NCBI GenBank assembly: GCA_963692775.1
Contig: OY839116.1
Location: forward strand, 3,016,161 to 3,080,160
DNA from: Dehalococcoidia bacterium
GTDB taxonomy: Bacteria > Chloroflexota > Dehalococcoidia > UBA2979
DNA length: 64,000 bases
Reading direction: 5' to 3'
The notes under the pieces: generated by a model
What the model was told of the DNA's origin: nothing
Databases searched by the model: none
Seen by the model: the letters and a program-made list of their open reading frames with translations, nothing else
Made by a program: the position numbers and the translations under genes
Shown here: positions 1 to 64,000 of the stretch, one piece after another
How positions within the stretch are numbered: position 1 is the first letter of the stretch
Layout of the letters: every line of letters begins with the position of its first letter

Positions 1-923
1 TGGCGGTTCCCGCTGGTGTAGAGCCTGAGGACCAGCGGCAGAACGCCCACGGAGTTGAAGATGCGTGGTGTCGTCAACGTCCGCATCGTGATGTGTCGGA
101 GGTCCGAGAACTCCTGGTTCAGCAAGAAGTCGGCACTCTCTCCATATTGCTCCCTCAGTCGCCACGACGCCCACAGATAGTGGCGCCCATCGATGCGCCC
201 GTCCGGGATGAACCGCTCGTCCGGTTGCCTGTGATCGAACGCGCCGCTGACAACTCGCGCCGTTTCCGCGAAGTAGAACATCCCCAGCCACGACCACACG
301 CCTGCGTGCTGGCCGACAAGGCGAGTGATCGGCTCCAGGCGGGGCGCAAGGTACTCGGCGGCGTCGCGGCGTGTGCGAAAGGGGCGGCGCTCGACCTCGA
401 CATCGCCGGGGAACGGCTGCGCGTAGCGCTCGTCGTAGAGGAGTTCTCGCGGCGGCTCGCGGTCGCCGTCCGGTTGGGCGCGCAGTCGCTCCAGGAAGGC
501 GCGGGCGAACTCGACGCCGTCGGGCGTGAGGCGGCGCAAGCGCTGGCGCTCGACGGAGTGGCGCCGCCCCGGCGTCTCGTCCGTGAGCCGCTCGAGTTCG
601 CGCGCGGTGGCGAGCGCCTCCTCCGTGAGCGTCGCGGGGGCCTCCACAGGCGGCGCTGCCGCGGGAACGAGCGGCTCCACGCCCATCAACTGCGAGGTCA
701 ACGCGTCGATCGCCTGGTTGATCCGCGCCAGCATCGTGCCCCGCCGCACCTTGTAGCCCGGTGGGCGGGATGCCTCCACGAACGCATCCCACGCTGGCGA
801 TCCGGGCTCCGCGTAGTCGCGCAGGTTGATGCGGCGGGGCGCGTCATCGCGCCCGAGCGCGTCGCGGATCTCGCGCAACCGGGCGAGCGCCTCCGCCCTC
901 GTGTCGTTCGCGCGCTCGTTCAT
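1..923 (-). CDS. hypothetical protein, third gene of the GHKL-ATPase operon. The 5' end is complete and the 3' end runs off the window edge (>=307 aa).
   Basis: Own translation of the minus strand from ATG at 921-923 (MNERANDTRAEALARLREIRDALGRDD...) is open to position 1 with high GC3 codon usage. Its start overlaps the upstream stop as ATGA (920-923). It is not in the ORF track because it is open-ended. The plus-strand ORF 93..953 is its antisense artefact. Confidence 0.55.
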   Translation of the reverse strand, partial: MNERANDTRAEALARLREIRDALGRDDAPRRINLRDYAEPGSPAWDAFVEASRPPGYKVRRGTMLARINQAIDALTSQLMGVEPLVPAAAPPVEAPATLTEEALATARELERLTDETPGRRHSVERQRLRRLTPDGVEFARAFLERLRAQPDGDREPPRELLYDERYAQPFPGDVEVERRPFRTRRDAAEYLAPRLEPITRLVGQHAGVWSWLGMFYFAETARVVSGAFDHRQPDERFIPDGRIDGRHYLWASWRLREQYGESADFLLNQEFSDLRHITMRTLTTPRIFNSVGVLPLVLRLYTSGNR

Positions 924-1696
924 GCCCGCCGCCCCTGCACGGCCTGGTTATAGGACTCGGCGGCATCGACGGCGTCGTCGGCGAACGCCTCCACGACCTT
1001 GTCGATCCAGCGGCTCGCGGCGGCGACCTCGCTCGCATCCGCGTCGCGGCTGAGGCGCGGCGGCTCCGCCTCCCGCAGCCGCGCCCGCGCCTGCTCGAAC
1101 CAGCCGCCCCACGGTCCCTCGCCGTCGTCGGGGTCCGCCCGTTCAACGAGCACGATGTGGCCCAGGATGGTGCGCAGCACGTCCGGCATGACGAGCGATC
1201 GGAACGCCGCGTCGCCGCGCACGATTTCGCTGATGCCGTCCACCTTCGGGTTGATCAGCAACTCGGGCAGGTCCATCCCGTCGCCGAAGTCCACGCGCCA
1301 CACCTCGTCGCCGAGATCCTCGCTCTCGCGCACCGCCAGCAGCGAGCGGCGCGGGAGCACCGGGCGGATGTTCGGCGCGTGCGCCAGCAGCAGGCCCGAT
1401 CCGTCGCCGGCTACGACGATCACGCGGAACTGCGCCGATTCGGGCACGTCCGTCAGCCGCCGCTCCTCGTCAGGCGGGGGCTCCGGCACGCCGGTCGTGC
1501 CGTAGTCCCAGCGCTGGACGGCGTTGCCGCGCCATGCCTCGACGCGGATGCGGGCGTCGGGCGGGAGGTCGTACGCCGACAGGTCGAGGTCGAGGTCGAA
1601 GACGGGCGCCTCGTCGCCGTCGGCCGGGCGCAGCGCGACCTGTGCATGGTCGCGCCGGATGCTCCTCCGTCCGGTGCGATTGAGATGCCGCCTCAC
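920..1696 (-). CDS. hypothetical protein (258 aa), middle gene of the GHKL-ATPase operon
   Basis: Listed ORF with coding-like composition. There are 4-nt overlaps with both neighbours (1693-1696 and 920-923). I recognise no motif. Confidence 0.6.
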   Translation of the reverse strand: MRRHLNRTGRRSIRRDHAQVALRPADGDEAPVFDLDLDLSAYDLPPDARIRVEAWRGNAVQRWDYGTTGVPEPPPDEERRLTDVPESAQFRVIVVAGDGSGLLLAHAPNIRPVLPRRSLLAVRESEDLGDEVWRVDFGDGMDLPELLINPKVDGISEIVRGDAAFRSLVMPDVLRTILGHIVLVERADPDDGEGPWGGWFEQARARLREAEPPRLSRDADASEVAAASRWIDKVVEAFADDAVDAAESYNQAVQGRRA

Positions 1697-3678
1697 GATG
1701 CCTCGTCCTCGCTTCCGCCGTCATCAGCGGCGACGATGGGCCGCACGTCGACGACGACGTCGCGGTCGTCGAGGCCGGTCACGTCGAGGCGGAAGTCGCT
1801 GCCTTCGACCCGGAAGCGCAGCTCATTCCCGGCCGGGGGCTCGACGCGGGCTGAGCGTTCGCGTATCTCCACCCCGCCATCGCCGATCACGAAGTCGGGC
1901 ACGCCCTGACGCGCTCCCCGCTCGAAGAGGTTGAAGGCGTTGCCACGGACGACGTCGTAGGCGAAGCGGAGCGTCCAGTCCGTACCGGCGAGGGTGTTCC
2001 CGCGCGGCGCTCGCAGCGAGAATCCTCCGGCGCTGCGGCTGACGTCGAACGGGCTGGGCGCCGTTCGCGGCGGGGGGTCGCTGACGCGTGATCGCCCAGG
2101 GCCGACGCGCGTGCTTGGCGTACGTCCCTTGATGGCGGTCGCGTCTGCGGGGAACAGGTCGGCGAGCGCGTCGAACTGCTGCTCGTCGGGCCGCTCGGCG
2201 AGGCGCTGGAGGAGCAGCACCGCGGCGCGGCGTACCTCCTGCACGCGAGCGTAACCGCCGACCCACCGATCCTTCAGGCGCTGCTCGTGCGGATCCCAGA
2301 CGACGTGCGCCGGGCCCTCCGCATCGCGCAGGAGGTGACCCAACTCGGACTCGCCGTCCACCAGCACGAGCGCGCGCGCCTTGTAGCGTTCGACGTGATC
2401 CATGCGCGGGATGCTGAGGTGGCCACGGATGAAGTAGTCGTGGCCCTTGCTGAGGTTCTCGGCCCGTTCGAAGTAGAGCCGGAAGCTGCCGGGCGTGCGC
2501 ACTGCCGCCCCGCGCCGCTGCACGCCGATCTCCAGATTGAACGCCAGCCGTTCACCGTTCTCGTAGCGCTCGCGCAGATCCTCTAGGTCCAGGCTCGCGA
2601 GCGCGTCACTAGTGCGCCTGGGGACCGGGAGGCGGATGTGCTCGCCGTCGCCGCGTCCGATTGCCCACTGGGCGAGCCTGATGGCGCCTGCCAGCGACTC
2701 GGGCGTCTCTTCGTCGTGCGCGTCCTGGCTGTCCAGCTGGGGGATGTCGACCACCTCGCGGTTGATGGTCTCAGCGTTGATGTAGCGCCGTCGCTCGCCC
2801 GGCGCGCTGATCTCGATGCTGAGGTCACCGCGCACGATCGGCAGGAAGTACTGCGCGATGACGGCGCGGGCGATCGCCGCCGAAGTGATGTCCTCGTGCG
2901 GATAGGGCACGACGACGGAGAGGCCGGGCTCGTCGAGCCGCCCGAGTCCGAAGTCCTCTATCGCCGTCAGCACGAACTCGGTGTCGTCGTCGGAGTCGAG
3001 GGGAAGCGGCAGCCACTGGTCGTCGCCGTGGTCGTCCGCGACCGCGAACTGACCGTAGGGCGGGTGCTTCACGCCGTCCACGGTGTGCGTCCTGAGCACG
3101 GCCATCCCCATCACCAGCACGTTGTCCTCGCCAGCGCGGCGCGTCGCGCCGACGTAGGCGTTGATCATCGAAGCGTCGGGGAAGACCCACTTGCCGAGGC
3201 CCCACGAGCCGCCGGCGTCCTCGTTCTTGGGGGAGATGCCGATGCTGCGGAAGAAGCCCCAGAAATGGTTCCCGGCTTCCTTCTCCTCGTTGGCCCGGAT
3301 GTCGCCCGCCAGACCGGTGGTCCCGAAGTCCTCGATGGCAAGCCATGTCATCGGCCGTCGCAGGCAGGCCCGCGCGGCGGCGATTGCCTCCCGCTCTGCC
3401 GCGTCAGCGTCCCGGTCCGCCTGGATGTGCGGCTCGAGGCCCTCGAGGTAGCGCGTGGCGGCGCTGGCCGGGAGCGCGCCGTCGTCGCCGCTGAACGTGA
3501 AGCGGACCAGCACGGTCTCGCCGTCCCGCCGGGCGTCGAGCGAGTTCTGCAGCGCCTCGCGCACGAGCCGCTCGGGCAGGTCGGCGGCGGTCGTGAAGAA
3601 CTCGCCCTGCACCGGGTTCTGATTGATTTCCCAAGGCTGCATGCGCCCGAACCGCCAGTGCGGTCGTCTCGATGCCAT
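1693..3678 (-). CDS. MORC/HATPase_c_3-like GHKL (Bergerat-fold) ATPase, 661 aa
   Basis: N-box LVREALQNSLDA, G1 box AIEDFGTTGLAGD and G2 box GGSWGLGKWVF all lie in the N-terminal 180 aa. The C-terminal ~450 aa is unassigned. The RBS is GGGGG 5 nt upstream of the ATG. Confidence 0.7.
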   Translation of the reverse strand: MASRRPHWRFGRMQPWEINQNPVQGEFFTTAADLPERLVREALQNSLDARRDGETVLVRFTFSGDDGALPASAATRYLEGLEPHIQADRDADAAEREAIAAARACLRRPMTWLAIEDFGTTGLAGDIRANEEKEAGNHFWGFFRSIGISPKNEDAGGSWGLGKWVFPDASMINAYVGATRRAGEDNVLVMGMAVLRTHTVDGVKHPPYGQFAVADDHGDDQWLPLPLDSDDDTEFVLTAIEDFGLGRLDEPGLSVVVPYPHEDITSAAIARAVIAQYFLPIVRGDLSIEISAPGERRRYINAETINREVVDIPQLDSQDAHDEETPESLAGAIRLAQWAIGRGDGEHIRLPVPRRTSDALASLDLEDLRERYENGERLAFNLEIGVQRRGAAVRTPGSFRLYFERAENLSKGHDYFIRGHLSIPRMDHVERYKARALVLVDGESELGHLLRDAEGPAHVVWDPHEQRLKDRWVGGYARVQEVRRAAVLLLQRLAERPDEQQFDALADLFPADATAIKGRTPSTRVGPGRSRVSDPPPRTAPSPFDVSRSAGGFSLRAPRGNTLAGTDWTLRFAYDVVRGNAFNLFERGARQGVPDFVIGDGGVEIRERSARVEPPAGNELRFRVEGSDFRLDVTGLDDRDVVVDVRPIVAADDGGSEDEAS

Positions 3679-3730
3679 CGCGCCCCCCAGCGGGGCAGTG
3701 TAGCGCTTCCTTTAGCCGCGTACGCCGCGC

Positions 3731-5128
3731 CTACGGGTGCGTCATCTCCTCCGGGCGCACCCACTCGTCGAACTCGGCGTCCGTGACGTAGCCGAGGGAC
3801 AGCGCGGCCTCGCGCAGCGTCGAGCCCGCGACGTGGGCGTGGTGGGCCACCTCGGCGGCGCGGTCGTAGCCGATGTGCGGGCTGAGCGCCGTCACCAGCA
3901 TCAGCGACGACTCCATCAACTCGCGGATGCGCGCGTGGTTCGGCTCGATGCCGGCGACGCAGTTGTCGGTGAAGGAGACGGCGGCGTCGCCCAGCAGGCG
4001 GATCGATTGCAGCGTGTTGTAGACGATCACCGGCTTGAAGACGTTGAGCTCGAAGTGGCCCGTCGCGCCGCCGACGTTGACCGCCACGTCGTTGCCGATC
4101 ACCTGCGCGCAGACCATCGTCAGCGCCTCGGACTGCGTCGGGTTCACCTTGCCCGGCATGATCGAGGAGCCCGGCTCGTTGGCGGGCAGCATCAGCTCGG
4201 CGACGCCGGCGCGCGGCCCGGAGCCGAGCAGCCGCACGTCGTTCGCGATCTTCATCAGCGAGGCGGCGACGGTCTTGAGCTGGCCCGACAGCTCGACCTG
4301 CGCGTCGTGCGCGGCGAGCGACTCGAACTTGTTGGGCGCGGTCACGAAGGGCAGCCCCGTCATGCGCGCGATCTCCGCGGCGACGCGCTCGCCGTACTCG
4401 GGGTGCGCGTTGAGGCCGGTGCCGACCGCAGTGCCGCCGAGGGCGAGCTCGCAGACGCGCGGCAGCGCGCTCTCGACGCGCAGGATCGCGTTCTCGACCT
4501 GCTTGACGTAACCGGAGAACTCCTGGCCGAGCGTCAGCGGCGTCGCGTCCATCAAGTGCGTGCGGCCGATCTTCACGATGTCCTCGAAGGCGGCCTGCTT
4601 CGCGGCGAGCGCCTCGTGCAGATGCTTGAGGCCGGGCGCGAGGCGGTGCGTGACCTCCTCGGCGGTCGCGATCGACATCGCGCCGGGGAAGACGTCGTTC
4701 GAGGACTGCGACATGTTGACGTGGTCGTTGGGGTGCACCGGGTCCTTGGAGCCGCGCACGCCGCCGAGCAGCTCGATCGCGCGGTTGGAGATCACCTCGT
4801 TGGCGTTCATGTTGGACTGGGTGCCGGAGCCGGTCTGCCAGACGACGAGCGGGAAGTGGTCGTCGAGGTCGCCGTCGATCACCTCCTGCGCGGCGGAGCG
4901 GATCGCCTCGGCGAGCCCGCCGTCGAGCCTGCCGAGGCTCTCGTTCGCGCTCGCCGAGGCGTGCTTGACGATGCCGAGAGCGCGGATGATCGAGCGCGGC
5001 ATGCGCTCGTCCCCGATCTTGAAGTTCTCCAGCGAGCGCTGCGTCTGCGCCCCCCAGTACCTGTCATCGGCCACCTCGATGGCGCCCATGCTGTCGGTCT
5101 CGATGCGGGTGGGTGTGGTGGTTGTCAT
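3731..5128 (-). CDS. fumC: class II fumarate hydratase
   Basis: [17 protein letters not shown] signature. Start refined to [19 protein letters not shown] (GAGGAG RBS); the listed ORF extends further 5'. Confidence 0.9.
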
Positions 5129-5237
5129 CGTGTGCTCCTCGGTGCCGGGAGCAGGGTAGCGGGAGTGGGGGTTGTGGGCAGCAGCGCGCGTCGTTCGGCA
5201 GGCGGACATGAACGTGCGTTCGGGAGCCTCGGCGGGT

Positions 5238-6137
5238 ATGGTGAGGGCCATGACGCCGCGCGAAGCGTTTCTGCGAGAACTGGCCGAGCGGGCGGGCGAG
5301 CCGAGGAGGCTTGGCCGCAGCCGCTCGCTGTTCGAGATCGGGGATGGGCAGGCGTTCGTCTACATCCGCTACTCGCGCGTCCACGGGCCGGGCAACACGT
5401 TCTTCGGCCTCCGGGACCAGGACGTGCGCGAGCTCGAGGGGCGGACGGCGTTCATCGCGCTGCTGTGGGACGGTCAGGCGGAGCCGCTGCTGCTCCCGTT
5501 CGCTGAGTTCGCCCCGCTGTTCGAGGAGTCCGAACCCGCCGCAGACGGCCAGTTCAAGGCGCAGGTCTACCTGCGCGAGGACCAGCCCGCCGAGCTCTAC
5601 GTCACGCGCGCCGGACGCCACAACGTCGAAACCTACTTCGGTTGGGAGCTGCTGCTGAGCGCCCTCGCCGACGTGCGCGAGGAGACGCCGAAGCTCGAGC
5701 ACTCGCAGGTGCAGACGCTGCTCGGGGCGATCGGCGATATGCAAGGACTGGACGTCTGGATACCGCCGAACGACCGATCGAAGATGGACTGGACGCTGGC
5801 TCCCAGGTTCCAGTTCCGCACGGCGCTCCCGCCGGGCCTCGACGCCGTGATGCGCGAGATCGACGTGGTCTGGCTGGCGCGCGGCGGCAGCACGCCGGTC
5901 AGCCTTTACGAGGTCGAGCACACGACGGCGATCTACTCGGGGCTGCTGCGCTTCAACGACATGCACCTGACCGTCAACCGGCCGCCGAAGTTCACGATCG
6001 TCGCGCCGGAGGATCGGCGGGGCAAGTTCGTGCGGGAGGTGCGCCGCCCGACGTTCCGGGCGAGCGGCCTCAACGACATCTGCCGCTTCATGACCTACGG
6101 CGAGGTGTACCGCTCGGCGCCGGCGCTCGGCGCGTAG
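5238..6137 (+). CDS. hypothetical protein (~300 aa); start uncertain (TTG 5172, ATG 5238 or ATG 5250)
   Basis: Long ORF with good codon usage, divergent from fumC. The segment [10 protein letters not shown]...SLYEVEHT is weakly reminiscent of a PD-(D/E)xK-type core, but this is not secure. Confidence 0.5.
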
Positions 6138-6153
6138 CGAGAGGGAGGACGGC

Positions 6154-6393
6154 ATGACCAGCGAGGCGAACGGGACGAACGGCGCGGGCGAGCGCCACTA
6201 CCTGCTCTACGTCTGGGCCGGCGTCGAGCCGGAGCTGCACGGCCCCTACCCCACGGACGACGAGCGCCTCGAGGCCGCCCGCGCCCTCGCCGCCGACGGC
6301 GGCTCCGACGAGCACGGCATCTTCTGGCTCGACGCCCCGGGGGCTGTGGAGGTGGGGACGTTCGGGGCGGCGGAGGTTGGAGGCCAAGGGTGA
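6154..6393 (+). CDS. small acidic hypothetical protein (79 aa)
   Basis: Strong RBS GAGGGAGGA 5 nt upstream of the ATG, 16 nt after the upstream stop. D/E-rich. Confidence 0.5.
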   Translation: MTSEANGTNGAGERHYLLYVWAGVEPELHGPYPTDDERLEAARALAADGGSDEHGIFWLDAPGAVEVGTFGAAEVGGQG

Positions 6394-6395
6394 CA

Positions 6396-6932
6396 TTACC
6401 GCCTGCCGTCGACTTCTTTGTCGCCCGGACCGCCCGAGTCCTTCTGTGACGCGTACAGAGCCCTGATTAGACCGCGCCGAGCGACGAGGCGGACTAGAGC
6501 CAGCATGTTGAACAGGGTCCACACAAACAGGAACGTGGAGAGCCCGATGCCGATGCGCATTGTTAGCTCGTCGTTCTGCGGTGTGAGAATCAGGAACATT
6601 AGACTGGCGGAGGAGGTCAGTACGGCGACTACAGCAGTGAAGGAGAATGGGAAGAAGTCTTCGATCACACCCCTACCGATGCTGTTGGACACCCTGAGCA
6701 GCTCGTCGTTCATGAGCGTAACGATGAGCGATAGGCCCGCCAGTACCACACCGAGCAAGCCAACCGACACCGTAGCCTCTGTGCGGAGTATCAAAGTGTA
6801 GCGTTCCTGAAGATTGCTATCTGTGACCAAGACTGCTGGTGCTATGCCGAGCACGAGGGACAACACGAAGTACCAGTGGAGGAAGATGTGCCTCCAATGG
6901 GCGAGCAGCAGTGACCAGAACCCGGGAACCAT
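6396..6932 (-). CDS. 4-TM membrane protein (178 aa) in a low-GC islet
   Basis: Four hydrophobic helices can be read from the translation. Local GC is ~55% against ~70% for the genome. It sits 2 nt downstream of the partner gene. Confidence 0.6.
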   Translation of the reverse strand: MVPGFWSLLLAHWRHIFLHWYFVLSLVLGIAPAVLVTDSNLQERYTLILRTEATVSVGLLGVVLAGLSLIVTLMNDELLRVSNSIGRGVIEDFFPFSFTAVVAVLTSSASLMFLILTPQNDELTMRIGIGLSTFLFVWTLFNMLALVRLVARRGLIRALYASQKDSGGPGDKEVDGRR

Positions 6933-6934
6933 GT

Positions 6935-7771
6935 TCAGAGCAGCGATCTGAGCGATCTCAGCAGGCGGCGGAGGTACGTCTCCTCCGTCTCGTTCTCGAC
7001 TGTCTCGATGTCGGTGCTGGCGACATTCCGGCCTGAGTCGAAGAATCTCCGGTTCCGATCTACTACACCGGTGGCCCGCACGACGCCGAAAGTCTCTCGT
7101 GTGTAGTCAACGAAGTCCTGTAGGCCAGTGCCAGTAATCTGGAGACCGGGACCGTCCTGTGGGGGCTTGGCCTCGAGGTTGACCTGCGCTGCGTTCGAAT
7201 CTTCCAGGAGCCGCCGGACGATGGCGTCTCCATGTTCGTCCCAGTCCGGGTTTGGTTGTCGGACCGAAACGAAGAATCGGGTCACCCGGTCTGTGCGGGT
7301 GAGCCAATTGCTGAACTCTTCCATGTCAGCGACGAATTCGGCGTCGAATGCGACTTCAGGATTCGGTGCTTGGCGCAGGATCATTCTCAGGGCGGTAGCG
7401 AAAGCGGTTCGCCTGACATCTCTCCGCTCCTCGAAGATCAGGTAGCGGGTATCTAGGTCGAGCACGAGGTACGAGAACTGGCCATGTCCCCTGCTGCCGG
7501 GAATGGTGATAAAGTCCTCGGCCTCTTCGTCGTACCGCACAGCGGGCTCATCCGTGCGGATGCTCTCGAAGCCGAGCTTCCCGAAGAGGACGGGCTCGTC
7601 GCCGAGTCGCTGAGGGCGTGCGAGACGCCAATTGCGCCCGTAGCGCGCCACGACCTGCTGCGGATCAAGCGCCTCCATAATGTCTGGCTCGAACGGCCGG
7701 TCACGCTGGGTAAGCAGGGGCAGGTCAGCGCTTCGGTTGATCCGCATCAGCCAGAGACGGCGTCGGGCCAT
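6935..7771 (-). CDS. hypothetical cytoplasmic protein (278 aa), upstream partner of the 4-TM protein
   Basis: RBS GGGAAGGGAG before the ATG. Low GC. No recognisable motif. Confidence 0.6.
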   Translation of the reverse strand: MARRRLWLMRINRSADLPLLTQRDRPFEPDIMEALDPQQVVARYGRNWRLARPQRLGDEPVLFGKLGFESIRTDEPAVRYDEEAEDFITIPGSRGHGQFSYLVLDLDTRYLIFEERRDVRRTAFATALRMILRQAPNPEVAFDAEFVADMEEFSNWLTRTDRVTRFFVSVRQPNPDWDEHGDAIVRRLLEDSNAAQVNLEAKPPQDGPGLQITGTGLQDFVDYTRETFGVVRATGVVDRNRRFFDSGRNVASTDIETVENETEETYLRRLLRSLRSLL

Positions 7772-7821
7772 GCTCGCGCTCCCTTCCCGCCGAATCTAGC
7801 AGGTCCGCGCACCGCGTAGCC

Positions 7822-8754
7822 CTACCCCGCGGGCGTAGCCGCCACCAGCTCCAGCACTGCCTCGCCGGCGGCCTGGATGGCGGCGACCTCGGAGGCGGCG
7901 AGGGGGGGCTCGTAGACCTCGAGGATGCCGCCGGCGCCGAGCAGGACCGGGGCGCCGACGTAGGCGTGCTCGATGCCCCACTGGCTGTCCAGCAGCGCGC
8001 AGCAGGGGAGGATGCGGCGCTCGTCGCGCAGGATCGCGTCGACCATCTCGATCGTCGCGGCGGCGGGGGCGGTGAAGGCGGAGCCCGTCTTGAGCAGGCC
8101 GACGATCTCGGCGCCGCCCTTCATCGTGCGGTCCACGACGGCCTCGATGCGGTCGGGGGCCAGCAGCGCGGTCAGCGGGACGCCGCCGACCGTGGCCGTC
8201 GAGACGACCGGGACCATCGTCGCCTCGGTGTGGCCGCCGAGGACCCAGGCCGAGACGTCGCGCACGGAGACGCCGAGCTCCATCGCGATGAAGGTGCGGT
8301 AGCGCGTGCTGTCCAGCATCCCGCCCTGGCCGACGACGCGCGCGGCGGGCAGCCCGCTCGCCTCGAGGGCGACGTGGCACATCGCGTCCATCGGGTTGGC
8401 GAAGATGACCAGCACCGCGTCCGGCGAGTGCTCGACCGCCTGGCCGACGACGCTGCGCACGATGCCGGCGTTGGTGCCGAGCAGGTCCTCGCGCGTCATG
8501 CCCGGCCTGCGCGCCACGCCCGAGGTGACGACGACGACGTCGGAGCCGGCGGTGTCCGCCCAGTCGTTCGTGCCGCCGACGGAGCTGCTGAAGCCGACCC
8601 AGGGGGCGCCCTCGGCGATGTCGAGCGCCTTGCCCTGCGGCAGGCCCTCGACGATGTCGATCAGCATGACGTCGGCGTAGCCGCGCGAGGCGAGGATCTG
8701 CGCCATGGTGGCGCCGGTGTTGCCCGCGCCGACAATCGTCACCTTGCTCCGCAC
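7822..8754 (-). CDS. mdh: malate dehydrogenase (LDH-like, NAD-dependent)
   Basis: N-terminal KVTIVGAGNTG Rossmann motif. Full-length similarity to MDH/LDH. Confidence 0.9.
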   Translation of the reverse strand: MRSKVTIVGAGNTGATMAQILASRGYADVMLIDIVEGLPQGKALDIAEGAPWVGFSSSVGGTNDWADTAGSDVVVVTSGVARRPGMTREDLLGTNAGIVRSVVGQAVEHSPDAVLVIFANPMDAMCHVALEASGLPAARVVGQGGMLDSTRYRTFIAMELGVSVRDVSAWVLGGHTEATMVPVVSTATVGGVPLTALLAPDRIEAVVDRTMKGGAEIVGLLKTGSAFTAPAAATIEMVDAILRDERRILPCCALLDSQWGIEHAYVGAPVLLGAGGILEVYEPPLAASEVAAIQAAGEAVLELVAATPAG

Positions 8755-8879
8755 GCTCTGTCTCCCCTCGGCGTTGCGGGCCGCGCGTCGCGCGCCGACG
8801 CCCGTCTGGTCTGCGTTGATCCCGGTCTGCGGCCCTCGCTGCTGCTATGCGCCGCTGTGGACGCGGTCGCGGCGGCCGG

Positions 8880-10097
8880 TCAGGAGCCCATCTCTGCTTG
8901 CAGGCGCTCCTCGATGCTGTCGAAGAAGGCGCCGGTGTTCAGGAACGGCACGTCCGGCCCGATGTGCATCGCCAGGTCCTTGGTCATGTTGCCGGCCTCG
9001 ACGGTCTCGATGCAGGCGCGCTCGACGACCTCGGCGAACTGCTCGACCTCGGGCGTGTCGTCCATGCGGCCGCGGTACTGCAGGCCGCGCGTCCACGCGA
9101 AGATCGAGGCGATCGGGTTGGTCGAGGTCTCGTTGCCGAGCAGGTGCTCGCGGTAGTGGCGCGTGACGGTGCCGTGCGCCGCCTCGGCCTCGACGGTGTT
9201 GCCGTCGGGTGTGAGCAGCACCGAGGTCATCAGGCCGAGCGAGCCGTAGCCCTGCGCGACCACGTCCGACTGCACGTCGCCGTCGTAGTTCTTGCAGGCC
9301 CAGACGAAGCCGCCGTTCCACTTCATCGCCTGCGCGACCATGTCGTCGATCAGGCGGTGCTCGTAGGTCAGTCCGGCCTCGGCGAACTTGTCGGCGAACT
9401 CGTCGTCGAAGACCTGCTGGAAGAGGTCGCGGAAGCGCCCGTCGTAGCGCTTGAGGATCGTGTTCTTCGTCGCGAAGTAGAGCGGGTACTGGCGCTGCAG
9501 CGAGTAGTTCATGCAGGCGCGCGCGAAGCCGCGGATCGAGTCGTCGAGGTTGTACATGCCCATCGCGGTCCCGCCGCCGGGGAAGTCCATCACCTCGTAC
9601 TCGGTGGGTTCGCCGCCGTCGGCGGGGGTGAAGGTCATCGTCAGCTTGCCGGCGCCGGGGACGACGAAGTCGGTGGCGCGGTACTGGTCGCCGTGGGCGT
9701 GGCGGCCGATCACCATCGGCTGCGTCCAGCCGGGCACGAGCCTCGGCACGTTCGAGATCACGATCGGCTCGCGGAAGACGGTGCCGCCGAGGATGTTGCG
9801 GATCGTGCCGTTGGGCGAGGGCCACATCTCCTTGAGGTCGAACTCCTCGACGCGGTCCTCGTCGGCGGTGATCGTCGCGCACTTCACGCCGACGCCGTAC
9901 TGCTGGATCGCCTTCGCGCAGTCGACGGTGATCTGGTCGTTGGTTGCGTCGCGCGACTGGATGCTGAGGTCGTAGTACTTCAGGTCGATGTCGAGGTAGG
10001 GGAGGATCAGGCGTTCGCGGATCCAGGCCCAGATGATGCGCGTCATCTCGTCGCCGTCGAGCTCGACGATCGGGTTGGCTACGGGGATTTTCGCCAT
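8880..10097 (-). CDS. icd: NADP-dependent isocitrate dehydrogenase (IDH1/2-like subfamily)
   Basis: [23 protein letters not shown]... is typical of ~405-aa IDH. Start refined to MAKIP with a GGAGGAG RBS. Confidence 0.9.
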
Positions 10098-10185
10098 GGG
10101 GAGGCTCCTCCGGTTGCGCGTTCGCACGCCTCGTTGTTGCCGCTGCCTGGCGTCGCCGTGACCGCTCGCGCGGCCTCGGGCGGCG

Positions 10186-11730
10186 CTACAGCGGGATGTT
10201 CCCGTGCTTCTTCGCCAGCGGCGATTCGGCCTTGCTCCGCAGCATCCGCAACGCCGTCGCGATGCGGCGGCGCGTCTCGCGCGGGTCGATCACGTCGTCG
10301 ACGTAGCCCTTCGCGGCGGCGATGTAGGGATGCTCGAAGCGGGTCTGGTAGTCGGAGACGAGTTCGGCGCGGACGGCGTCCTCGTCCTCGGCGCCCTGCA
10401 GCTCGCGGCGGTTGATGATGTTGACCGCCTGGTGTCCGCCCATCACGGCGATCGCGCCGCCCGGCCAGACGAAGTTGACATCGGCCCCGAGGTGCTTCGA
10501 GCCCATCGCGACGTAGGCGCCGCCGAAGGCCTTGCGCGTGATCACGGTGATCTTCGGCACGCTCGCCTCGGCGTAGGCGTAGAGCAGCTTCGCGCCGTGC
10601 GAGATGATGCCGCCGTACTCCTGCGAGACGCCCGGCAGGTAGCCGGGCACGTCGACCAGCGTGATGATCGGGATGTTGAAGGCGTCGCAGATGCGCACGA
10701 AGCGCGCCGCCTTGCGCGAGGAGTCGATGTCCAGCACGCCGCCGAGGTACATCGGCTGGTTCGCGACCACGCCGACGCTGCTGCCGCCGATCCGCCCGAA
10801 GCCGACGACGAGGTTCTGCGCGAAGTACTCGTGCACCTCCATGAACTCGCCGTTGTCGACGAGCCGCTCGATCAGGTCGCGCACGTCGTAGGGCAGCGCG
10901 TCGTCGTCCGGGACGACGCTCAGGATGTCGTCGAGCAGGCGGTTGGGGTCGTCGCCTTGGTCGAGCGCCGGGGGGTTCTCGACGTTGTTGGCGGGGAGGA
11001 AGGAGAGCAGGCGGCGCACCTCGTCGAGGCAGGTCTGCTCGTCGGCGTAGGCGAAGTGGGCGACGCCGGATTTGGCGGCGTGCGACATCGCGCCGCCGAG
11101 CTCCTCGAAGGTGGTCTGCTCGCCGGTGACGCTCTGGATGACGTCGGGGCCGGTGATGTACATCTGCGAGGTGCCCTCGACCATGAAGACGAAGTCGGTG
11201 ATCGCTGGCGAGTAGACGGCGCCGCCGGCGCAGGGGCCCATGATCACGCTGATCTGCGGGATCACGCCGGAGCCGCGCACGTTGCGGTAGAAGATGTCGC
11301 CGTAGCCGGCGAGCGAGGCGACGCCCTCCTGGATGCGCGCGCCGCCCGAGTCGTTGAGGCCGATCATCGGGACACCGGTCTTGATGGCGAGGTCCATCGC
11401 CTTGCTCATCTTCTCGCCGACCACGGTGGAGAGCGATCCGCCGTAGACCGTGAAGTCCTGCGCGAAGAGGCAGACGTAGCGGCCGTCGATCTGGCCCCAG
11501 CCGGTGACGACGGCGTCACCGTAGAAGCGCTCGCCCGTCCCGTTCTCGCTCCAGTCGAACCCGAGGGTGTCGAGTTCCTCGAAGCTGCCGGGGTCGATGA
11601 GCGCGTCGATCCGTTCGCGCGCGGTGAGCTTGTCGCGGGCGTGCTGCGCGTCGATGCGGTCCTGCCCGCCCCCGAGGGCGGCGCTGGACTTCATCTCCGC
11701 GAGCTGGTCGAGGTGCTGTTCGTGGCTCAT
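10186..11730 (-). CDS. acyl-CoA carboxylase carboxyltransferase beta subunit (PccB/AccD5-like)
   Basis: Full-length match to the propionyl-/methylmalonyl-CoA carboxyltransferase family ([17 protein letters not shown]). Start refined to [15 protein letters not shown]. Confidence 0.85.
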
Positions 11731-11848
11731 GGCCGCTTGAAGATACCCTCCGGGGCGCGTGCTGACGCCGGGCGGCGCGCCGCCCGGCTCTCGATTCGTA
11801 GTATCGGCTGCTTTGGCCCGCAGCGCCACTGCGCGGCGGGCGCCGGGG

Positions 11849-12694
11849 CTACTCGCTCGAGCCGGGGATGTTCAGCACCTGCCCGATCAGCAGGTTGCCG
11901 AGCTCCTCGACGGTCATGTCGTTGGCCCCCGCCAGCGCCTCCAGCGTCACGCCGAACGCCTCCGCGATCCCGGTGGCGGTGTCGCCGTCGGTGACGGTGT
12001 AGGTGGCCGGGCCGCCGCCGCTCTCGCTCGTCGCCTCGGGTGTGGGCGTGGGCGTGGGCGTGGGCTGCGGCGCCGGGGCCGCAGCCGGGATGTCCAGCAC
12101 CTGGCCGATGAAGACCAGCGAGGCGTCCTCGATGCCGTTCGCCTCCATGATCGCCTCGATGGCGACGCCGTACTGATCGGCGATGCCGGTGAGCGTGTCG
12201 CCCTCCACGACGGTGTGCGTGCGCCCGCCAGTGTCCGAGCCGCCACTGCTTGCCGCAGCGGCGGGGATGGTCAGCTCCTGGCCGACGAAGATCAGCGAGG
12301 CGTCCTCGATGCCGTTCGCCTCCATGATCGCCTCGAGGGTCACCCCGTACTCATCGGCGATCGCGGAGAGCGTGTCGCCCTCCACCACGACGTGGGTGCG
12401 ATCGGCCGTTGCCGCCGGGGTGGCGGCGGGGGTTGCTGCTCCGCTGCCGCTTCCCGTCGTGGCGGTTGCCGTTGCCGCCGGCGTCGCCTCGTCGCTCACG
12501 ATGGTGGGCGTGGGGCGGGTCGCGAACGGCGTCGCGGTCGGGATCAGGTCGCCGCTCTTCGCCGTGGGTTGTGCGGTCGGGGTCTCCGTCGCGGCGTCGA
12601 CGGCGTCCTCGTCGCCGCCGCCACAGGCGGCGAGCAGGATCGCGCCGGTCAGAAGGACGCCGAGGGCCGTGACCGGGGAAGTGATCAGACGCAT
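11849..12694 (-). CDS. lipoprotein with three LysM domains
   Basis: Signal peptide and LLAAC lipobox. Three repeats of the form HVVEGDTLSAIAD...IEAIMEANGI. Confidence 0.8.
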   Translation of the reverse strand: MRLITSPVTALGVLLTGAILLAACGGGDEDAVDAATETPTAQPTAKSGDLIPTATPFATRPTPTIVSDEATPAATATATTGSGSGAATPAATPAATADRTHVVVEGDTLSAIADEYGVTLEAIMEANGIEDASLIFVGQELTIPAAAASSGGSDTGGRTHTVVEGDTLTGIADQYGVAIEAIMEANGIEDASLVFIGQVLDIPAAAPAPQPTPTPTPTPEATSESGGGPATYTVTDGDTATGIAEAFGVTLEALAGANDMTVEELGNLLIGQVLNIPGSSE

Positions 12695-12772
12695 ACGCAG
12701 GCAACCTGTCTCCCCGCCATATGTATCGTACGTCAGCGCGGGCCGCGCGACAAGCGCTGACCCGCCCTGCTA

Positions 12773-14128
12773 CTACTGCAGCCGCTCCGCCACCAGCCGC
12801 TCCAGCAGGGCGATCGAGACATCGAGCAGCACCGCGAGGGCCTCGACGGAGACGGTGTCGATGGTGTCCCGTGGCGTGTGGAGGTACTCGGCGCCCCCGC
12901 TGTGCACGGTGATGGCGGGCACGCCGGCCTCGGCGAAGCTTGCGTGGTCCGAGGATGCGTTCCGCGGGAACGAGCCGCGAGGGATGTCGTAGCCCAGCTC
13001 GCCGGCGACCGCGGCGGCCAGATCGGCGAGCGCCACGTCGCCGGCGATGAAGCGTGGTCCGTCGCCCGTGCGCTGCCCGATCCGCGCGACCATGTCGAAG
13101 TTGAGCATGAAGGCCGCCCCCCGGACGTCATGCCGTTCGACGAAGGCCCGCGATCCGAACAGCCCGACCTCCTCCGCGCCGAAGGCGATGAAGCACAGAC
13201 CGTCGCCGATCTCCCCGGCCCGTACGGTGCGCGCGAGCTCGATCAGCAGGGCGGTTCCGGAGGCGTTGTCGTTGGCGCCCGGACTCTCCGGCACGGAGTC
13301 GTAGTGCGCGCCGAGGTAGGCGCGGCATTCGCCGTCCCCGGGGCGCGCGACAACGTTCTGCGACGTGCGGACGTCCGACCCGATGTTGCTCCGGACGGTG
13401 ACGTCCGCGCCGTCCTCGGCGAGGACGCGCAGCGGCGATCCGAGGCGGCCCGCGACGCCGATCACCGGGATCGCGACCCCGGCGCCGCGGCCGAGCGTGC
13501 CGTAGAGCTCGCCGGGCTCGTTGTTGACGACGATCACGGCGGACGCGCCCGCCTCCTCGGCGTTGACGGCCTTGAGCGCGAAGGTCAGCACGCCCCTGTC
13601 GAGCAGCACGATCGCTCCCTCGAGGTCGACGCCCTCGAAGTCGGCGAACTCGCCGAGGCCGGCGAAGACCAGCCGGCCGCTGGCCTCGCCGCTCGGGCTC
13701 TCGGCAAGCGGGAAGGCGCGAATCGGTCCGCCTTCACCCTCGACCTCGATCGTGGCCTCGTTGATCCGGATCCGCGCCTCGAACTCCTCGATTGCGACGC
13801 CGTAGCCGGCGGCCTCGAACTGCGCGGCGACGTACGCCGCCGCGTCGCGCTCGGCGCCGGTCCCCGCGAAGCGCTCGCCGATCTCGACGGACAGCACGCG
13901 CAGGTGCGCAAAGGCGCGTTCCGCACTGTGCATGACTTCCGGCGCCGGGGTCGCGGACGCCCCGGACGTCGCGAACGCCTCGGGCGTCGCGGGCGGCGCG
14001 GTCGCCGTCGGCGTTGCCTCGCTGGTCGCCGGTTCGCCGTCCCCGTCAGCGCAGGCGACAAGCAGCACCGACGCGAGCGCGACGCCCGCGACGAGCGCCC
14101 GGGCGCAGACGCCGATTGTCATTGACAC
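12773..14128 (-). CDS. M28-family aminopeptidase with PA domain (lipoprotein)
   Basis: LLVAC lipobox. Zn-binding segments HYDSV...DNASG...AEEVGLFGS...HTPRD. Confidence 0.8.
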   Translation of the reverse strand: MSMTIGVCARALVAGVALASVLLVACADGDGEPATSEATPTATAPPATPEAFATSGASATPAPEVMHSAERAFAHLRVLSVEIGERFAGTGAERDAAAYVAAQFEAAGYGVAIEEFEARIRINEATIEVEGEGGPIRAFPLAESPSGEASGRLVFAGLGEFADFEGVDLEGAIVLLDRGVLTFALKAVNAEEAGASAVIVVNNEPGELYGTLGRGAGVAIPVIGVAGRLGSPLRVLAEDGADVTVRSNIGSDVRTSQNVVARPGDGECRAYLGAHYDSVPESPGANDNASGTALLIELARTVRAGEIGDGLCFIAFGAEEVGLFGSRAFVERHDVRGAAFMLNFDMVARIGQRTGDGPRFIAGDVALADLAAAVAGELGYDIPRGSFPRNASSDHASFAEAGVPAITVHSGGAEYLHTPRDTIDTVSVEALAVLLDVSIALLERLVAERLQ

Positions 14129-14168
14129 GCCACGGGGCGGTCGTGGGGCAGGGGCCGATCGGGGGGCG

Positions 14169-14597
14169 TCAGCGGCGCGATCGATTGCTGAACCAGCGCC
14201 GGATGCGCTGCGCGAGGCCGTCGCGGTTGTAGGAGATCGTGCGCCCTCGCCACTGCTGCGTGCGCGCCCGCCCGCTCCCGCCGCCGAAGATCATCAGCGC
14301 CAGCGAGGCGACGAGCAGCACGATGCCGGCGATCATCAGCCAGGCGCCCAGTGGACCGAGGCCGCGGATCAGGAAGGCCCCGAGGATCAGCAGGAAGCTC
14401 AACAGCACCAGCTGGGAGAGCGAGATCCTCGAGAGCTCCTGCACGACGGTGCGCTGCCAGGCCGAGACGCCATCGCCGATGCGGCGCAGCGACCGCTGGA
14501 GCCCGCTGGCGCGCCGCCGCCTCGGGGCGGGCAACTCCTCGATCTTGTCGAGGATCTCCTGGATTTCGCGTTCGAGGCGGTCCGGTTCGTCCGGCAT
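14169..14597 (-). CDS. small membrane protein (2 TM)
   Basis: Charged N-terminus followed by two hydrophobic helices. Weak RBS. Confidence 0.45.
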   Translation of the reverse strand: MPDEPDRLEREIQEILDKIEELPAPRRRRASGLQRSLRRIGDGVSAWQRTVVQELSRISLSQLVLLSFLLILGAFLIRGLGPLGAWLMIAGIVLLVASLALMIFGGGSGRARTQQWRGRTISYNRDGLAQRIRRWFSNRSRR

Positions 14598-14784
14598 GTG
14601 GGCTGCTCCGTCCAGTCGCCTCCGTCCCGCCGGTCATTGTAGCGTGCGACGCCGTAGCGGCGGAGCGCTTGACCATGCGGCAAGGGCGGGGCTAGCGTGA
14701 TCAGTCGCGCGCGGCGCCGCGATTCGCGGGGCGCGCTCCGCTCGATACGGCCTCGACGCCGGAGACGATCAGGGAGCCAGGCGA

Positions 14785-15459
14785 ATGCCGGAACGCTACT
14801 CGGTCACGCCCCGCACCGTGCTGGGGAAGCGCTCGAAGCGGCTGCGGCGCGCTGGCGTCCTGCCCGGCAACATCTATGGCCGCGGCCTCGATTCCGTCGC
14901 GGTGCAGCTGCCGCGCCGCGAGGCCGAGACACTGCTCTCGGAGCATGGCCTGAACTCGCTGATCGAGCTGTCCGTGGAAGGCGAGTCCGGCGAGCGGCCG
15001 GTGATCGTGCGGCAGGTGCAGCGTCATCCGCTCTCGCGTGAAGTCCTGCACCTCGACTTCTACCAGGTGGATCTGGCGCGCCCGATCCAGGCGAACGTGC
15101 CCGTCACGCTCGTCGGGGAGGCGCCCGCCGTCCACACCTACCAGGGCATCCTCATCACCGGCCTCGACCACGTGCTCGTCGAGGCGCTGCCCGCCGACAT
15201 CCCATCGCACATCGAACTCTCCGTCGACTCCCTCGAGGAGCTCGACGTGCAGCTCACGGTCGCCGACCTCGTCGCTGCCGAGGGCGTGCGGATCATGAGC
15301 GAGCCGGAGATCATGCTCGCCCGCATCGCGCGCCCCCGCGTCGTCGCGGAGGACGAGGAAGAGGACGAGCTGCTCGAGGGCGAGGAAGGCGAGCTGGAGG
15401 AAGGCGCCGAGGGCGAGGAGGCTCCTGCCGCCGGGGACGGCGGGCAGGCCTCGGAATAG
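14785..15459 (+). CDS. rplY: 50S ribosomal protein L25 / general stress protein Ctc
   Basis: N-terminal TPRTVLGKRSKRLRRAGVLPGNIYG and an acidic C-terminal tail. Confidence 0.9.
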   Translation: MPERYSVTPRTVLGKRSKRLRRAGVLPGNIYGRGLDSVAVQLPRREAETLLSEHGLNSLIELSVEGESGERPVIVRQVQRHPLSREVLHLDFYQVDLARPIQANVPVTLVGEAPAVHTYQGILITGLDHVLVEALPADIPSHIELSVDSLEELDVQLTVADLVAAEGVRIMSEPEIMLARIARPRVVAEDEEEDELLEGEEGELEEGAEGEEAPAAGDGGQASE

Positions 15460-15529
15460 TCCGGCTCTCCTGCACGCTCCTCACGCCGTCCTCGCCAACG
15501 AATGCGCTTTCCCGAAGCAAGGTGGCGTC

Positions 15530-15763
15530 ATGCTTGAGTCGAGGATCACTTCGAGGGGGCGGACGACATTGCCCAAGGCTGTGCGTGAAGCGCTCTCGCT
15601 ACAGCCCGGCGATCGGGTGCGCTGCATCGTTGAGAGCGGCGCTGTGCGAATCGTTCCGGTGAGGCCCCTGAGTCGCCTGTTCGGAGTTCTCCAGCACGAC
15701 GGCCCGGCCGTGACCCTGGATGAGATGGACCGCGCAATCGCCGAGGGTGCGGGCGGACCCTGA
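15530..15763 (+). CDS. AbrB/MazE/SpoVT-type DNA-binding protein (antitoxin-like), orphan
   Basis: RGRTTLPKAVREALSLQPGDRV swapped-hairpin motif. No toxin gene is adjacent. Confidence 0.6.
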   Translation: MLESRITSRGRTTLPKAVREALSLQPGDRVRCIVESGAVRIVPVRPLSRLFGVLQHDGPAVTLDEMDRAIAEGAGGP

Positions 15764-15802
15764 ACGCCTGCGGCGTGAGGCGGTCCCAGCGCCTCGTACC
15801 CC

Positions 15803-16870
15803 TCAGCGCGCGGATGCCGACAGGTGGTCCGTGCGCAGTTGGCCGCAGGCGGCGGCGATCTCCATGCCGCGCTCGATGCGCACCGTGGCGTTGACGCCCG
15901 CTGCCTGCAGCTCGCGCTGGAAGGCGCGCACCCGGCGCAGCGAGGGGCGGCGCAGGCCCTCGCCCGCCGTCGGGTTGTACGGGATCAGGTTGACGTGGCA
16001 GCGCATGCCGCGGATGCGGTCGGCCAGGCGGCGCGCCTGCTCCGGCTCGTCGTTGAGGCGCTCGAGCAGGGCGTAGGCGTAGGTCACGCGGCGGCCGGTG
16101 CGCTCGACGTAGTCGTTCGAGGCCTCGACCAGCTCGTCGAGGGTGACGCCGCCCGCTGTGGGGATGAGTTGACGGCGCAGCTCGTCGTCCGGCGCGTGCA
16201 GCGAGACGGTGAGGCCGATCTGCAGGCGCTCGCCCGCCAGCCTTCGGATCGCGCCGGGCAGGCCCACCGTCGAGATCGTGACGCCTCGGGCGCGCAGGTC
16301 GAGGCCGTCGCGATCGATCAGCCAGCGCACGGCGGCGAGCGTGGGATCGTAGTTGGCGAGCGGCTCGCCCATGCCCATGAAGACCACGTTGGAGACCGGG
16401 CGCTGGCGCTGGAAGTGCAGCACCTGCGCGAGGATCTCGCCAGCCGTCAGGTTGCGCGTGAAGCCCTGCTGCCCGGTCGCGCAGAAGACGCAGGCCATCG
16501 CGCACCCTGCCTGCGTCGAGACGCAGACGGTGCTGCGGGCGCGCGACCCCTGCGCGTGCTCCGGGCGGTCCGGGTCGTAGTCCATGCGCACCGCCTCGAT
16601 GGCGGCCCCGCCGCCGAGGTCGAGCAGCACCTTCGAGGTCGCCCCGTCGTCGGCGCGCGTCTCCGCGAGCACGGGCGGCGGCGCGAGCGCCCACTCCCCG
16701 GCGAGCCGGGGGCGCAAAGCGGCGGGCAGGTCCGTCATCTCCTCGAACGAGGTCGCGCAGCGCCGCAGCGCCCAACGCGCGACCTGCCGCGCGCGGTACG
16801 CCGGCTCGCCCCATTCGGCGAGTCGCGCCTCGAGGTCGGCGAGCGAGTGGTCGAGCAGGTGCGGCGGCAT
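15803..16870 (-). CDS. rlmN: 23S rRNA (adenine2503-C2)-methyltransferase, radical SAM
   Basis: CAMACVFCATG radical-SAM cysteine motif. Full-length RlmN-like. Confidence 0.9.
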   Translation of the reverse strand: MPPHLLDHSLADLEARLAEWGEPAYRARQVARWALRRCATSFEEMTDLPAALRPRLAGEWALAPPPVLAETRADDGATSKVLLDLGGGAAIEAVRMDYDPDRPEHAQGSRARSTVCVSTQAGCAMACVFCATGQQGFTRNLTAGEILAQVLHFQRQRPVSNVVFMGMGEPLANYDPTLAAVRWLIDRDGLDLRARGVTISTVGLPGAIRRLAGERLQIGLTVSLHAPDDELRRQLIPTAGGVTLDELVEASNDYVERTGRRVTYAYALLERLNDEPEQARRLADRIRGMRCHVNLIPYNPTAGEGLRRPSLRRVRAFQRELQAAGVNATVRIERGMEIAAACGQLRTDHLSASAR

Positions 16871-16892
16871 CGGCGGCGTCTCCGTCGGCCCG

Positions 16893-17858
16893 TTACTCGC
16901 CGAGGCGCGTGCCGACGAGCGCGCGGTCCCCGTTGAGGTAGTCCTCGATGTCCAGCGCGCGCCGGCCCTCGCGCTGCACGCGCAGCAGCGCGAGCGACCC
17001 GCTGCCGCAGGCGACGGTTGCGAGGGCGCGGCGGCCCGGCAGCAACTCGCCGAGCGCCTTACCGTCCCCCGCGAGCACGCAGCCGGGCTCGGCCTCGATC
17101 GTGGCGGCGAGGGGCCAGGCGGCGTGGATCGTCAGTCGCTCGCCGTCGCGCAGGGTGGTGGCGCGCGGCCACGGCGCGTAGGCGCGCACGGCGCGCGCGA
17201 TCTCCTCGGCGGAGCGGGTCCAGTCGATGACGCCAGCGTCCTTCTCGATGCGTCCGGCGTACGTGGCGAGCGCCTCCTCCTGCGGGAGGGCCTCGACGCT
17301 GCCCTCGACCCAGCCGGGCAGCAGCTCCATCAGCCGCTCCGCGCCCAGCTCGGCGATGCGCGCGGTCAGCGTCCCGGTCGTGTCGAGGGGCTCGATTGGC
17401 GTCGCGACCGTGCCGAGCACCGGCCCGGCGTCCAGCTCGCGCACGATCAGCATCACCGAGGCGCCGCTCGCCTCGTCGCCCGCGAGGATCGCGGCGGCGA
17501 CGGGCGAGGCGCCGCGGTGGCGCGGCAGCAGCGAGGCGTGGACGTTGAGGATGCCGTGCGGGATCGCCTCGATCAGGTGCGAGGACAGGATGTGCGCCGA
17601 GGCCGCGAGCACGCCCACGTCCGGCTTGAGGGCGGCGATCCGCTCGGTCGTCTCGCGGCGGATGCGCTCGGGCGTGAGCACGGGCGCGCCCGCCTCGCGG
17701 GCGAGCCGGGCGACGGGCGTGGGGACGCCGCGGCCGGAACGCCCTCGCGGCCGGTCGGGCTGCGTGACGACCGCCGCGAGGTCGACGGCGGGCGACGCGA
17801 TCAGCCGCCGCAGGGTGGGCAGGGCGTAGTCGGGAGAGCCGAAGAAGACGACGCGCAC
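16893..17858 (-). CDS. fmt: methionyl-tRNA formyltransferase
   Basis: MRVVFFGSPDYALPTLRRL...HASLLPRHRGASP. Confidence 0.9.
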   Translation of the reverse strand: MRVVFFGSPDYALPTLRRLIASPAVDLAAVVTQPDRPRGRSGRGVPTPVARLAREAGAPVLTPERIRRETTERIAALKPDVGVLAASAHILSSHLIEAIPHGILNVHASLLPRHRGASPVAAAILAGDEASGASVMLIVRELDAGPVLGTVATPIEPLDTTGTLTARIAELGAERLMELLPGWVEGSVEALPQEEALATYAGRIEKDAGVIDWTRSAEEIARAVRAYAPWPRATTLRDGERLTIHAAWPLAATIEAEPGCVLAGDGKALGELLPGRRALATVACGSGSLALLRVQREGRRALDIEDYLNGDRALVGTRLGE

Positions 17859-17908
17859 GGCCTCGATGGTAGCAGGCGTCCGTCCCGCCGCCTCCGGGGC
17901 GGCGGATC

Positions 17909-18133
17909 TCAGGAGGTGGTGACGCTCCAGAGGGAGAAGCCGATGAAGACGACGATCAGCAGGATCGTCAGGCGGTGCAGGGAGCGCTGGATGCCCCGGC
18001 GGGTGCGGAAGCTCTGATCGGCCCCGCCGAGCGCCGCGCCGAAGCCGGTCCCCTTGACCTGCATCAGCACGACCACGATCAGCGTGACCGAGACGAGGAT
18101 CTGCGCGATGTGGAGGAAGTCGGTGAGTTGCAT
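17909..18133 (-). CDS. secG: preprotein translocase subunit SecG
   Basis: 74-aa protein MQLTDFLHIAQILVSVTLIVVVLMQVKGTGFG... at the 3' end of the long listed ORF. The upstream Arg-rich part is an artefact. Confidence 0.8.
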   Translation of the reverse strand: MQLTDFLHIAQILVSVTLIVVVLMQVKGTGFGAALGGADQSFRTRRGIQRSLHRLTILLIVVFIGFSLWSVTTS

Positions 18134-18195
18134 GACGGGATCGAGGCTAGCCCGCGCCCGCCGTTGCGGGCAAGCGCGCGGCGCTGGCAGCGGCG

Positions 18196-19524
18196 CTACG
18201 AGTCCGCTTGGACGGGGAGCGCCGCCGCGCCCTGCTGCACGCGCAGGTCGCGCTCGTAGTACTGGCGCATCACGGCGGCGGCCAGCCGTTCCGAGTCGTG
18301 CCGGTAGCGCAGCTCGCGGTCGACGAGGTCGGCGAGCACGAGGCGCGCCCCGGCGTAGTCGGCGTCGCCCGGCGCGGGCACGGGCTGCGATCGCCACTCG
18401 GCGGGGAACGGCTCGGCGGGCAGGTTGCTGTTCGCGAGGACGACGTGCGCGACGTCGTCGCGTCCCAGGTGGCGGCGGATCGCGGCGTAGTGAGCGGCGG
18501 CGTCGTAGCCCTCGGTCTCCCCCTGCTGGGTGGCGACGTTCGAGACGTAGACGCGGTGCGCGCGCGATTGCAGCAACGCCTCGCCGAGGCCGGAGACCAG
18601 CAGGTTCGGCAGCACCGAGGTGTAGAGCGAGCCGGGCCCGATCACGATCAGGTCCGCCTCGAGCAGCGCCGCCGCCGCCTCGGCGTTGGCCTGCACGTTC
18701 GCCGGCTCGACGAAGACCTGCTCGACGGCCGACCCGCCCTCCGCCAGCACGGACTCGCCGCGCACGGTCGAGCCGTCGGCGAGGCGGGCGGCGAGGGTGA
18801 TGTCGGCGAGCGTGGAGGGGAGGATGCGGCCGCGCACCGCGAGGACGCGCGAGGTCTCGCGGATCGCCTCCTCCATGTTCCCGGTCACGTCGGACATGGC
18901 GACGATGAAGAGGTTGCCGAACGAGTGACCGGCGATGCCCTCGCCGGCGTCGTCGCCGAAGCGGTACTGGAAGAGGCGCGTGACCAGCGGCTCGGCGTCG
19001 GCGAGAGCGGCGATGCAGTTGCGGATGTCGCCCGGCGGGATCACGTTGAGGTCGCGCCGCAGCCGCCCGCTGGAGCCGCCGTCGTCGGCGACGGTGACGA
19101 TGGCGGTGAGGTTCGCGTTGTAGCCCTTGAGCCCGCGCAGCAGCGTCGAGAGCCCGGTGCCGCCGCCGATCGCGACGATGCGCGGCCCCCGGCCCTGCGT
19201 GCGCTGCGCCCAGATGCGGTCGATCAACTCGTCCTGGCGCTCGATCGGGACCACGGCGCTGACGATCGACTGGTTGAGCCTCCAGGCGCCGATCACGGTG
19301 GCGCCTGTGGCGACGCCGATGAAGAGCACGCCGCGCACCCAGCGCGGCAGGAACTGCAGCGTCGCGTCGCCGACCCAGGCGGGGAAGGTGTAGGAGAAGT
19401 AGGCCTCGCGCAGCAGGTAGCCGATGCCGAGGCCCATCAGCACGACGCCGATGAGGATGAGGAGCAGCCAGCGCTTGATGTGCAGGCCGAGGTACAGCCA
19501 CTTGGCGAGGGTCGTGCGGCTCAC
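18196..19524 (-). CDS. YvcK/UPF0052 (CofD-like) gluconeogenesis-factor family protein with an N-terminal TM extension
   Basis: IVAIGGGTGLSTLLRGLK...VTVADDGGSSGRLR motifs. The listed 1228-aa ORF is trimmed to the GTG at 19522-19524 (VSRTTLAKW), so the start is uncertain. Confidence 0.7.
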   Translation of the reverse strand: MSRTTLAKWLYLGLHIKRWLLLILIGVVLMGLGIGYLLREAYFSYTFPAWVGDATLQFLPRWVRGVLFIGVATGATVIGAWRLNQSIVSAVVPIERQDELIDRIWAQRTQGRGPRIVAIGGGTGLSTLLRGLKGYNANLTAIVTVADDGGSSGRLRRDLNVIPPGDIRNCIAALADAEPLVTRLFQYRFGDDAGEGIAGHSFGNLFIVAMSDVTGNMEEAIRETSRVLAVRGRILPSTLADITLAARLADGSTVRGESVLAEGGSAVEQVFVEPANVQANAEAAAALLEADLIVIGPGSLYTSVLPNLLVSGLGEALLQSRAHRVYVSNVATQQGETEGYDAAAHYAAIRRHLGRDDVAHVVLANSNLPAEPFPAEWRSQPVPAPGDADYAGARLVLADLVDRELRYRHDSERLAAAVMRQYYERDLRVQQGAAALPVQADS

Positions 19525-19707
19525 GGACGCTCTTCCGTCTTTGATCGAGCCCACCCCCGTGGACACGATCGTGACCCGACAACCCCGCGAGGTCAAGCCG
19601 TACCGCGATCGCTTCACAGGCCGCCCCCGCGCGCTGTATCGTCGGGCGGCGATGCCGAAGCGGCTCAGGGCGGCTATCCTGAGGCTGCGATCAGGGAGGG
19701 ACAGGCC

Positions 19708-19869
19708 ATGGATTGCCTCGTATGCGGCGCAGCCGTCTCCGATGACGACCAGCAGAACTACCGCTGGTTCCACAGCGACGGCAACTGGTACCGCTTCGAA
19801 GACATCGGTTGCCGCAACAAGTTCATCGGCAACCCCGACAAGTACCTCAACCCCGAGGGCGACGCGTAG
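19708..19869 (+). CDS. small YHS-domain protein (53 aa)
   Basis: MDCLVCGAAV...YRFEDIGCRNKFIGNPDKYL fits the YHS/TRASH pattern. RBS GGGAGGGA before the ATG. Confidence 0.6.
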   Translation: MDCLVCGAAVSDDDQQNYRWFHSDGNWYRFEDIGCRNKFIGNPDKYLNPEGDA

Positions 19870-19977
19870 CGCCGACGCTCCGCTCATCCTCGGTACGGCG
19901 CGGCGCGGCAAGGAGCCGGGCCGCGTCGCCGCGTACCGCAGGCCGCGCCTGACGCGACCCCGGATCGAAGGCCGCGC

Positions 19978-21459
19978 GTGACCACTGCGACCGCTCCCGG
20001 CGCCACCGGCTACGAGGTCGTGATCGGCCTCGAGGTCCACGCGCAGCTCAACACCCGCTCGAAGATGTTTTGCGGCTGCGCGAGCGACTACTTCGCGGCC
20101 CCGCCGAACACGCGCGTCTGCGCGGTCTGCCTCGGCATGCCGGGCGTGCTGCCGGTGATCAACCGCAGCGCCGTGGACCTCACGATCCTCACCGGCCTCG
20201 CCCTCGGCTGCTCGATCCCGCCGCATTCCAAGTTCGACCGCAAGAACTACCCCTACCCCGACCTGATGAAGGGCTACCAGATCTCGCAGTACGACGAGCC
20301 GCTCTGCTTGGGTGGCGCGGTCTCGATCGAGCTGGACGGCGAGCGGCGTGAGGTCGGCCTGGAGCGGATCCACCTCGAGGAGGACACGGCGCGCCTGCTC
20401 CACCGCGAGGGGGGACCGGCCGACGACGGTTACTCGCTGCTCGACGTCAACCGCTCGGGCGTGCCGCTGATGGAGATCGTCTCCGCGCCGGACATGCGCT
20501 CGCCCGAGGAGGCCGTCGCCTACCTGCGCGAGCTGCGCCGCACGCTCCGCTACCTCGACGTCTCCGACGCCGACATGGAGAAGGGCTCGTTCCGCTGCGA
20601 CGCCAACATCTCGCTGCGCCGCCCCGGCGATCCGCTCGGCTCGAAGGTGGAGATCAAGAACATGAACTCCTTCCGCGCGGTGCAGCGCGCGATCGAGTCC
20701 GAGATCCGCCGCCAGGCCGCCGTCCTCGCCGGCGGCGGGAGCGTCGAGCAGGAGACGCGCGGCTACATCGAGGAGACCGGCGGCACGGCGAGCCAGCGCT
20801 CCAAGGAGGAGGCGCACGACTACCGCTACTTCCCCGAGCCGGACCTGCCCCCGCTGGAGATCGGCGAGGCGCGCCTCGCGGAGATTCGCGCGCTCCTGCC
20901 GGAGCTGCCCGACGCCAGGCGCGAGCGCTTCGAGGGCGAGTACGGCCTCGCCGCCGCCGAGGCGGGGCTGCTCGCCGAGACGCGCGCCCGCGCCGACGCC
21001 TTCGAGGCCGCCGTCGCCGCCTCGAAGCCCGGCCGCGCGCAGGCGGTCGCGCGCTGGCTGATCGGCGACGTGGCGGCGCTGCTCAACCAGGCGGGCGGCG
21101 ACGCGGAGCTGGCGGACACGCCGCTCACGCCCGGGCACGTCGCCGAGCTGGTCGGGCTCGTCGAGGACGGCGTGATCACCGCTGCCAGCGCCAAGCAGGT
21201 GCTCGCGGCTGCCTTCGAGAGCGGCGACGCGCCCTCGGCGATCGTCGAGGAGCGCGGCCTCGCCCAGCTGCGCGACGACGCCGGGCTTGCGAAGGTCGTC
21301 GGCGAGGTGATCGAGGCCAACCCGCAGGCGGTCGAGGACTACCGCGGCGGCAAGGAGAACGCGATCAAGTTCCTCGTGGGCCAGGTGATGCGCGCCACGC
21401 GCGGGCGCGCCAACCCCAACGAGGCGCAGTCCGCGCTCCGCTCCGCGCTCGACGGGTAG
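19978..21459 (+). CDS. gatB: Asp-tRNA(Asn)/Glu-tRNA(Gln) amidotransferase subunit B
   Basis: [13 protein letters not shown]...CGCASDYF...[12 protein letters not shown]; full length. Confidence 0.9.
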
Positions 21460-21477
21460 GGGACGAGGAGGGCGCGC

Positions 21478-22035
21478 ATGACGGCGGCGAAAGGGTTCCG
21501 AAGCGGCACGATCCACCAGCTCAGCGCCTCCAACGGCGGCGTTCCCAAGCGCGCGCTCGAAGAGGCCCGCGCCTTCATCGGCGGCCTCGAGGGCGACGCG
21601 CAGGCCGACCTCAAGCACCACGGCGGACCGGAGCGCGCGCTCTGCCTGTTCTCGCTCGAGCGGATCGAGGAGATGGCCGCCGAGGGCCACCCGATTGCGC
21701 CCGGCCTGGCCGGCGAGAACGTGACGATCTCCGGCCTCGACTGGTCGTTGGTGGTGCCGGGGTCGCGGCTGCGGCTCGGCGCCGGGGTGCTGGTGGAGAT
21801 CACGAGCTACACGGCGCCCTGCTTCAAGAACGCGGCCTGGTTCGCCGACGGCGACTTCAACCGCATGAACCAGAAGACGCACCCCGGCTGCAGCCGCGTC
21901 TACGCGCGCGTCCTCGAGGAGGGCCTGCTGCGCAGCGGCGACGCCGTCGATCTGCTCGACGAGTCCGCCGCGACTCGCGTCGCCCGCCAGCAGCCGCCGA
22001 CGATCCGCTGGCGGCCTCCAGGCCAGCGCGGGTAG
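21478..22035 (+). CDS. MOSC domain-containing protein
   Basis: Typical YiiM-like MOSC layout (GDAQADLKHHGGPERALCLFS...). Confidence 0.7.
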   Translation: MTAAKGFRSGTIHQLSASNGGVPKRALEEARAFIGGLEGDAQADLKHHGGPERALCLFSLERIEEMAAEGHPIAPGLAGENVTISGLDWSLVVPGSRLRLGAGVLVEITSYTAPCFKNAAWFADGDFNRMNQKTHPGCSRVYARVLEEGLLRSGDAVDLLDESAATRVARQQPPTIRWRPPGQRG

Positions 22036-22048
22036 CGGGCGCGCTCCC

Positions 22049-23380
22049 TCAGCCTCGCGCCGTCGCGGGCGAGGTGACGGCGATGCGCGGCGGCGGGCCG
22101 GGCCGGCGCACGGCGAGAATCAGCACGGCGGCGAGCAACCAGTTGACCCCGATCGTGAGAAAGACACCGTTGTAGTCGCCGACGGCGTCGAAGTAGAGGG
22201 CCGTGATCAGCGGCCCCGCCGCGCCCATTCCGAGTGAGACGGGCAGCACCACGCTGCGCACCTCGCCGAGGTAGCGCCGCCCGAAGTACTGCGCCCAGAT
22301 CACCTCCTGCGTCGGGAACAGCGCACCGACGCCCGTGCCCCAGAGCAGGTAGCCGAGGCCGACAAGCGCCGCGCTGCCGGACGCCGCCGCGAAGACGATG
22401 AGGACCATCGACGATCCAGACAGGACGAAGCCCAGCGCCGCGACATAACGGGAATCGTAGCGCTCGGTGAGCCAGCCCCAGAACGCCTTCGAGAACCCGG
22501 CTGCGAACCCGAGGATGACGACGATCCGCGCGGCCGTGGCGCGGCTGTAGTCCTGGTCCGTGAGGAAGGGAATGGCGTTCAGGATCACGCCCCCGATGCC
22601 AATCACCGCGAGCCCGAAGGCGAACGTGATCAGGTAGAGGGCCGGGGTGCGCAGCGCCTCGCGCCGGGTGTAGGAGTTGAGGTAGTCGGCCTCGATCCTC
22701 GAGGCGGCGCCGCTGCGCAGCTCCTCGGCGCTTCGCCCGTCGGGGTTGAGCCCGTGGTCCTCGGGCTGACGGCGAAAGAGCAACGCGATGGGGAAGATGA
22801 TCGCGGCCGTGACGACCGCGAGCACCTGCCAGCCGGCCCGCCAACCGAAGTCGTCGACGAAGGCGGTGAGCGGCGGGGCGATCACGATCCCCCCGATCGA
22901 GAAGCCGATCGCGCCGATGCCGATGGCGCGCCCTCGCAGGTCCACGAACCACTTGGAGAGCGTGACGTTGACGACGAGACTGCCGATCATCGCGGAGCCG
23001 CCCATGAAGAACAGGCCGCGCAGCACCATCCACTGCCACCACTCCTCGATGTAGCTGATCGAGAACAGCGTCACGGCGATCAGCGCGCCTCCGATCAGCA
23101 TCACGCGCCGCCCGCCCCGGCGGTCGACGTGCGCGCCGATGAAGAAGCCGATCGCGCCCGTCACCAGCTGCCCGAGGGTCTGGGCGAGCGTGAACTCGGT
23201 GCGCGACCAGTCGAGGTCCTCGGTCATCGGGACCAGGAAGACGCCGCCGGCGTAGACGCTGAGGCCGGCCTGCAACATCTGCGCGAGGAACGCGCCCGCG
23301 ACGATGTACCAGCCGAAGTAGACCCGAGGGCGCTTCGCGCTGTCGGCGGAGGGAGCCGGTGCCTCGGCGGGTGCGGCCAT
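22049..23380 (-). CDS. MFS transporter
   Basis: Twelve hydrophobic segments. Start trimmed to MAAPAEAP within the longer listed ORF. Confidence 0.75.
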   Translation of the reverse strand: MAAPAEAPAPSADSAKRPRVYFGWYIVAGAFLAQMLQAGLSVYAGGVFLVPMTEDLDWSRTEFTLAQTLGQLVTGAIGFFIGAHVDRRGGRRVMLIGGALIAVTLFSISYIEEWWQWMVLRGLFFMGGSAMIGSLVVNVTLSKWFVDLRGRAIGIGAIGFSIGGIVIAPPLTAFVDDFGWRAGWQVLAVVTAAIIFPIALLFRRQPEDHGLNPDGRSAEELRSGAASRIEADYLNSYTRREALRTPALYLITFAFGLAVIGIGGVILNAIPFLTDQDYSRATAARIVVILGFAAGFSKAFWGWLTERYDSRYVAALGFVLSGSSMVLIVFAAASGSAALVGLGYLLWGTGVGALFPTQEVIWAQYFGRRYLGEVRSVVLPVSLGMGAAGPLITALYFDAVGDYNGVFLTIGVNWLLAAVLILAVRRPGPPPRIAVTSPATARG

Positions 23381-23421
23381 CGGGCGCAGTATAGGCGCGG
23401 GCCGGGCGGATGACGCGCGGC

Positions 23422-24852
23422 TCAGCCGCCCGCTCGCGCCGCCTCGCGGGGCTCGATCGGCGTGATCACGCCGAGCCGGTCCTCGATCGCCTGCGCGGCG
23501 GCGAGGCACAGATCCTCGCGATAGCGCGGGCCGATCAGCTGCACGCCCCGCGGCAGTCCGCCGTCGGCTCCGGCGGGCAGCGCCACCGAGGGCAGCCCGA
23601 GCAGGTTCGCGGCGAGCGTGAGCCTCAGCCCGCGCCGCACGCCGAGCGCCCGCTCGCCGTCCGCGACGTCGTGGCCGACCTCGAAGGGCTGCGCCGTCGA
23701 GACCGGCCCCAGCAGCAGCCGCGAGCCGCCGGACCACTCCGACCAGGCGCGGGCGCAGCGGACGCGCTCCATGTGCGCCTCGAGGTAGGCCAGCAGGTCC
23801 GGCTCCGGCGCCGCCCCGGTCGTCAGCTCGATGAAGCGCAGCGCCTCCCCGCCGAGCTGCGAGAACAGCCCGGCGGCGAGGGCGGCTCGCAACTCGGCGT
23901 CGGCCAGCCGCCCCCAGGCCGCGGCGGCCTCGCGCAGCAGCGGCGGCTCGCCCTCCTCGACGCGGTAGCCGGCGTCGGCGAGCGCCTCGGCGGCGCGGCG
24001 CACGCCCGCGGCGACGCGATCGTCGACGCCGAGGCCCCCCGGATCGGCGGCGACGGCCACGGGCGGCGGCTCGCCGGGCGGCCCCTCGAGCGGAGCGGGC
24101 GCGAGCCGCGGGTCGCGCGGATCGGGCGCGGCGAGGACGCCGAAGGCGAGCCGCAGATCGGCGACGTGGCGCGCCATCGGGCCGGTCACGGTGAAGAGCT
24201 CGCCGCTGGGCGGCGGATCCGGCGCGCCCGCGCGCGGCGGCGTCGCGACGCGCCCGTAGCCGGGCTTGAGGGCGGCGGTCCCGCAGCACTGCGAGGGGTA
24301 ACGCAGCGAGCCGCCGTAGTCGTTGCCGAGGCCCAGCGGCGTCATGCCGCTCGCGAGGGCGGACGCCTCGCCGCCGCTGGAGCCGCCCGCCGTGCGGCCC
24401 GCGTCCCAAGGGTTGAGCGTCACGCCGCGCAGGCTGCTCGCGCTGTGCCAGCGCATGCCGTGGTCCGGCATGTTCGTGCGCCCGATCACGATCGCGCCCG
24501 CCTCGCGCAGCCGCTCGACCGCCGGGGCGTCGCGCTCCGCGCGGTCCCCGGCGAGGGCGGCGGCGCCGCTCGTCGTCGCGCTCCCGGCGACGTCGATGTT
24601 CTCCTTCACCGTGCAGGGCACGCCGTGCAGCGGGCCCGGCGCCTCGCCACGCGCGAGCGCCGCGTCGGCGCGGGCGGCGTGGTCGCGCGCTTGCTCGGCG
24701 AGCACGACCGTGACGGCGTTGAGCCGAGGGTTGACCGCCTCGATGCGTGCGACATGCGCCTCGACGGCCTCGCGCGCGGAGACCTCGCGCGCGCGGATCG
24801 CCGCAGCGAGTTGCGCGGCGCCCGCGCGCCAGAGGTCCGAGGGCAGCGTCAC
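23422..24852 (-). CDS. amidase (amidase-signature family)
   Basis: GGSSGGEASALASG signature. Confidence 0.85.
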   Translation of the reverse strand: MTLPSDLWRAGAAQLAAAIRAREVSAREAVEAHVARIEAVNPRLNAVTVVLAEQARDHAARADAALARGEAPGPLHGVPCTVKENIDVAGSATTSGAAALAGDRAERDAPAVERLREAGAIVIGRTNMPDHGMRWHSASSLRGVTLNPWDAGRTAGGSSGGEASALASGMTPLGLGNDYGGSLRYPSQCCGTAALKPGYGRVATPPRAGAPDPPPSGELFTVTGPMARHVADLRLAFGVLAAPDPRDPRLAPAPLEGPPGEPPPVAVAADPGGLGVDDRVAAGVRRAAEALADAGYRVEEGEPPLLREAAAAWGRLADAELRAALAAGLFSQLGGEALRFIELTTGAAPEPDLLAYLEAHMERVRCARAWSEWSGGSRLLLGPVSTAQPFEVGHDVADGERALGVRRGLRLTLAANLLGLPSVALPAGADGGLPRGVQLIGPRYREDLCLAAAQAIEDRLGVITPIEPREAARAGG

Positions 24853-24882
24853 GCCGCGAGGGCCGCAGGCCGGCTCGAGGCG

Positions 24883-25938
24883 CTACGCGGCCTCGTCGCC
24901 GTCGCGCTCATCGGCCTCGATCAGCGTTGCCGACGCCTCCGATCCGAGGAAGGCGAGCAGCACGAGCGCGGCGACCATCGCGACCGGCAGGCCGAACGAG
25001 ACGTCGGCCAGCGCGAGCGTCCCCGCCTCAGTGAAGTCGACGAGGTTGACGAACGCAAGCAGTCCGCCGAGGGCGGCGGCGGCGAAGACCCAGAGGTGGC
25101 CGAGCCGCGCGCTGATCTCGCGGCGGTGCAGCAGCCACGCGCCGAGGGCCGCCGCGAGGCCGGCGACCAGCACGACCTGCCCGGCCGCGGAAGCGATCCC
25201 CACGTCGCCCGACTGCCAGGGCATGAAGGCGGCAGCCGCCAGGGCGAGCCCCGCGACGACGGCCGCGCGCCCCAGGTAGAGCGCGCTCGGGGCGCTCTCG
25301 CCGCGCAGCGCCTGCTCCGGGCCGAACTCGAAGGCGCGCACCGCCAGCCAGCCCGCCGGCACGAGCGAGGCGGCGAGCAGCAGCTTCGCGAGGTCGCCGG
25401 GGATGAACGGCGTCAGGCCCCATTGCATCACGAGCCCCGCGCTCGCCTCGATGCCGAGCGTGGCCTCGTTGACGTACATCCAGTTGGCGAGCCAGGGCAG
25501 GCCGAAGACGTAGATGATCACGTTGCCCACCAGCATCGCGAGAGCGAGCGTGACCGGGCGGCGATCCCAGCCGAGGCGCGCGAGGAAGCCGACGGCGAAG
25601 GCGGCGAACGGGTAGGAGAGCAGGTAGCCGCCGGAGGAGCCGGTGATCACGCTCCAGCCGTGCGCGCCGCTCGCGTAGACCGGCAGATTGGCGATGCCCT
25701 CGAGGACGTAGAGCGTGGCGGCCATGGTCCCGAGCCGCGGTCCGAGCACCGCGCCGAGTAGGAGCACGGCGAAGGTCTGGCCGGTGATCGGGACGGGCCC
25801 GATCGGGAGGTGAATCGTGACCTGGGCGCAGAGCGCGAGCAGCGCCGACCCCGCGACGATCAGCACGACGTCGCGTACCAGTGTCTCGCGCGGCAGCAGC
25901 GCGTCGAGGCGCGTCCTGCGGAATGGCGTGGTGTGCAT
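24883..25938 (-). CDS. bioY: BioY-family biotin transporter with a C-terminal multi-TM extension
   Basis: N-terminal ~190 aa is BioY-like (PITGQTFAVLLLGAVLG). About 160 extra residues carrying further TM helices follow. Confidence 0.7.
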   Translation of the reverse strand: MHTTPFRRTRLDALLPRETLVRDVVLIVAGSALLALCAQVTIHLPIGPVPITGQTFAVLLLGAVLGPRLGTMAATLYVLEGIANLPVYASGAHGWSVITGSSGGYLLSYPFAAFAVGFLARLGWDRRPVTLALAMLVGNVIIYVFGLPWLANWMYVNEATLGIEASAGLVMQWGLTPFIPGDLAKLLLAASLVPAGWLAVRAFEFGPEQALRGESAPSALYLGRAAVVAGLALAAAAFMPWQSGDVGIASAAGQVVLVAGLAAALGAWLLHRREISARLGHLWVFAAAALGGLLAFVNLVDFTEAGTLALADVSFGLPVAMVAALVLLAFLGSEASATLIEADERDGDEAA

Positions 25939-26063
25939 GGCGTCTCCCGGCCCGGTGCGGCGGCCCCGCGCCGCCGCGCGCGCATGGTACCGGAACGCCC
26001 GCGCTGCGCGCGACGGGAGCGCGGAGCGCGGCCTGTCAGACAGTGGCGCGTGTAACTTCGGCG

Positions 26064-26315
26064 CTACGAGACGCTCGCGAGGCTCCCGAGTGAGTTGAGC
26101 GCCTCACCGATCTCGCGCTGCTGCGGAAGCCCGGCGAGCGTGAAGCCGCGGCTGGCCCAGAGGATCTCGACGCCGAGCACCTCGTCGGCCTCCCCGATGT
26201 CGACCCGCCGCTGCTCATCGAGTTCGCGCGTGTGGCTCACCTCGCCATGCCCGGATTCCGCCCTGCTCAGGCGGATGTAGAGTGCGTCGGCCTCGGGGTC
26301 ATACTCGATCAGCAT
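26064..26315 (-). CDS. DUF2283 family protein, orphan
   Basis: MLIEYDPEADALYIRL is the hallmark N-terminus. The usual DUF4258 partner is absent. Confidence 0.7.
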   Translation of the reverse strand: MLIEYDPEADALYIRLSRAESGHGEVSHTRELDEQRRVDIGEADEVLGVEILWASRGFTLAGLPQQREIGEALNSLGSLASVS

Positions 26316-26395
26316 TGTTGCATCTTCCCTGATTCCATCCCTGCCCGCATGGCTGACTACGTCCGGGCGTTTCCGCGAGCGCTACCCTGCGTGCC

Positions 26396-26926
26396 ATGCC
26401 GTCCCTTCCGAAGATCGCTTGTGCCGCCCTCGCAACGTGCGCCCTCGCGGCGCTGGCAGCCGCCTGTGCCTCGGAGAAGACGTGCAGCGAGGTTCCGCTG
26501 TCACCGCGGGCCGCCGAGGCACTCGACGCAATCGAGCAGCGGGTCGACTTTGCGCTGACGCGCCCCTGCGCCTTCGAGTCAGGCCTCGAGGTGACGGGCG
26601 TCTCGGAGGATTCGCTGCCCGATCAGGGCGTGCGGCATCCGCGGGTCAGCTTCGTCGTCGGCCGCGACGGGAGGCACGCCTTCACCCTGAGCCAGACGAG
26701 GGCGGTCGTTTCGTTCAGGGCGATCCCGACCGGGAGCCACTGGCTTCGCGTCTCCGCCGCCGGAGTCACCGCCGAGGGCTTCGCCGGGCCGACCGGCGCG
26801 GGTGTGGACCTCGCCTACCTCCGCTGGCGCAGGGACGGCGTCACGTTCGAGCTCCAGGCGACGCTGGGCCGGAGGCTGACCGAGCGGGACGTCCATGACA
26901 TTGCCGCGGAGTTGATGCGGCGTTGA
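26396..26926 (+). CDS. hypothetical lipoprotein
   Basis: Signal peptide and AAACAS lipobox. Confidence 0.55.
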   Translation: MPSLPKIACAALATCALAALAAACASEKTCSEVPLSPRAAEALDAIEQRVDFALTRPCAFESGLEVTGVSEDSLPDQGVRHPRVSFVVGRDGRHAFTLSQTRAVVSFRAIPTGSHWLRVSAAGVTAEGFAGPTGAGVDLAYLRWRRDGVTFELQATLGRRLTERDVHDIAAELMRR

Positions 26927-26938
26927 GTGCCTTCGAGG

Positions 26939-27376
26939 TCAGTAGAGGCCAGCCTCCTGTTGCTGGGCCCGGACGTACGCGATGATCGCCTCGACCTGCT
27001 GTTCGCTCAGCCCTTCGATCTTCGGCATGTTGCCGAACGGCCAGTGGTGGGCGATCACGCCGCGCTGCACGGCGAGGCGGAACGAGGCGTCGGAGTGGTG
27101 GTTCGGGTGGTAGATGCGGTCGAGGAAGGGCGGGCCTTGCGCGGTGCCCTGCAGATCGACGCCGTGGCAGACCGCGCAGGTCTGCCGGAAGAGCGTCTCG
27201 CCGTCCAGGATCGGGACCGCCGTCGCCGCCGGCGTCTCCGCCGGCGAGGCCGCCGGGGGCGGGGCGGGCGGGTCGTCCGCCTCGCCCTCGCACGCGGCGA
27301 CGAGGGCGAGCGACACGACGAGCGCCGCTACGCCGAGCGGGGCGAGGTTCGCGAGCCTGCGCAGTGACGTTCGCAT
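26939..27376 (-). CDS. c-type cytochrome (lipoprotein, single CxxCH)
   Basis: CAVCHG heme-binding motif and VAAC lipobox. The start is trimmed to MRTSLRRL because the listed ORF 5' extension overlaps tRNA-Leu. Confidence 0.75.
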   Translation of the reverse strand: MRTSLRRLANLAPLGVAALVVSLALVAACEGEADDPPAPPPAASPAETPAATAVPILDGETLFRQTCAVCHGVDLQGTAQGPPFLDRIYHPNHHSDASFRLAVQRGVIAHHWPFGNMPKIEGLSEQQVEAIIAYVRAQQQEAGLY

Positions 27377-27428
27377 GCGGTTATTGTCCCACGCCTCGCC
27401 GCTCCCAGGCTGGTATCGTCGCGTGGAG

Positions 27429-27513
27429 GCCGGGGTGGCGGAACTGGCAGACGCAGCGGGCTTAAAACCCGCGGCCCTCGGGCGTGGGGGTTCGAATCCC
27501 TCCCCCGGCACCA
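27429..27513 (+). tRNA. tRNA-Leu (anticodon UAA), class II with long variable arm
   Basis: 85-nt cloverleaf read by hand: acceptor GCCGGGG/CCCCGGC, anticodon stem GCGGG/CCCGC, loop CUUAAAA, T-loop TTCGAAT, 3' CCA encoded. Confidence 0.85.
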
Positions 27514-27540
27514 CCAACGCTCACGAAGGGAGGCGCCACG

Positions 27541-28458
27541 ATGGCGGAGACAGCCACGATGGCGGAAACAATCGGCTTCATCGGGCTCGGCAACATCGGC
27601 TCGCCGATGGCGCGCAACGTGCTCGGCGCGGGCTTCGGCCTCGTCGCCTGCGACATCCAGCCGGACGCCCTCGCGCGCCTCGCCGAGGCGGGCGCGCAGC
27701 CGGCGGACTCGCCGCGCGCGGTCGCGAGCGCGGCGCGCACGATCTGCCTCTCGCTCCCGACCTCGAACGAGGTCGAGACGGTCTGCTTCGGGCCGGACGG
27801 GATCGTCGAGGGCGCCTCGGACGGCGCGATCATCGTCGACCTGACCAGCGGCAACCCGCCGCAGACGGCCGCGATCGGCGAGCGCCTGCGCGAGTCCGGC
27901 ATCGAGCTCGTCGACGCGGGCGTGAGCGGCGGCGTGCCCGGCGCCGAGGCGGGCACGCTCGGCATCATGTGCGGCGGCTCGATCGAGGCCTACGAGGCGT
28001 GCCTGCCGGTCCTCGAGGCGATCGGGGCGCAGATCTTCCACCTCGGTGAGCCGGGCGCCGGGCACCTGACGAAGGCGCTCAACAACTTCTGCTCGGCCGC
28101 CAACTACCTCGCGCTCTCGGAGGCGATGACCGTGGCGACGAAGGCCGGGCTCGACCCGCTCAAGGTGCTGGGCGCGATCAACGCCAGCTCCGGGCGCAGC
28201 TGGACGAGCGAGAACCGCTTCCCCCGGTTCGTCCTCGCCGGCGACTTCTCCTCGCGCGGCGGGATGGCGACCGAGCTGATGGTCAAGGACCTGGCGAACG
28301 CCGTCGCAGGCGGCAAGGAGCACGGCGTGCCGATGCCCGTCGCCGGCCTGATCTCGCAGCTGTTCCTGCTCTCGCAGGCGTTGCACGGCAAGCAGGCCCC
28401 GAACCAGGTCGCCGTGCGCATGTACGAGGGCTGGGCGCGGGCGGAGAGCCGCGCCTGA
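27541..28458 (+). CDS. NAD(P)-dependent oxidoreductase (3-hydroxyisobutyrate / 6-phosphogluconate dehydrogenase family)
   Basis: IGFIGLGNIGSPMA Rossmann motif. Start refined to MAETATMAE with a GGGAGG RBS. Confidence 0.8.
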   Translation: MAETATMAETIGFIGLGNIGSPMARNVLGAGFGLVACDIQPDALARLAEAGAQPADSPRAVASAARTICLSLPTSNEVETVCFGPDGIVEGASDGAIIVDLTSGNPPQTAAIGERLRESGIELVDAGVSGGVPGAEAGTLGIMCGGSIEAYEACLPVLEAIGAQIFHLGEPGAGHLTKALNNFCSAANYLALSEAMTVATKAGLDPLKVLGAINASSGRSWTSENRFPRFVLAGDFSSRGGMATELMVKDLANAVAGGKEHGVPMPVAGLISQLFLLSQALHGKQAPNQVAVRMYEGWARAESRA

Positions 28459-28468
28459 GGCGGATCGC

Positions 28469-29956
28469 TCAAGCGCCCTCGGAGGGCGCTGCTGCGGCGG
28501 CGCGGCCGGCCCAGCGGCCGAAGAAGGTGCAGTCGCCCAGCGAGAGGCCGCTGCTGTAGCCCCGCCCTTGTAGCCCCGCCGTCGCTCGCCCCGCCGCGTA
28601 GAGCCCGCCGATTGCGCTGCCGTCCGCGCGCAGTACCTCGCCCGTCATCGCCGTCGTGAGGCCGCCGATCGGGAAGCCCGACCAGACCGAGGCCGTGATC
28701 GAGAAGTCGAGCGCGGCGTAGGGCGGGCTGTCGAGCGGCTCGAGCCACTCCGGCGCCTTGTGGAACTCGGGGTCCTCGCCGCGCGCGGCGTGCTCGTTGT
28801 AGGAGGCCATCGTGCGCTGGAGACTGCCCTCCGGCATCCCCAGCTCGCGCTCGAGCTCCTCGTATGTCTCGCCGATGGCGACGATCTCCGCCTGCGCGAG
28901 CACCGGGCGGCGGTAGGTCTCGTCGTCGACGATCATCAGGACCTCGCCGCCGTGGTCGTAGAGGGCGGTCGGGCCGAGCTGATCGCGGTACTGGTCCTCG
29001 TTCACGAAGCGGCGGCCCTCGCGATCGACGAGCACGCCCTTCACGAGCCGCCTCGGCGGGCTCGTCGTCAGGTTCACCATGCCCCACTCCATGCGATCGA
29101 GGGCGGCCCCTAGGCCGAGGCCAAGACGGATCGCGATGCCATCGCTCGCGTCGGCGCCGAGCCGGTTGCGCAACTGCAGCAGCTCAGGCGCGTACTGCCG
29201 CAGCATTGTCTCGTTCATCACGAAGCCGCCCGTGCAGAGGACGACGCCGCAGCTCGCGCGCACGTGGCGCGTCTCGCCCTCGATGCGCGCTCGGAGGCCG
29301 ACCACGCGGGGCTCCTCCGGCGGTCCGCCCACCACGAGGCGCTCGACGCGTGCGCCGGTGACGATCGTCGCGCCGGCGGCCGCGGCTGCGGCGCTCAGCG
29401 CCTCCATCAGCACCAGTCCGCCGCCCTCGCCGGGGTGCTGCGGGTGGTGGCCGCGAGGCGCGGGCGCGGCGAGGGCGCTGAAGGGGTGCGCCAGCTCGCT
29501 GCCCGTGTAGGACAGCCCGTGCTCGGAGCCCCACGGGTAGGTACCGCGTTCGGGCGGCAGGAACTCCGCCTTGAACGGCACGCCGCGGGCGACGAGCCAC
29601 TCGTAGAGCTCGACGCTGCCCTCGCAGTAGGCGCGCAGCCACTCGTCGTCCGGTCCCGGCTGCACCGAGGCGCGCAGGTAGCGATACATCTCCCCGGGCG
29701 TGTCGTCGAAGCCGCAGGCGCGTTGCAGCGGCGTGCCTCCCCCGAGGTAGATCGAGCCGCCGGAGAGCGCGCTCGTCCCGCCGCCGGAGAACTCGCGCTC
29801 CAGCAGCAGCACGTCGGCTCCGGCCTCGGCGGCCTCGATCGCCGCGGATGCGCCCGCCGCGCCGAGGCCGACGACGACCACGTCGGCCTCGAGGTCCCAT
29901 CGGGGAACCTCGCTGGCCGCGAGCGGCGTGATCGGGCCGGCCTCGTTGTCGCTCAT
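28469..29956 (-). CDS. FAD-dependent oxidoreductase (fumarate reductase / KstD-like flavoprotein)
   Basis: VVVVGLGAAGASAAIEAAEAGADVLLLE FAD-binding motif. Start refined to MSDNEAGPI. Confidence 0.8.
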   Translation of the reverse strand: MSDNEAGPITPLAASEVPRWDLEADVVVVGLGAAGASAAIEAAEAGADVLLLEREFSGGGTSALSGGSIYLGGGTPLQRACGFDDTPGEMYRYLRASVQPGPDDEWLRAYCEGSVELYEWLVARGVPFKAEFLPPERGTYPWGSEHGLSYTGSELAHPFSALAAPAPRGHHPQHPGEGGGLVLMEALSAAAAAAGATIVTGARVERLVVGGPPEEPRVVGLRARIEGETRHVRASCGVVLCTGGFVMNETMLRQYAPELLQLRNRLGADASDGIAIRLGLGLGAALDRMEWGMVNLTTSPPRRLVKGVLVDREGRRFVNEDQYRDQLGPTALYDHGGEVLMIVDDETYRRPVLAQAEIVAIGETYEELERELGMPEGSLQRTMASYNEHAARGEDPEFHKAPEWLEPLDSPPYAALDFSITASVWSGFPIGGLTTAMTGEVLRADGSAIGGLYAAGRATAGLQGRGYSSGLSLGDCTFFGRWAGRAAAAAPSEGA

Positions 29957-30245
29957 CGCGGCGCCCGCAAGCGCTCCTCCTTCAGATCCTCGACGCTGTC
30001 GAGGTCCGGGTGCTGTTCCTGCAAGTAGGCGGGGATGACGAGGCCGATTGCCAGTTGCGGCTGAGGCTCTCGCCGCCAGAGACGACCTCGCCGAGTGCCT
30101 GGGTCTCCTCCCAGGCCTCGATCTGGTTGGGCAGCCAGATCTCCAGCGTAATGTGGCTGTCGCCACGCCGCAGCCCCTGCAGCAGCGGCAGCGCGTGCCC
30201 GAACACCAGCCCCCGAGCCTCCGCAGCCGCGAGGCGACGGCTCAA
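29956..30245 (-). pseudogene. frameshifted internal fragment (~85 codons) of a ProX-like substrate-binding protein gene; duplicate of 33043..33287
   Basis: Two overlapping listed ORFs (29953..30420 and 29982..30245) in different frames together reproduce VFGH.LPLLQGLRRGDSHIT.EIWLPNQIEAW...YLQEQHPDLDSVEDLKEER of the intact gene at 32459..33523. DNA identity is about 90%. Confidence 0.75.
29962..30211. repeat. direct repeat copy A (~250 bp) flanking the LRR lipoprotein insertion
   Basis: Aligns by eye with 33043..33287 with scattered mismatches (about 90% identity). Confidence 0.8.
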
Positions 30246-32200
30246 TCAGGCGGTCCGCACGCCCTGAACGCCGCCTCGCTGAACGGGTCCACCAGGTGCA
30301 AGTTGTTTTCGATGAGACACGAATCCCGTGCGCCCAAGTACTTGTTCTGCGCGCTCCTGATGACCTGGCCGGGGCCGTTCTCGAGGAACAGGATCCCCGC
30401 TTCCAGCATGCGGCTGGCAATCTCGATGCCCTCTCCGGCGAAGAGCGCCCAGCCGATTACGTTGCTGGCGCCTCCCGCAACCTTCACGCCCCTGATGACC
30501 CATTTGGCTGCGTGGCGATATCTGCCGTTGATTGCCAGATGCTGGACCGCGCGGATCTCTATCTTTTCGAGACCTTCCTTCTCGGCGTACTTTCTAATGC
30601 TATCGCTGCGCAACTGCGGATAGTTCGAGAATTGATCGTACGCCAGGACGGACAGGTCCACGAACCCGCGGAGCATGTCGGCCTGGAATTCATTCCAGTA
30701 GTTCCGGGTGTCTGCGGGTTCTTCCTCGGACCACGGGTTGTTCCTGAGGTCCACCGCGATCGTGGCTTCCGCGTTTTCGGCAAACCCATTGTCCAGCAAG
30801 AACTTCGCGCCACTGGTCAACTCGTTGCCGGACAGGTTCAGGACGGCCAGATTCGGGAGGTCGTTCAGCGCCTCCGGAATCGACCCGCTCAGGCCGTGCC
30901 GGCAGATCAGCGTGCAGCCGCGATCACGCTTGTTCCAGGACAGATCCAGCTCGACCAGGTTTTGCAGGTTCTCCCAGTCGATGCCGCGGTCGTGGCCCGG
31001 GTTCTGCTCCTCGATGTCCCCCCGGAACATGTTGCCGGAGAGGTTCAGGTGGGTAAGCGCGGTGAGCTGGTCCAGTTCGGGTGGCAGGGCCCCGCCGAGG
31101 TTGTTGCCGGAGAGGTCCAGGTGGGTGAGGGCGGTCAGGTCGCCCAGCATGTCCAGCCTGTTGTGCCCTCCGAAGAACCCGCCGCTGTCGTTGTCCAGGC
31201 TGACGCCCGGCAGCTCGAGCCCGATGACGCGTCCGCTCTCTTCGTCGACGGTCACCCCATACCAGTCCGCGACATCCCGGTCCTCACTCCACCTCACTCT
31301 ATAGCGGTTGAACTCATCGTCCAGATTCCACCACTCCCACGAATCGCCGTGGGTAGCGTCGTAGAAGCGAATGAGTGCGTCCCGGTCGCTTTCCGCCGAA
31401 CCCGGCGGCCCGGGGGGCTCCGGGTCCGGCGTGGATGTCGGCGTGGATGTCGGCGTGGACGTCGGCGTGGATGTCGGCGTGGATGTCGGCGTGGACGTCG
31501 GCGTGGACGTCGGCGTGGACGTCGGCGTGGACGTCGGCGTGGATGTTGGGGTGGCCGTCGGCGTGGATGTTGGGGTGGCCGTCGGCGTGGATGTTGGCGT
31601 GGATGTTGGCGTGGCCGTTGGCGTGGCCGTTGGCGTGGCCGTGGCCGTTGGCGTTGCTACCGCCGTGAGCGTGGGCGGGCAGGCTTGGTCCCACATCTCA
31701 TCCACCCGCTCCTCCGCAGCCTCGACGGCCGAAGCAGCCCGCAGGAGGGGATCCGAAGCCTCCAGGTTCGCCAGGGAGCGGAGGGCGACACGCGCGAACT
31801 CCCGTACCGCTTCCGCCGAGGCGACAACGGCTCTGTGCAGGGCCTCCAGCCCGTCGGGGACCCGCAGGCCCCGGAGCCGGGTGATGAGATCGCCGAGACG
31901 CGAGACGTGTGCGCTGTGGGGTCCCTCATCGATGATTTCGTCCAGAATGTCTTCTATCTCGTCCGCGAACGGCTCCAGGCTTTCCTCGTAGGCTGCGCAT
32001 GTGGCGGCCGTGGGCCCTCCACGCGCGGCCGCCGCGTCTCCGGTTTGGCCGGCCGTCTGCCCGCGATCCCGCGATTCCCACGGGTTCTCGCCGGATCCTG
32101 AGCCGCCATCGCAGGCGGCCGCCAGCGTGAGAAGCAGGCAGGCCTGAATCAGCGCCAACACGAACGCGTCGCGGAACAGCCGCCTGGGGAACGGAATCAT
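30242..32200 (-). CDS. lipoprotein with PT-repeat linker, leucine-rich repeats and a low-GC C-terminal domain of unknown function
   Basis: LAAAC lipobox; about 90 aa of (T/S/A)PT repeats; LRRs of the form LTALTHLDLSGNNLGGALPPELDQLTALTHLNLSGN. The last ~170 aa lie in ~55% GC DNA. Confidence 0.75.
   Translation of the reverse strand: MIPFPRRLFRDAFVLALIQACLLLTLAAACDGGSGSGENPWESRDRGQTAGQTGDAAAARGGPTAATCAAYEESLEPFADEIEDILDEIIDEGPHSAHVSRLGDLITRLRGLRVPDGLEALHRAVVASAEAVREFARVALRSLANLEASDPLLRAASAVEAAEERVDEMWDQACPPTLTAVATPTATATPTATPTATPTSTPTSTPTATPTSTPTATPTSTPTSTPTSTPTSTPTSTPTSTPTSTPTSTPTSTPTSTPDPEPPGPPGSAESDRDALIRFYDATHGDSWEWWNLDDEFNRYRVRWSEDRDVADWYGVTVDEESGRVIGLELPGVSLDNDSGGFFGGHNRLDMLGDLTALTHLDLSGNNLGGALPPELDQLTALTHLNLSGNMFRGDIEEQNPGHDRGIDWENLQNLVELDLSWNKRDRGCTLICRHGLSGSIPEALNDLPNLAVLNLSGNELTSGAKFLLDNGFAENAEATIAVDLRNNPWSEEEPADTRNYWNEFQADMLRGFVDLSVLAYDQFSNYPQLRSDSIRKYAEKEGLEKIEIRAVQHLAINGRYRHAAKWVIRGVKVAGGASNVIGWALFAGEGIEIASRMLEAGILFLENGPGQVIRSAQNKYLGARDSCLIENNLHLVDPFSEAAFRACGPPD
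31395..31680. repeat. tandem 12-bp repeat (~24 units) encoding the PT linker
   Basis: gtcggcgtggatgtcggcgtggac... units. The antisense listed ORF 31314..31694 shows HADV/HADI repeats. Confidence 0.85.
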
Positions 32201-32458
32201 GCTTTGGGAACTCCTCTAAGGGACATCATAGAGGCCGCGTTAAACCCGCAGACCCGCCGTCGCATAAGTCTTGCTAATGGACCAATGACAGTTTCATAGG
32301 ATGACTGTTACGAAATAACTCCCGGCGGACGTTCGACGACAGTCCTATGGGAGACCATTACGCAAAAGGAGTATGGCAAGCTTCTACATCGGGGGAGCGG
32401 ACGCCGCAAGGGTCACCCCGAAAACGCGGAGTGATGACTCTCACTCGCCGCCGGGCGG

Positions 32459-33523
32459 CTAGCCGGAGGGCCAGCCGGCGGCGGGCTTGCCCTCGGCCAG
32501 CGCCTCGCGGATCGCCTCGGCGGCTTCGGGGGTGACCCAGGCGGTCCAGATCCGCTCGTTGCTGCTCAGCCACCAGCGGGCGGCGTCCTCGGGGCTCGCG
32601 TCGCGCTCGAAGCTCCAGACGGCGAGCGCGCGGTAGACGTCGACGTTGAAGTCCCAGGCGCGCAGCATCGCGACCACGTCCGGCGCCTCGGTCAGCAGCG
32701 AGGGGTGAACCGCGATCAGGATCGTGGTCAACTCGTAGCCGCAGGCCTTCGTGCTGAACCAGCACTCGTCGCTGTACGGCGGCTCATCGAGCCGCACGAG
32801 GTCGAGCACGAGCGCCGGGTCCGCCGTGCCGTCCTGGTAGCCGAGCCACGGCTCGCCCTTCTCGTAGGAGCCGTAGAGGTCGGCGTTGAGCGCGGCGGCA
32901 TCGCCGGGGGCGACGATCGCGATGTGCCCGGAGAGGCCGTAGCCGGCGATCTGGGCGGCGTTGACCTCCTCGCAGGCCCAGCCGATCACGCACGTCACGA
33001 GGCGCGCCTTGCCGCCCGTCTCGGTCGTCGCGAAGAGCGCCCGGAAGCGCTCCTCCTTGAGGTCCTCGACGCTGTCGAGGTCCGGGTGCTGCTCCTGCAG
33101 GTAGCGGGGGATGACGAAGGCCGATTGCCAGTTGCGGCTCAGGCTCTCGCCGACGGAGACGACCTCGCCGAGCGCCTGGGCCTCGTCCCAGGCCTCGATC
33201 TGGTTGGGCAGCCAGATCTCCATGGTGATGTGGCTGTCGCCGCGCCGCAGCCCCTGCAGCAGCGGCAGCGTGTGGCCGAACACCAGCTCCGTCGGGTAGC
33301 CGTAGCCGTGCTCGACGATGTACTGGGCGATGCGGTTCTGGACCTGCGAGCTGGTCCAGGTGAGGTCGTTGAAGACCAGCGTCGGCTTGTCCTCGTCCCC
33401 CGAGCCTGCGCAGCCCGCGGCCAGCAGCGGGACCGCGATCAGCGCCGCGACCAGCGCGCCGGGGAAGGCCGCCCGCGCGCGCCCGTTCGCCGTCCGGACA
33501 GGCTTCATCCGCGTGATGGCCAT
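32459..33523 (-). CDS. glycine betaine/proline ABC transporter substrate-binding lipoprotein (ProX/OpuAC-like)
   Basis: Lipoprotein signal LLAAGC. The listed ORF start is trimmed to MAITRMKPV. Confidence 0.7.
   Translation of the reverse strand: MAITRMKPVRTANGRARAAFPGALVAALIAVPLLAAGCAGSGDEDKPTLVFNDLTWTSSQVQNRIAQYIVEHGYGYPTELVFGHTLPLLQGLRRGDSHITMEIWLPNQIEAWDEAQALGEVVSVGESLSRNWQSAFVIPRYLQEQHPDLDSVEDLKEERFRALFATTETGGKARLVTCVIGWACEEVNAAQIAGYGLSGHIAIVAPGDAAALNADLYGSYEKGEPWLGYQDGTADPALVLDLVRLDEPPYSDECWFSTKACGYELTTILIAVHPSLLTEAPDVVAMLRAWDFNVDVYRALAVWSFERDASPEDAARWWLSSNERIWTAWVTPEAAEAIREALAEGKPAAGWPSG
33043..33287. repeat. direct repeat copy B (inside the intact ProX-like gene)
   Basis: See copy A. 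Confidence 0.8.
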
Positions 33524-33641
33524 CCCGCGCTCCCGTCGCCGCCGCGCCCGTGCGCCGGGTATGGTACACGCGCGCGCCGCGGCGGACGCCTCCGCCGCGC
33601 GGGATCGCGGGCCGCGGAGCGGCCCGGAGGGAGGCAGCGCG

Positions 33642-34118
33642 ATGAGTGAGACGCGGGCCGTCCTCGGCAGCCGGGTGATGACGCAGGTCGCCTTCGTCGT
33701 CCCCGACATCGAGGCCGCCGTCGCGACGTACGCGGAGCTGCTGGGCATGGAACCGGCCGAGATCTACGTACCCCCGCTGCGCGAGGGCCGCGAGTACCGG
33801 GGCAAGCCGCTCCCACCCGAGGTCAACCTCAAGGTCGCGATGATCGAGCTGGACAACATCGTCCTCGAACTGATCGAGCCGATCGGCGGGCCGAGCGTCT
33901 GGAAGGACGTCCTCGACGAACAGGGCGGCGGCCCCGTCTTCCATCACGTCGCCTTCGAGGTCGACGACGGCGCGGCGGTCACCGACGACCTCGAGGGCCG
34001 TGGGTACCCCGCGCTGCACTCGCAGATCCGCGCCAACGGCGGGCGCATGGCCTACGTCGACGCGCGAGCGGAGTTGGGCACGCTGATCGAGGTGCTCGGC
34101 GGCGAGCCCGCGGGCTAG
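33642..34118 (+). CDS. VOC/glyoxalase-family protein
   Basis: Start refined to MSETRAVLG with a GGAGGGAGG RBS. HHVAFEVDD motif. Confidence 0.7.
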   Translation: MSETRAVLGSRVMTQVAFVVPDIEAAVATYAELLGMEPAEIYVPPLREGREYRGKPLPPEVNLKVAMIELDNIVLELIEPIGGPSVWKDVLDEQGGGPVFHHVAFEVDDGAAVTDDLEGRGYPALHSQIRANGGRMAYVDARAELGTLIEVLGGEPAG

Positions 34119-34120
34119 CG

Positions 34121-34963
34121 ATGACTGCCGACGGCGCCGGGCAGCTCGCCGGCCGCGTCGCGGTCATCACCGGGGCGGCGCGCGGCATCGGCTACGCGAT
34201 CGCCGCACGGCTGGGCAGCGAGGGCATGCGCGTCGTCATCGCCGACATCGACGGCGCGAAGCTCGCGCAGGCGGAGCGCGACCTGCACGCGGAGGGCGTC
34301 GAGGCGGTCGCCGTCCCGGTGGACGTGAGCGACTTCGCGGACATCGACCGGCTGCCGCGCGTGGCGCTCTCGGCCTTCGGCGCGATCGACGTGGTTTGCC
34401 TCAACGCCGGGGTGAACGCCGCGCACATCCCGAGCTGGGAGATCGGCCTCGACGACTGGGACTGGATCATCGGGCCGAACGTCTGGGGCGTGCTCAACGG
34501 CATCCAGGCCTTCGTGCCGCGTATGCTCGCGCTGGAGCGCGCGGGCGCCGAGGGCGGCCACATCGTGATCACTGCCTCGAACGGCGCGCTCGCCAGTCGC
34601 GCCGCGAGCGGGCCGTACCCGGTGACGAAGCGGCTCGTGCTCTCGGCCGCCCAGTCCCTCCATCACGACCTCAAGGCGGCGGGGTCCGAGCTGCGCGCCT
34701 CGGTGCTGCTGCCCGGCGCGATCCGCACGCACGAGGCGATGGCCCGCCGCGGCGAGCCGCGCGTCGCGCGGACGGACGACCAGCAGGACGCCGAGCAGCG
34801 CCGCATGCCGCCGGAGCAGGTCGCCGAGATCGTGCTCGGCGCAATCCTCGAGCCGCGCTTCTACATCCTCACCCACCCCGAGCGCTCGCACGCCCTCGTC
34901 CGCGCCCGCACCGGGTACATCCTCGAGGACCGCGACCCCGACTTCGGCGACCTCACGCCGTAG
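34121..34963 (+). CDS. SDR-family oxidoreductase
   Basis: VAVITGAARGIGYAIA Rossmann motif and NAG motif. Confidence 0.8.
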   Translation: MTADGAGQLAGRVAVITGAARGIGYAIAARLGSEGMRVVIADIDGAKLAQAERDLHAEGVEAVAVPVDVSDFADIDRLPRVALSAFGAIDVVCLNAGVNAAHIPSWEIGLDDWDWIIGPNVWGVLNGIQAFVPRMLALERAGAEGGHIVITASNGALASRAASGPYPVTKRLVLSAAQSLHHDLKAAGSELRASVLLPGAIRTHEAMARRGEPRVARTDDQQDAEQRRMPPEQVAEIVLGAILEPRFYILTHPERSHALVRARTGYILEDRDPDFGDLTP

Positions 34964-35024
34964 CAGCGCTTGGCCGCTCCGCCCGCCCCCCTGCTCCACG
35001 CCCTGCGCGTGCGAACATGGAGGC

Positions 35025-36287
35025 ATGAGCGAGACACCTCCGACGGTGATGATCGAGGACGTGCACGCGGCGCGGGAGCGCATCGCGGGGGCGGTGCGCG
35101 TGACGCCGCTCTGGCCGATCGGGTCGCTGTCCGCGATCGCGGGCGTGCCCGTGCTGCTCAAGTGCGAGCAGTTGCAGCGCGGTGGCTCCTTCAAGTTCCG
35201 CGGCGCCTCGAACATGCTCGCGGCCCTCGAGGAGCGGCCGGACGGCGTGGTCGCGGCCAGCGCGGGCAATCACGCGCAGGGCGTCGCGCTCGCCGCCGCG
35301 GAGCGCGGCATCCCCTCGACCGTGGTGATGCCGGCCAACGCGCCGCTCGCCAAGCAGGCCGCGACGCGCGCCTACGGCGCGGAGGTGGTGCTGCTCGACG
35401 GCGGGCTCGAGGCCTGCATCGCGCGCGCCCGCGAGCTCGCCGCCGAGTTCGGGCTGCTCTTCGTGCCGCCCTTCGACAACCCGGCGGTCGTCGCCGGGCA
35501 GGGCACGCTTGGCCTCGAGGTGCTCGAACAGGCGCCCGAGGCGGAGACGGTGCTCGTGCCGGCGGGCGGCGGCGGGCTGCTGGCCGGGGTCGCGCTCGCC
35601 ATCAAGTCGCTGCGGCCCGAGGTGCGCGTCATCGGTGTGCAGGCGCAGGCGATGCCGGGCATCGCCGCCTCGCTCGACGCGGGCTCGCCGCTGGCCGTGC
35701 CGCTCGTGCAGACCCTCGCCGACGGCGCGGCCGTCGCCGGCCCCTCGGATCTCACGTTCGAGCTGATCCGGCGCCATGTCGACGAGGTGGTCACGGTCGC
35801 CGAGCCGGACATCGAGCACGCGATGGTGCTGCTGATCGAGCGCGCCAAGTTCGTTGTCGAGGGCGCCGGAGCGCTCGGCGTCGCGGCCTTGCTCGCGGGC
35901 GCGGTCGAGTTGGGCGGGCCGGTGGCGGTGGTGCTGTCCGGCGGCAACGCCGACATCAACCTGCTCGGCCGCATCGTCGAGCGCGGCCTGACGGGCGCGG
36001 GGCGGCGTCGGCTGGTGACGTTCGCCGCCGCGCACGCGCCGGGCGAGCTGGCGCGGATCAGCGCGATCATCGCGGGCTCGCGCGCCAACGTGATCCAGGT
36101 CGAGCACCGGCTGACCGGCGACAACCAGCCGATCGGCGTCGTGCTGATCACCTTCCACCTCGATGTCGCGGGCGAAGAGGGCTTCGAGGAGCTGAGCGCC
36201 GCGCTGCAGGAGGCCGGGATGCGGGCCGGCGCCCCCGGCAGCGGCGCCGACTTCGTGACACCGAACGCGCAGGCGCTGCCCTGGTAG
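35025..36287 (+). CDS. ilvA: threonine ammonia-lyase (PLP-dependent, one C-terminal ACT-like domain)
   Basis: SFKFRGA around the PLP lysine. 420 aa, like short-form IlvA. Confidence 0.75.
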   Translation: MSETPPTVMIEDVHAARERIAGAVRVTPLWPIGSLSAIAGVPVLLKCEQLQRGGSFKFRGASNMLAALEERPDGVVAASAGNHAQGVALAAAERGIPSTVVMPANAPLAKQAATRAYGAEVVLLDGGLEACIARARELAAEFGLLFVPPFDNPAVVAGQGTLGLEVLEQAPEAETVLVPAGGGGLLAGVALAIKSLRPEVRVIGVQAQAMPGIAASLDAGSPLAVPLVQTLADGAAVAGPSDLTFELIRRHVDEVVTVAEPDIEHAMVLLIERAKFVVEGAGALGVAALLAGAVELGGPVAVVLSGGNADINLLGRIVERGLTGAGRRRLVTFAAAHAPGELARISAIIAGSRANVIQVEHRLTGDNQPIGVVLITFHLDVAGEEGFEELSAALQEAGMRAGAPGSGADFVTPNAQALPW

Positions 36288-36309
36288 TCAGTTTCCTCGG
36301 AACGGGAGC

Positions 36310-37347
36310 TCAGCCCAGCGTGATCTCGTCGATCTCCGCCAGCTCGGCGGCGTCGAGGCGCCAGTCCGAGGCGGCGATGTTCTGGTCGATCTGCGCCGGC
36401 CGGCTCGCGCCCGCGATGATGCTGCCGATGTGCGGCTGCGAGGCGAGCCAGCCAATCGCCAGATCGACGAGCGGGCGCCCTCGCTCGCTCGCGAACGCAT
36501 CGAGGCGTTCGAGCCGGTCCCAGGCGTCGTCGGAGACGAAGCGGCTCGGCAGGTGCGGCGACATCTCGAAGCGCGTGCCCTCGGGCGCGGCCTCGCCGCG
36601 GCGGTACTTGCCGGTGAGGAAGCCGCTCGCGAGCGGGAAGTAGGGCAGCACGCTCACGCCGGCCGCGTTGCAGGCGGGCACGAGGTCCGCCTCGATGCGG
36701 CGGTCCAGCATGTGATACTCGGCCTGCGTCGAGATGAACGGCGTGATGTGCGCCGAACCGGCGATGCCGGCCGCCTCGGCGACCCGCCAGCCCTCGAAGT
36801 TCGAGCAGCCGATGTAGCGCACCTTGCCGTCGCGCACGAGATCGTCGAGGGCGCGCAGCGTCTCGTCGAGCGGCGTCGCCGGGTCCGGCCCATGCAGCTG
36901 GTAGAGGTCGATGTAGTCCGTGCCCAGCCGCCGCAGCGAGCCTTCGAGGGCGTGAATGATGTGCCGCCGCGAGCCGCCCTGGCGCAGCAATCGCGGGGCG
37001 ACGTTCGCGGCCTCGCCCGCGTCGTGCCCGGCGCGCTCGAGGACGCCCGCGCGGTAGAGCGCCGCGCCCTCGCCGGTCGGGCGCGAGAACTTGGTGGCGA
37101 TGATCGCCTCGTGGCGGCGGCCGCGCAGCACCTCGCCGAGGTACTCCTCGGAGCGTCCGGGCGGCCCCTCGCCGCCCGCGGGCGAGGGGTAGACGTCCGA
37201 GGTGTCGAAGAGGTTCACGCCGGCGTCGAGCGCGTGCGTGATCACCTCGCGCGAGCGTTCGAGATCCCAGCGTCCGCCGAAGTCGTTGCAGCCCAGCCCG
37301 ACGATCGAGACCTTGAGGCCGGAGCGGCCGAGCCTGCGGTACTCCAT
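36310..37347 (-). CDS. aldo/keto reductase
   Basis: MEYRRLGRSGLKVSIVGLGCNDFG N-terminus. Start trimmed from the listed ORF; GGAGG RBS. Confidence 0.8.
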   Translation of the reverse strand: MEYRRLGRSGLKVSIVGLGCNDFGGRWDLERSREVITHALDAGVNLFDTSDVYPSPAGGEGPPGRSEEYLGEVLRGRRHEAIIATKFSRPTGEGAALYRAGVLERAGHDAGEAANVAPRLLRQGGSRRHIIHALEGSLRRLGTDYIDLYQLHGPDPATPLDETLRALDDLVRDGKVRYIGCSNFEGWRVAEAAGIAGSAHITPFISTQAEYHMLDRRIEADLVPACNAAGVSVLPYFPLASGFLTGKYRRGEAAPEGTRFEMSPHLPSRFVSDDAWDRLERLDAFASERGRPLVDLAIGWLASQPHIGSIIAGASRPAQIDQNIAASDWRLDAAELAEIDEITLG

Positions 37348-37360
37348 CGCGCCTCCGCGC

Positions 37361-39031
37361 TCAGCGCCGCGCCGCGATCGGCACGGTGACCGGGCGGCTG
37401 AGGCGGCCCCAGGACGGGAACCACGCCGAGTGCTTCCCCGCGCCGCCCGCGACCACGACCTGGATGTCCTCGGGCGCCTCCGCGATCGGCAGTAGCACAT
37501 CGTCGTCGAAGCGCTCCTGCGCGCTCTCCGGCACGTCGCCCTCGGGGACACGTCGCACGGCGATGGCGCGCCGCAGCTCCGGCGAGAGCTGCCCGGCCGG
37601 GTAGCGCGCGTGCTCGAACAGCCACTCGCGGATGCTCGCGCGCGTCCAGCCGTCGCTGGCGAGGAGCGCCGCGTGCTCCGGGCAGAGCGCAAGCAGCGGG
37701 TTGCCGCGGTTGAGGATGTTGTTGCTGCCGGGCTGGCTCATCGCCCCGGCGATCGTGCGCAGCAGGCCCTCGCCGGTGTTGCTGTCGCCGTCGCGGATGT
37801 TGTGCGGGCCCTCGCTGCCGAAGACCGTGACCGCGCTCTCGGCCGCCTCGAGGCCGCGCGCGACGTGGAAGGGCTCCCACGGGTTCGCCTCGGCGTTCTC
37901 GGCGAAGCAGGAGGCGAACTTGGCCGGCGTGCCCTGCGTCGCCTGGTCGCCGCGCCCCGGCTGCGCGCCGCCGATGTTGAGCAGCACGAGGCGGACCGCG
38001 CGGCCGATCGAGGCGTTCGCCGGGAAGGCCGGCCCGAAGCAGCCGCTGCCCGAGTGGATGCCAAGCTCCTCCGCGATCGGTCCGCTGACCACGATCGTCT
38101 CGGCCACAGGGTGCGTCGTCGCGTTCATCCCGGCGACGTTGTGCGACTCGTCGAGGATCGCCCGCACCGCCGCCAGCACGACGGGGAAGGCGCGCGGCTC
38201 GCAGCCGGCCATCGCCGCGTTCGCGGCGACGCCCTCGACGGTCACGAGGCCGTGACCCGGCGGCAGCACGCCCAGCACGTCGAGGGCGTCCCGGTCGCCG
38301 CACGCGATCAGCGCCTCCACCAGCCCCGGCGTCGGCGGGATGATCGGCAGGCCGTCCGACCAGCCCCGGGCGAGCGCCGCCTCGTGCAGCTCGCGCGGGT
38401 CCGAGGGCAGCGCGAGCCGCTCGGCGGGCTCGCCGCGGGAGGCCTCTCCTCGGGCGAGCGGAGCGGCCGGTGCGACGCCCTCGTTGGCCGCGCCGTCGCC
38501 GTTGGTCGCCGTCAGCAGGCGCTCGACCTCGGGCGTGGCGGGCGTGGCGAGGCCGCCGACGGCGGAGGGCGGGATGCCGCCGAGCGGGTGCGGCACGGTG
38601 ACGTAGGGCAGGGCGGGCAGGCCGCGCCGCTCGGCCTCGTACTCGATCAGGCCGCTGAAGGCGTCGGTGCCGATCGTGACGGTCGGGACTCCGCGGGCTT
38701 CGAGGGCGATCGAGGCGTGGACACTCCACGTCGTGCAACTGCCTCAGTCGCAGCTCCCGACGAGCACGAAGTCCGCCTCCTGCGAGAACGCCTCCAGCAC
38801 GGAGCCGGGCGCGGGCGCCGAGGCGTTCTTCGACCTCAGCGCCGTCGGCCCGAGGTCGTGCCGCTCGCGCAGGCCCTCGACGAGCCGTTCGAGCAGCAAC
38901 TTGGCGTTCGCCTTGCGGTTCTCGAGGATGCCGGGCCGCAGCCCGTCGAGGCTAGCGGGCCGCGGCGCGAGGGGGATGGCGGCCTGGTGCAGTCGCCCGC
39001 GCGGGTTGAGTACCTCGATCGTCCCGGCCAT
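37361..39031 (-). CDS. candidate selenoprotein of the UGSC-motif type, fused to an unassigned ~400-aa C-terminal domain. The in-frame TGA at 38744..38746 is read as Sec.
   Basis: Listed ORFs 38744..39100 and 37361..38596 are one frame interrupted only by TGA. The sequence reads ...VLVGSCD-[TGA]-GSCTTW..., i.e. a U-G-S-C motif. Strong RBS GAGGAGGG before MAGTIEVL. There is a hairpin about 15 nt 3' of the TGA. Confidence 0.5.
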
Positions 39032-39136
39032 CTCACCCTCCTCTCGCGTTCGTGCGGATGCTACACCGCGGGGGAAAGGGCGACCGGCCTGTAGTAGCAC
39101 TTTGCGCTAATAGTGTGATGTACTATTATTTGCCAA

Positions 39137-39418
39137 GTGATCAGGAGCTACCGGGACAGGGATACCCGGGCGGTCGCCGAAAGGCGACACGTCAGGAAGT
39201 TCCCGCAGGACATCCAGCGCCGCGCGCAGCGTAAGCTCCTGATCCTGAACAACGCGGTGGACTTGAACGACCTCAGGGTGCCCCCGGGGAACCGGTTGGA
39301 AGCCCTGTCAGGAGATCGAGACGGGCAATACAGCATCCGCATCAACAGTCAGTGGCGGATCTGTTTCGTATGGAGCGACGGGAACGCTTGGCAGGTCGAA
39401 ATCGTGGACTACCACTGA
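39137..39418 (+). CDS. higB: HigB-like toxin (RelE/ParE superfamily)
   Basis: IRSYRDRDTRAVAERRHVRKFPQDIQRRA... is HigB-like. GTG start. Low-GC islet. Confidence 0.75.
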   Translation: MIRSYRDRDTRAVAERRHVRKFPQDIQRRAQRKLLILNNAVDLNDLRVPPGNRLEALSGDRDGQYSIRINSQWRICFVWSDGNAWQVEIVDYH

Positions 39419-39439
39419 GCGGCCGAGGGAGAGATCGCC

Positions 39440-39757
39440 ATGACTACTAGCACGGCCCCTGACCCACAGCTCCTGTCCCCGATCCACCCGGGCGAGATCC
39501 TCAACGAGGAGTTCCTGCTACCGATGGGGATTACGCAGTACCGGCTGGCCAAGTCGATCGGCGTCGACGCGCGCCGGATCCACTCCATCGTCCACGGGCA
39601 GCGATCCATCACCGCCGAGACGGCCCTGCTGTTGTCGCGCTTCTTCGGAAACTCGGCGGCCTTCTGGATGGGCCTCCAGAGCCAGTACGACCTCGAGACC
39701 GCCGAGGACCGCCTCGCCGGCCGGCTTGAGGCGGTGACGGCCCACCCGCGGGGGTAG
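39440..39757 (+). CDS. higA: HigA antitoxin (XRE-family HTH)
   Basis: IHPGEILNEEFLLPMGITQYRLAKSIGVDARRIHSIV HTH. Confidence 0.8.
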   Translation: MTTSTAPDPQLLSPIHPGEILNEEFLLPMGITQYRLAKSIGVDARRIHSIVHGQRSITAETALLLSRFFGNSAAFWMGLQSQYDLETAEDRLAGRLEAVTAHPRG

Positions 39758-39763
39758 CCTTCC

Positions 39764-40435
39764 TCAGCTGTTCGTGAAGCGCGGCTCGCGTCGCTTGATG
39801 AAGGCGGCGACGGCTTCCTTGTGGTCGGCGGTCATCATCGACATGCCCTCGGCGGCCAGCGAGTAGTGCATCACGTCGTTCGACATCGCGAGCAGCACGC
39901 GGTTGATCGAGCGCTTCGTCGAACGCACGGCGTAGGGCGCGCCCGCCGCCAGCTTCGAGGCGATCGCCAGCGCCTCGTCGAGCAGCTCGTCGTCCTCGAC
40001 GACCTTGAAGACGAGGCCGATCCGCTCGGCCGTCTCGGCGTCGAGGCGCTCGCCGGTCATCAGGTAGTACTTGGCGTGTTGCGGCCCGGCGAGCAGCGGC
40101 CACAGCAGCGCCCCGCCATCGCCGGCGGTGAGGCCGACCGAGACGTGCGGGTCCGCGAAGACGGCGCTGCGTCCGGCGATCACGATGTCGCCGAGCAGCG
40201 CCGTCGTGCAGCCGAAGCCGAGCGCGTAGCCCTTGACGGCGGTGATCACCGGCTTGTCGTTGTTGAGGAAGCCCTCGACGATCTCGCGCGGCTCGCCGAG
40301 CACGTCGAGCGGGCTCATCCCCTCGCCCCCGCCGCCGAGCCGCTGCTGCACGTCGGCGCCGGAGCAGAAGGAGCGCCCCGCGCCGGTAATCACGGCGGCG
40401 CGCGCTGGCGGGGCGTCTATGATGCGTGGCTGCAT
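39764..40435 (-). pseudogene. N-terminally truncated duplicate of the enoyl-CoA hydratase gene at 41724..42542
   Basis: About 97% DNA identity to 41724..~42347 over ~620 bp. It lacks the first ~60 codons and has no RBS. Confidence 0.6.
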
Positions 40436-40469
40436 CGCGACGTGCCGCGCATACCGAAGGAGGCCCGAG

Positions 40470-41318
40470 GTGGGCGACTACGAGAACATCCTCTACGAGA
40501 CCGACGACGACCAGATCGCAACCATCACCCTCAACCGTCCGAACCAGATGAACGCGATCTCCCCGGACCTCGAGCGCGAGCTCCATGAGGCCCTCGACGA
40601 GGCGGCCGCTGACGACTCGGTGCGCACGATCATCCTCACCGGCGCGGGCCGTGCGTTCTCCGCGGGCTACGACATCGGCCGCGAGCGCGAGGCACCCAGC
40701 ACGCGCAGCGCGACGCTGGCGCAGTGGATGCCGAAGGACATGAACCACACCGACCACGTGATGCACATCATGGAGCTGGACAAGCCCGTGATCGCCGCCG
40801 TCAACGGCTGGGCGCTCGGCGGTGGGTTCTGGTACACCCTCGCCTGCGACATCACCATCGCGTCCGAGCAGGCCGCGTTCGGCCAGCCCGAGGTGCGCAT
40901 GGTGTCGAACACCTCGTTCCTCTTCCCTGCCCTCGTCGGCTGGAAGGTGGCGGCCCGCTACGCGCTCACCGGTGACCACTTCGGCCCCGAGGAAGCCGTG
41001 CGCATCGGCGCCATCAACGAGGTCGTCCCGCACGACGAGCTGATGTCGCGCGCACGCGAGATGGCGAAGCGGCTGGCGATGGTGCCGTCCGACTCCGTGC
41101 GGCTCAACAAGAAGCTCACCACGCTCGGCTTCCACGCGATGGGCCTGCGCAACGCCGTCCAGACCGGCGGACTGATCTCCATCCTCGCGCACGCCTCGAC
41201 AGACGCCGAGGAAGTCGCCGACATGTACGAGGTGCAGCGCAACGAGGGCCTCGGCGCCTTCCTGAAGATGCGCGACGCCAAGTTCATCCCCGAGCCGGGC
41301 GGCCCGCGCTCGCGGTAA
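40470..41318 (+). CDS. enoyl-CoA hydratase/isomerase family protein
   Basis: Crotonase fold (ILTGAGRAFSAGYD). GTG start with a GAAGGAGG RBS. Confidence 0.8.
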   Translation: MGDYENILYETDDDQIATITLNRPNQMNAISPDLERELHEALDEAAADDSVRTIILTGAGRAFSAGYDIGREREAPSTRSATLAQWMPKDMNHTDHVMHIMELDKPVIAAVNGWALGGGFWYTLACDITIASEQAAFGQPEVRMVSNTSFLFPALVGWKVAARYALTGDHFGPEEAVRIGAINEVVPHDELMSRAREMAKRLAMVPSDSVRLNKKLTTLGFHAMGLRNAVQTGGLISILAHASTDAEEVADMYEVQRNEGLGAFLKMRDAKFIPEPGGPRSR

Positions 41319-41336
41319 GCCAAGGGCACGGGCTCC

Positions 41337-41480
41337 GTGACGGAGCAAGACACGACGGCGGCGCTGCCGGACCTCGACGCGATCCGGCGCGCCACCGACG
41401 TGCTCGGCGAGCACCTCTCGCTGCCCACGCCGCTCGTCTACTCACCCGCGCTGTCGGAAGCTGGAATCCAGTTGGCCCGC
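41337..41480 (+). pseudogene. 5' remnant (~47 codons) of a gene, possibly a fold-type II PLP enzyme, cut off by the rearrangement
   Basis: MTEQDTTAALPDLDAIRRATDVLGEHLSLPTPLVYSPALSEAGIQLA has good codon usage, which then collapses into non-coding sequence. Confidence 0.35.
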
Positions 41481-41723
41481 CGGCCTGGCTGCCGCCTCGA
41501 TGGATCGTCGCGCCCTCGTGGGTTCGTGCCCGCCGGGCGTCGGAGAGCGAGCGCTGCGCGCCGCTCAGCCCACCCACCCGCCCTCGGAGTTTCTTTGTGT
41601 GTGGGGGCGGAGCCCCCACGCCCCCGCCGGATCAGGCTCGGGCGGTGCAACCCTCGCACGCGTACGGAGGTTCTGATGGCGTCCGCTCCCGTCTCCCCGG
41701 GGGAAGGGTGGGGGAGGGCGCTC

Positions 41724-42542
41724 CTAGCTGTTCGTGAAGCGCGGCTCGCGTCGCTCAATGAACGCTGCGACGGCTTCCTTGTGGTCGGCGGTCATCATCG
41801 ACATGCCCTCGGCGGCGAGCGAGTAGTGCATCACGTCGTTCGACATCGCGAGCAGCACGCGGTTGATCGAGCGCTTCGTCGAGCGCACGGCGTAGGGTGC
41901 GCCGGCCGCGAGCTTCGAGGCGATCGCCAACGCCTCGTCGAGCAGGTCGTCGTCCTCGACGACCTTGAAGACGAGGCCGATCCGCTCGGCGGTCTCGGCG
42001 TCGAGGCGCTCGCCGGTCATCAGGTAGTACTTGGCGTGCTGCGGCCCCGCGAGGAGCGGCCAGAGCAGCGCGCCGCCGTCGCCGGCGGTGAGGCCGACCG
42101 AGACGTGCGGGTCGGCGAAGACGGCGCTGCGCCCGGCGATCACGATGTCGCCGAGCAGCGCGGTGGTGCAACCGAAGCCGAGCGCGTAGCCCTTGACGGC
42201 GGTGATCACCGGCTTGTCGTTGTTGAGGAAGCCCTCGACGATCTCGCGCGGCTCGCCGAGCACGTCGAGCGGGCTCATCCCCTCGCCCCCGCCACCGAGC
42301 CGCTGCTGCACATCGGCGCCGGAGCAGAAGGAGCGACCGGCGCCCGTGATCACGGCGGCCAGCACGTCCGGATCCTCCTGGATATCGCCTGGCAGCTGTG
42401 CGAACTCCGCGTGCATCACGGCGGTCGAGGCGTTGTGCCGCTCCGGCCGGTTGAGCGTGATCAGCGCGACCCCATCGTCGCGCTTCTCGATCAACATCTC
42501 CGCATAGTTCGCCTGGTCGAGCGTCCTGGCCTCACGCGGCAT
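41724..42542 (-). CDS. enoyl-CoA hydratase/isomerase family protein (intact copy)
   Basis: Start refined to MPREARTLDQ with a GAGGAGG RBS. AVITGAGRSFCSGAD motif. Confidence 0.8.
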   Translation of the reverse strand: MPREARTLDQANYAEMLIEKRDDGVALITLNRPERHNASTAVMHAEFAQLPGDIQEDPDVLAAVITGAGRSFCSGADVQQRLGGGGEGMSPLDVLGEPREIVEGFLNNDKPVITAVKGYALGFGCTTALLGDIVIAGRSAVFADPHVSVGLTAGDGGALLWPLLAGPQHAKYYLMTGERLDAETAERIGLVFKVVEDDDLLDEALAIASKLAAGAPYAVRSTKRSINRVLLAMSNDVMHYSLAAEGMSMMTADHKEAVAAFIERREPRFTNS

Positions 42543-42676
42543 GTTGGTCCTCCTCGGTCGCGCGGGGGAGGGTAGCACTGGGGTGGGGGTGGGGCTGGAG
42601 CGCGCCGGCAGCCCGGAACCGATTCGTGCGGCAGAGGCTGGTTCTGTGGCGTACTACACCACTTCTACACACTATT

Positions 42677-42706
42677 GACAGAATAGACCGGAGGCTGCTA
42701 CATAGA
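42677..42706 (+). promoter_or_regulatory. putative sigma-70-like promoter for the island operon
   Basis: TTGACA-N18-TACATA about 25 nt upstream of the 42732 ATG. Adjacent CTACAC direct repeats. Confidence 0.4.
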
Positions 42707-42731
42707 AGGTCGCAATGAGAGGGAGAGCGGG

Positions 42732-43220
42732 ATGTCGGACCGAAATGGCGTGGGTGAGGACGGATTCCGCGCGGCCTTGGTTGGCCGCCGCGAGGCTCTT
42801 GCAGCGGAGCGCGAGGCGGTGAGCGCGCAGATCAGCAAGCGGGAGCGGAGGCGCTCCGAGATTGAGGAGCAGATCGGACACATCGACGCCCTGCTCGGCA
42901 ATGACGCGGCCGCCGACTCCGCTGCCACACCCCCGACTCCCGAGGCCCGCGACTCCGCTTCCGGCAACGAGACGGCCGATCTGGTGGTTGACCTGCTGCG
43001 CGAAGTCGGGGAGCCCCTCCACTACCGCGAGATCGAGCGGGAACTGCGCGAGCGTGGCGTCCTGAGGGTTGAGGGCAAGAACCCCGCCAACACGCTGCTG
43101 TCCCGATTCTTCAACGACCCACGGCTGTACAGGCCCCGCCGCGGCACCTACGCGCTGCGCAACGGGAGCGCCGCGCGATCGGTCGGTACGAGGCGTAGGC
43201 GCGCGCGCCGGGGGAAGTAG
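42732..43220 (+). CDS. coiled-coil protein with a C-terminal HARE-HTH/Mrr_N-like winged-helix domain (162 aa)
   Basis: N-terminal heptad-like charged helix. C-terminal EPLHYREIERELRERGVL...NPANTLLSRFFNDPRLYRPRRGTYALR pattern. RBS GAGGGAG. Confidence 0.6.
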   Translation: MSDRNGVGEDGFRAALVGRREALAAEREAVSAQISKRERRRSEIEEQIGHIDALLGNDAAADSAATPPTPEARDSASGNETADLVVDLLREVGEPLHYREIERELRERGVLRVEGKNPANTLLSRFFNDPRLYRPRRGTYALRNGSAARSVGTRRRRARRGK

Positions 43221-43222
43221 TC

Positions 43223-45505
43223 ATGGTACAGGCTCAGTGGCCGCTTCCCGGCACGGATCGCGCTACCCGTGAACTCCTTGAGGCGCTCTTGGAGGCAGAG
43301 ACAGAGGCTGACGTGCATGCATGTCTCGATCAGGCGGGCATGCTTGATGACTCGTACTGGCAGCCGTATGGAGGCGTGCAGAACAACAGCGGCACCTTCT
43401 TCAACCAACAGGCGAGCCCGCGAGGCGCGCTTGTCGAGAAGATTGTCAATAGCATCGACGCTGTCCTGATGGCCAAGGCTTTCGAGCACGCTGATTTGCT
43501 GAGTGGTTCCCCGCCAGATTCGATGTTTGGGGCTGCGGACCGCTATTTCGACATCCGCGACGGCCGCCTCTCCGAGGTTCCGGCGGGAGAACGGAGGGCG
43601 ATCGCTCGGCAAGCGGTCCAAGTCGTGCTCTCCGGCAACCGGAGCCCGGGTCGCCCGACCATCACGATCGCCGATCAGGGTGAGGGCCAGAACCCCGAGT
43701 CGTTCCCGGGCACCTTCCTGTCGCTGTCAGCCACGAACAAGATGAAGATCCCGTTCGTCCAAGGGAAGTTCAACATGGGTTCTGCGGGAGCAGTGCCGTT
43801 CTGTGGAGTGCAGCAGAACTACCAGTTGATCCTCTCTCGCAGGCACCCTGCGATACCGGACTCGAACGGACGTTGGGGATTCACGGTCGTGCGCCGTCGT
43901 CCCCCTAAGCCGGATGAGCGAGCTTCTCAGTTCGAGTATCTCGCTCCAGATGGTGCGGTGCTCAGTATCGGCGCAGACACCGTGCCGCTATGGAAGAACG
44001 GTGACGGAAGCACTTCGGAAGTAGGACACGGCAGCCTCGTACGACTGTACGAGTACGATATCCAAGAACGGACTGCCGCGAACTTTGACTTTTCCCGGAT
44101 GCTGAATCGCCGACTGTACCGGCTACCACTACCGATCCAGGTCATCGAGACCCGAGGCTTTAGGCGGGCCAACAACGAGGAAGTCGTCCCCGGCTTGGCT
44201 ACGCGACTCGATGAGGATACGTCCAATGATGTGGAACACGGCTTTCCCGTGTCCGACCGCATAAGGGTTGAGGGTGTCGGGTGGGTGCGCGTCTCACTGA
44301 TCCCGTTCCGTGAAGACGTGAACATCAGCCACTGGGTGACCGCATCTGAGAGCGTGATATTCACGGTGAATGGTCAAGCGCACGCATTCGAGGCACGGGA
44401 CTTCTTGCGGCGCGACACGCGAAGCGGGGCAAACTACCGTTATCTGGCGCAGAGCTTGCTAGTTGAGGTTGACTGCTCCGAACTAGGCAGCATCGAGCAG
44501 TTGTTCATGGGCTCTCGCGACCGAATGCGGGACGGCGAACAACGCACTGCGCTTCTGCGTGCACTTGCGGGGCACCTTCGTCGGCATAAGGGGCTCCGCG
44601 AGCTGAATCACAAGCGACGCGAGGCAGCGATACAGCGCTCAGTCAAGAGCAACGTCAAGACCAGTGAGATGTTTGAGAAAATGATCGCTGCGTCGCCCAC
44701 GATAGCGGCTTTGCTCAGCGGCGGAGCTATCCCAGCGCCCGTCGCCCCAACGCCGCCACCGGTTGTCGTTCCATTTGAGGGGCAGCGGTTCCCGACTTTC
44801 CTCAAGTGGGCCAAGGGCGGTCCTGTACGCGAGAAGCGCTGTCACCTTGGGTCGTACTGCCTGCTCGAGCTTGAGACGGATGCTTCCAACGACTTCCTCT
44901 CGCGATCGATCGAGCCCGGGATTCTTGATGTCGCCCCATCAGGCTGGTCAGTGAGCGAGAAGCTATGGGACGGGAGCCTTCAGATTCGGTTGGAACCACC
45001 GGTTGGCATCCAGTCGGGGCAGAAAATCCCGCTTAGGGTCACGCTCATGTCTGATGCTCCACCGGAAGTTCCAGATGTGCTCGAAGTCGAAGGTCGACTT
45101 GTGGTCGATCCACCTGTCGAGAGTCCGCCGCCGCCGCCGCCTCCTCCTCCCCGGCCGAAGGTTGCTCCACCAGAGATTCTGGAGGTGAGGAGGGATGCTT
45201 GGTCAGCTCACGACTTTGACGAGCATTCGATTGCTCGCGTGGACAAGGCGGATGGTAAGACCATCGTGTTCGTCAACATGGATAGTCAGGGGTTGGTCGC
45301 CTACGTACGCACCGAGCGGCAGCGAAGAAGCGAGCTTGAGGAGATGTACAAGCTTGCGGTGGCTCCCACCGCCATCTCACTGGAGCGGGCTGTTGCGGAC
45401 GAGGAAATCACGAGCGCGCAGGCGGACAAGGCTCTAGCCGCCGTAGGCGCTGTATTGCTCCCCGCCGTCGACTTCGCGGCGAAGGTCGCGCAAGAGGCGG
45501 AGTAG
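43223..45505 (+). CDS. MORC/HATPase_c_3-like GHKL ATPase, 760 aa, with long unassigned C-terminal region and a poly-Pro tract
   Basis: N-box ALVEKIVNSIDAV, G1 ITIADQGEGQN, G2 QGKFNMGSAGAV. Starts 2 nt after the upstream stop. GC is about 58%. Confidence 0.7.
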   Translation: MVQAQWPLPGTDRATRELLEALLEAETEADVHACLDQAGMLDDSYWQPYGGVQNNSGTFFNQQASPRGALVEKIVNSIDAVLMAKAFEHADLLSGSPPDSMFGAADRYFDIRDGRLSEVPAGERRAIARQAVQVVLSGNRSPGRPTITIADQGEGQNPESFPGTFLSLSATNKMKIPFVQGKFNMGSAGAVPFCGVQQNYQLILSRRHPAIPDSNGRWGFTVVRRRPPKPDERASQFEYLAPDGAVLSIGADTVPLWKNGDGSTSEVGHGSLVRLYEYDIQERTAANFDFSRMLNRRLYRLPLPIQVIETRGFRRANNEEVVPGLATRLDEDTSNDVEHGFPVSDRIRVEGVGWVRVSLIPFREDVNISHWVTASESVIFTVNGQAHAFEARDFLRRDTRSGANYRYLAQSLLVEVDCSELGSIEQLFMGSRDRMRDGEQRTALLRALAGHLRRHKGLRELNHKRREAAIQRSVKSNVKTSEMFEKMIAASPTIAALLSGGAIPAPVAPTPPPVVVPFEGQRFPTFLKWAKGGPVREKRCHLGSYCLLELETDASNDFLSRSIEPGILDVAPSGWSVSEKLWDGSLQIRLEPPVGIQSGQKIPLRVTLMSDAPPEVPDVLEVEGRLVVDPPVESPPPPPPPPPRPKVAPPEILEVRRDAWSAHDFDEHSIARVDKADGKTIVFVNMDSQGLVAYVRTERQRRSELEEMYKLAVAPTAISLERAVADEEITSAQADKALAAVGAVLLPAVDFAAKVAQEAE

Positions 45506-45508
45506 CCC

Positions 45509-46702
45509 CTACAACTCCCGCGGCACCCGCTTCGAGGGCAGGCGGACGGTGGCGAGGCCGGGGAGGGTGAGGCGGCCGCGCTGGTTTTCGCCGCGGATCT
45601 CGATGTCCACCAGCGTCTCGTCGTTTTCGAGGTAGGTGCGGGTCACGGTGCCGCGCAGCCAGGTGGTGTCGCCCATCAGGTTGAAGCCGCGCAGCTCGCC
45701 GCGCAGGCGCTTGAGGAAGCCGTCGTCGCCCATCCAGTTCTCGATCAGCGTGCCCGCCCACGAGATGCGCTGCGGGCCGAAGTCGTAGGCGCCGGGCACG
45801 CCCACCTGCGCCGCGACCTCGCGCAGCTGGTGGCCCATGCCCGTGTACTCGAGGCCCTGTCCGGCCTCGGGGTTGCGGAAGTAGTGGCCGGGGTGGCGGC
45901 GCGCCTCCTTGAGCGCGGCGCCGTGGGCGCGCCCTCGCCCGGTGCCGACCAGCCAGGCGGTGACGTCCGAGGTGGTGAGCGGCCCGCGCGCGATCGGGTC
46001 CAGCTCGTCGCCGGCCTGCACGTCCTCCCAGTAGCGGGTCTCGCCGCCGCGGATGCGCTCGTCCTCGCTGTATTGCGCCTGCTCGATCTCGTACAGCTCC
46101 TCGGCGCCGTAGTCATGGGCGCGTCCGCCGCCGGTGACGGAGTCGTCGCGCGTCTCCTTGCCGCGCTCGCGGGCGGCGGCGCGCTCGTGGCGCGTGTTCC
46201 AGCCGCGCACCCTGGCGATCCGCTCGCCGCGCTGGTTGGTGAAGGTGGTCTCGACGTGGATGATGACGAGCTTGCCGGAGAAGCGACTCTCCTTCTCCTC
46301 GAAGCCGAGCATGCGCTCCACGCTGTCGATACGGTCGCCGAGCCGGATCTCACGTTCGAAACGGAAGTCGTTGCCGGCGTGGAAGCCGTGGACGCCGGGC
46401 AGGCCGAAGCGGGTGCGGCCGGGCCAGGTGCGCGCGTAGAGGAAGCAGCCGGGCGCGATCAGGCCGCCCCAGCGGGTCCACTTCGCGTACTCCTCGTCGC
46501 GGTGCAGCGGGTTGAGGTCGCCGATGCCGTTGCAGAAGTTGGTGACGGTGTCGATCGTCGCCTCGCGGATGTAGCGCTCGGGGCGCATCTGCAGGCCGGT
46601 GATGCGGCGCAGGTCGTCGAGCGCCTCGGGGGTGATGCGGCCCTCGGGCAGGTCGAGGCCGGAGGGCGGTCCGGAGGCCGCTGCGGAGTCGGTCGTGGTC
46701 AT
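45509..46702 (-). CDS. MaoC-like (double hot-dog) dehydratase/hydratase
   Basis: N-terminal hot-dog half plus C-terminal MaoC half read from the translation. Confidence 0.65.
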   Translation of the reverse strand: MTTTDSAAASGPPSGLDLPEGRITPEALDDLRRITGLQMRPERYIREATIDTVTNFCNGIGDLNPLHRDEEYAKWTRWGGLIAPGCFLYARTWPGRTRFGLPGVHGFHAGNDFRFEREIRLGDRIDSVERMLGFEEKESRFSGKLVIIHVETTFTNQRGERIARVRGWNTRHERAAARERGKETRDDSVTGGGRAHDYGAEELYEIEQAQYSEDERIRGGETRYWEDVQAGDELDPIARGPLTTSDVTAWLVGTGRGRAHGAALKEARRHPGHYFRNPEAGQGLEYTGMGHQLREVAAQVGVPGAYDFGPQRISWAGTLIENWMGDDGFLKRLRGELRGFNLMGDTTWLRGTVTRTYLENDETLVDIEIRGENQRGRLTLPGLATVRLPSKRVPREL

Positions 46703-46945
46703 CGTTCGCGCCCTTCGCTGCTGCGGGATCGCGCGCCGCGCGCGACATGCGGAGCGTCTGTCGCCGCTCGATGCGTGTCAAGGCGCGGGCGGGGGCCGTC
46801 AGGCCGGCGGGGCGGCGCGGATGAGGCGAATGGGCTTCCGGTGCGTGTCAGGCGCGGGGAGCGCCGATCGTGCGGTCGGCAGGAGTCGATGAAGGCTGCC
46901 CTGTACAGTTGCCCGTACGCTGCGCTGTTGACGGGTGGGCGGCCG

Positions 46946-47560
46946 ATGACCCTCTCCGAAGCCCGTGCTCGTGTTGTCGAGGCGATTCGCCGCTCTCTCG
47001 CGTCCGGCGCCGAGCCTCTCGTGGTGAGTCTCGACGGCCGCAGCGGCGCCGGGAAGTCCACGCTGGCGTCGCGGGTGGCCGGGGAGACGGGCGCCGCAGT
47101 CGTCCCGCTGGACGACTTCTTCGCGGCGTCGATCCCCGATGCCGAGTGGGACCGGATGACCGTCGAGGAGCGCGCGGCGAACGTCTTCGACTGGGCGCGG
47201 TTCCGCTCGGAGGCCCTTGAAGCGTTGATCGCGGGGCGAACCGCCCGCTGGCGCGGGTTTGACTTCGACGCCGGGCCGCGCGCCGACGGAACCTACGAAA
47301 CGAAGACCGCGGCGATCGAGCTTGAACCGGCCTCCGTCATCATCATCGACGGCGCCTACTCGTCCGGGCCGCAACTCGCCGACCTCGTTGGTCTGGCGGT
47401 GCTGGTGGAGGCTCCGGCCGGGGAGCGGCGAGCGCGGCTGGCCGGACGCGAGGAGGCGCGGTTCCTCGCCCGCTGGCACGCCCGTTGGGACGCGGTCGAG
47501 GATTACTACTTCTCCGAGGTCAGGCCTCGCAGCTCGTTCGACCTCACGGTCACCTGCTAG
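46946..47560 (+). CDS. P-loop kinase (uridine-kinase/AAA-like)
   Basis: LDGRSGAGKSTLA Walker A. The start could be 46889 or 46946. Confidence 0.6.
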   Translation: MTLSEARARVVEAIRRSLASGAEPLVVSLDGRSGAGKSTLASRVAGETGAAVVPLDDFFAASIPDAEWDRMTVEERAANVFDWARFRSEALEALIAGRTARWRGFDFDAGPRADGTYETKTAAIELEPASVIIIDGAYSSGPQLADLVGLAVLVEAPAGERRARLAGREEARFLARWHARWDAVEDYYFSEVRPRSSFDLTVTC

Positions 47561-47890
47561 CGGTGTCCGCGGGCGGGGCAAGGGGAAGCAAAGGGCCGGG
47601 CTTGACGCCCGGCCCATGCGTTGCGAGTCCGACGAAACGGGCTCACTGGCCTGCGCACCCAAACGGATCGTCGCTCCCGGGAGGCGCGTTGTCAAAGGGG
47701 GCAGCGCGCCTCCGCTCCAGTCCCTCTCCCGGTCCCCCGTCATTCCGGCGAAAGCCGGAATCCAGGTACGCCAACCCACCGCGCTGGGGGGAGACCATCT
47801 GCCATCGGGGCCTTCGGGGGCGGGGGGAGTCCTCCCCCTCACCCCGGCCCTCTCCCCAGGGAGAGGGGGGCGGAGGGGAGGCGGCCCGGC

Positions 47891-49057
47891 TCAATACAGC
47901 ACCTGCTCCGCCGTGAGGCGATCGAGATCCTCGCGAGGGCGGCCGAGCAGGTCGCAGACGACGTACTCGTTGTGCTCGCCCATGAGCGGGGCGCGGTCGT
48001 TGACGAGCGGGACCTCGTCCGGCCAGATCCAGGGCGCGCGGTAGACCAGCTCCCAGCCGATTGAGGGGTGCTCCGTCTCGACGTAGGTCCCGCGCGCGCG
48101 GTAGTGCGGATCCTCGAAGCGGTCCTTCGCCGTCGTGACCGCGCCCGCCGGGACGCCCGCGCCTTGCAGCGCCTCCATCGCGCCTCGCGGGTCGCGCTGC
48201 GCGCACCATGCTTCGAGGGCGTCGCGCACCGCCGCCGGGTCGTCCGGGGGCGCGCCGGTGAGGGCGGCGACGGCGGCGAGCTGCGCCTCGTCCTCGGCGG
48301 CGACGGCGATCCACTCGTCGTCGCCGCCGCAGCGGAAGCAGTCGTGCAGCGGCTCCTCGTTGGGCGGGAGGTTGCCGAGCGGGCCGGGAACCTCGCCGAA
48401 GAGGTCGAGCCAGGCCATCGCCTCGGCGGAGGTCTGCATGCCGGCTGCCAGCTGCGAGAGGTCGATATGGTCCCCGCAGCCCGTGCGCTTGCGGCGGATC
48501 AGCGCCGCGAGGATGGCGACCGCGCCGTGCAGGCTGGCGTTGGGGTCCGGGTAGGACTGCTGCACGCCCAGCGGCTCCTCGCCGGGGTAGCCGCAGAGCG
48601 AGTCGAGCCCGCTGAAGGCGGCGATCGTCGAGGCGTAGCTGCGCAGCTCGCGCAGCGGCCCCTGCTGGCCGCCGCCCGACAGCGAGAGCATCACGAGGTC
48701 CGGCCGGCGCTCGCGCAGCGCCTCGTAGCCGAGGCCGTAGCGGTCGAGCACGCCGGGCGCGAAGTTCTGGATCGCCACGTCGCAGTGCGCGGCGAGGTCG
48801 AGCAGCAGTTCGCGGCTGGCCTCGGCGGTGAAGTCGATGCTGAGGCTGAGCTTGCCGCGGTTGATGTTGTGGAACATCGGCTGCTGCTCGGTGTCCGGCG
48901 CGTCCTTGACGATCGCGCGGCCCTGCCGCATGTAGTCGAGGCGCTTGCGCGTCTCCACCTTGATCACCTCGGCGCCGAGGAAGGCGAGCATCTGGCCGGG
49001 GACGGCCCCCGCCCAGACCCAGCCGAAGTCGAGCACCCGCACACCCTGCAGCAGCAT
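47891..49057 (-). CDS. family III CoA-transferase (CaiB/BaiF-like)
   Basis: MLLQGVRVLDFGWVWAGA N-terminus. ATGA overlap with the upstream gene. Confidence 0.8.
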   Translation of the reverse strand: MLLQGVRVLDFGWVWAGAVPGQMLAFLGAEVIKVETRKRLDYMRQGRAIVKDAPDTEQQPMFHNINRGKLSLSIDFTAEASRELLLDLAAHCDVAIQNFAPGVLDRYGLGYEALRERRPDLVMLSLSGGGQQGPLRELRSYASTIAAFSGLDSLCGYPGEEPLGVQQSYPDPNASLHGAVAILAALIRRKRTGCGDHIDLSQLAAGMQTSAEAMAWLDLFGEVPGPLGNLPPNEEPLHDCFRCGGDDEWIAVAAEDEAQLAAVAALTGAPPDDPAAVRDALEAWCAQRDPRGAMEALQGAGVPAGAVTTAKDRFEDPHYRARGTYVETEHPSIGWELVYRAPWIWPDEVPLVNDRAPLMGEHNEYVVCDLLGRPREDLDRLTAEQVLY

Positions 49058-50202
49058 CAGGGGGCCTCCGGCGGCGGCGGGACCGGGCCCGGCGGAGCAA
49101 GCTCCGCCTCGGCGAAGCGGAAGGGCGGCGCGGGCAGCGTCAGCTCCACGCCCGAGGCGCCCTCGAAGCGCTCGAAGGCGCCCGCGGCTTGCAGGTCGGC
49201 GTCGGCGCGCACGTCGGCGACGGTGCGGACGGGGGCGGCGGGGATGTTGCGGGCGCGGCATTCCTCGAAGACCTGCTGGCGGGTGCGCGCCTCGAACCAG
49301 GGGGCGAGCAGCGCGTCGACCTCGTCGGCGTGGCGGTCGTTCATGTCGAGGCGGCTGCCGAAGCGCCGCTCGGCGGCCCACTCGGGCGAGCCGACCATCT
49401 CGATGAAGAGCTGGTGCTGGTGGCGCTCGGATGCCTGGATCGCGATCCAGCCGTCGGAGCAGCGGAAGAGCTGGTGCGGGTAGGGCTGGCCGAGCACGCG
49501 GCGGCCCTGGCGGCTGCGCAGCCGGTTGGAGAAGAGGTAACTGACCACCGTCGTGCCCGTGTGCACCGTCGCCCAGACGTCGCTCTCGGCGATGTCGACG
49601 ACGCGCGCGCCCTCGGCGGCCTCGCGCTCCTCGCCCTCGTACGCATCACCGAGGGCTGCGATGGCGGCGACGAGGCCCGCCTGGATCGCGGTCTGCGAGA
49701 GCGGCATGCGCAGCGGCGGGCGGCCGGGCGCGCCGATGCCGACGCTGGATCCGCCGAACGCCGAGGTGACGATCTCCGGCCCTCGATAGTCGCGGTAGGG
49801 GCCGCTGAGGCCGAACGGCGTGATCGCGCAGACGACGCCGCAGCCGAGTCCGGCGAGCGCGTCGGCATCGAGGCCCCACGCCTCGTAGCGGCGCGGCTCG
49901 AGGTCGAGGATGAAGGCGTCGGCGCCCGCGACCAGCTCGCGCAGCCGCGCGGGGTCGGAGACGGCCTCGCTGGTCTTGCCCTCATTGAAGAAGTCGAAGG
50001 CGGCGGTGGTCGTGCGACCGTCCGCCTCGTGGCGGCGCGATCCGTCGCGGCGCAGCGGGTCGCCCTCGGGCGGCTCGACCTTCACGAGGTCCGCGCCGAG
50101 CCGGCGCAGCAGCTTGCCGGCGTAGGCGGCGGCCCCACGCTCGCTCAGCTCGACGGCGCGCAGGCCGCCAATCGGGAGGTCGAGGCCGGGCAGGTCGGCC
50201 AT
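49057..50202 (-). CDS. family III CoA-transferase (CaiB/BaiF-like)
   Basis: MADLPGLDLPIGGLRAVELS. ATGA overlaps at both ends. Confidence 0.8.
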   Translation of the reverse strand: MADLPGLDLPIGGLRAVELSERGAAAYAGKLLRRLGADLVKVEPPEGDPLRRDGSRRHEADGRTTTAAFDFFNEGKTSEAVSDPARLRELVAGADAFILDLEPRRYEAWGLDADALAGLGCGVVCAITPFGLSGPYRDYRGPEIVTSAFGGSSVGIGAPGRPPLRMPLSQTAIQAGLVAAIAALGDAYEGEEREAAEGARVVDIAESDVWATVHTGTTVVSYLFSNRLRSRQGRRVLGQPYPHQLFRCSDGWIAIQASERHQHQLFIEMVGSPEWAAERRFGSRLDMNDRHADEVDALLAPWFEARTRQQVFEECRARNIPAAPVRTVADVRADADLQAAGAFERFEGASGVELTLPAPPFRFAEAELAPPGPVPPPPEAP

Positions 50203-52508
50203 CAGTAGACGGCCTGCTCCGCGATCCAGCGCTCGAGGTCCTCGCGGCTGTGGGCGAGCAGGCCGCAGATCACCTCCTCGTTGTGCTCGCCAAGGTCGGG
50301 CGACCACGCGTCGTAGCGCACGCCCGAGGCCGTCTCGAAGCGCCAGGGCGCGCCGACGGTGGCGCGCTCGCCATGGCGCTCGTGCCGGAGCTCGACGATC
50401 GCGCCGCGCTCGCGCAGGTGCTGGTCGGCGACGAGATCCTCGCCGGTCATCGAGACCTCGGCCGCGATGCCGGCGGCCTGGAGGCGGGCGGCGAGCTCGT
50501 GCGCGTCCTGGTTGGCCGTCCAGTAGCGCAGCGCGGCGTCGAGCGCCCCGCTGTCGGCGCGGCGGCGGCCCGCGCTCACGTACTGCGGGCGGTCGAACGA
50601 CTGGTGCCCGGACAGCTCGACGAAGCGCTCCCACTCCTCGTCGGAGCGGATCGCGATGGCGATCCAGCCGTCCTCGCCGGCGGCGGGGTAGACGCCGTGC
50701 GGCGCCCACTGCTCGTGGCCGGTCCCCACGCGCGGAGCGTCGCCGTCGGCGATCGTCTGCACGATCGACTCGCCGACGAGCATCGCCGCCACCTCGCGGG
50801 CCGCGAGGTCGGCGAAGGCGCCCTCGCCGGTGCGGTCGCGCTGCTCGAGCATCGCGAGGGAGAGCAGGGCGGCGATCAGGCCGGCCTCGTGGTCCATCTG
50901 GTTGCGGATCTCACCGGGGGCGCCGTCGGGGTAGCCGCTCATGTAGCCGAGGCCGCCCTCGGCGGCGAAGATCGGCGCGTAGCCGGGGCGGTGGCTGTCC
51001 GGGCCGTGCTGGCCGTAGGCGGAGAGCGAGACCATCACGAGGCGCGGATTGACCGCCTTCAAGTCCTCCCAGCCGAGGCCAAGCCGCCCCATCACGCCGG
51101 GCCGGAAATTCTCGATCGCCACGTCGCAGGCAGCCACCAGCTCGCGTGCAAGCTGCGCGGCGCGCTCCTCCTTGAGGTTGAGCGTGATCGAGCGCTTGTG
51201 GCCTGCGAGGTGGTCGAAGTTCGGCACGTCGAAGCGCCCGTAGAGCGGGTGCGGACGCCGCCCGATGTCGAGCCGCGCCTGCGACTCGACCTTGATCACG
51301 TCCGCGCCGAGCAGGCTGAGCATCAGCGTGGCGTAGGGCCCCGCGGCCATGTTCGTGAAGTCGGCGACGCGCACGCCCTCGAGGGGTTTCGCGCCGCCCG
51401 AGGCGGGCGCGGCGGGGGTGCCCGGAGCCTCGCCGTCGCTCTCCGCGCTCGCGAGCTGCCAGGCGACGCCGGGCGCGGGTTCGCCGTTGGCGCGTTCGCG
51501 GAAGAAGCCGCGGTGCTGGAACTGCTGGTCCTCGGGGAGCTGCTTCGGCGCGAGGTAGGGGCCGCAGGGCAGGCCGGTCTCGGCGGCGCGCGCGACGACC
51601 TCCTCGACGCTGCGCTCGGCGGCCCAGGCCCGCAGGCGCTCGTTGATGAAGGGGCCGCGCCGTCCGCGCTCGACCGTGTCCTCGAGGTCCGGGTCGCGCG
51701 CCCACTCCGGGTCGCCCATCAGCTCGCGCAGCGCCACCCAGTGGTGCTGCTCGATCGGCACGATCTCGACATAACCATCAGCGCAACGAACGATGCCGCC
51801 GTAGCTGAAGCTGCGGTTCGAGCGCCGCTCGAGGTGCCCGTCCACGTAGCGGCTGACCGACAGGTAGTTGAGCGAGAGCTGCGAGTCCTGCACGGAGAGA
51901 TCGGCGCGCTCGGTGCGCCCGGACGCCCTCGATGAGCGCAGCCCCGCCAGCGCGGCAAAGGCTGCGTTCGTGCCCGCCTGATAGCTGCCGAGATAGCGGC
52001 CAACGCCGATCGGGGGCCGGTCCGGGAACTCCTCGTAGCCAAGTCCCGAGGGCTGGAGGAAGCCCTCGCCGCCGCCCTGGAACAGCGTCAACTCGCACCC
52101 CTGCCATCCGGACTTGGGTCCGCTGACGCCGTAGGGCGTCAGCGCCACGATGGCGCGCCCCCGCTCGGGCAGCGGGGCCGCCTCGACGATCGGGTTCCAG
52201 CCGAAGGGCAGCGCCGGGCGCTCGTGCACGATGGTCTCGACCTTCGCGACCTGGCTGACGTCGGGGCGGGCGGGGAGCTCGCGCGTCTCCAGCCCGTCTA
52301 CGAGGTAGCGGAAGACCGCGCTCTCGCCGCTCTCGAGGAACGGCGGGCAACGGCGCAGCGGGCTGCCGCCGGGCGGTTCGAGCAGCTCGACGCGCGCGCC
52401 AAGCTCGCGCAGCAGCCGGCCGGCGAAGCCGCCGGCGGGCGTATCGGCGATCAGCCACGCGCGGAAGCCATCGAGCGGAAGCATGGGCAGCCCTTCGTCG
52501 TCGATCAT
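50202..52508 (-). CDS. tandem fusion of two family III CoA-transferase domains (768 aa)
   Basis: Two complete CaiB-like halves; the second begins around LEGVRVADFTNMAAGP. The start could be M1 or M9. Confidence 0.75.
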   Translation of the reverse strand: MIDDEGLPMLPLDGFRAWLIADTPAGGFAGRLLRELGARVELLEPPGGSPLRRCPPFLESGESAVFRYLVDGLETRELPARPDVSQVAKVETIVHERPALPFGWNPIVEAAPLPERGRAIVALTPYGVSGPKSGWQGCELTLFQGGGEGFLQPSGLGYEEFPDRPPIGVGRYLGSYQAGTNAAFAALAGLRSSRASGRTERADLSVQDSQLSLNYLSVSRYVDGHLERRSNRSFSYGGIVRCADGYVEIVPIEQHHWVALRELMGDPEWARDPDLEDTVERGRRGPFINERLRAWAAERSVEEVVARAAETGLPCGPYLAPKQLPEDQQFQHRGFFRERANGEPAPGVAWQLASAESDGEAPGTPAAPASGGAKPLEGVRVADFTNMAAGPYATLMLSLLGADVIKVESQARLDIGRRPHPLYGRFDVPNFDHLAGHKRSITLNLKEERAAQLARELVAACDVAIENFRPGVMGRLGLGWEDLKAVNPRLVMVSLSAYGQHGPDSHRPGYAPIFAAEGGLGYMSGYPDGAPGEIRNQMDHEAGLIAALLSLAMLEQRDRTGEGAFADLAAREVAAMLVGESIVQTIADGDAPRVGTGHEQWAPHGVYPAAGEDGWIAIAIRSDEEWERFVELSGHQSFDRPQYVSAGRRRADSGALDAALRYWTANQDAHELAARLQAAGIAAEVSMTGEDLVADQHLRERGAIVELRHERHGERATVGAPWRFETASGVRYDAWSPDLGEHNEEVICGLLAHSREDLERWIAEQAVY

Positions 52509-52518
52509 CGCGAAGATG

Positions 52519-53805
52519 CTATGGGATGGCCCCCGCCGCGCGATAGGCGTCGAGGTCGGCGTCGGAGCAGCCCGCCTCGCGCAGCACCGCCTCGGTGTCC
52601 GCGCCGAGCAGCGGCGCGGGGCCTCGGATGGCCGTCGGGGTCTCAGAGAGCTCGACGATCGGCCCGACGACGCGCTGCGGGCCGGTCAGCGGGTGCTCGA
52701 GGTCGGTCATCATGCCGGCAGCGTTGACCTGCAGATCGTCGGCCAGTTCCTCGGGGAAGTGCACGGGGCCGACGGGCACGCCCTCCGCCTCGAACGCCTC
52801 GACCCACTCGGCCACGGGGCGAGTGCGGATCAGCGCACGGATCCGCTCGAGCAGCGCCGTGGCGTGCGCGATGTTCGCGGGGTCGCCGCTGTCGAAGTCC
52901 GGCGTGTCGCTCGGGTCGTCCTCGATGCCGAGCACGCGGCGCGCGCCGTCACGCGTCCGCGGCGTGAGCGCGCCGAGGGCGATCACGCCGTCGCTGGCCT
53001 CGAAGCCGCCGTAGTAGATGCGGAACGCCCAGCGCCGGGCGCGGATCGCGTGGCGCGCGTCCAGCTGCTCGCGGTAGGAGGCGCCCGCCGCGCGCAGCTC
53101 GCGGACCGCCTCCATCATCGGCTCGACCGTCGAGGCGTCGCTGACCGGCTCGCGCATGATGTAGCTGTCCTGGATCGCCATCGCCGAGCGCAGCAGCGAG
53201 GTCTCGACGAACTGCCCGCGGCCCGTCAGCTCGCGCCGGTAGAGCGCCGAGCAGATGCCGATCACCGCCGCGAGCCCCGAGGTGTAATCGGAAACCGGTC
53301 CGGAGCCGATGTGCTCGGGCGCGCCCGCGTCGTCGGTCTTCGCGTCGCCGACCGTGAGGCCGGAGTAGGCGGACATCGTCGCGTCGGTGCCCGCGCGGTC
53401 GGCGAGCGGCCCGCGCGATCCGAAGGCGGAGATGCGGCAGTAGACGAGGCCCGGATGCAGCGAGGACAGCGTCTCGTAGTCGACCTCCAGCCGCTCCAGC
53501 ACACGCTGGCGGAAGTTGATCGTGAGCACGTCGAAGCGGGGCAGGATGCGGTGGATCAGCTCGCGCCCCGCCCCGGTCTGGAGGTCGACGAGGATGCTGC
53601 GCTTGCCGCGGTTCACGGCCTGGAAGCGCTTGCCCTCGTGCGGGATCACCGCGCCGAAGTTGCGGTGCGGGTCGCCGCCGGGCGGACGCTCGACCTTGAT
53701 CACCTCGGCCCCGAGGTCGGAGAGCACGCAGCCGGAGAACGGCCCGGCGACGAGCTGGGAGAACTCCAGCACCCGGATGCCCTCGAGCGGTCCGCCAACC
53801 GTCAT
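52519..53805 (-). CDS. family III CoA-transferase (CaiB/BaiF-like)
   Basis: LEGIRVLEFSQLVAGP N-terminus. Confidence 0.8.
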   Translation of the reverse strand: MTVGGPLEGIRVLEFSQLVAGPFSGCVLSDLGAEVIKVERPPGGDPHRNFGAVIPHEGKRFQAVNRGKRSILVDLQTGAGRELIHRILPRFDVLTINFRQRVLERLEVDYETLSSLHPGLVYCRISAFGSRGPLADRAGTDATMSAYSGLTVGDAKTDDAGAPEHIGSGPVSDYTSGLAAVIGICSALYRRELTGRGQFVETSLLRSAMAIQDSYIMREPVSDASTVEPMMEAVRELRAAGASYREQLDARHAIRARRWAFRIYYGGFEASDGVIALGALTPRTRDGARRVLGIEDDPSDTPDFDSGDPANIAHATALLERIRALIRTRPVAEWVEAFEAEGVPVGPVHFPEELADDLQVNAAGMMTDLEHPLTGPQRVVGPIVELSETPTAIRGPAPLLGADTEAVLREAGCSDADLDAYRAAGAIP

Positions 53806-53924
53806 CGTCGCGCTCCGTTCGCGTTCCGCCTGCTCCGCTGCGGGACGGGACGCGGGCGATGATAAGCTGCCCGCCCGTGGCAGGCACGCCGCCTGCCGTA
53901 TGCCGACGCTCGGAGGTGACAGCC

Positions 53925-54707
53925 ATGCCCACGCTCGACCGCGACGGCGTCGCGATCCACTACGAGGACCACGGGCCGAGGGACGCCGAGACGCTGCCCG
54001 TGCTGCTCACGCACGGCTACGCCGCGACCTGCCTGATGTGGCGACCGCAGATCGCGGCCTTTGCCGTCCGCTACCGGCTGATCAGCTGGGATATGCGCGG
54101 CCACGGCCAGAGCGACAGCCCTCCCGATGACGCCCTCTACAGCCGCGAGCTGACCGTCGAGGACATGCGCGCGATCCTCGATGAGCTCGGTATCGAGCAG
54201 GCGGTGATCGCGGGGCACTCGCTCGGCGGCTACATGTCGCTCGCCTTCCAGGCGACGCACCCGGAGCGCACGGGCGCCCTGATCCTGCAGGGCACCGGTC
54301 CCGGCTACCGCAACCCCGTCGCGCGCGAGGCGTGGAACGAGGACCGCCTCGAGCGTGCGCGTCGCCTCGAAACCATCGGCATGAGCACCCACGACGGCGG
54401 CTCCGAGGTGGACATGAGCGAGCACAGCTCCGCCGAGGGCCTCGCCCGCTCGGCGCGCGGGATGCTCACGCAGCACGACTCGCTGGTGATCGACGGCATC
54501 GCCTCGATCGCGTTGCCGACCCTGCTGCTGGTCGGCGAGAACGATACGCCGTTCCGCAACGGCATGAGCTACATGGAGAACCGCATCGAGGGCAGCGAGT
54601 TGCACGTCTTCGACGGCGCGGGCCACGGCGTGAACATCGAGGCGCCCGAGGGCGTGAACGCGGCGATCGAGGGCTTCCTCGCGCGCCTCGCGGGAGGCGC
54701 CTCGTGA
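53925..54707 (+). CDS. alpha/beta hydrolase
   Basis: GHSLGG nucleophile elbow. Start refined to MPTLDRDG with a GGAGG RBS. Confidence 0.75.
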   Translation: MPTLDRDGVAIHYEDHGPRDAETLPVLLTHGYAATCLMWRPQIAAFAVRYRLISWDMRGHGQSDSPPDDALYSRELTVEDMRAILDELGIEQAVIAGHSLGGYMSLAFQATHPERTGALILQGTGPGYRNPVAREAWNEDRLERARRLETIGMSTHDGGSEVDMSEHSSAEGLARSARGMLTQHDSLVIDGIASIALPTLLLVGENDTPFRNGMSYMENRIEGSELHVFDGAGHGVNIEAPEGVNAAIEGFLARLAGGAS

Positions 54708-55678
54708 GCATCACGATTCTCTTCTGGCCGCCGTGGCGCCGCGGCCAGGAGGACTGGGCGCGCCGCGTCGACGAGGCGCTGCCCGACGTCCGCACGCTCT
54801 CGCCCGAGGACACCGAGTCCGCCCTCGACGTGATCGGGGATGCGGACGCGATCTTCGCGGAAAGCCGCATCTCCGAGGAGGCGCTCGCCGCGGCGACCAA
54901 GGTGCGCTGGATCCACTCGGCGATGGTCGCGCCGCCCCCTGGCTGGTACCACGACGCGCTGATCGAGCACCCGGCGACCGTCACGAACCCGCGAGGCGTC
55001 TACAACGACCACATCAGCGTGCACATCATGTCCTTCGTCCTCTACTTCGCGCGCCAGCTGCACCGCTACGTGCCCCGCATCGCCGAGGCCCGCTGGGAGC
55101 CAGACCTGTCGCGCGGCGGCGTCACCTACCTCGAGGAGTCGACCGTGCTGCTGATCGGCGTCGGCGAGATCGGCGCGGAGACGGCGCGCCTGCTCGCCGC
55201 CTTCGGCGCGACCGTCGTCGGCGTCGACGCGCGCCGCAGCGAGCTGACCGAGGGGCTGGCGGAGCTGCACCCGCCCGAGGCGCTGGACGAGCTGTTGCCG
55301 CGCGCCGACTTCGTGATCCTCACGGCGCCGCACACGCCGGAGACCGAGGGGATGATGAACGCCGCCCGCTTCGAGGCGATGAAGGACACTGCCTACCTCG
55401 TGAACATCGGGCGCGGTCCGACGGTGCGCCTCGACGATCTCAACGAGGCGCTGCGCGAGGGCCGGATCGGCGGGGCGGGCCTCGACGTGTACGAGATCGA
55501 GCCGCTGCCGCCGGAGCACCCGCTGTGGAGCGCGCCGAACGTGCTGCTCACGCCGCACGTCGCGGCGCACGGCCCGTACGTCGAGGAGCGGCGCTTCCAG
55601 GTGCTGCTCGAGAACTGCCGCCGCTTCGCGGCCGGCGAAGCGCTGGAGAACATCGTCGACAAGGCGCGCTGGTTCTGA
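54704..55678 (+). CDS. D-isomer-specific 2-hydroxyacid dehydrogenase family protein
   Basis: GVGEIGAETARLLAAFGATVVGVD NAD-binding site. GTGA overlap with the upstream stop. Confidence 0.75.
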   Translation: MSITILFWPPWRRGQEDWARRVDEALPDVRTLSPEDTESALDVIGDADAIFAESRISEEALAAATKVRWIHSAMVAPPPGWYHDALIEHPATVTNPRGVYNDHISVHIMSFVLYFARQLHRYVPRIAEARWEPDLSRGGVTYLEESTVLLIGVGEIGAETARLLAAFGATVVGVDARRSELTEGLAELHPPEALDELLPRADFVILTAPHTPETEGMMNAARFEAMKDTAYLVNIGRGPTVRLDDLNEALREGRIGGAGLDVYEIEPLPPEHPLWSAPNVLLTPHVAAHGPYVEERRFQVLLENCRRFAAGEALENIVDKARWF

Positions 55679-55692
55679 CGAGGGGGATCGAC

Positions 55693-56505
55693 ATGGCCGA
55701 CGCGGGCGAACCAGGAGTCTACGAGGTGTACGCCACGAAGTACGCGTGGCGCCCCGTCCGGCGCGGCGACCTCTTCCCCGCGGGCGGCGGCGATCGCAGC
55801 GAGCAGATCGGGATGGACTACTTCGTCTGGGCCGCGATCAGCCCCGAGCGCACCTTCGTCATCGACACCGGCTTCACCGCCGAGGAGGCCGAGCGGCGCG
55901 GTCGTACGCCGCTGCGACGACCCGCGGAGGCGCTCGCGCTCGTCGGCGTGGACGCCGAGACCGTCGAGGACGTGATCCTCACCCACTGCCACTACGACCA
56001 CATCGGCACCGTCGACGACTTCCCGAACGCGCGGCTGCACATCCAGGAGAGCGAGCTGCAGTTCGCGAGTGGGCGCTACATGCAGAACGCGAGCATCGGC
56101 CACTCGTTCAACGTCGAGGAGGTGACCGGCCTCGTGCGCGACGTGTTCAGCGGGCGCACCGTGCTGCACGACGGCGACGTGGAGCTCGCCGACGGCCTGA
56201 GCCTCCACCTGCTCGGCGGCCACACCGGCGGCAACCAGGTGGTGCGCGTGCGGACCGCGCGCGGCTGGGTCGTGCTCGCCTCGGACGCCGCGCACTACTA
56301 CGACCAGCTCGAGGACGGGGCGCTGTTCGCGATCGTCTTCGACGTCGGCAGGCTCGTGCGCGGCTACCAGCGGATGCACGAGCTGGGCGACTCGCCGCAG
56401 CACCTCGTGCCGGGCCACGACCCGCGCGTGCTCCAGCGCTACCCCGCGCCCTCCCCGGACCTCGATGGCATCGTCGCGCGCCTCGATGTGCCGCCGCGGG
56501 CGTAG
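55693..56505 (+). CDS. MBL-fold metallo-hydrolase (N-acyl homoserine lactonase-like)
   Basis: HCHYDH metal-binding motif. Start refined to MADAGEPGVYEVY. Confidence 0.75.
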   Translation: MADAGEPGVYEVYATKYAWRPVRRGDLFPAGGGDRSEQIGMDYFVWAAISPERTFVIDTGFTAEEAERRGRTPLRRPAEALALVGVDAETVEDVILTHCHYDHIGTVDDFPNARLHIQESELQFASGRYMQNASIGHSFNVEEVTGLVRDVFSGRTVLHDGDVELADGLSLHLLGGHTGGNQVVRVRTARGWVVLASDAAHYYDQLEDGALFAIVFDVGRLVRGYQRMHELGDSPQHLVPGHDPRVLQRYPAPSPDLDGIVARLDVPPRA

Positions 56506-56728
56506 CCTCTGGGGGCCAGCGGGTCCGGGCTGGCGCAAATCGCCGGCGATGTGCGTACACTGGATCGGCGCCCACCGCTCTTCGGGCGCATCACGAGGAG
56601 GCGCTCCGCGGCGGGGGGAGCGCCTCCGTCGCTATCCCCGGTCGGCCGCTCCGAGGCTTGACAGCCGCTTCGCGCCCTGCCGAGCATGGGCCGCGGCCTC
56701 ACCGCGACGAGGCTGACCGGAGACGCCG

Positions 56729-58183
56729 ATGACCACGACCGCGCCTCGCTCCACGGAGTCGCCCGCCGTCACGCCGGGCATCGACGGCCTGCTCGACTGG
56801 GCCGTCGGCTATCGCCCGGACGAGGCTGGCGAGGCGGCGGCGCAGGTGCGCTACCTGCTGCTCGACCACGCCGCGAACGCGCTCGGCGGCCTGACGGCGG
56901 AGTCATCGCGCCTCGTGCGGCGCTACGCGGCGGGCCGCGCGGGCGGCGTGCCCGCGCCGGGCGGCCACGCGCTGCTGGAGGAGTACGCGGCGTTCGTCGC
57001 CGGGGTCAGCGCGCACGCCCTCGAAAGCGACGACACGCACCAGGCCTCGTCCTCGCACCCCGGCTCGGCGGTCTTCCCCGCCGTGCTGGCGCTCGCCACC
57101 GCGGAGGGCGCGAGCTTCGAGGATGTCGTGGCGGCGAGCGTCGTGGGCTACGAGGTCATGGCCCGCATCGGTATGACCGCGACCGTGCAGGGCCAGTACG
57201 ACCGCGGCTTCCACCCCACCGGCACGGCGGGCGTCTTCGGCGCCGCCGCCGCAGCCTCGCGGCTGCTTGGCCTCGACGCCGCCGCGATGCGCTCGGCGCT
57301 TGGCATCTCGCTCAGCCTCGCGGCCGGCTCGATGGCGTTCCTCGCCGACGGCGCGTGGACGAAGCGGCTGCACCCCGGCTGGGCGGCGCACGGCGGGCTC
57401 CTCGCCGCGCGGCTTGCCGCCGAAGGCTTCGAGGGCCCGCGAGACCCGATCTGCGGCCCCGACGGCTACCTGCACTCCTACAGCGACACCCCGGTCGCCG
57501 CCGACGCGGCCGAGCGGCTCACCGACGGCCTCGGCTCCGCGCCGCTGGCGATCGACCGCACGAGCATCAAGGCGCACGCCTGCTGCCGCTACAAGCAGGC
57601 GCCAATCGACGCCGTCCTCGATCTGGTCGCGTCGCACGACATCGCGCCGGAGCAGGTCGCGCGCATCCGCGTCGGCGTGCTGGAGGCGGGCTGGAACATC
57701 ATCGCCGCCCCCGAGGCGGACAAGCGCCGCCCGGTCTCGATCGTCGATGCGCAGTTCTCGATGCCCTTTGGCGCGGCCGTCGCAGCGCTGCACCGCTCGG
57801 CTGGGACGCGCCAGTACACGCCGGGGGTGATCGCATCGCCCGAGGTGGCGGCGCTCATGGACCGCGTCGAGTGCTACCGCTCGGACGACCTCGACGCGGT
57901 GTTCCCGGAGCGTTGGCCGGCGGAGGTGGTGATCGAGCTGCGCGACGGCGGCAGCGTCTCGCGCCGCGTCGACTACCCCAAGGGCGACCCCGAAAACCCG
58001 CTGAGCCTGCCCGAGCTGCAGGCGAAGTTCCGCGACCTCACCACGGACGTCGTGACCGCCTCCGGACAGTCGCAGGCGATCGAAGCGGCCGCCGCCCTCG
58101 GTGAGGGCGTCACGCCGTCGGCGTTCGCGGCGCTCCTGGGCAGCGGGGCGATCCTCGAGGCCGCCGCGGCGGAGATCGGCTAG
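56729..58183 (+). CDS. MmgE/PrpD-family protein
   Basis: Full-length 2-methylcitrate dehydratase-like fold. Confidence 0.8.
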   Translation: MTTTAPRSTESPAVTPGIDGLLDWAVGYRPDEAGEAAAQVRYLLLDHAANALGGLTAESSRLVRRYAAGRAGGVPAPGGHALLEEYAAFVAGVSAHALESDDTHQASSSHPGSAVFPAVLALATAEGASFEDVVAASVVGYEVMARIGMTATVQGQYDRGFHPTGTAGVFGAAAAASRLLGLDAAAMRSALGISLSLAAGSMAFLADGAWTKRLHPGWAAHGGLLAARLAAEGFEGPRDPICGPDGYLHSYSDTPVAADAAERLTDGLGSAPLAIDRTSIKAHACCRYKQAPIDAVLDLVASHDIAPEQVARIRVGVLEAGWNIIAAPEADKRRPVSIVDAQFSMPFGAAVAALHRSAGTRQYTPGVIASPEVAALMDRVECYRSDDLDAVFPERWPAEVVIELRDGGSVSRRVDYPKGDPENPLSLPELQAKFRDLTTDVVTASGQSQAIEAAAALGEGVTPSAFAALLGSGAILEAAAAEIG

Positions 58184-58190
58184 CGCGGCA

Positions 58191-58970
58191 GTGCCCCGAC
58201 CCGAGCACTACGACTCGGCCGCGTCCGCCGTCGCCGACATCCCGGACGGCGCCTCGATTCTCGTCGCCGGCTTCCACGCGGGCGTTCCCTGGAACCTGAT
58301 GCAAGCGTTCTGGGAGCAAGGCGCCAGGGATCTCGTCATGATCTCGACGACGGTGAACCGCCCGCTGCGCGACGAGGACGGCCGCGTGACGATCGCCGAC
58401 CTCGTGCTCGCGGGGCGCGTGCGCAAGGTGATCGCCTCGTTCACCGCCGCCCCGCACCCCTCGCAGCCGAACGCGGCGGAGGACGTCTTCCGGGCGGGCG
58501 GGGCGGAGGCGGAGCTGGTCCCGCAGGGCACGGTCGCCGAGCGCATCCGCGCGGGCGGCGCGGGCATCCCGGCCTTCTTCACCCCCGCCGGCGTCGGCAG
58601 CGCCTACGCCGAGGGCCGCGAGCAGCGCGAGTTCGACGGGCGGACGTACATCCTCGAGCGCGGCATCACCGCCGACTACGCTTTCGTGCGCGCGCAGCGC
58701 GCGGACGAGGCGGGGAACCTCGTCTACCGCCGCGCCGCGCGCAACTTCAACCCGATCATGGCCACCGCCGGCCGCTGCACGATCGCCGAGGTGGACGAGC
58801 CGATCCTGCCCGCGGGCTCGTTCGACCCCGACCAGGTGCACACGCCCGGCGTCTACGTTGCGCGCCTCGTGCACATCGCCGAGGGCCGCATCGAGGCGCC
58901 GCGCCGCACTCGCCGCAGCGGGCGCGAGCTGGACCTCGACGCGGACGACGAGACGGGAGACGCCTCGTGA
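58191..58970 (+). CDS. CoA-transferase subunit A (3-oxoacid / glutaconate CoA-transferase family I)
   Basis: Subunit-A-like sequence. GTG start; the listed ORF 5' extension overlaps prpD. Confidence 0.7.
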   Translation: MPRPEHYDSAASAVADIPDGASILVAGFHAGVPWNLMQAFWEQGARDLVMISTTVNRPLRDEDGRVTIADLVLAGRVRKVIASFTAAPHPSQPNAAEDVFRAGGAEAELVPQGTVAERIRAGGAGIPAFFTPAGVGSAYAEGREQREFDGRTYILERGITADYAFVRAQRADEAGNLVYRRAARNFNPIMATAGRCTIAEVDEPILPAGSFDPDQVHTPGVYVARLVHIAEGRIEAPRRTRRSGRELDLDADDETGDAS

Positions 58971-59650
58971 GTGGCGAGGTGAGGGAGCCGCTCAACCGCG
59001 AGCAGATCGCCGCCGTGCTCGCGGGTCGCCTCGAGCGCGACTGGATCGTGAACCTCGGCGTCGGCATCCCCGTGCTTGCCTGCGACTTCGTCGACCCCGA
59101 CGCGGGGATCGTGCTGTCCTCGGAGAACGGACTGATCGGCTACGGCTGGCACGCTCCGCGCGGGCACGAGGACCTCGACATCGTCTCGCCGGGCATGCAG
59201 TACGTCGTGCTGCAGCCGGGCGCGGCGATCGTCCACCACGCCGATGCCTTCGGCCTGATCCGCAGCGGGCGCGTCGATTGCTCCGTGCTCGGCGCCTACG
59301 AGGTCGCGGCGGACGGCTCGTTCGCGAACTGGACGCCGCACGCCGACGGGCGGACCGACCTCGGCGGCGTCGGCGGGGCGATGGACCTGACGCAGGGCGC
59401 GAAGCGCGTCTGGCTGGCGATGTTCCATACCACGCCCGAGGGCGCTCCGCGGCTCGTCGAGCGCTGCACGCTGCCGGTCACGGGCGGCCGTCCCGCCTCG
59501 CTGGTGGTGACGGACCTCGCCGTCATCGAGGTCGGCGAGCGCGGCTTCGAGCTGCTGGAGCACGCGCCCGGCTACAGCGTCGAGGACGTCCAGGCGGTGA
59601 CCGCCGCCCCGCTGTCCGTCTCGCCCTCGCTGCGTCCGATGCCGGTGTAG
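58967..59650 (+). CDS. CoA-transferase subunit B
   Basis: GTGA overlap with the subunit A gene. SENGLIGYG motif. Confidence 0.75.
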   Translation: MSGEVREPLNREQIAAVLAGRLERDWIVNLGVGIPVLACDFVDPDAGIVLSSENGLIGYGWHAPRGHEDLDIVSPGMQYVVLQPGAAIVHHADAFGLIRSGRVDCSVLGAYEVAADGSFANWTPHADGRTDLGGVGGAMDLTQGAKRVWLAMFHTTPEGAPRLVERCTLPVTGGRPASLVVTDLAVIEVGERGFELLEHAPGYSVEDVQAVTAAPLSVSPSLRPMPV

Positions 59651-59729
59651 GGGAGCGGGAACTCAGGGGATCCTTGCTTGACCGATGCTCCTTACAAAGA
59701 TAGGATACGCGTAAGGAAAAGGGTACGTC

Positions 59730-59978
59730 ATGTCCATGCTCGTACGCGTCACTTCGAAGCGCCAAGTTACCTTCCCAGCGCGTGTGCTGGATACGCTCGG
59801 TGTCAAACCGGGTGACCGACTGGAGATCAGGGAAGGCCCTGACGGGTTCACGATCCACCCCCGCCGGGTCGATCTCTCCAAGCTTGGCACGCTTCGCGAT
59901 CGCATAGACCCCGACCACCCGCCGCTCGATCTCGAGCAGGTGCGGAGCCAGCCCTATGACCCGGCGCTACGGGATTGA
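59730..59978 (+). CDS. vapB: AbrB/MazE-type antitoxin VapB
   Basis: SKRQVTFPARVLDTLGVKPGDRL. The promoter carries a CCTTAC...GTAAGG palindrome. Confidence 0.75.
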   Translation: MSMLVRVTSKRQVTFPARVLDTLGVKPGDRLEIREGPDGFTIHPRRVDLSKLGTLRDRIDPDHPPLDLEQVRSQPYDPALRD

Positions 59979-60354
59979 TACTTCAGTACTGATCCGCCTC
60001 ATCACGGGGCAGCCTGATGATGCCTTCGCTCATTGCGTTGAAAGAATGAGAGTCCTTATCGAGGAGGACGGCGCGGAGATCTTCGCCTCCAATCAGGTGG
60101 TGGGCGAGGCATACGTCACGACGCAACATCACTACGGACTGTCCGGCAACGAAGTCCGAGCCGCCCTCCTCGTGACATTTCAGAGTGGGTTGGTGGCCCC
60201 ACTACAGGGGCGGTCCGTTCTCGATGCGCTCGAGGCGTCCGGGAATCCTGGCCTGATGGACCGCCTGATAGCGGGCGACTACGCGAGTTCCGACCTCGAG
60301 GTGCTGACGCTGGATCGCAAGATGGCCAGGCTACCGGGCTCTACGAGGCTGTAG
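59956..60354 (+). CDS. vapC: PIN-domain toxin VapC
   Basis: GIDTSVLIRL PIN N-terminus. 23-nt overlap with vapB. Confidence 0.75.
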   Translation: MTRRYGIDTSVLIRLITGQPDDAFAHCVERMRVLIEEDGAEIFASNQVVGEAYVTTQHHYGLSGNEVRAALLVTFQSGLVAPLQGRSVLDALEASGNPGLMDRLIAGDYASSDLEVLTLDRKMARLPGSTRL

Positions 60355-60416
60355 TCCCCGTACTCCGGCCGCAGCCGACAAACCGGACTACGCTGGCCGC
60401 GAACGGGAGGCTGCCA

Positions 60417-60842
60417 ATGACCGACACCGAGGCGAACAAGGCGCTCGTGCGGCGCTTCTTCGAAGAGGTGATGAACGAGGGCCGCCTCGATCTCGTCGAT
60501 GAGATCTTCGCGCCGGAGTACGTGAACCGGCACGCCCATCCCGGCCAGCAGCCGGGGCCCGATGGCGTGCGCCAGTTGGTCACGAACGTGCGCCGCGCCT
60601 TCCCCGACCTCGTCGAGACCGTCGACGACCTCGTGGCCGAGGGCGACCGCGTCGGCCTGCGCCTGACGCTGCGCGGCACGCACCTGGGCGCGTTCCGCGG
60701 CGCCGAGGCGACCGGCAAGCGCGTCGAGGTGATGGGCATGGCGATCGTGCGCATCGAGGGCGAGCGGATCGCCGAGGGCTGGTTCTTCTTCGACCGCGAG
60801 GCGATGTGGGAACAGCTGGGCATCGACCCGCCGGCGCGGTAG
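60417..60842 (+). CDS. SnoaL-like / NTF2-fold (ester-cyclase-like) protein
   Basis: ANKALVRRFFEEVMNEGRLDLVDEIFAPEY. Confidence 0.7.
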   Translation: MTDTEANKALVRRFFEEVMNEGRLDLVDEIFAPEYVNRHAHPGQQPGPDGVRQLVTNVRRAFPDLVETVDDLVAEGDRVGLRLTLRGTHLGAFRGAEATGKRVEVMGMAIVRIEGERIAEGWFFFDREAMWEQLGIDPPAR

Positions 60843-60848
60843 GGGTGC

Positions 60849-60922
<74 letters not shown>

Positions 60923-61062
60923 GCGCCGCGCAACGCCCGCCGAGGCGGGCGCGTCACCTCGATCCTACCATCGGGCGACGCGGCAAGTGCATCGCCCGTT
61001 CGATCCTCTCGCCGTCCCGGCGGGGTATCCTCGCCGCGGGGCAGCGCCCGAGGGGAGACGCC

Positions 61063-61509
61063 ATGAGCGCGGACGACCGCCTGGAGATCATGGAAGTGGT
61101 CGCGCGCTACGCCTACGCGTGGGACGCGAAGGACGCGTCCGCCTACGCCGCCTGCTTCACCGAGGACGCCGAACTCGCGGTCCATACCCGCGGCCGCGAG
61201 GCGCCCGCCATCAGCGAGCGAGGCCGCGACGCGATCGAGACATGGGCGAGGCGCTCGCACAGCGGGGAGCTGGAAGGCATGCGCGAGCCCGATGCGGAGG
61301 AGCGTACGCGCCACGCACCGGGCGGCGTGGTCTTCGACGCCCTCGATGGCGACACGGCGCGGACGCGCGCAATGCTCTTCGAGACGCGGGTCAGCGGGGG
61401 CAGGTCCACGGCGGTCCCGCAGATCTCCGGCGTCTACACGGACGAATGGCGGCGCACGCCCGATGGCTGGCGGCTCTCGCGGCGCGTGCTGCACATGGAC
61501 CGCCAGTAG
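61063..61509 (+). CDS. NTF2-like (SnoaL/DUF4440-type) protein
   Basis: DRLEIMEVVARYAYAWDAKDASAYAACFTEDA. Confidence 0.65.
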   Translation: MSADDRLEIMEVVARYAYAWDAKDASAYAACFTEDAELAVHTRGREAPAISERGRDAIETWARRSHSGELEGMREPDAEERTRHAPGGVVFDALDGDTARTRAMLFETRVSGGRSTAVPQISGVYTDEWRRTPDGWRLSRRVLHMDRQ

Positions 61510-61543
61510 CGGCTGCGGGCGACGGCCGGGAGGGACGGGCACG

Positions 61544-62734
61544 ATGGGCTACCGACCGCGCCGGATGAAGTTCGGCATCTTCCTCGCGCCCTTCCACGAG
61601 CCCGGCGAGAACCCCACGCTCGCCATCGAGCGCGACGCGGCGCTGATCGAGGAGCTCGACCGCCTCGGCTACGACGAGGCGTGGATCGGCGAGCACCACA
61701 GCGTGGGCTGGGAGTTCATCCCGGACCCGGCGCTGTTCGCCGCCCACATGGCCGCGCGCACGAAGCAGATCAAGCTCGGCACCGGCGTCGTCAGCCTGCC
61801 GTACCACAACCCGCTGATGGTCGCCGACCGGATGATGTTCCTCGACCACCTCACGCGAGGGCGCGCGCTGTTCGGCGTGGGGCCGGGCGCGCTTGCCTCG
61901 GACGCCTACATGATGGGCATCGATCCCGCGACGCAGCGCACGCGCATGGTCGAGTCGCTGGACGCGATCCTGCCGCTGCTGCGCGGCGAGCACGTCACGA
62001 TGGAGACGGACTGGTTCAACCTGCGCGACGCGCACCTCCAGCTCGCGCCCTACCGCGAGGAGCACCTCCCGGTCTCCGTCGCGCACAGCCTCTCGCCCTC
62101 GGGGCCGCAGACGGCGGGGCGCTTCGGCATCGGGATGCTCTCGGTGGCCACGGCCGCGCCGGGCGGCATCGGCTCGCTGCAGGGCGCGTGGCAGTGGGCG
62201 CAGGAGGCGGCCGGGGAGCACGGCCAGGAGATCAGCCGCGACGACTGGCGCGTCACGATGTACTTCCACCTCGCCGACTCGAAGGAGGAGGCGCTGGCCC
62301 AGACCGCCGAGGCCTGCATCGCCTACAACCAGGGCTACACCGGCGCGCTCGGCGTGCGCTTCGCCGAGGGCGAGGACACGATCGAGGCGATGGTCGAGCG
62401 CGGCGGCGCGATCGTCGGCACGCCGGACGACGCGATCGAGGGCATCGAGCGGCTGCTCGAGCTCTCGGGCGGCTTCGGCGCGCTGCTCTGCTCGATGCGG
62501 GAGTTCGCGACGACCGAGCAGACGAAGCGCAGCTTCGAGCTGTTCGCGCGCCATGTGATGCCGCGCTTCCAGGGCCAGATCGAGCCGATCGAGGGCTCGC
62601 TCTCCTGGGCGCAGGAGAACATGCGCGAGCTGTTCGCCCCGCAGGCGGCAGCCCAGCGCAAGGCCTTCGAGGACGCCGGCATGGAGGCCCCCGCCCGCTC
62701 CCGCCGCCGCCCCGCCACCCCCTCGCAGCAGTAG
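61544..62734 (+). CDS. LLM-class flavin-dependent (luciferase-like) oxidoreductase
   Basis: MKFGIFLAPFH...GEHH. Start at the first ATG, which has a GGGAGGGA RBS. Confidence 0.8.
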   Translation: MGYRPRRMKFGIFLAPFHEPGENPTLAIERDAALIEELDRLGYDEAWIGEHHSVGWEFIPDPALFAAHMAARTKQIKLGTGVVSLPYHNPLMVADRMMFLDHLTRGRALFGVGPGALASDAYMMGIDPATQRTRMVESLDAILPLLRGEHVTMETDWFNLRDAHLQLAPYREEHLPVSVAHSLSPSGPQTAGRFGIGMLSVATAAPGGIGSLQGAWQWAQEAAGEHGQEISRDDWRVTMYFHLADSKEEALAQTAEACIAYNQGYTGALGVRFAEGEDTIEAMVERGGAIVGTPDDAIEGIERLLELSGGFGALLCSMREFATTEQTKRSFELFARHVMPRFQGQIEPIEGSLSWAQENMRELFAPQAAAQRKAFEDAGMEAPARSRRRPATPSQQ

Positions 62735-62932
62735 GGCTAGGCTCCGACACGCACGCGCGGCCTCATAGGCGGTAAGGCGGGGATGTTGTACTCGGCGTCG
62801 TCCCAGCAGACGACCGCTCTGTCGAGCGCGAAGATGGCTCAGGTGGCCCCGACCCGAGATTCGTCCCAGGATGTTACGTGGTAGAGTCGGCGCGGGGGTT
62901 GAGTAATCGGGCGAAGGGCAACCCTCGGATCG

Positions 62933-64000
62933 ATGCAGCGTTTCCTTCTCGACGCCAACGTCCTGATCCCGCTTGAGCCGACCAGCCCGGCAGACCTTGA
63001 GCCCGATACTCCGCTCGCGGTGGAGATCGTTCAGCGCGCCACCGAACTCGGCTTCCACCTTCTGGTCCATCCGGAGACGGTTCGGGAACTCGCCACCGAT
63101 CCGAATCCCGATCGCCGGATCACCCGGCAGGCTCTGTTGCTCAAGTATCGGGAACTCGAGGATCCGCCCGGCATCGAGAGGGTGGAGGGCGTTCTCGGGG
63201 CAGTGGATCGCCAGAGCAACGACTGGGTCGATCACCTCCTCCTCGCGGCCCTGCACGCGGACGCGGCCCACTACCTCGTCACCAACGACGATCAGATGCA
63301 TCGCAAGGCGCGTCGGCTGGACTTGCCCTCCGACCGCGTACTGACGATCGCCGATGCCCGGGCATTGCTCGGCACGCTGGTCAGCCGCCCTCAACCCCCG
63401 CCCCCGCAAGTCACTGCGCGGCCGCTCCACTCGCTGCGCGGCGCTGACCCCATCTTCCGTAGCTTGCGCGATGACTACCCCGACTTCGACGGTTGGTTCG
63501 CGAACGTCAGCCAGCAGGGTCGGCGAGCCTGGGTGATTGAGTCGCCAGAGGGCGGGTACGCAGGGATTTGCATCTGGAAAGCAGAAGACGATGAGTACCG
63601 GCTCGGCGGCAAGGTGATGAAGCTCTCCACCTTCAAGGTCTCGGAGGAACACCGGGGGCGACGCTATGGTGAACTGCTGCTCAAGACGGCCTTCAACGAA
63701 CTGCACGCCAACGGCTACAACCACGTCTGGCTGACGGTGTTCGAGCGCCACGCAGCGCTCATCACGATGCTTGAGGACTTCGGCTTCGAGCGGCGCCGGG
63801 ACGAGACGGATCTCGGCGAACTCGTGATGGTCAAGGGGCTGGCACCAACTGGTGGAGCGTCGCGCGACCACTTCGCTTACCACCGCGACTTTGGTCCTCC
63901 CGCCGTTGACCCTTCCCTGGGTGCGGGCGTGTACGTGATCCCCATCCAGCCTCGGTATCACGGTCGCCTGTTCCCTGACCACCCTCGCGAGCAGGCTCGC
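62933..64000 (+). CDS. PIN-domain / GNAT acetyltransferase fusion protein, 3'-truncated by the window edge
   Basis: Own translation MQRFLLDANVLIPLEP...YLVTNDD gives the PIN acidic residues, followed by a GNAT motif A RGRRYGELLLKTAF. The ORF is open to the window end, so it is absent from the track. The alternative-frame listed ORFs 62973..63344 and 63031..63219 are artefacts. Confidence 0.55.
   Translation, partial: MQRFLLDANVLIPLEPTSPADLEPDTPLAVEIVQRATELGFHLLVHPETVRELATDPNPDRRITRQALLLKYRELEDPPGIERVEGVLGAVDRQSNDWVDHLLLAALHADAAHYLVTNDDQMHRKARRLDLPSDRVLTIADARALLGTLVSRPQPPPPQVTARPLHSLRGADPIFRSLRDDYPDFDGWFANVSQQGRRAWVIESPEGGYAGICIWKAEDDEYRLGGKVMKLSTFKVSEEHRGRRYGELLLKTAFNELHANGYNHVWLTVFERHAALITMLEDFGFERRRDETDLGELVMVKGLAPTGGASRDHFAYHRDFGPPAVDPSLGAGVYVIPIQPRYHGRLFPDHPREQAR

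What the first reader, a model, noticed from the sequence alone, without database searches (positions are those of the whole stretch)
42579..45508. Low-GC island: HARE-HTH-like coiled-coil protein tightly coupled to a 760-aa MORC-like GHKL ATPase (candidate novel defence/restriction-like module)
Composition (about 58% GC against 70%) marks 42.6-45.5 kb as foreign DNA inserted between an enoyl-CoA hydratase gene and a MaoC-like gene.

A sigma-70-like promoter (TTGACA-N18-TACATA) with CTACAC repeats drives a 162-aa protein with an N-terminal charged coiled coil and a C-terminal winged helix of the HARE-HTH/Mrr_N type (...EPLHYREIERELRERGVL...NTLLSRFFNDPRLYRPRRGTYALR). That domain is repeatedly linked to restriction systems and proposed to read DNA modification state.

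Its stop is 2 nt from the start of a 760-aa protein with all three GHKL motifs (EKIVNSIDAV / IADQGEGQ / GKFNMGSAG), a long unassigned C-terminal region and a poly-proline tract. No nuclease, helicase or methyltransferase accompanies them.

Prokaryotic MORC/paraMORC ATPases are predicted conflict-system components but largely lack experimental characterisation. This two-gene HTH-plus-MORC arrangement is, as far as I know, undescribed.

The window also contains a second, unrelated MORC-like ATPase operon (1-3678).
Basis: partly seen in the sequence, partly recalled or inferred. Interest (0 to 1): 0.75.

Follow-up and report, generated by a model that had tools for sequence, protein, structure and literature searches.

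The report
HARE-HTH plus MORC-like ATPase cassette
A 2.9-kb piece of foreign DNA carries a DNA-binding protein and a MORC-like ATPase from a large, unnamed, horizontally spread family. It looks like a candidate DNA-targeting defence module with no nuclease, but its function is untested.

Summary
Window 42579-45505 is a discrete foreign cassette: GC 62% against 70-72% in the flanks, and GC3 of 0.69-0.84 against 0.94-0.97 in host genes.

Two close relatives have 88-95% identical flanks but carry different genes at exactly this junction. One has a SLFN_AlbA_2 gene and the other a CHRD gene, so this is a variable cargo hotspot.

ORF A (162 aa) is a long helix, a linker, a HARE-HTH winged helix (Pfam match above cutoff) and a basic tail.

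The family has about 3,300 clusters at 50% identity, scattered across bacterial phyla and archaea. It is nearly absent from phages.

The upstream partner differs between clades: HARE-HTH, DndB, VapBC, HTH_17, methylase or a 73-aa protein. It is sometimes missing. Neighbours are often R-M, phosphorothioation or Abi/TA genes.

Best reading: a new paraMORC-like, DNA-directed conflict module. The defence role and the mechanism are inferred, not shown.

The parts
42579..45505 (+). Whole foreign cassette (variable cargo of the ECH/MaoC hotspot)
   Evidence: Homology to L092 (flanks about 95% identical) and L093 (about 88%) stops at 42578 and resumes at 45506 (45525 for L093). In those genomes the slot holds 1161 bp (a SLFN_AlbA_2 gene) or 1148 bp (a CHRD gene) instead. 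GC is 62.3% against 70-72% in the flanks. GC3 is 0.69-0.84 against 0.94-0.97 in host genes.
42654..42670 (+). Two CTACAC direct repeats, 11 nt start to start, next to the -35 box (candidate operator)
   Evidence: Read directly from the sequence. Paired C(C/T)ACAC repeats in the same position occur in cassettes L001, L010 and L011; compare WIN CACACTATTGACAG with L011 CACACTATTGGACAG. The operator role is inferred.
42675..42704 (+). Sigma-70-like promoter: TTGACA, 18-nt spacer, TACATA, ending 27 nt before the ORF A ATG
   Evidence: It was not called by the generic scan. Equivalent boxes are conserved in L002 (TTGACA-18-TATAAT), L091 (TTGACA-18-TAAAAT) and L012 (TTGACA-16-TATCCT).
42732..43220 (+). 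ORF A, 162 aa: long N-terminal helix (aa 6-61), disordered linker (61-79), HARE-HTH winged helix (80-142), basic tail (RSVGTRRRRARRGK)
   Evidence: Pfam HARE-HTH E=6e-7, 30.1 bits against a cutoff of 25.9. 72 homologs were found, most carrying precomputed PF05066. AF2 pLDDT is 78.5, with 95-98 over the helix. Foldseek returns winged-helix hits including Rok 5zuz and RNAP delta 8x6g_E.
43210..43225 (+). Coupling junction: GGGGGAAG (SD-like), TAG stop of ORF A, 2 nt, ATG of ORF B
   Evidence: Sequence. The same 2-nt gap (or a 4-nt overlap) is found in L001, L002, L010, L011, L090 and L091.
43223..43408 (+). ORF B aa 1-62: N-terminal helical strap
   Evidence: The AF2 model has helices 12-24, 28-37 and 56-62. 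W46 and G50 are invariant. A role in ATP-dependent dimerisation is inferred by analogy with GHL ATPases.
43409..44092 (+). ORF B aa ~63-290: Bergerat-fold (GHKL) ATPase domain. N box E72/N76/D79, G1 D151-x-G-E-G-Q, G2 G181-K-F-N-x-G-x-x-G189, G270-S/T
44093..44482 (+). ORF B aa ~291-420: transducer (S5-fold-like) domain with invariant N383-G-Q-x-H387
44483..44779 (+). ORF B aa ~421-519: conserved SRDRMR motif and helical linker (helices 439-499)
   Evidence: Function unknown.
44780..45112 (+). ORF B aa ~520-630: two Ig-like beta-sandwich domains, with conserved ETDAxND...R
45113..45505 (+). ORF B aa ~631-760: poly-proline linker, small beta unit and long C-terminal helices (689-759), then the stop codon
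   Evidence: Constitutive dimerisation through these helices is inferred. The stop codon lies 3 nt from the convergent MaoC stop.

Best explanation
This is a self-contained, horizontally acquired two-gene operon sitting in a variable-cargo hotspot.

**Gene 1.** It encodes a DNA-binding adaptor or sensor. Its parts are a long N-terminal helix that probably dimerises, a flexible linker, a HARE-HTH winged helix and a basic tail.

**Gene 2.** It is translationally coupled to gene 1. It encodes a catalytically intact GHKL + transducer ATPase of the MORC/MutL (GHL) type, with Ig-like and helical C-terminal domains and no recognisable nuclease.

**Proposed mechanism.** The adaptor binds DNA, possibly reading foreign or differently modified DNA, and it may also bind the CTACAC repeats of its own promoter. 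It recruits or licenses the ATPase. The ATPase, held as a dimer by its C-terminal helices, closes its N-terminal gate on ATP binding. The closed dimer clamps, loops or compacts the bound DNA and so blocks replication or expression of invading DNA.

**What is shown:**
- the foreign origin of the cassette and the hotspot;
- the domain folds and the conserved ATPase motifs;
- the conserved gene pairing;
- the patchy distribution across phyla and the conflict-type neighbours.

**What is inferred:**
- a physical interaction between A and B;
- DNA clamping;
- the defence phenotype;
- what feature of DNA is recognised.

In sister clades other modules occupy the HARE-HTH slot: DndB (ParB fold), HTH_17 proteins, DNA methylases, VapBC and a 73-aa protein. 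The ATPase is therefore the constant engine and the upstream gene is the exchangeable specificity or effector module.
For: **Foreign cassette and hotspot**
- the identical junction carries three different cargoes in related genomes.
- GC3 is atypical, and the cassette is 4-13 GC points below its locus in 6 of 6 other genomes.

**Fold**
- AF2 pLDDT 85.9, pTM 0.84.
- The ATP-binding motifs are invariant.
- A distant family member passes Pfam HATPase_c_3, the MORC/MutL-type model, at 26.1 bits against a cutoff of 25.

**Adaptor**
-.

**Pairing**
- HARE-HTH lies directly upstream with a 2-nt gap or 4-nt overlap in WIN, L001, L002, L010, L011, L090 and L091. It is also upstream in L012 and in the distant L021.
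- About 17 further pairs share a contig.
- Partner type follows the ATPase tree.

**Mobility and distribution**
- At least 463 of 185,579 species, spread across many bacterial phyla and archaea.
- 3,346 clusters at 50% identity with uniform full-length architecture.
- 0 of 50,697 phages, 4 IMG/VR contigs, and 8 non-mobilizable plasmids.

**Conflict-type context**
- DndB partner in 14 loci, VapBC in 10, and methylases.
- Plasmid loci lie next to Ssp-like phosphorothioation genes, SIR2, DUF262, integrases and a HATPase_c_3 'kinase'.
- In a sample of 150 neighbours, the recurrent families are mostly methylase, REase, Abi or TA domains.
- GmrSD_N, TIR_2, and AAA_21+DUF4276 lie nearby.

**Established knowledge**
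- GHL ATPases (MutL, MORC, GyrB, Hsp90) act as ATP-gated dimeric clamps.
- Iyer et al. 2008 (PMC2292703) predicted GHKL+S5 paraMORCs in R-M-like systems.
Against: - There is no experimental datum for any family member.
- PADLOC-DB has no model for either protein.
- No nuclease or other effector domain was found in the cassette, so how it would harm an invader is unknown.
- Several cassettes sit among ordinary metabolic genes with no adjacent defence genes: the window itself and L089, and partly L090.
- The partner is missing in 3 of 11 HARE-clade loci although the ATPase there is full length. The adaptor is therefore not obligatory.
- The neighbour census has no matched background control.
- The mad2, mad3 and mad8 hits may just reflect generic R-M-like proteins.
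- Contact between A and B was not modelled.
Confidence: 0.55

Rival explanations
1. It is a modification-dependent or R-M-like system in which the cassette supplies only the sensor and motor. The DNA-damaging effector or the protective modification is encoded elsewhere in the genome. It would resemble SspE or DndFGH, which depend on unlinked or neighbouring modification genes.
For: - HARE-HTH is typically fused to restriction endonucleases and is proposed to read DNA modification (PMC3417536).
- Sister clades pair the ATPase with DndB, DNA methylases or a PIN nuclease.
- Plasmid members sit beside Ssp-like phosphorothioation genes.
- Iyer et al. 2008 propose that paraMORCs loop DNA for an associated nuclease.
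Against: - The cassette moves as a 2-gene unit into unrelated metabolic neighbourhoods. That is hard to reconcile with dependence on a host-specific unlinked partner.
- No methylase or nuclease lies within the cassette in the window.
Confidence: 0.2
2. It is a chromatin or nucleoid module rather than immunity. ORF A would act like a xenogeneic silencer, with an oligomerisation helix, a linker and a winged helix as in Rok. The MORC-like ATPase would remodel or compact host or horizontally acquired DNA to regulate genes.
For: - The architecture of ORF A.
- A weak Pfam WH_Rok match, and the Rok DNA-binding domain among the top Foldseek hits.
- Conserved operator-like repeats in its own promoter.
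- Eukaryotic MORCs are silencers (established knowledge).
- The cassette contains no nuclease.
Against: - WH_Rok scores 18.3 bits, below its cutoff of 27.6.
- A sporadic distribution below 1% of species, a hotspot location and low GC are not what a core nucleoid protein shows.
- The partners in sister clades (VapBC, DndB, methylases) point to conflict systems.
Confidence: 0.12
3. It is a selfish or mobile-element maintenance cassette, for example an addiction, partition or integration helper, with no benefit to the host.
For: - Precise cargo replacement at a hotspot.
- TA (VapBC) genes are tightly linked in one clade.
- Integrases or transposases lie nearby in some loci.
Against: - No recombinase, repeats or replication genes occur in or next to the cassette in the window.
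- The family is essentially absent from phages and rare on plasmids, and none of those plasmids is mobilizable.
Confidence: 0.08
4. It is an Hsp90-like protein chaperone or a histidine-kinase-like signalling ATPase, with an HTH regulator.
For: The top Foldseek hits are Hsp90, HtpG and GRP94 over about 480 columns.
Against: - There is no HisKA or receiver partner.
- The partners and neighbours are DNA-related.
- The TM-scores to Hsp90 are only about 0.3.
Confidence: 0.03

Closest known systems
Prokaryotic MORC / paraMORC1-5 GHKL+S5 ATPases of R-M-like systems (Iyer, Abhiman & Aravind 2008, PMC2292703)
   Same: - An N-terminal GHKL domain with intact ATP motifs, followed by a transducer domain and a family-specific C-terminal extension.
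- A sporadic, laterally mobile distribution in bacteria and archaea.
- Association with DNA methylases, nucleases and other conflict genes.
- MORC3 is the best structural match.
   Different: - No Pfam HATPase_c_3 or HATPase_c match for the window protein or for 42 of 43 aligned members.
- No linked superfamily-II helicase.
- The C-terminal extension is Ig-like beta-sandwiches plus helices, not a RecB-like, TIR or HxH domain.
- The partner set (HARE-HTH, DndB, VapBC, a 73-aa protein) is not described in that paper: a text search found no 'DndB' and only one figure-legend 'HTH'.
Shedu type I-D / paraMORC3 (VcSduA; PMC12137116)
   Same: A GHKL ATPase in a small, experimentally validated anti-phage system. 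A dimeric clamp model has been proposed for it.
   Different: VcSduA is a single protein with a C-terminal DUF4263 PD-(D/E)xK nuclease. ORF B has no DUF4263 match and no nuclease fold, and it has a separate HARE-HTH partner.
Eukaryotic MORC2/MORC3/SMCHD1 silencing ATPases
   Same: - An ATPase module combined with a separate 'reader' of nucleic-acid or chromatin state.
- No nuclease.
   Different: - About 10-13% sequence identity.
- The C-terminal domains differ.
- The context is a prokaryotic accessory gene.
HARE-HTH proteins (Pfam PF05066: RNAP delta subunit N-domain, ASXL, Mrr-type restriction enzymes)
   Same: The ORF A C-terminal domain matches PF05066 above cutoff. It folds as a winged helix that hits RNAP delta chains.
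   Different: It is a stand-alone small protein with an N-terminal long helix and a basic tail. It is not fused to a nuclease and is not an RNAP subunit. It is coupled to a GHKL ATPase.
PT-dependent restriction modules SspFGH, SspE, DndFGH and PbeABCD (PMC8092258, PMC6459918)
   Same: - Family members occur beside Ssp-like or DndB genes.
- PbeABCD and SspFGH block phage DNA replication without visible DNA degradation.
   Different: - The published components are Walker-A, FtsK-like, helicase-like, SMC-like or DUF262 proteins, not GHKL.
- The window has no dnd or ssp genes near the cassette.

Membership tests
GHKL (Bergerat-fold) ATPase superfamily | Motif I/N box (ExxxNxxD), motif II/G1 (DxGxG), motif III/G2 (glycine-rich ATP lid) | tested here: met
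   E72-x3-N76-x2-D79, D151-Q-G-E-G-Q and G181-K-F-N-M-G-S-A-G189 are invariant or at least 90% conserved in 43 homologs.
GHKL (Bergerat-fold) ATPase superfamily | Bergerat alpha/beta sandwich fold | tested here: met
   [not shown]
GHL subgroup (GHKL + S5-fold transducer: MutL, MORC, GyrB, Hsp90) | A second, transducer domain directly after the GHKL domain | tested here: met
   [not shown]
GHL subgroup (GHKL + S5-fold transducer: MutL, MORC, GyrB, Hsp90) | A transducer residue contacting the ATP gamma-phosphate (Lys, Arg or a QTK-type loop) | not testable with these tools
   Candidates are the invariant R311 and N383-G-Q-x-H387. Model coordinates and a nucleotide complex were not available.
MORC family proper / Pfam HATPase_c_3 (PF13589) | A sequence match to the MORC/MutL-type GHKL model | tested here: not met
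   The window protein has no Pfam hit at E<=1. Only 1 of 43 aligned members reaches E 0.004. One distant plasmid member does pass, at 26.1 bits against a cutoff of 25. So the relationship is distant.
MORC family proper / Pfam HATPase_c_3 (PF13589) | The MORC-specific signature motif (Iyer 2008) | not tested
   The motif is not given in the text that was read.
paraMORC1-5 (Iyer 2008) | Operon linkage with SF-II helicase, REase-fold or Vsr endonuclease, or DNA methylase | tested here: not met
   The window cassette has only the HARE-HTH gene. Across the family some loci have methylases or REase-like genes, but there is no consistent helicase.
paraMORC1-5 (Iyer 2008) | Family-specific C-terminal domain (RecB-like nuclease, TIR, HxH domain) | tested here: not met
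   The C-terminal half is made of Ig-like beta-sandwiches and helices. There is no Pfam hit.
paraMORC1-5 (Iyer 2008) | Sequence or profile similarity to paraMORC seed proteins | not tested
HARE-HTH (PF05066) | A profile match above the gathering score | tested here: met
   30.1 bits against 25.9, residues 87-144. PF05066 is precomputed on most of the 72 homologs.
HARE-HTH (PF05066) | A winged-helix fold resembling the RNAP delta N-domain | tested here: inconclusive
   The model has a winged helix at aa 80-142. Foldseek hits include RNAP delta chains 8x6g_E and 6zca_D, but at E 0.04-0.4, alongside many generic winged helices.
Known or candidate defence systems in PADLOC-DB v2.0.0 | An HMM match to a component | tested here: not met
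   No hit for ORF A or ORF B at E<=1, and none for four distant family members.
Shedu (DUF4263 nuclease core) | A DUF4263 PD-(D/E)xK nuclease domain | tested here: not met
   [not shown]
Rok-type xenogeneic silencers | WH_Rok (PF23159) DNA-binding domain | tested here: not met
   18.3 bits against a cutoff of 27.6. The resemblance is limited to architecture and the generic winged-helix fold.

The most novel reading that the evidence does not exclude
This family may be a prokaryotic, nuclease-free 'MORC-type' immune or silencing system. An ATP-gated GHL clamp would be aimed at foreign or unmodified DNA by interchangeable reader modules: HARE-HTH here, and DndB/ParB-fold, HTH_17, methylase or VapBC in sister clades. 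The clamp would neutralise that DNA by entrapment or compaction rather than cleavage. That would make it a bacterial and archaeal counterpart, and possibly an evolutionary relative, of eukaryotic MORC/SMCHD1 silencing.
Probability: 0.2. Interest if true: 0.85.

Novelty: new variant of a known kind. Interest (0 to 1): 0.62.

Why it matters
GHKL+S5 ATPases were predicted in 2008 to be parts of prokaryotic conflict systems. In the literature searched here, only the nuclease-fused paraMORC3/Shedu type has been tested as a defence.

This family is large: about 3,300 clusters at 50% identity, in many bacterial phyla and in archaea. It is invisible to Pfam, NCBIfam and PADLOC, and every named source seen calls it 'hypothetical protein'.

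The cassette is compact (2.9 kb), has its own promoter and no nuclease. Its natural partner swaps look like exchangeable DNA readers.

If it restricts invaders, it would add a new, cloneable defence system. It would also offer a simple bacterial model of how MORC-type clamps are targeted to DNA.

The three-allele hotspot is a ready-made natural comparison.

Tried and rejected
- **Sequence-level annotation of ORF B.** Pfam, NCBIfam, PADLOC and PHROGs gave nothing, and neither did phmmer or a profile hmmsearch against PDB sequences.
- **A shared docking module among partner classes.** hhalign of all partner families against each other and against ORF A was negative, with probabilities below 4%. 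That idea was dropped.
- **The ORF at 1693-3678 as a paralog.** hhalign against the family profile gave 0.5% probability, so it is unrelated at this level.
- **PbeABCD and SspFGH as the identity of the family.** Their published domain descriptions (helicase, SMC, Walker A, FtsK-like) do not fit, and PADLOC gave no hit.
- **MADS membership of neighbours.** The mad2, mad3 and mad8 hits are probably generic R-M-like proteins. The MADS authors themselves say MAD1, 2 and 5 resemble R-M components and regulators.
- **Flanking repeats, att sites, tRNA or integrase.** None was found at the cassette ends. The only tRNAs are at 27.4 and 60.8 kb.
- **Generic promoter and terminator scan.** No calls. This was superseded by comparing the upstream regions of homologous cassettes.
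- **Source contig.** An exact look-up of ORF A found no gene record.
- **The HARE-HTH paper** (PMC3272235) is not held in the library.

Full report
**1. The observation**

The two ORFs are exactly as described: 42732-43220 (162 aa) and 43223-45505 (760 aa), on the + strand, with 2 nt between the stop and the next start. GC falls from 70-75% to 58-62% across ORF B. The whole segment 42579-45505 is 62.3% GC, and ORF A alone is 69.9%. Third-position GC separates the cassette from the host much more sharply: host genes (ECH, MaoC, fumarase) are 0.94-0.97, ORF A is 0.84 and ORF B is 0.69.

The quoted promoter is in the sequence: TTGACA at 42675-42680, an 18-nt spacer, and TACATA at 42699-42704. So are two CTACAC copies, at 42654 and 42665. 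A generic scan did not call the promoter.

**2. It is foreign DNA in a cargo hotspot**

I searched for orthologs of the flanking MaoC-like gene and fetched two close relatives.

- In L092 the MaoC protein is 96% identical and the flanks are about 95% identical at the nucleotide level.
- In L093 the protein is 89% identical and the flanks about 88%.
- In both, homology to the window runs up to window position 42578 on one side. It resumes at 45506 (45525 for L093) on the other.
- Between those points L092 has 1,161 bp encoding a SLFN_AlbA_2 protein. L093 has 1,148 bp encoding a CHRD protein on the other strand.

No flanking repeats, recombinase or tRNA were found, so how the exchange happens is unknown.

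**3. ORF A**

Pfam HARE-HTH matches above its gathering score, at 30.1 bits against 25.9. A sub-threshold WH_Rok match also appears. I found 72 homologs, most about 160 aa long and carrying PF05066.

The AF2 model (pLDDT 78.5) has these parts:
- a single long helix, residues 6-61, at pLDDT 95-98;
- a disordered linker, residues 61-79;
- a winged helix, residues 80-142;
- a basic tail.

Foldseek returns winged helices, including the Rok DNA-binding domain and RNAP delta chains, at weak E-values. The end of the helix (HIDALLG) and the winged helix are the conserved parts.

**4. ORF B**

No sequence library recognises it.

An alignment of 43 homologs shows invariant or near-invariant Bergerat motifs:
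- E72-x3-N76-x2-D79;
- D151-x-G-E-G-Q;
- G181-K-F-N-x-G-x-x-G189.

One distant member on a Hymenobacter plasmid passes Pfam HATPase_c_3 at 26.1 bits against a cutoff of 25. That gives a thin sequence bridge to the MORC/MutL-type model. Of the 43 aligned members, only 1 reaches E 0.004.

So 'MORC-like' is right at the fold level. Membership of the MORC family, or of a named paraMORC family, is not established.

**5. The family**

At least 1,379 clusters at 90% identity match the single sequence, all of them unannotated. A profile search over 1.84 billion representatives finds 3,346 clusters at E<=1e-3 and 1,273 at E<=1e-30. Almost all align over profile positions 3-746 in one stretch, so the full architecture is conserved as a unit.

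In one-genome-per-species data at least 463 of 185,579 species carry it. They span Chloroflexota, Acidobacteriota, Gemmatimonadota, Bacteroidota, Bacillota, Proteobacteria, Actinomycetota, CPR groups, and methanogenic and DPANN archaea.

It is absent from 50,697 GenBank phages. It is present on 4 of 2.9 million IMG/VR contigs and on 8 of 72,556 plasmids, none of them mobilizable.

This sparse, cross-domain pattern, together with sub-host GC in 7 of 7 cassettes examined, indicates horizontal mobility of a cellular accessory gene.

**6. Is the pair conserved?**

Yes, within its clade. A HARE-HTH gene lies directly upstream, with a 2-nt gap or a 4-nt overlap, in WIN, L001, L002, L010, L011, L090 and L091. 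It is also upstream in L012, where the ATPase is truncated, and in the distant L021.

One more pair has adjacent locus tags.

Three loci of the same clade have a full-length ATPase without the partner: L008 (next to IS elements), L009 and L089. No downstream gene is conserved.

**7. The partner slot is modular**

Across 87 loci the gene immediately upstream on the same strand falls into recurrent classes:

| Partner class | Loci |
|---|---|
| DndB (PF14072) | 14 |
| AbrB-type VapB + PIN VapC pair | 10 |
| Conserved ~73-aa protein | 10 |
| HARE-HTH | 7 |
| Unknown ~340-aa protein | 7 |
| 231-aa HTH_17 protein | 5 |
| DNA methylases | 3-4 |

Single cases include a helicase-REase fusion.

Partner classes largely follow clades on a neighbour-joining tree of the ATPase, with some swaps. 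They share no common module.

**8. Neighbourhoods**

The cassettes sit in different neighbourhoods in different genomes. These are often metabolic genes, with defence-type genes a few kb away in several:
- GmrSD_N;
- AAA_21 + DUF4276;
- TIR_2;
- N6_N4 methylase;
- NB-ARC;
- Fic.

Annotated plasmid loci are denser:
- an integrase, SIR2, DUF262 and a PAPS reductase in Hymenobacter;
- SspA/B/C/D-like genes, a methylase and a HATPase_c_3+HATPase_c 'kinase' in Devosia and Ensifer;
- a divergent methylase in Halogeometricum.

I took a random sample of 150 neighbour ORFs from 63 loci. The Pfam families seen more than once were mostly methylases, DndB, AbiEii, DUF2357, PDDEXK_7, Mrr_N, HATPase_c_3, PIN and AAA_21. 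PADLOC reported MTase_II, mad2, mad3 and mad8. There is no matched background for this sample, so it is supportive rather than statistical.

**9. Regulation**

Upstream regions of homologous cassettes from distant genomes keep three features:
- a TTGACA-type -35 box;
- a TAnnnn -10 box, 27-33 nt before the start codon;
- in four cassettes, two C(C/T)ACAC repeats about one helical turn apart, next to the -35.

The cassette therefore brings its own promoter. The repeats are a plausible operator, perhaps for ORF A itself. That role is inferred.

**10. Mechanism**

From established knowledge, GHL ATPases (MutL, MORC, GyrB, Hsp90) are dimers that close an N-terminal gate on ATP binding. Iyer et al. 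2008 predicted that prokaryotic GHKL+S5 proteins loop or remodel DNA in R-M-like systems.

My best explanation is this. ORF A binds DNA and recruits or licenses ORF B. ORF B then clamps or compacts the DNA in an ATP-dependent way and blocks invading DNA. The exchangeable upstream gene supplies specificity or an effector.

- Shown: folds, motifs, pairing, mobility and context.
- Inferred: A-B contact, DNA clamping, the target feature and the phenotype.

The main weakness is that no effector has been found. Conserved polar patches in the C-terminal half are unexplained: SRDRMR, ETDAxND...R and FVNMD.

**11. Comparison and novelty**

The closest concept is the paraMORC radiation (PMC2292703). The closest tested system is the GHKL-nuclease Shedu/paraMORC3 protein VcSduA (PMC12137116). 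The closest structures are eukaryotic MORC3, MORC2 and SMCHD1.

This family differs in four ways:
- it is undetectable by the GHKL sequence models;
- its C-terminal half is Ig-like and helical;
- it lacks a nuclease or helicase;
- it has a distinct partner repertoire.

No paper in the held library links HARE-HTH or DndB with a GHKL ATPase, or describes a bacterial MORC-type anti-phage system of this kind. The 2012 HARE-HTH paper could not be read.

I rate it a new variant of a known kind.

**12. Verdict**

It is a well-delimited, cloneable two-gene cassette from a large uncharacterised family, with good circumstantial links to conflict systems. There is no functional proof and no identified effector.

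Interest is 0.62. Confidence in the DNA-directed conflict-module reading is about 0.55. Confidence in the specific nuclease-free clamp or silencing mechanism is about 0.2.

Noticed in passing
window 920-3678 (- strand): The 661-aa ORF at 1693-3678 carries Bergerat-type motifs (EALQNSLDA, IEDFGTTG, GSWGLGKW). Its N-terminal 130 residues match the PADLOC candidate-system protein PDC-M33A (E 2e-16). It has no Pfam or PDB sequence hit and is unrelated to the ORF B family by hhalign. It overlaps a 258-aa unknown ORF (920-1696) by 4 nt. This would be a second, different GHKL candidate defence operon in the same window.
   Followed up: partly
window 39761-40400 vs 41726-42395: A direct duplication, about 95-96% identical with 1960-nt spacing, copies the 3' two-thirds of the enoyl-CoA hydratase gene that borders the cassette. 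The relative L092 has only a ~180-bp remnant. This suggests local rearrangement next to the hotspot.
   Followed up: partly
L092 4370-5530; L093 1483-2630: These are the alternative cargoes at the identical MaoC/ECH junction. L092 has a 384-aa SLFN_AlbA_2 (PF04326) protein and L093 has a 298-aa CHRD (PF07452) protein. Neither hits PADLOC. Both segments are also lower in GC (63% and 67%) than the flanks.
   Followed up: partly
L013, L014, L016, L038, L042, L045, L050, L056, L066, L082 (upstream of the GHKL gene): A conserved three-gene arrangement of an AbrB/SpoVT-type antitoxin, a PIN (VapC) toxin and the GHKL ATPase occurs in ten species from many phyla, with 10-36 nt gaps. It could be a linked nuclease effector or a hitch-hiking addiction module.
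   Followed up: partly
L046, L051, L061-L064, L069, L076, L085, L086: A conserved ~73-aa protein (RFxRLAxxRTNxVLKxLxxLGNCSN..Y.YT....KIF..IE) overlaps the GHKL start codon by 4 nt, mainly in CPR bacteria and a DPANN archaeon. It has no Pfam or PADLOC match.
   Followed up: partly
L099 (Devosia plasmid) and L101 (Ensifer plasmid): A family member sits beside a ~780-aa 'sensor histidine kinase' that has HATPase_c_3 at its N-terminus and HATPase_c at its C-terminus, a ~640-680-aa unknown protein, and SspABCD-like phosphorothioation genes. This may be a larger multi-GHKL system.
   Followed up: partly
L030 8458-9570; L041 1747-4215 (-): Second, weaker hits to the family profile (E 7e-27 and 6e-51) lie within a few kb of the main GHKL gene. 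These may be paralogous GHKL genes in the same locus.
   Followed up: no
L012 5538-8148: In this Tepidiformaceae MAG the HARE-HTH gene is intact. The ATPase ORF only starts about 220 nt further downstream, although tblastn similarity begins right after the partner. This is probably a frameshift or pseudogene.
   Followed up: no
window 42654-42680 and the equivalent regions of L001, L010, L011: Paired C(C/T)ACAC repeats directly upstream of the -35 box are conserved between cassettes whose proteins are only about 50-60% identical. Compare WIN CACACTATTGACAG with L011 CACACTATTGGACAG. They are a likely operator.
   Followed up: partly

Follow-up and report, generated by a model that had tools for sequence, protein, structure and literature searches.

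The right-hand end of the window, by which we mean the whole 64,000-nucleotide stretch analysed here, carries gene A of a PDC-M11 or (PIN)-GNAT-EVE plus ASCH cassette. We consider it probable that this cassette is a mobile, two-gene, toxin–antitoxin-like module and a candidate anti-phage system, in which protein A would damage RNA and the product of a second gene, B, would neutralise that damage. The toxicity of the cassette, its substrate, the direction of neutralisation and its role in defence are what we infer, as is the mechanism. On profile comparison, the identity of the module as PDC-M11 (A plus B) appears secure, with B assigned from related loci. The gene A product matched the PADLOC profile PDLC04421 (PDC-M11A) with an E value of 3.7e-110, residues 3–352 aligning to profile positions 2–349 of 486, an alignment that takes in the PIN and GNAT domains and the beginning of a C-terminal barrel. 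PADLOC lists PDC-M11 as a candidate defence system.

A sequence-only reading of this DNA had described a PIN–GNAT fusion and called it unusual. The fusion is real, yet it is neither unrecognised nor a new type of thing, as it is already catalogued both in the PDC-M11A profile and in the literature (Iyer et al. 2013, Matelska et al. 2017 and Bell et al. 2020). According to two later papers (PMC5499597, PMC7641849), Iyer et al. 2013 described a PIN-GNAT-PUA/EVE architecture and predicted nucleic-acid acetylation. The passages of Matelska et al. 2017 (PMC5499597) that deal with PIN_15 and PIN_17 call these proteins 'potential toxins' with GNAT-like and PUA-like domains and a second PUA/ASCH gene. 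The corresponding passages of Bell et al. 2020 (PMC7641849) treat '(PIN)-GNAT-EVE' operons that include an ASCH gene and are linked to type I restriction–modification (RM) and other defence loci, and state that no such module had been characterised experimentally by then. In those passages, a toxin–antitoxin or defence reading had been reached by published computational work (PMC5499597, PMC7641849), and our literature search found no experimental paper on the PIN–GNAT–barrel family. The cassette in the window shares with PDC-M11 its domain order, PIN–GNAT–barrel, and its obligatory ASCH partner, and does not differ in kind from PDC-M11 generally. It is the minimal two-gene form, in which the ASCH protein, as read from related loci, stands alone, without the HTH fusion or the AAA_17 ATPase of other PDC-M11 members, and it lies in a high-GC Dehalococcoidia genome, where its neighbours are metabolic genes and not a type I RM system.

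The reading frame that opens at the ATG of gene A, at position 62933 on the plus strand, has no stop over 356 codons, up to base 64000, so that 72% of the gene lies inside the window (Table 1). The sequence-only reading had called for the complete gene, and the database protein P0001 supplies it: all 492 residues are available, and the 356 encoded in the window are 100% identical to it. We used P0001 for the C-terminal part of the protein beyond the window end, and read the downstream context from a homologue with 84% identity (locus L001) and from syntenic genomes. Homologues of the gene A product numbered 744 at E ≤ 1e-3 among the scored candidates, and the family comprised 1498 representative clusters (50% identity) at the same threshold. 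An overlapping open reading frame on the opposite strand (61391–63982, 863 amino acids) was rejected as a shadow reading frame of high-GC DNA: its GC-rich codon position is 1, not 3, and homologues were present for the gene A frame only.

Table 1. Features of the gene A region, in positions of the window
Feature	Position	Strand	Basis or remark
Gene A of PDC-M11 / (PIN)-GNAT-EVE+ASCH module	62933..64000	+	Codons 1–356 of 492; truncated by window end
PIN nuclease domain (predicted), aa 1–150	62933..63382	+	Invariant columns (A1, A2), AF2 model, Foldseek, Pfam PIN_3 in relatives
GNAT acetyltransferase-fold domain, aa ~161–305	63413..63847	+	Pfam, Foldseek, invariant residues
Start of ASCH/PUA-like beta-barrel (predicted), aa ~312–492 in full protein	63866..64000	+	First ~45 residues in window
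Conserved TGnTAGAGT element, extended -10-like	62879..62887	+	~45 nt 5' of start codon
Imperfect inverted repeat CGGGGGTTG / CAACCCTCG	62893..62927	+	Presumed 5' leader

The sequence-only reading had placed a PIN nuclease domain at the N terminus on the strength of acidic residues in short motifs, and had held that a lack of conservation of the PIN acids would count against it. The motifs are present (LLDANVLI holds D7, NDWVDH holds D100 and VTNDD holds D119), and D7, D100 and D119, together with D56 and T117, are invariant in an alignment of 35 sequences with 42–83% identity. The predicted catalytic acids are D7, E52, D100 and D119; position 52 is glutamate or aspartate in the alignment rows read, and N9, like T117, is invariant. 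Single-sequence Pfam did not suffice to recognise the domain; this took a modelled structure and Pfam scans across the family. In the gene A protein itself Pfam reported PIN only as PIN_4 at E 0.22, which amounts to no detection, and a 33-sequence N-terminal profile found nothing meaningful among PDB sequences. By contrast with the single sequence, the N-terminal domains of 17 of 33 family members matched Pfam PIN_3, and PIN families were the only ones matched. An AlphaFold (AF2) model of residues 1–152 had a pLDDT of 94.9, and its best Foldseek matches in the PDB were VapC11, VapC15, VapC21, HARP RNase P, Nmd4, Utp23/24 and SMG6, with TM scores of 0.5–0.67 and E values of only ~2e-3. Of the 50 PDB matches listed for this model, the majority were PIN proteins and the remainder were low-probability unrelated folds. 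An N-terminal PIN fold of the alpha/beta/alpha type, with conserved acids of the metal-binding type, is confirmed at the level of the predicted structure.

The GNAT domain named in the sequence-only reading was also borne out. Pfam Acetyltransf_1 matched residues 175–285 (E 2.4e-8; 34.7 bits against a gathering score of 20.7), Acetyltransf_7 matched at E 3e-6, and many solved GNAT structures matched the model in Foldseek at E ~1e-5. Invariant residues in this domain are K216, K230, K235, G242, G246 and K251. We registered motif A by eye against that of E. coli RimI. It reads R241-G242-R243-R244-Y245-G246, compared with the canonical Q/R-x-x-G-x-G/A for binding of the acetyl-CoA pyrophosphate: the final glycine (G246) is invariant, the central glycine is replaced by the near-invariant, family-conserved Arg244, and G242 is an extra invariant glycine. 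In motif B, the customary tyrosine is a leucine. The part of Matelska et al. 2017 (PMC5499597) devoted to this domain calls the motif degenerate and argues that the GNAT-like domain is catalytically dead. Judged from these motifs, the activity of the GNAT domain of gene A is uncertain, although an RNA-directed activity would be plausible given the RNA-binding-type domains to which it is fused.

The sequence-only reading stopped at two domains and missed a third, a C-terminal barrel that is apparent in the model of the full-length protein (pLDDT 90.4). The best PDB match of the barrel was the Zymomonas protein ZmASCH (5Y6B/5GUQ), at E 6e-8 and a target TM score of 0.75–0.82. The nearest solved structure is therefore an ASCH protein, whereas the name of the PDC-M11-equivalent operon has 'EVE' in this place; Pfam EVE gave one faint match in 20 family members, and Foldseek favours ASCH. 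We assign the modelled barrel as 'ASCH/PUA-like' and leave the choice between EVE and ASCH at that. An hhalign comparison of the barrel with the partner ASCH family gave an E value of 7e-4 with a probability of only 27%, and the two have I-x-P-x-Y and PPQS motifs in common, which points to the barrel as a distant relative of the family of protein B. Although ZmASCH is its best structural match, the barrel lacks the catalytic GxKxxExR octapeptide. Because this octapeptide is missing, we take the barrel as a binding module and not an enzyme; it is most likely a docking module for nucleic acid (probably RNA or tRNA, perhaps with a modified base).

The sequence-only reading had also guessed that a partner gene lies downstream, and the related loci agree with this. 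Relatives were sought in 185,579 species genomes, one per species, and 340 were confirmed, a lower bound given that the scan was pattern-based; we examined the loci of the best 80 of these 340, whose records name many different lineages. In each of the 81 related loci examined, an ASCH reading frame of the same orientation follows gene A directly, in most cases overlapping with its stop codon, and the candidate start codon of this frame falls between -37 and +11 nt from the stop codon of A in 79 of them. At L001, the gene following A overlaps the stop codon of A; its 141-aa product matches PDC-M11B (E 5e-38) and Pfam ASCH. Three Dehalococcoidia genomes that are syntenic with the tail of the window, at 86–88% nucleotide identity, carry A and then B at this place, and one or more of them show the genes for the LLM oxidoreductase, A, B and the MMPL transporter in this order. 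Gene B of the window cassette lies, with near certainty, outside the window: it should start ~410 nt beyond base 64000, a few bases at most from where A stops. Read from the related loci, its product would be a stand-alone ASCH protein of ~130–140 amino acids with an intact GxKxxExR.

Across 42 B-family sequences from related loci, K16, E19, R21, Y35, W61 and Y78 are invariant and G14 is at least 90% conserved. The B-family profile matched ZmASCH at E 2e-30, and ZmASCH matched the PDC-M11B HMMs at E 3.5e-29. ZmASCH (ZMO0922; PDB 5GUQ/5GUS) and amidohydrolases of the YqfB/TthASCH type have GxKxxExR in common with B, and in our reading of the alignments Tyr47 of ZmASCH corresponds to the invariant Y35. 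ZmASCH degrades single-stranded RNA in vitro (PMC5615036). A recent preprint reports that 19 of 19 ASCH proteins tested, including ZmASCH, strip ac4C from tRNA in vitro; that the lysine and glutamate of the octapeptide are essential, as judged by mutants of TthASCH, EOLA1 and TRIP4, not of ZmASCH; and that ZmASCH does not hydrolyse free ac4C and has no significant in vivo effect (bioRxiv 10.64898/2026.02.27.708502). We rejected ZmASCH as a member of a cassette: where the cassette has an A-type protein, Z. mobilis encodes upstream a 375-aa protein that is unrelated to A (hhalign probability 0.07%, no PADLOC match). ZmASCH is the sole relative of B that has been studied biochemically, and since its own genome pairs it with no A-type gene, its activities are evidence for B by homology only.

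DarT–DarG is the comparison system for reversible marking of nucleic acids by a writer and an eraser. The intact octapeptide of B and the deacetylase activity reported for ASCH proteins lead to the hypothesis of a similar pair, in which the GNAT domain would acetylate a nucleobase, B would remove the acetyl group and the PIN domain would cleave RNA with or without the mark. The base might lie in tRNA, in another RNA or in DNA (N4 of cytidine would be one example of a target), the barrel might guide the GNAT domain, and cutting might be triggered when the balance tips, for example upon phage infection. We regard this hypothesis as unlikely, although several observations are in keeping with it. 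ASCH proteins act as N4-acylcytidine amidohydrolases and tRNA ac4C deacetylases for which the octapeptide lysine and glutamate are essential, but the inactivity of ZmASCH on free ac4C and its lack of a significant in vivo effect speak against the hypothesis. The invariance of K16, E19 and R21 is more than one would expect of an antitoxin that only binds protein, yet these residues could serve RNA binding instead of catalysis. The toxin-first order and tight coupling of A and B resemble DarTG, and nucleic-acid acetylation is what Iyer et al. 2013 predicted, as cited in PMC5499597 and PMC7641849; however, the degenerate, non-canonical motif A of the GNAT domain weakens the hypothesis, and no member of the PIN–GNAT–barrel family is known to make an acetylated product.

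We then considered the genomic contexts of the cassette. The family is found on phages and plasmids as well as on chromosomes, in bacteria and archaea alike. No third gene is conserved with it: among 146 nearest-neighbour reading frames at 80 loci, which were picked by GC3 and length, a crude procedure that misses some genes, each Pfam family occurred at most 3 times and each PADLOC model at most 5 times. A few of these frames encode methylase or specificity subunits of type I systems, or type IIG enzymes (3–5 members per PADLOC model). The 'defence island' signal is nevertheless modest, because genes for ordinary metabolism or transport make up most of the neighbours at these 80 loci. Despite 84% protein identity, L001 lies in a neighbourhood different from that in the window and adjoins a C-terminal fragment of MmeI. 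A full-length pair is present in the archaeal prophage psiM100 (ORFD and ORF5). In a plasmid variant, which adjoins HNH and DUF262 endonucleases, an HTH-ASCH gene precedes the pair and an AAA ATPase follows it, and HTH-ASCH fusions are found in alpha-proteobacterial plasmids. PIN-less forms lie between cI and kil in lambdoid phages of E. coli. The cassette is patchy, mobile and self-contained.

One of these phage pairs has been given names. In Escherichia phage PhiR47_2 (PV340567.1), a PIN-less pair between cI and kil is annotated as GevT toxin and GevA antitoxin; these labels are GenBank annotation only, and our literature search found no publication on GevT/GevA. GevT (357 amino acids) matches PDC-M11A at E 2e-133 and aligns to residues 172–437 of the window protein with 27% identity (E 4e-26), and GevA matches PDC-M11B and, in hhalign, also the profile of the B family (E 3e-37). 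The two genes overlap and stand in the same order as A and B. Unlike gene A, GevT has no PIN domain and is phage-borne, in the immunity region.

This distribution bears on a model put forward in the part of Bell, Wolf and Koonin 2020 that treats these operons (PMC7641849). In this model, a phage GNAT-EVE protein would acetylate host aminoacyl-tRNAs, and the host PIN-GNAT-EVE protein, its own GNAT domain possibly inactive, would recognise the toxic acetylated tRNAs by means of its GNAT and barrel domains and degrade them with its PIN domain, the ASCH protein being a DNA-binding or regulatory factor. We find this counter-defence quite improbable for the window cassette. Phages do carry PIN-less versions, and PIN-containing versions reside mainly on chromosomes and plasmids, but the PIN-containing pair in prophage psiM100 means that the split between host and phage is not clean. 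A GNAT domain that only binds would suit the degenerate motif A, and a regulatory ASCH protein would suit the HTH-ASCH fusions of alpha-proteobacterial plasmids, whereas B in the cassette stands alone, has no HTH and keeps its catalytic-type residues invariant.

The DNA of gene A differs in composition from its surroundings, and the sequence-only reading was correct in calling it AT-richer: GC content is 0.64–0.67 in the gene A region and 0.71–0.77 upstream. It was likewise correct about the upstream neighbour, an LLM (luciferase-like monooxygenase) oxidoreductase gene. GC3 is 0.79 in gene A and 0.985 in this adjacent gene, and the codon usage of gene A is atypical. Such low GC and such a GC3 pattern are what is commonly seen in DNA that a high-GC genome has gained by horizontal transfer. 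Similarity between the window and L001 begins at position 62869, 64 nt 5' of the ATG of gene A, and includes a [G/C]TAGAGT block that is common to the window and L001–L004, L007 and L008, non-syntenic loci included (alignment A6). Because TGnTAGAGT is kept across non-syntenic loci, its conservation, which is the sole basis for this proposal, suggests that the cassette carries its own putative promoter. A scan for two-hexamer sigma-70 promoters and terminators upstream of gene A gave no matches. The inverted repeat CGGGGGTTG / CAACCCTCG, with 9-nt arms that are 89% complementary and spaced 17 nt apart, is a weak feature that could be due to chance.

These data also bear on whether A and B might be a housekeeping pair, acting in regulated RNA acetylation and deacetylation or in RNA turnover for the maintenance of tRNA or rRNA. 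PUA/ASCH and GNAT domains are frequent in RNA-modification enzymes, and in the lineage of the window the cassette has metabolic neighbours, and its synteny extends to at least three related genomes. However, 340 confirmed relatives, itself a lower bound, is a small number for 185,579 species genomes, and they are scattered over lineages, with neighbourhoods that differ even between L001 and the window. Carriage on phages and plasmids and atypical codon usage also argue against a housekeeping role. The sequence-only reading had named alignment with a characterised housekeeping family as the result that would overturn it; every NCBIfam match lay far below its cutoff, and no equivalog came near. 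We therefore hold a housekeeping role to be very improbable, and count it with the counter-defence proposal among the less likely readings.

In the sequence-only reading, both domains were presented as toxin folds of the VapC and TacT/AtaT kinds. The PIN and GNAT folds stand, but membership of VapBC or of TacAT/AtaRT does not: there is no partner of the VapB, RHH or DUF1778 type, motif A has an arginine and the partner is an ASCH protein. VapBC systems pair a PIN toxin with an antitoxin of the AbrB, RHH or Phd type. Gene A has in common with them the PIN fold and the full acidic set, and VapC proteins of M. tuberculosis and Caulobacter are the best structural matches, but its PIN domain is the N-terminal part of a 492-aa fusion with marginal Pfam PIN similarity. 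Upstream of it lies the LLM oxidoreductase gene rather than a small DNA-binding antitoxin gene, and the 198-nt spacer 5' of gene A contains no reading frame for such an antitoxin. A genuine VapBC-like pair is present elsewhere in the window, at 59730–60354, 2.6 kb upstream, and is unrelated to gene A. TacT, AtaT, ItaT and KacT are aminoacyl-tRNA acetyltransferases with RHH or DUF1778 antitoxins. They have the GNAT fold in common with gene A, but TacT/AtaT toxins are stand-alone proteins of ~170 amino acids with an upstream RHH or DUF1778 antitoxin and a motif A of the form Q/R-x-x-G-x-G/A, whereas gene A encodes a multidomain protein with R-G-R-R-Y-G and a downstream ASCH partner. Enzymes of the TmcA/NAT10 type combine a helicase/ATPase domain, a GNAT domain and a tRNA-binding domain; we found no match to this type of cytidine acetyltransferase, the NCBIfam matches being confined to the short GNAT core.

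We favour the reading of A and B as a toxin–antitoxin-like conflict module because a related phage pair is labelled toxin and antitoxin (GevT/GevA), because psiM100 and plasmids carry such pairs, and because RM genes are found among the neighbours. The lack of a third conserved gene, the heterogeneous contexts and the contrast in GC3 (0.79 against 0.985) lead to the same reading. In such a module, the gene A protein would dock on RNA through its C-terminal barrel, and the docked effector would harm that RNA by metal-dependent cleavage through the PIN domain, by acetylation through the GNAT domain, or by both. B, a co-translated neutraliser, would either reverse the damage enzymatically, by the amidohydrolase or deacetylase chemistry of ASCH proteins, or neutralise A by binding A or its substrate.

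The copy in the window adds little on its own, as the cassette was already known from comparative genomics and a defence-system database. The family of the PDC-M11 type is, however, widespread yet biochemically uncharacterised, which makes it a worthwhile experimental target. With the octapeptide of B intact in 42 of 42 sequences and ac4C deacetylation reported for ASCH proteins, the hypothesis of an acetylating writer and its eraser can be tested. If true, it would describe the first toxin–antitoxin or defence system built on nucleobase acetylation, and would give the ASCH 'ac4C erasers' a dedicated physiological writer.

An extended –10-like element, TGnTAGAGT, precedes the cassette and is a putative part of its promoter. 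It is kept at aligned positions in the relatives' cassette loci (L001–L004, L007 and L008), in syntenic and non-syntenic copies alike.

Sites in and around the cassette and its relatives (window positions unless a locus is named)
Feature	Position	Strand	Evidence or remark
TGnTAGAGT	62879–62887		about 45 nt upstream of the start codon; conservation
VapBC-like pair	59730–60354	+	2.6 kb upstream of gene A
AbrB/MazE-type antitoxin gene	59730–59978	+	Pfam MazE_antitoxin, E 3e-9
PIN protein gene	59956–60354	+	overlaps the antitoxin gene; Pfam PIN, E 5e-4
SnoaL-like/NTF2-fold gene	60417–60842	+	Pfam SnoaL, E 4.5e-36
tRNA-Cys gene	60849–60922	-	
SnoaL-like/NTF2-fold gene	61063–61509	+	Pfam SnoaL_4, E 1e-25
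MmeI-type fragment, Dehalococcoidia relative	L001 9576–9824	-	PADLOC, E 4e-16
GevT/GevA pair, Escherichia phage PhiR47_2	L082 2944–4372		PV340567.1
375-aa protein gene, Z. mobilis	L083 3825–4952		48 nt from ZmASCH
ORFD and ORF5 pair, psiM100	L085 2504–4349		
Three-gene variant, Rhizobium sp. WSM4643 plasmid	L086 2223–7470		

The window also carries a classical, VapBC-like toxin–antitoxin pair that is separate from the cassette. This pair lies in a patch of low GC (0.62) adjoining a tRNA-Cys gene, and the patch looks like a variable islet because the syntenic relatives L003 and L004 have only part of it. Two genes for SnoaL-like (NTF2-fold) proteins flank the tRNA-Cys gene, both of them upstream of the luciferase-like monooxygenase gene. 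In a non-syntenic Dehalococcoidia relative (L001), an 82-aa fragment just upstream of the cassette matches the C terminus of MmeI-type type IIG restriction enzymes and is possibly the remnant of a decayed defence locus.

Variants of the cassette were also found on mobile elements. The Rhizobium plasmid carries a three-gene form, in which an HTH–ASCH gene is followed by the PIN–GNAT–barrel gene and then by a small AAA ATPase gene, and this variant directly adjoins an HNH endonuclease gene and a DUF262–HNH (GmrSD-like) gene. In phage PhiR47_2, a PIN-less PDC-M11 pair, labelled 'GevT toxin / GevA antitoxin' in the record, sits between cI and kil, the interval that holds rexAB on the phage lambda map; a search of the available literature found no publication for either name. 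The archaeal Methanothermobacter prophage psiM100 encodes a full-length PIN–GNAT–barrel protein (97% query coverage, 27% identity), whose gene lies largely within 'inserted fragment IFa'. The next gene overlaps it and encodes an ASCH protein (hhalign E 1e-31), described in the sequence record as similar to ORF5 of phage psiM2.

In Zymomonas mobilis, the gene for the crystallised ASCH ribonuclease ZmASCH (ZMO0922) is preceded on the same strand by a gene for a 375-aa protein. This protein matches nothing in Pfam or PADLOC and does not resemble PDC-M11A, so the ASCH protein in Z. mobilis may be coupled to a different effector.
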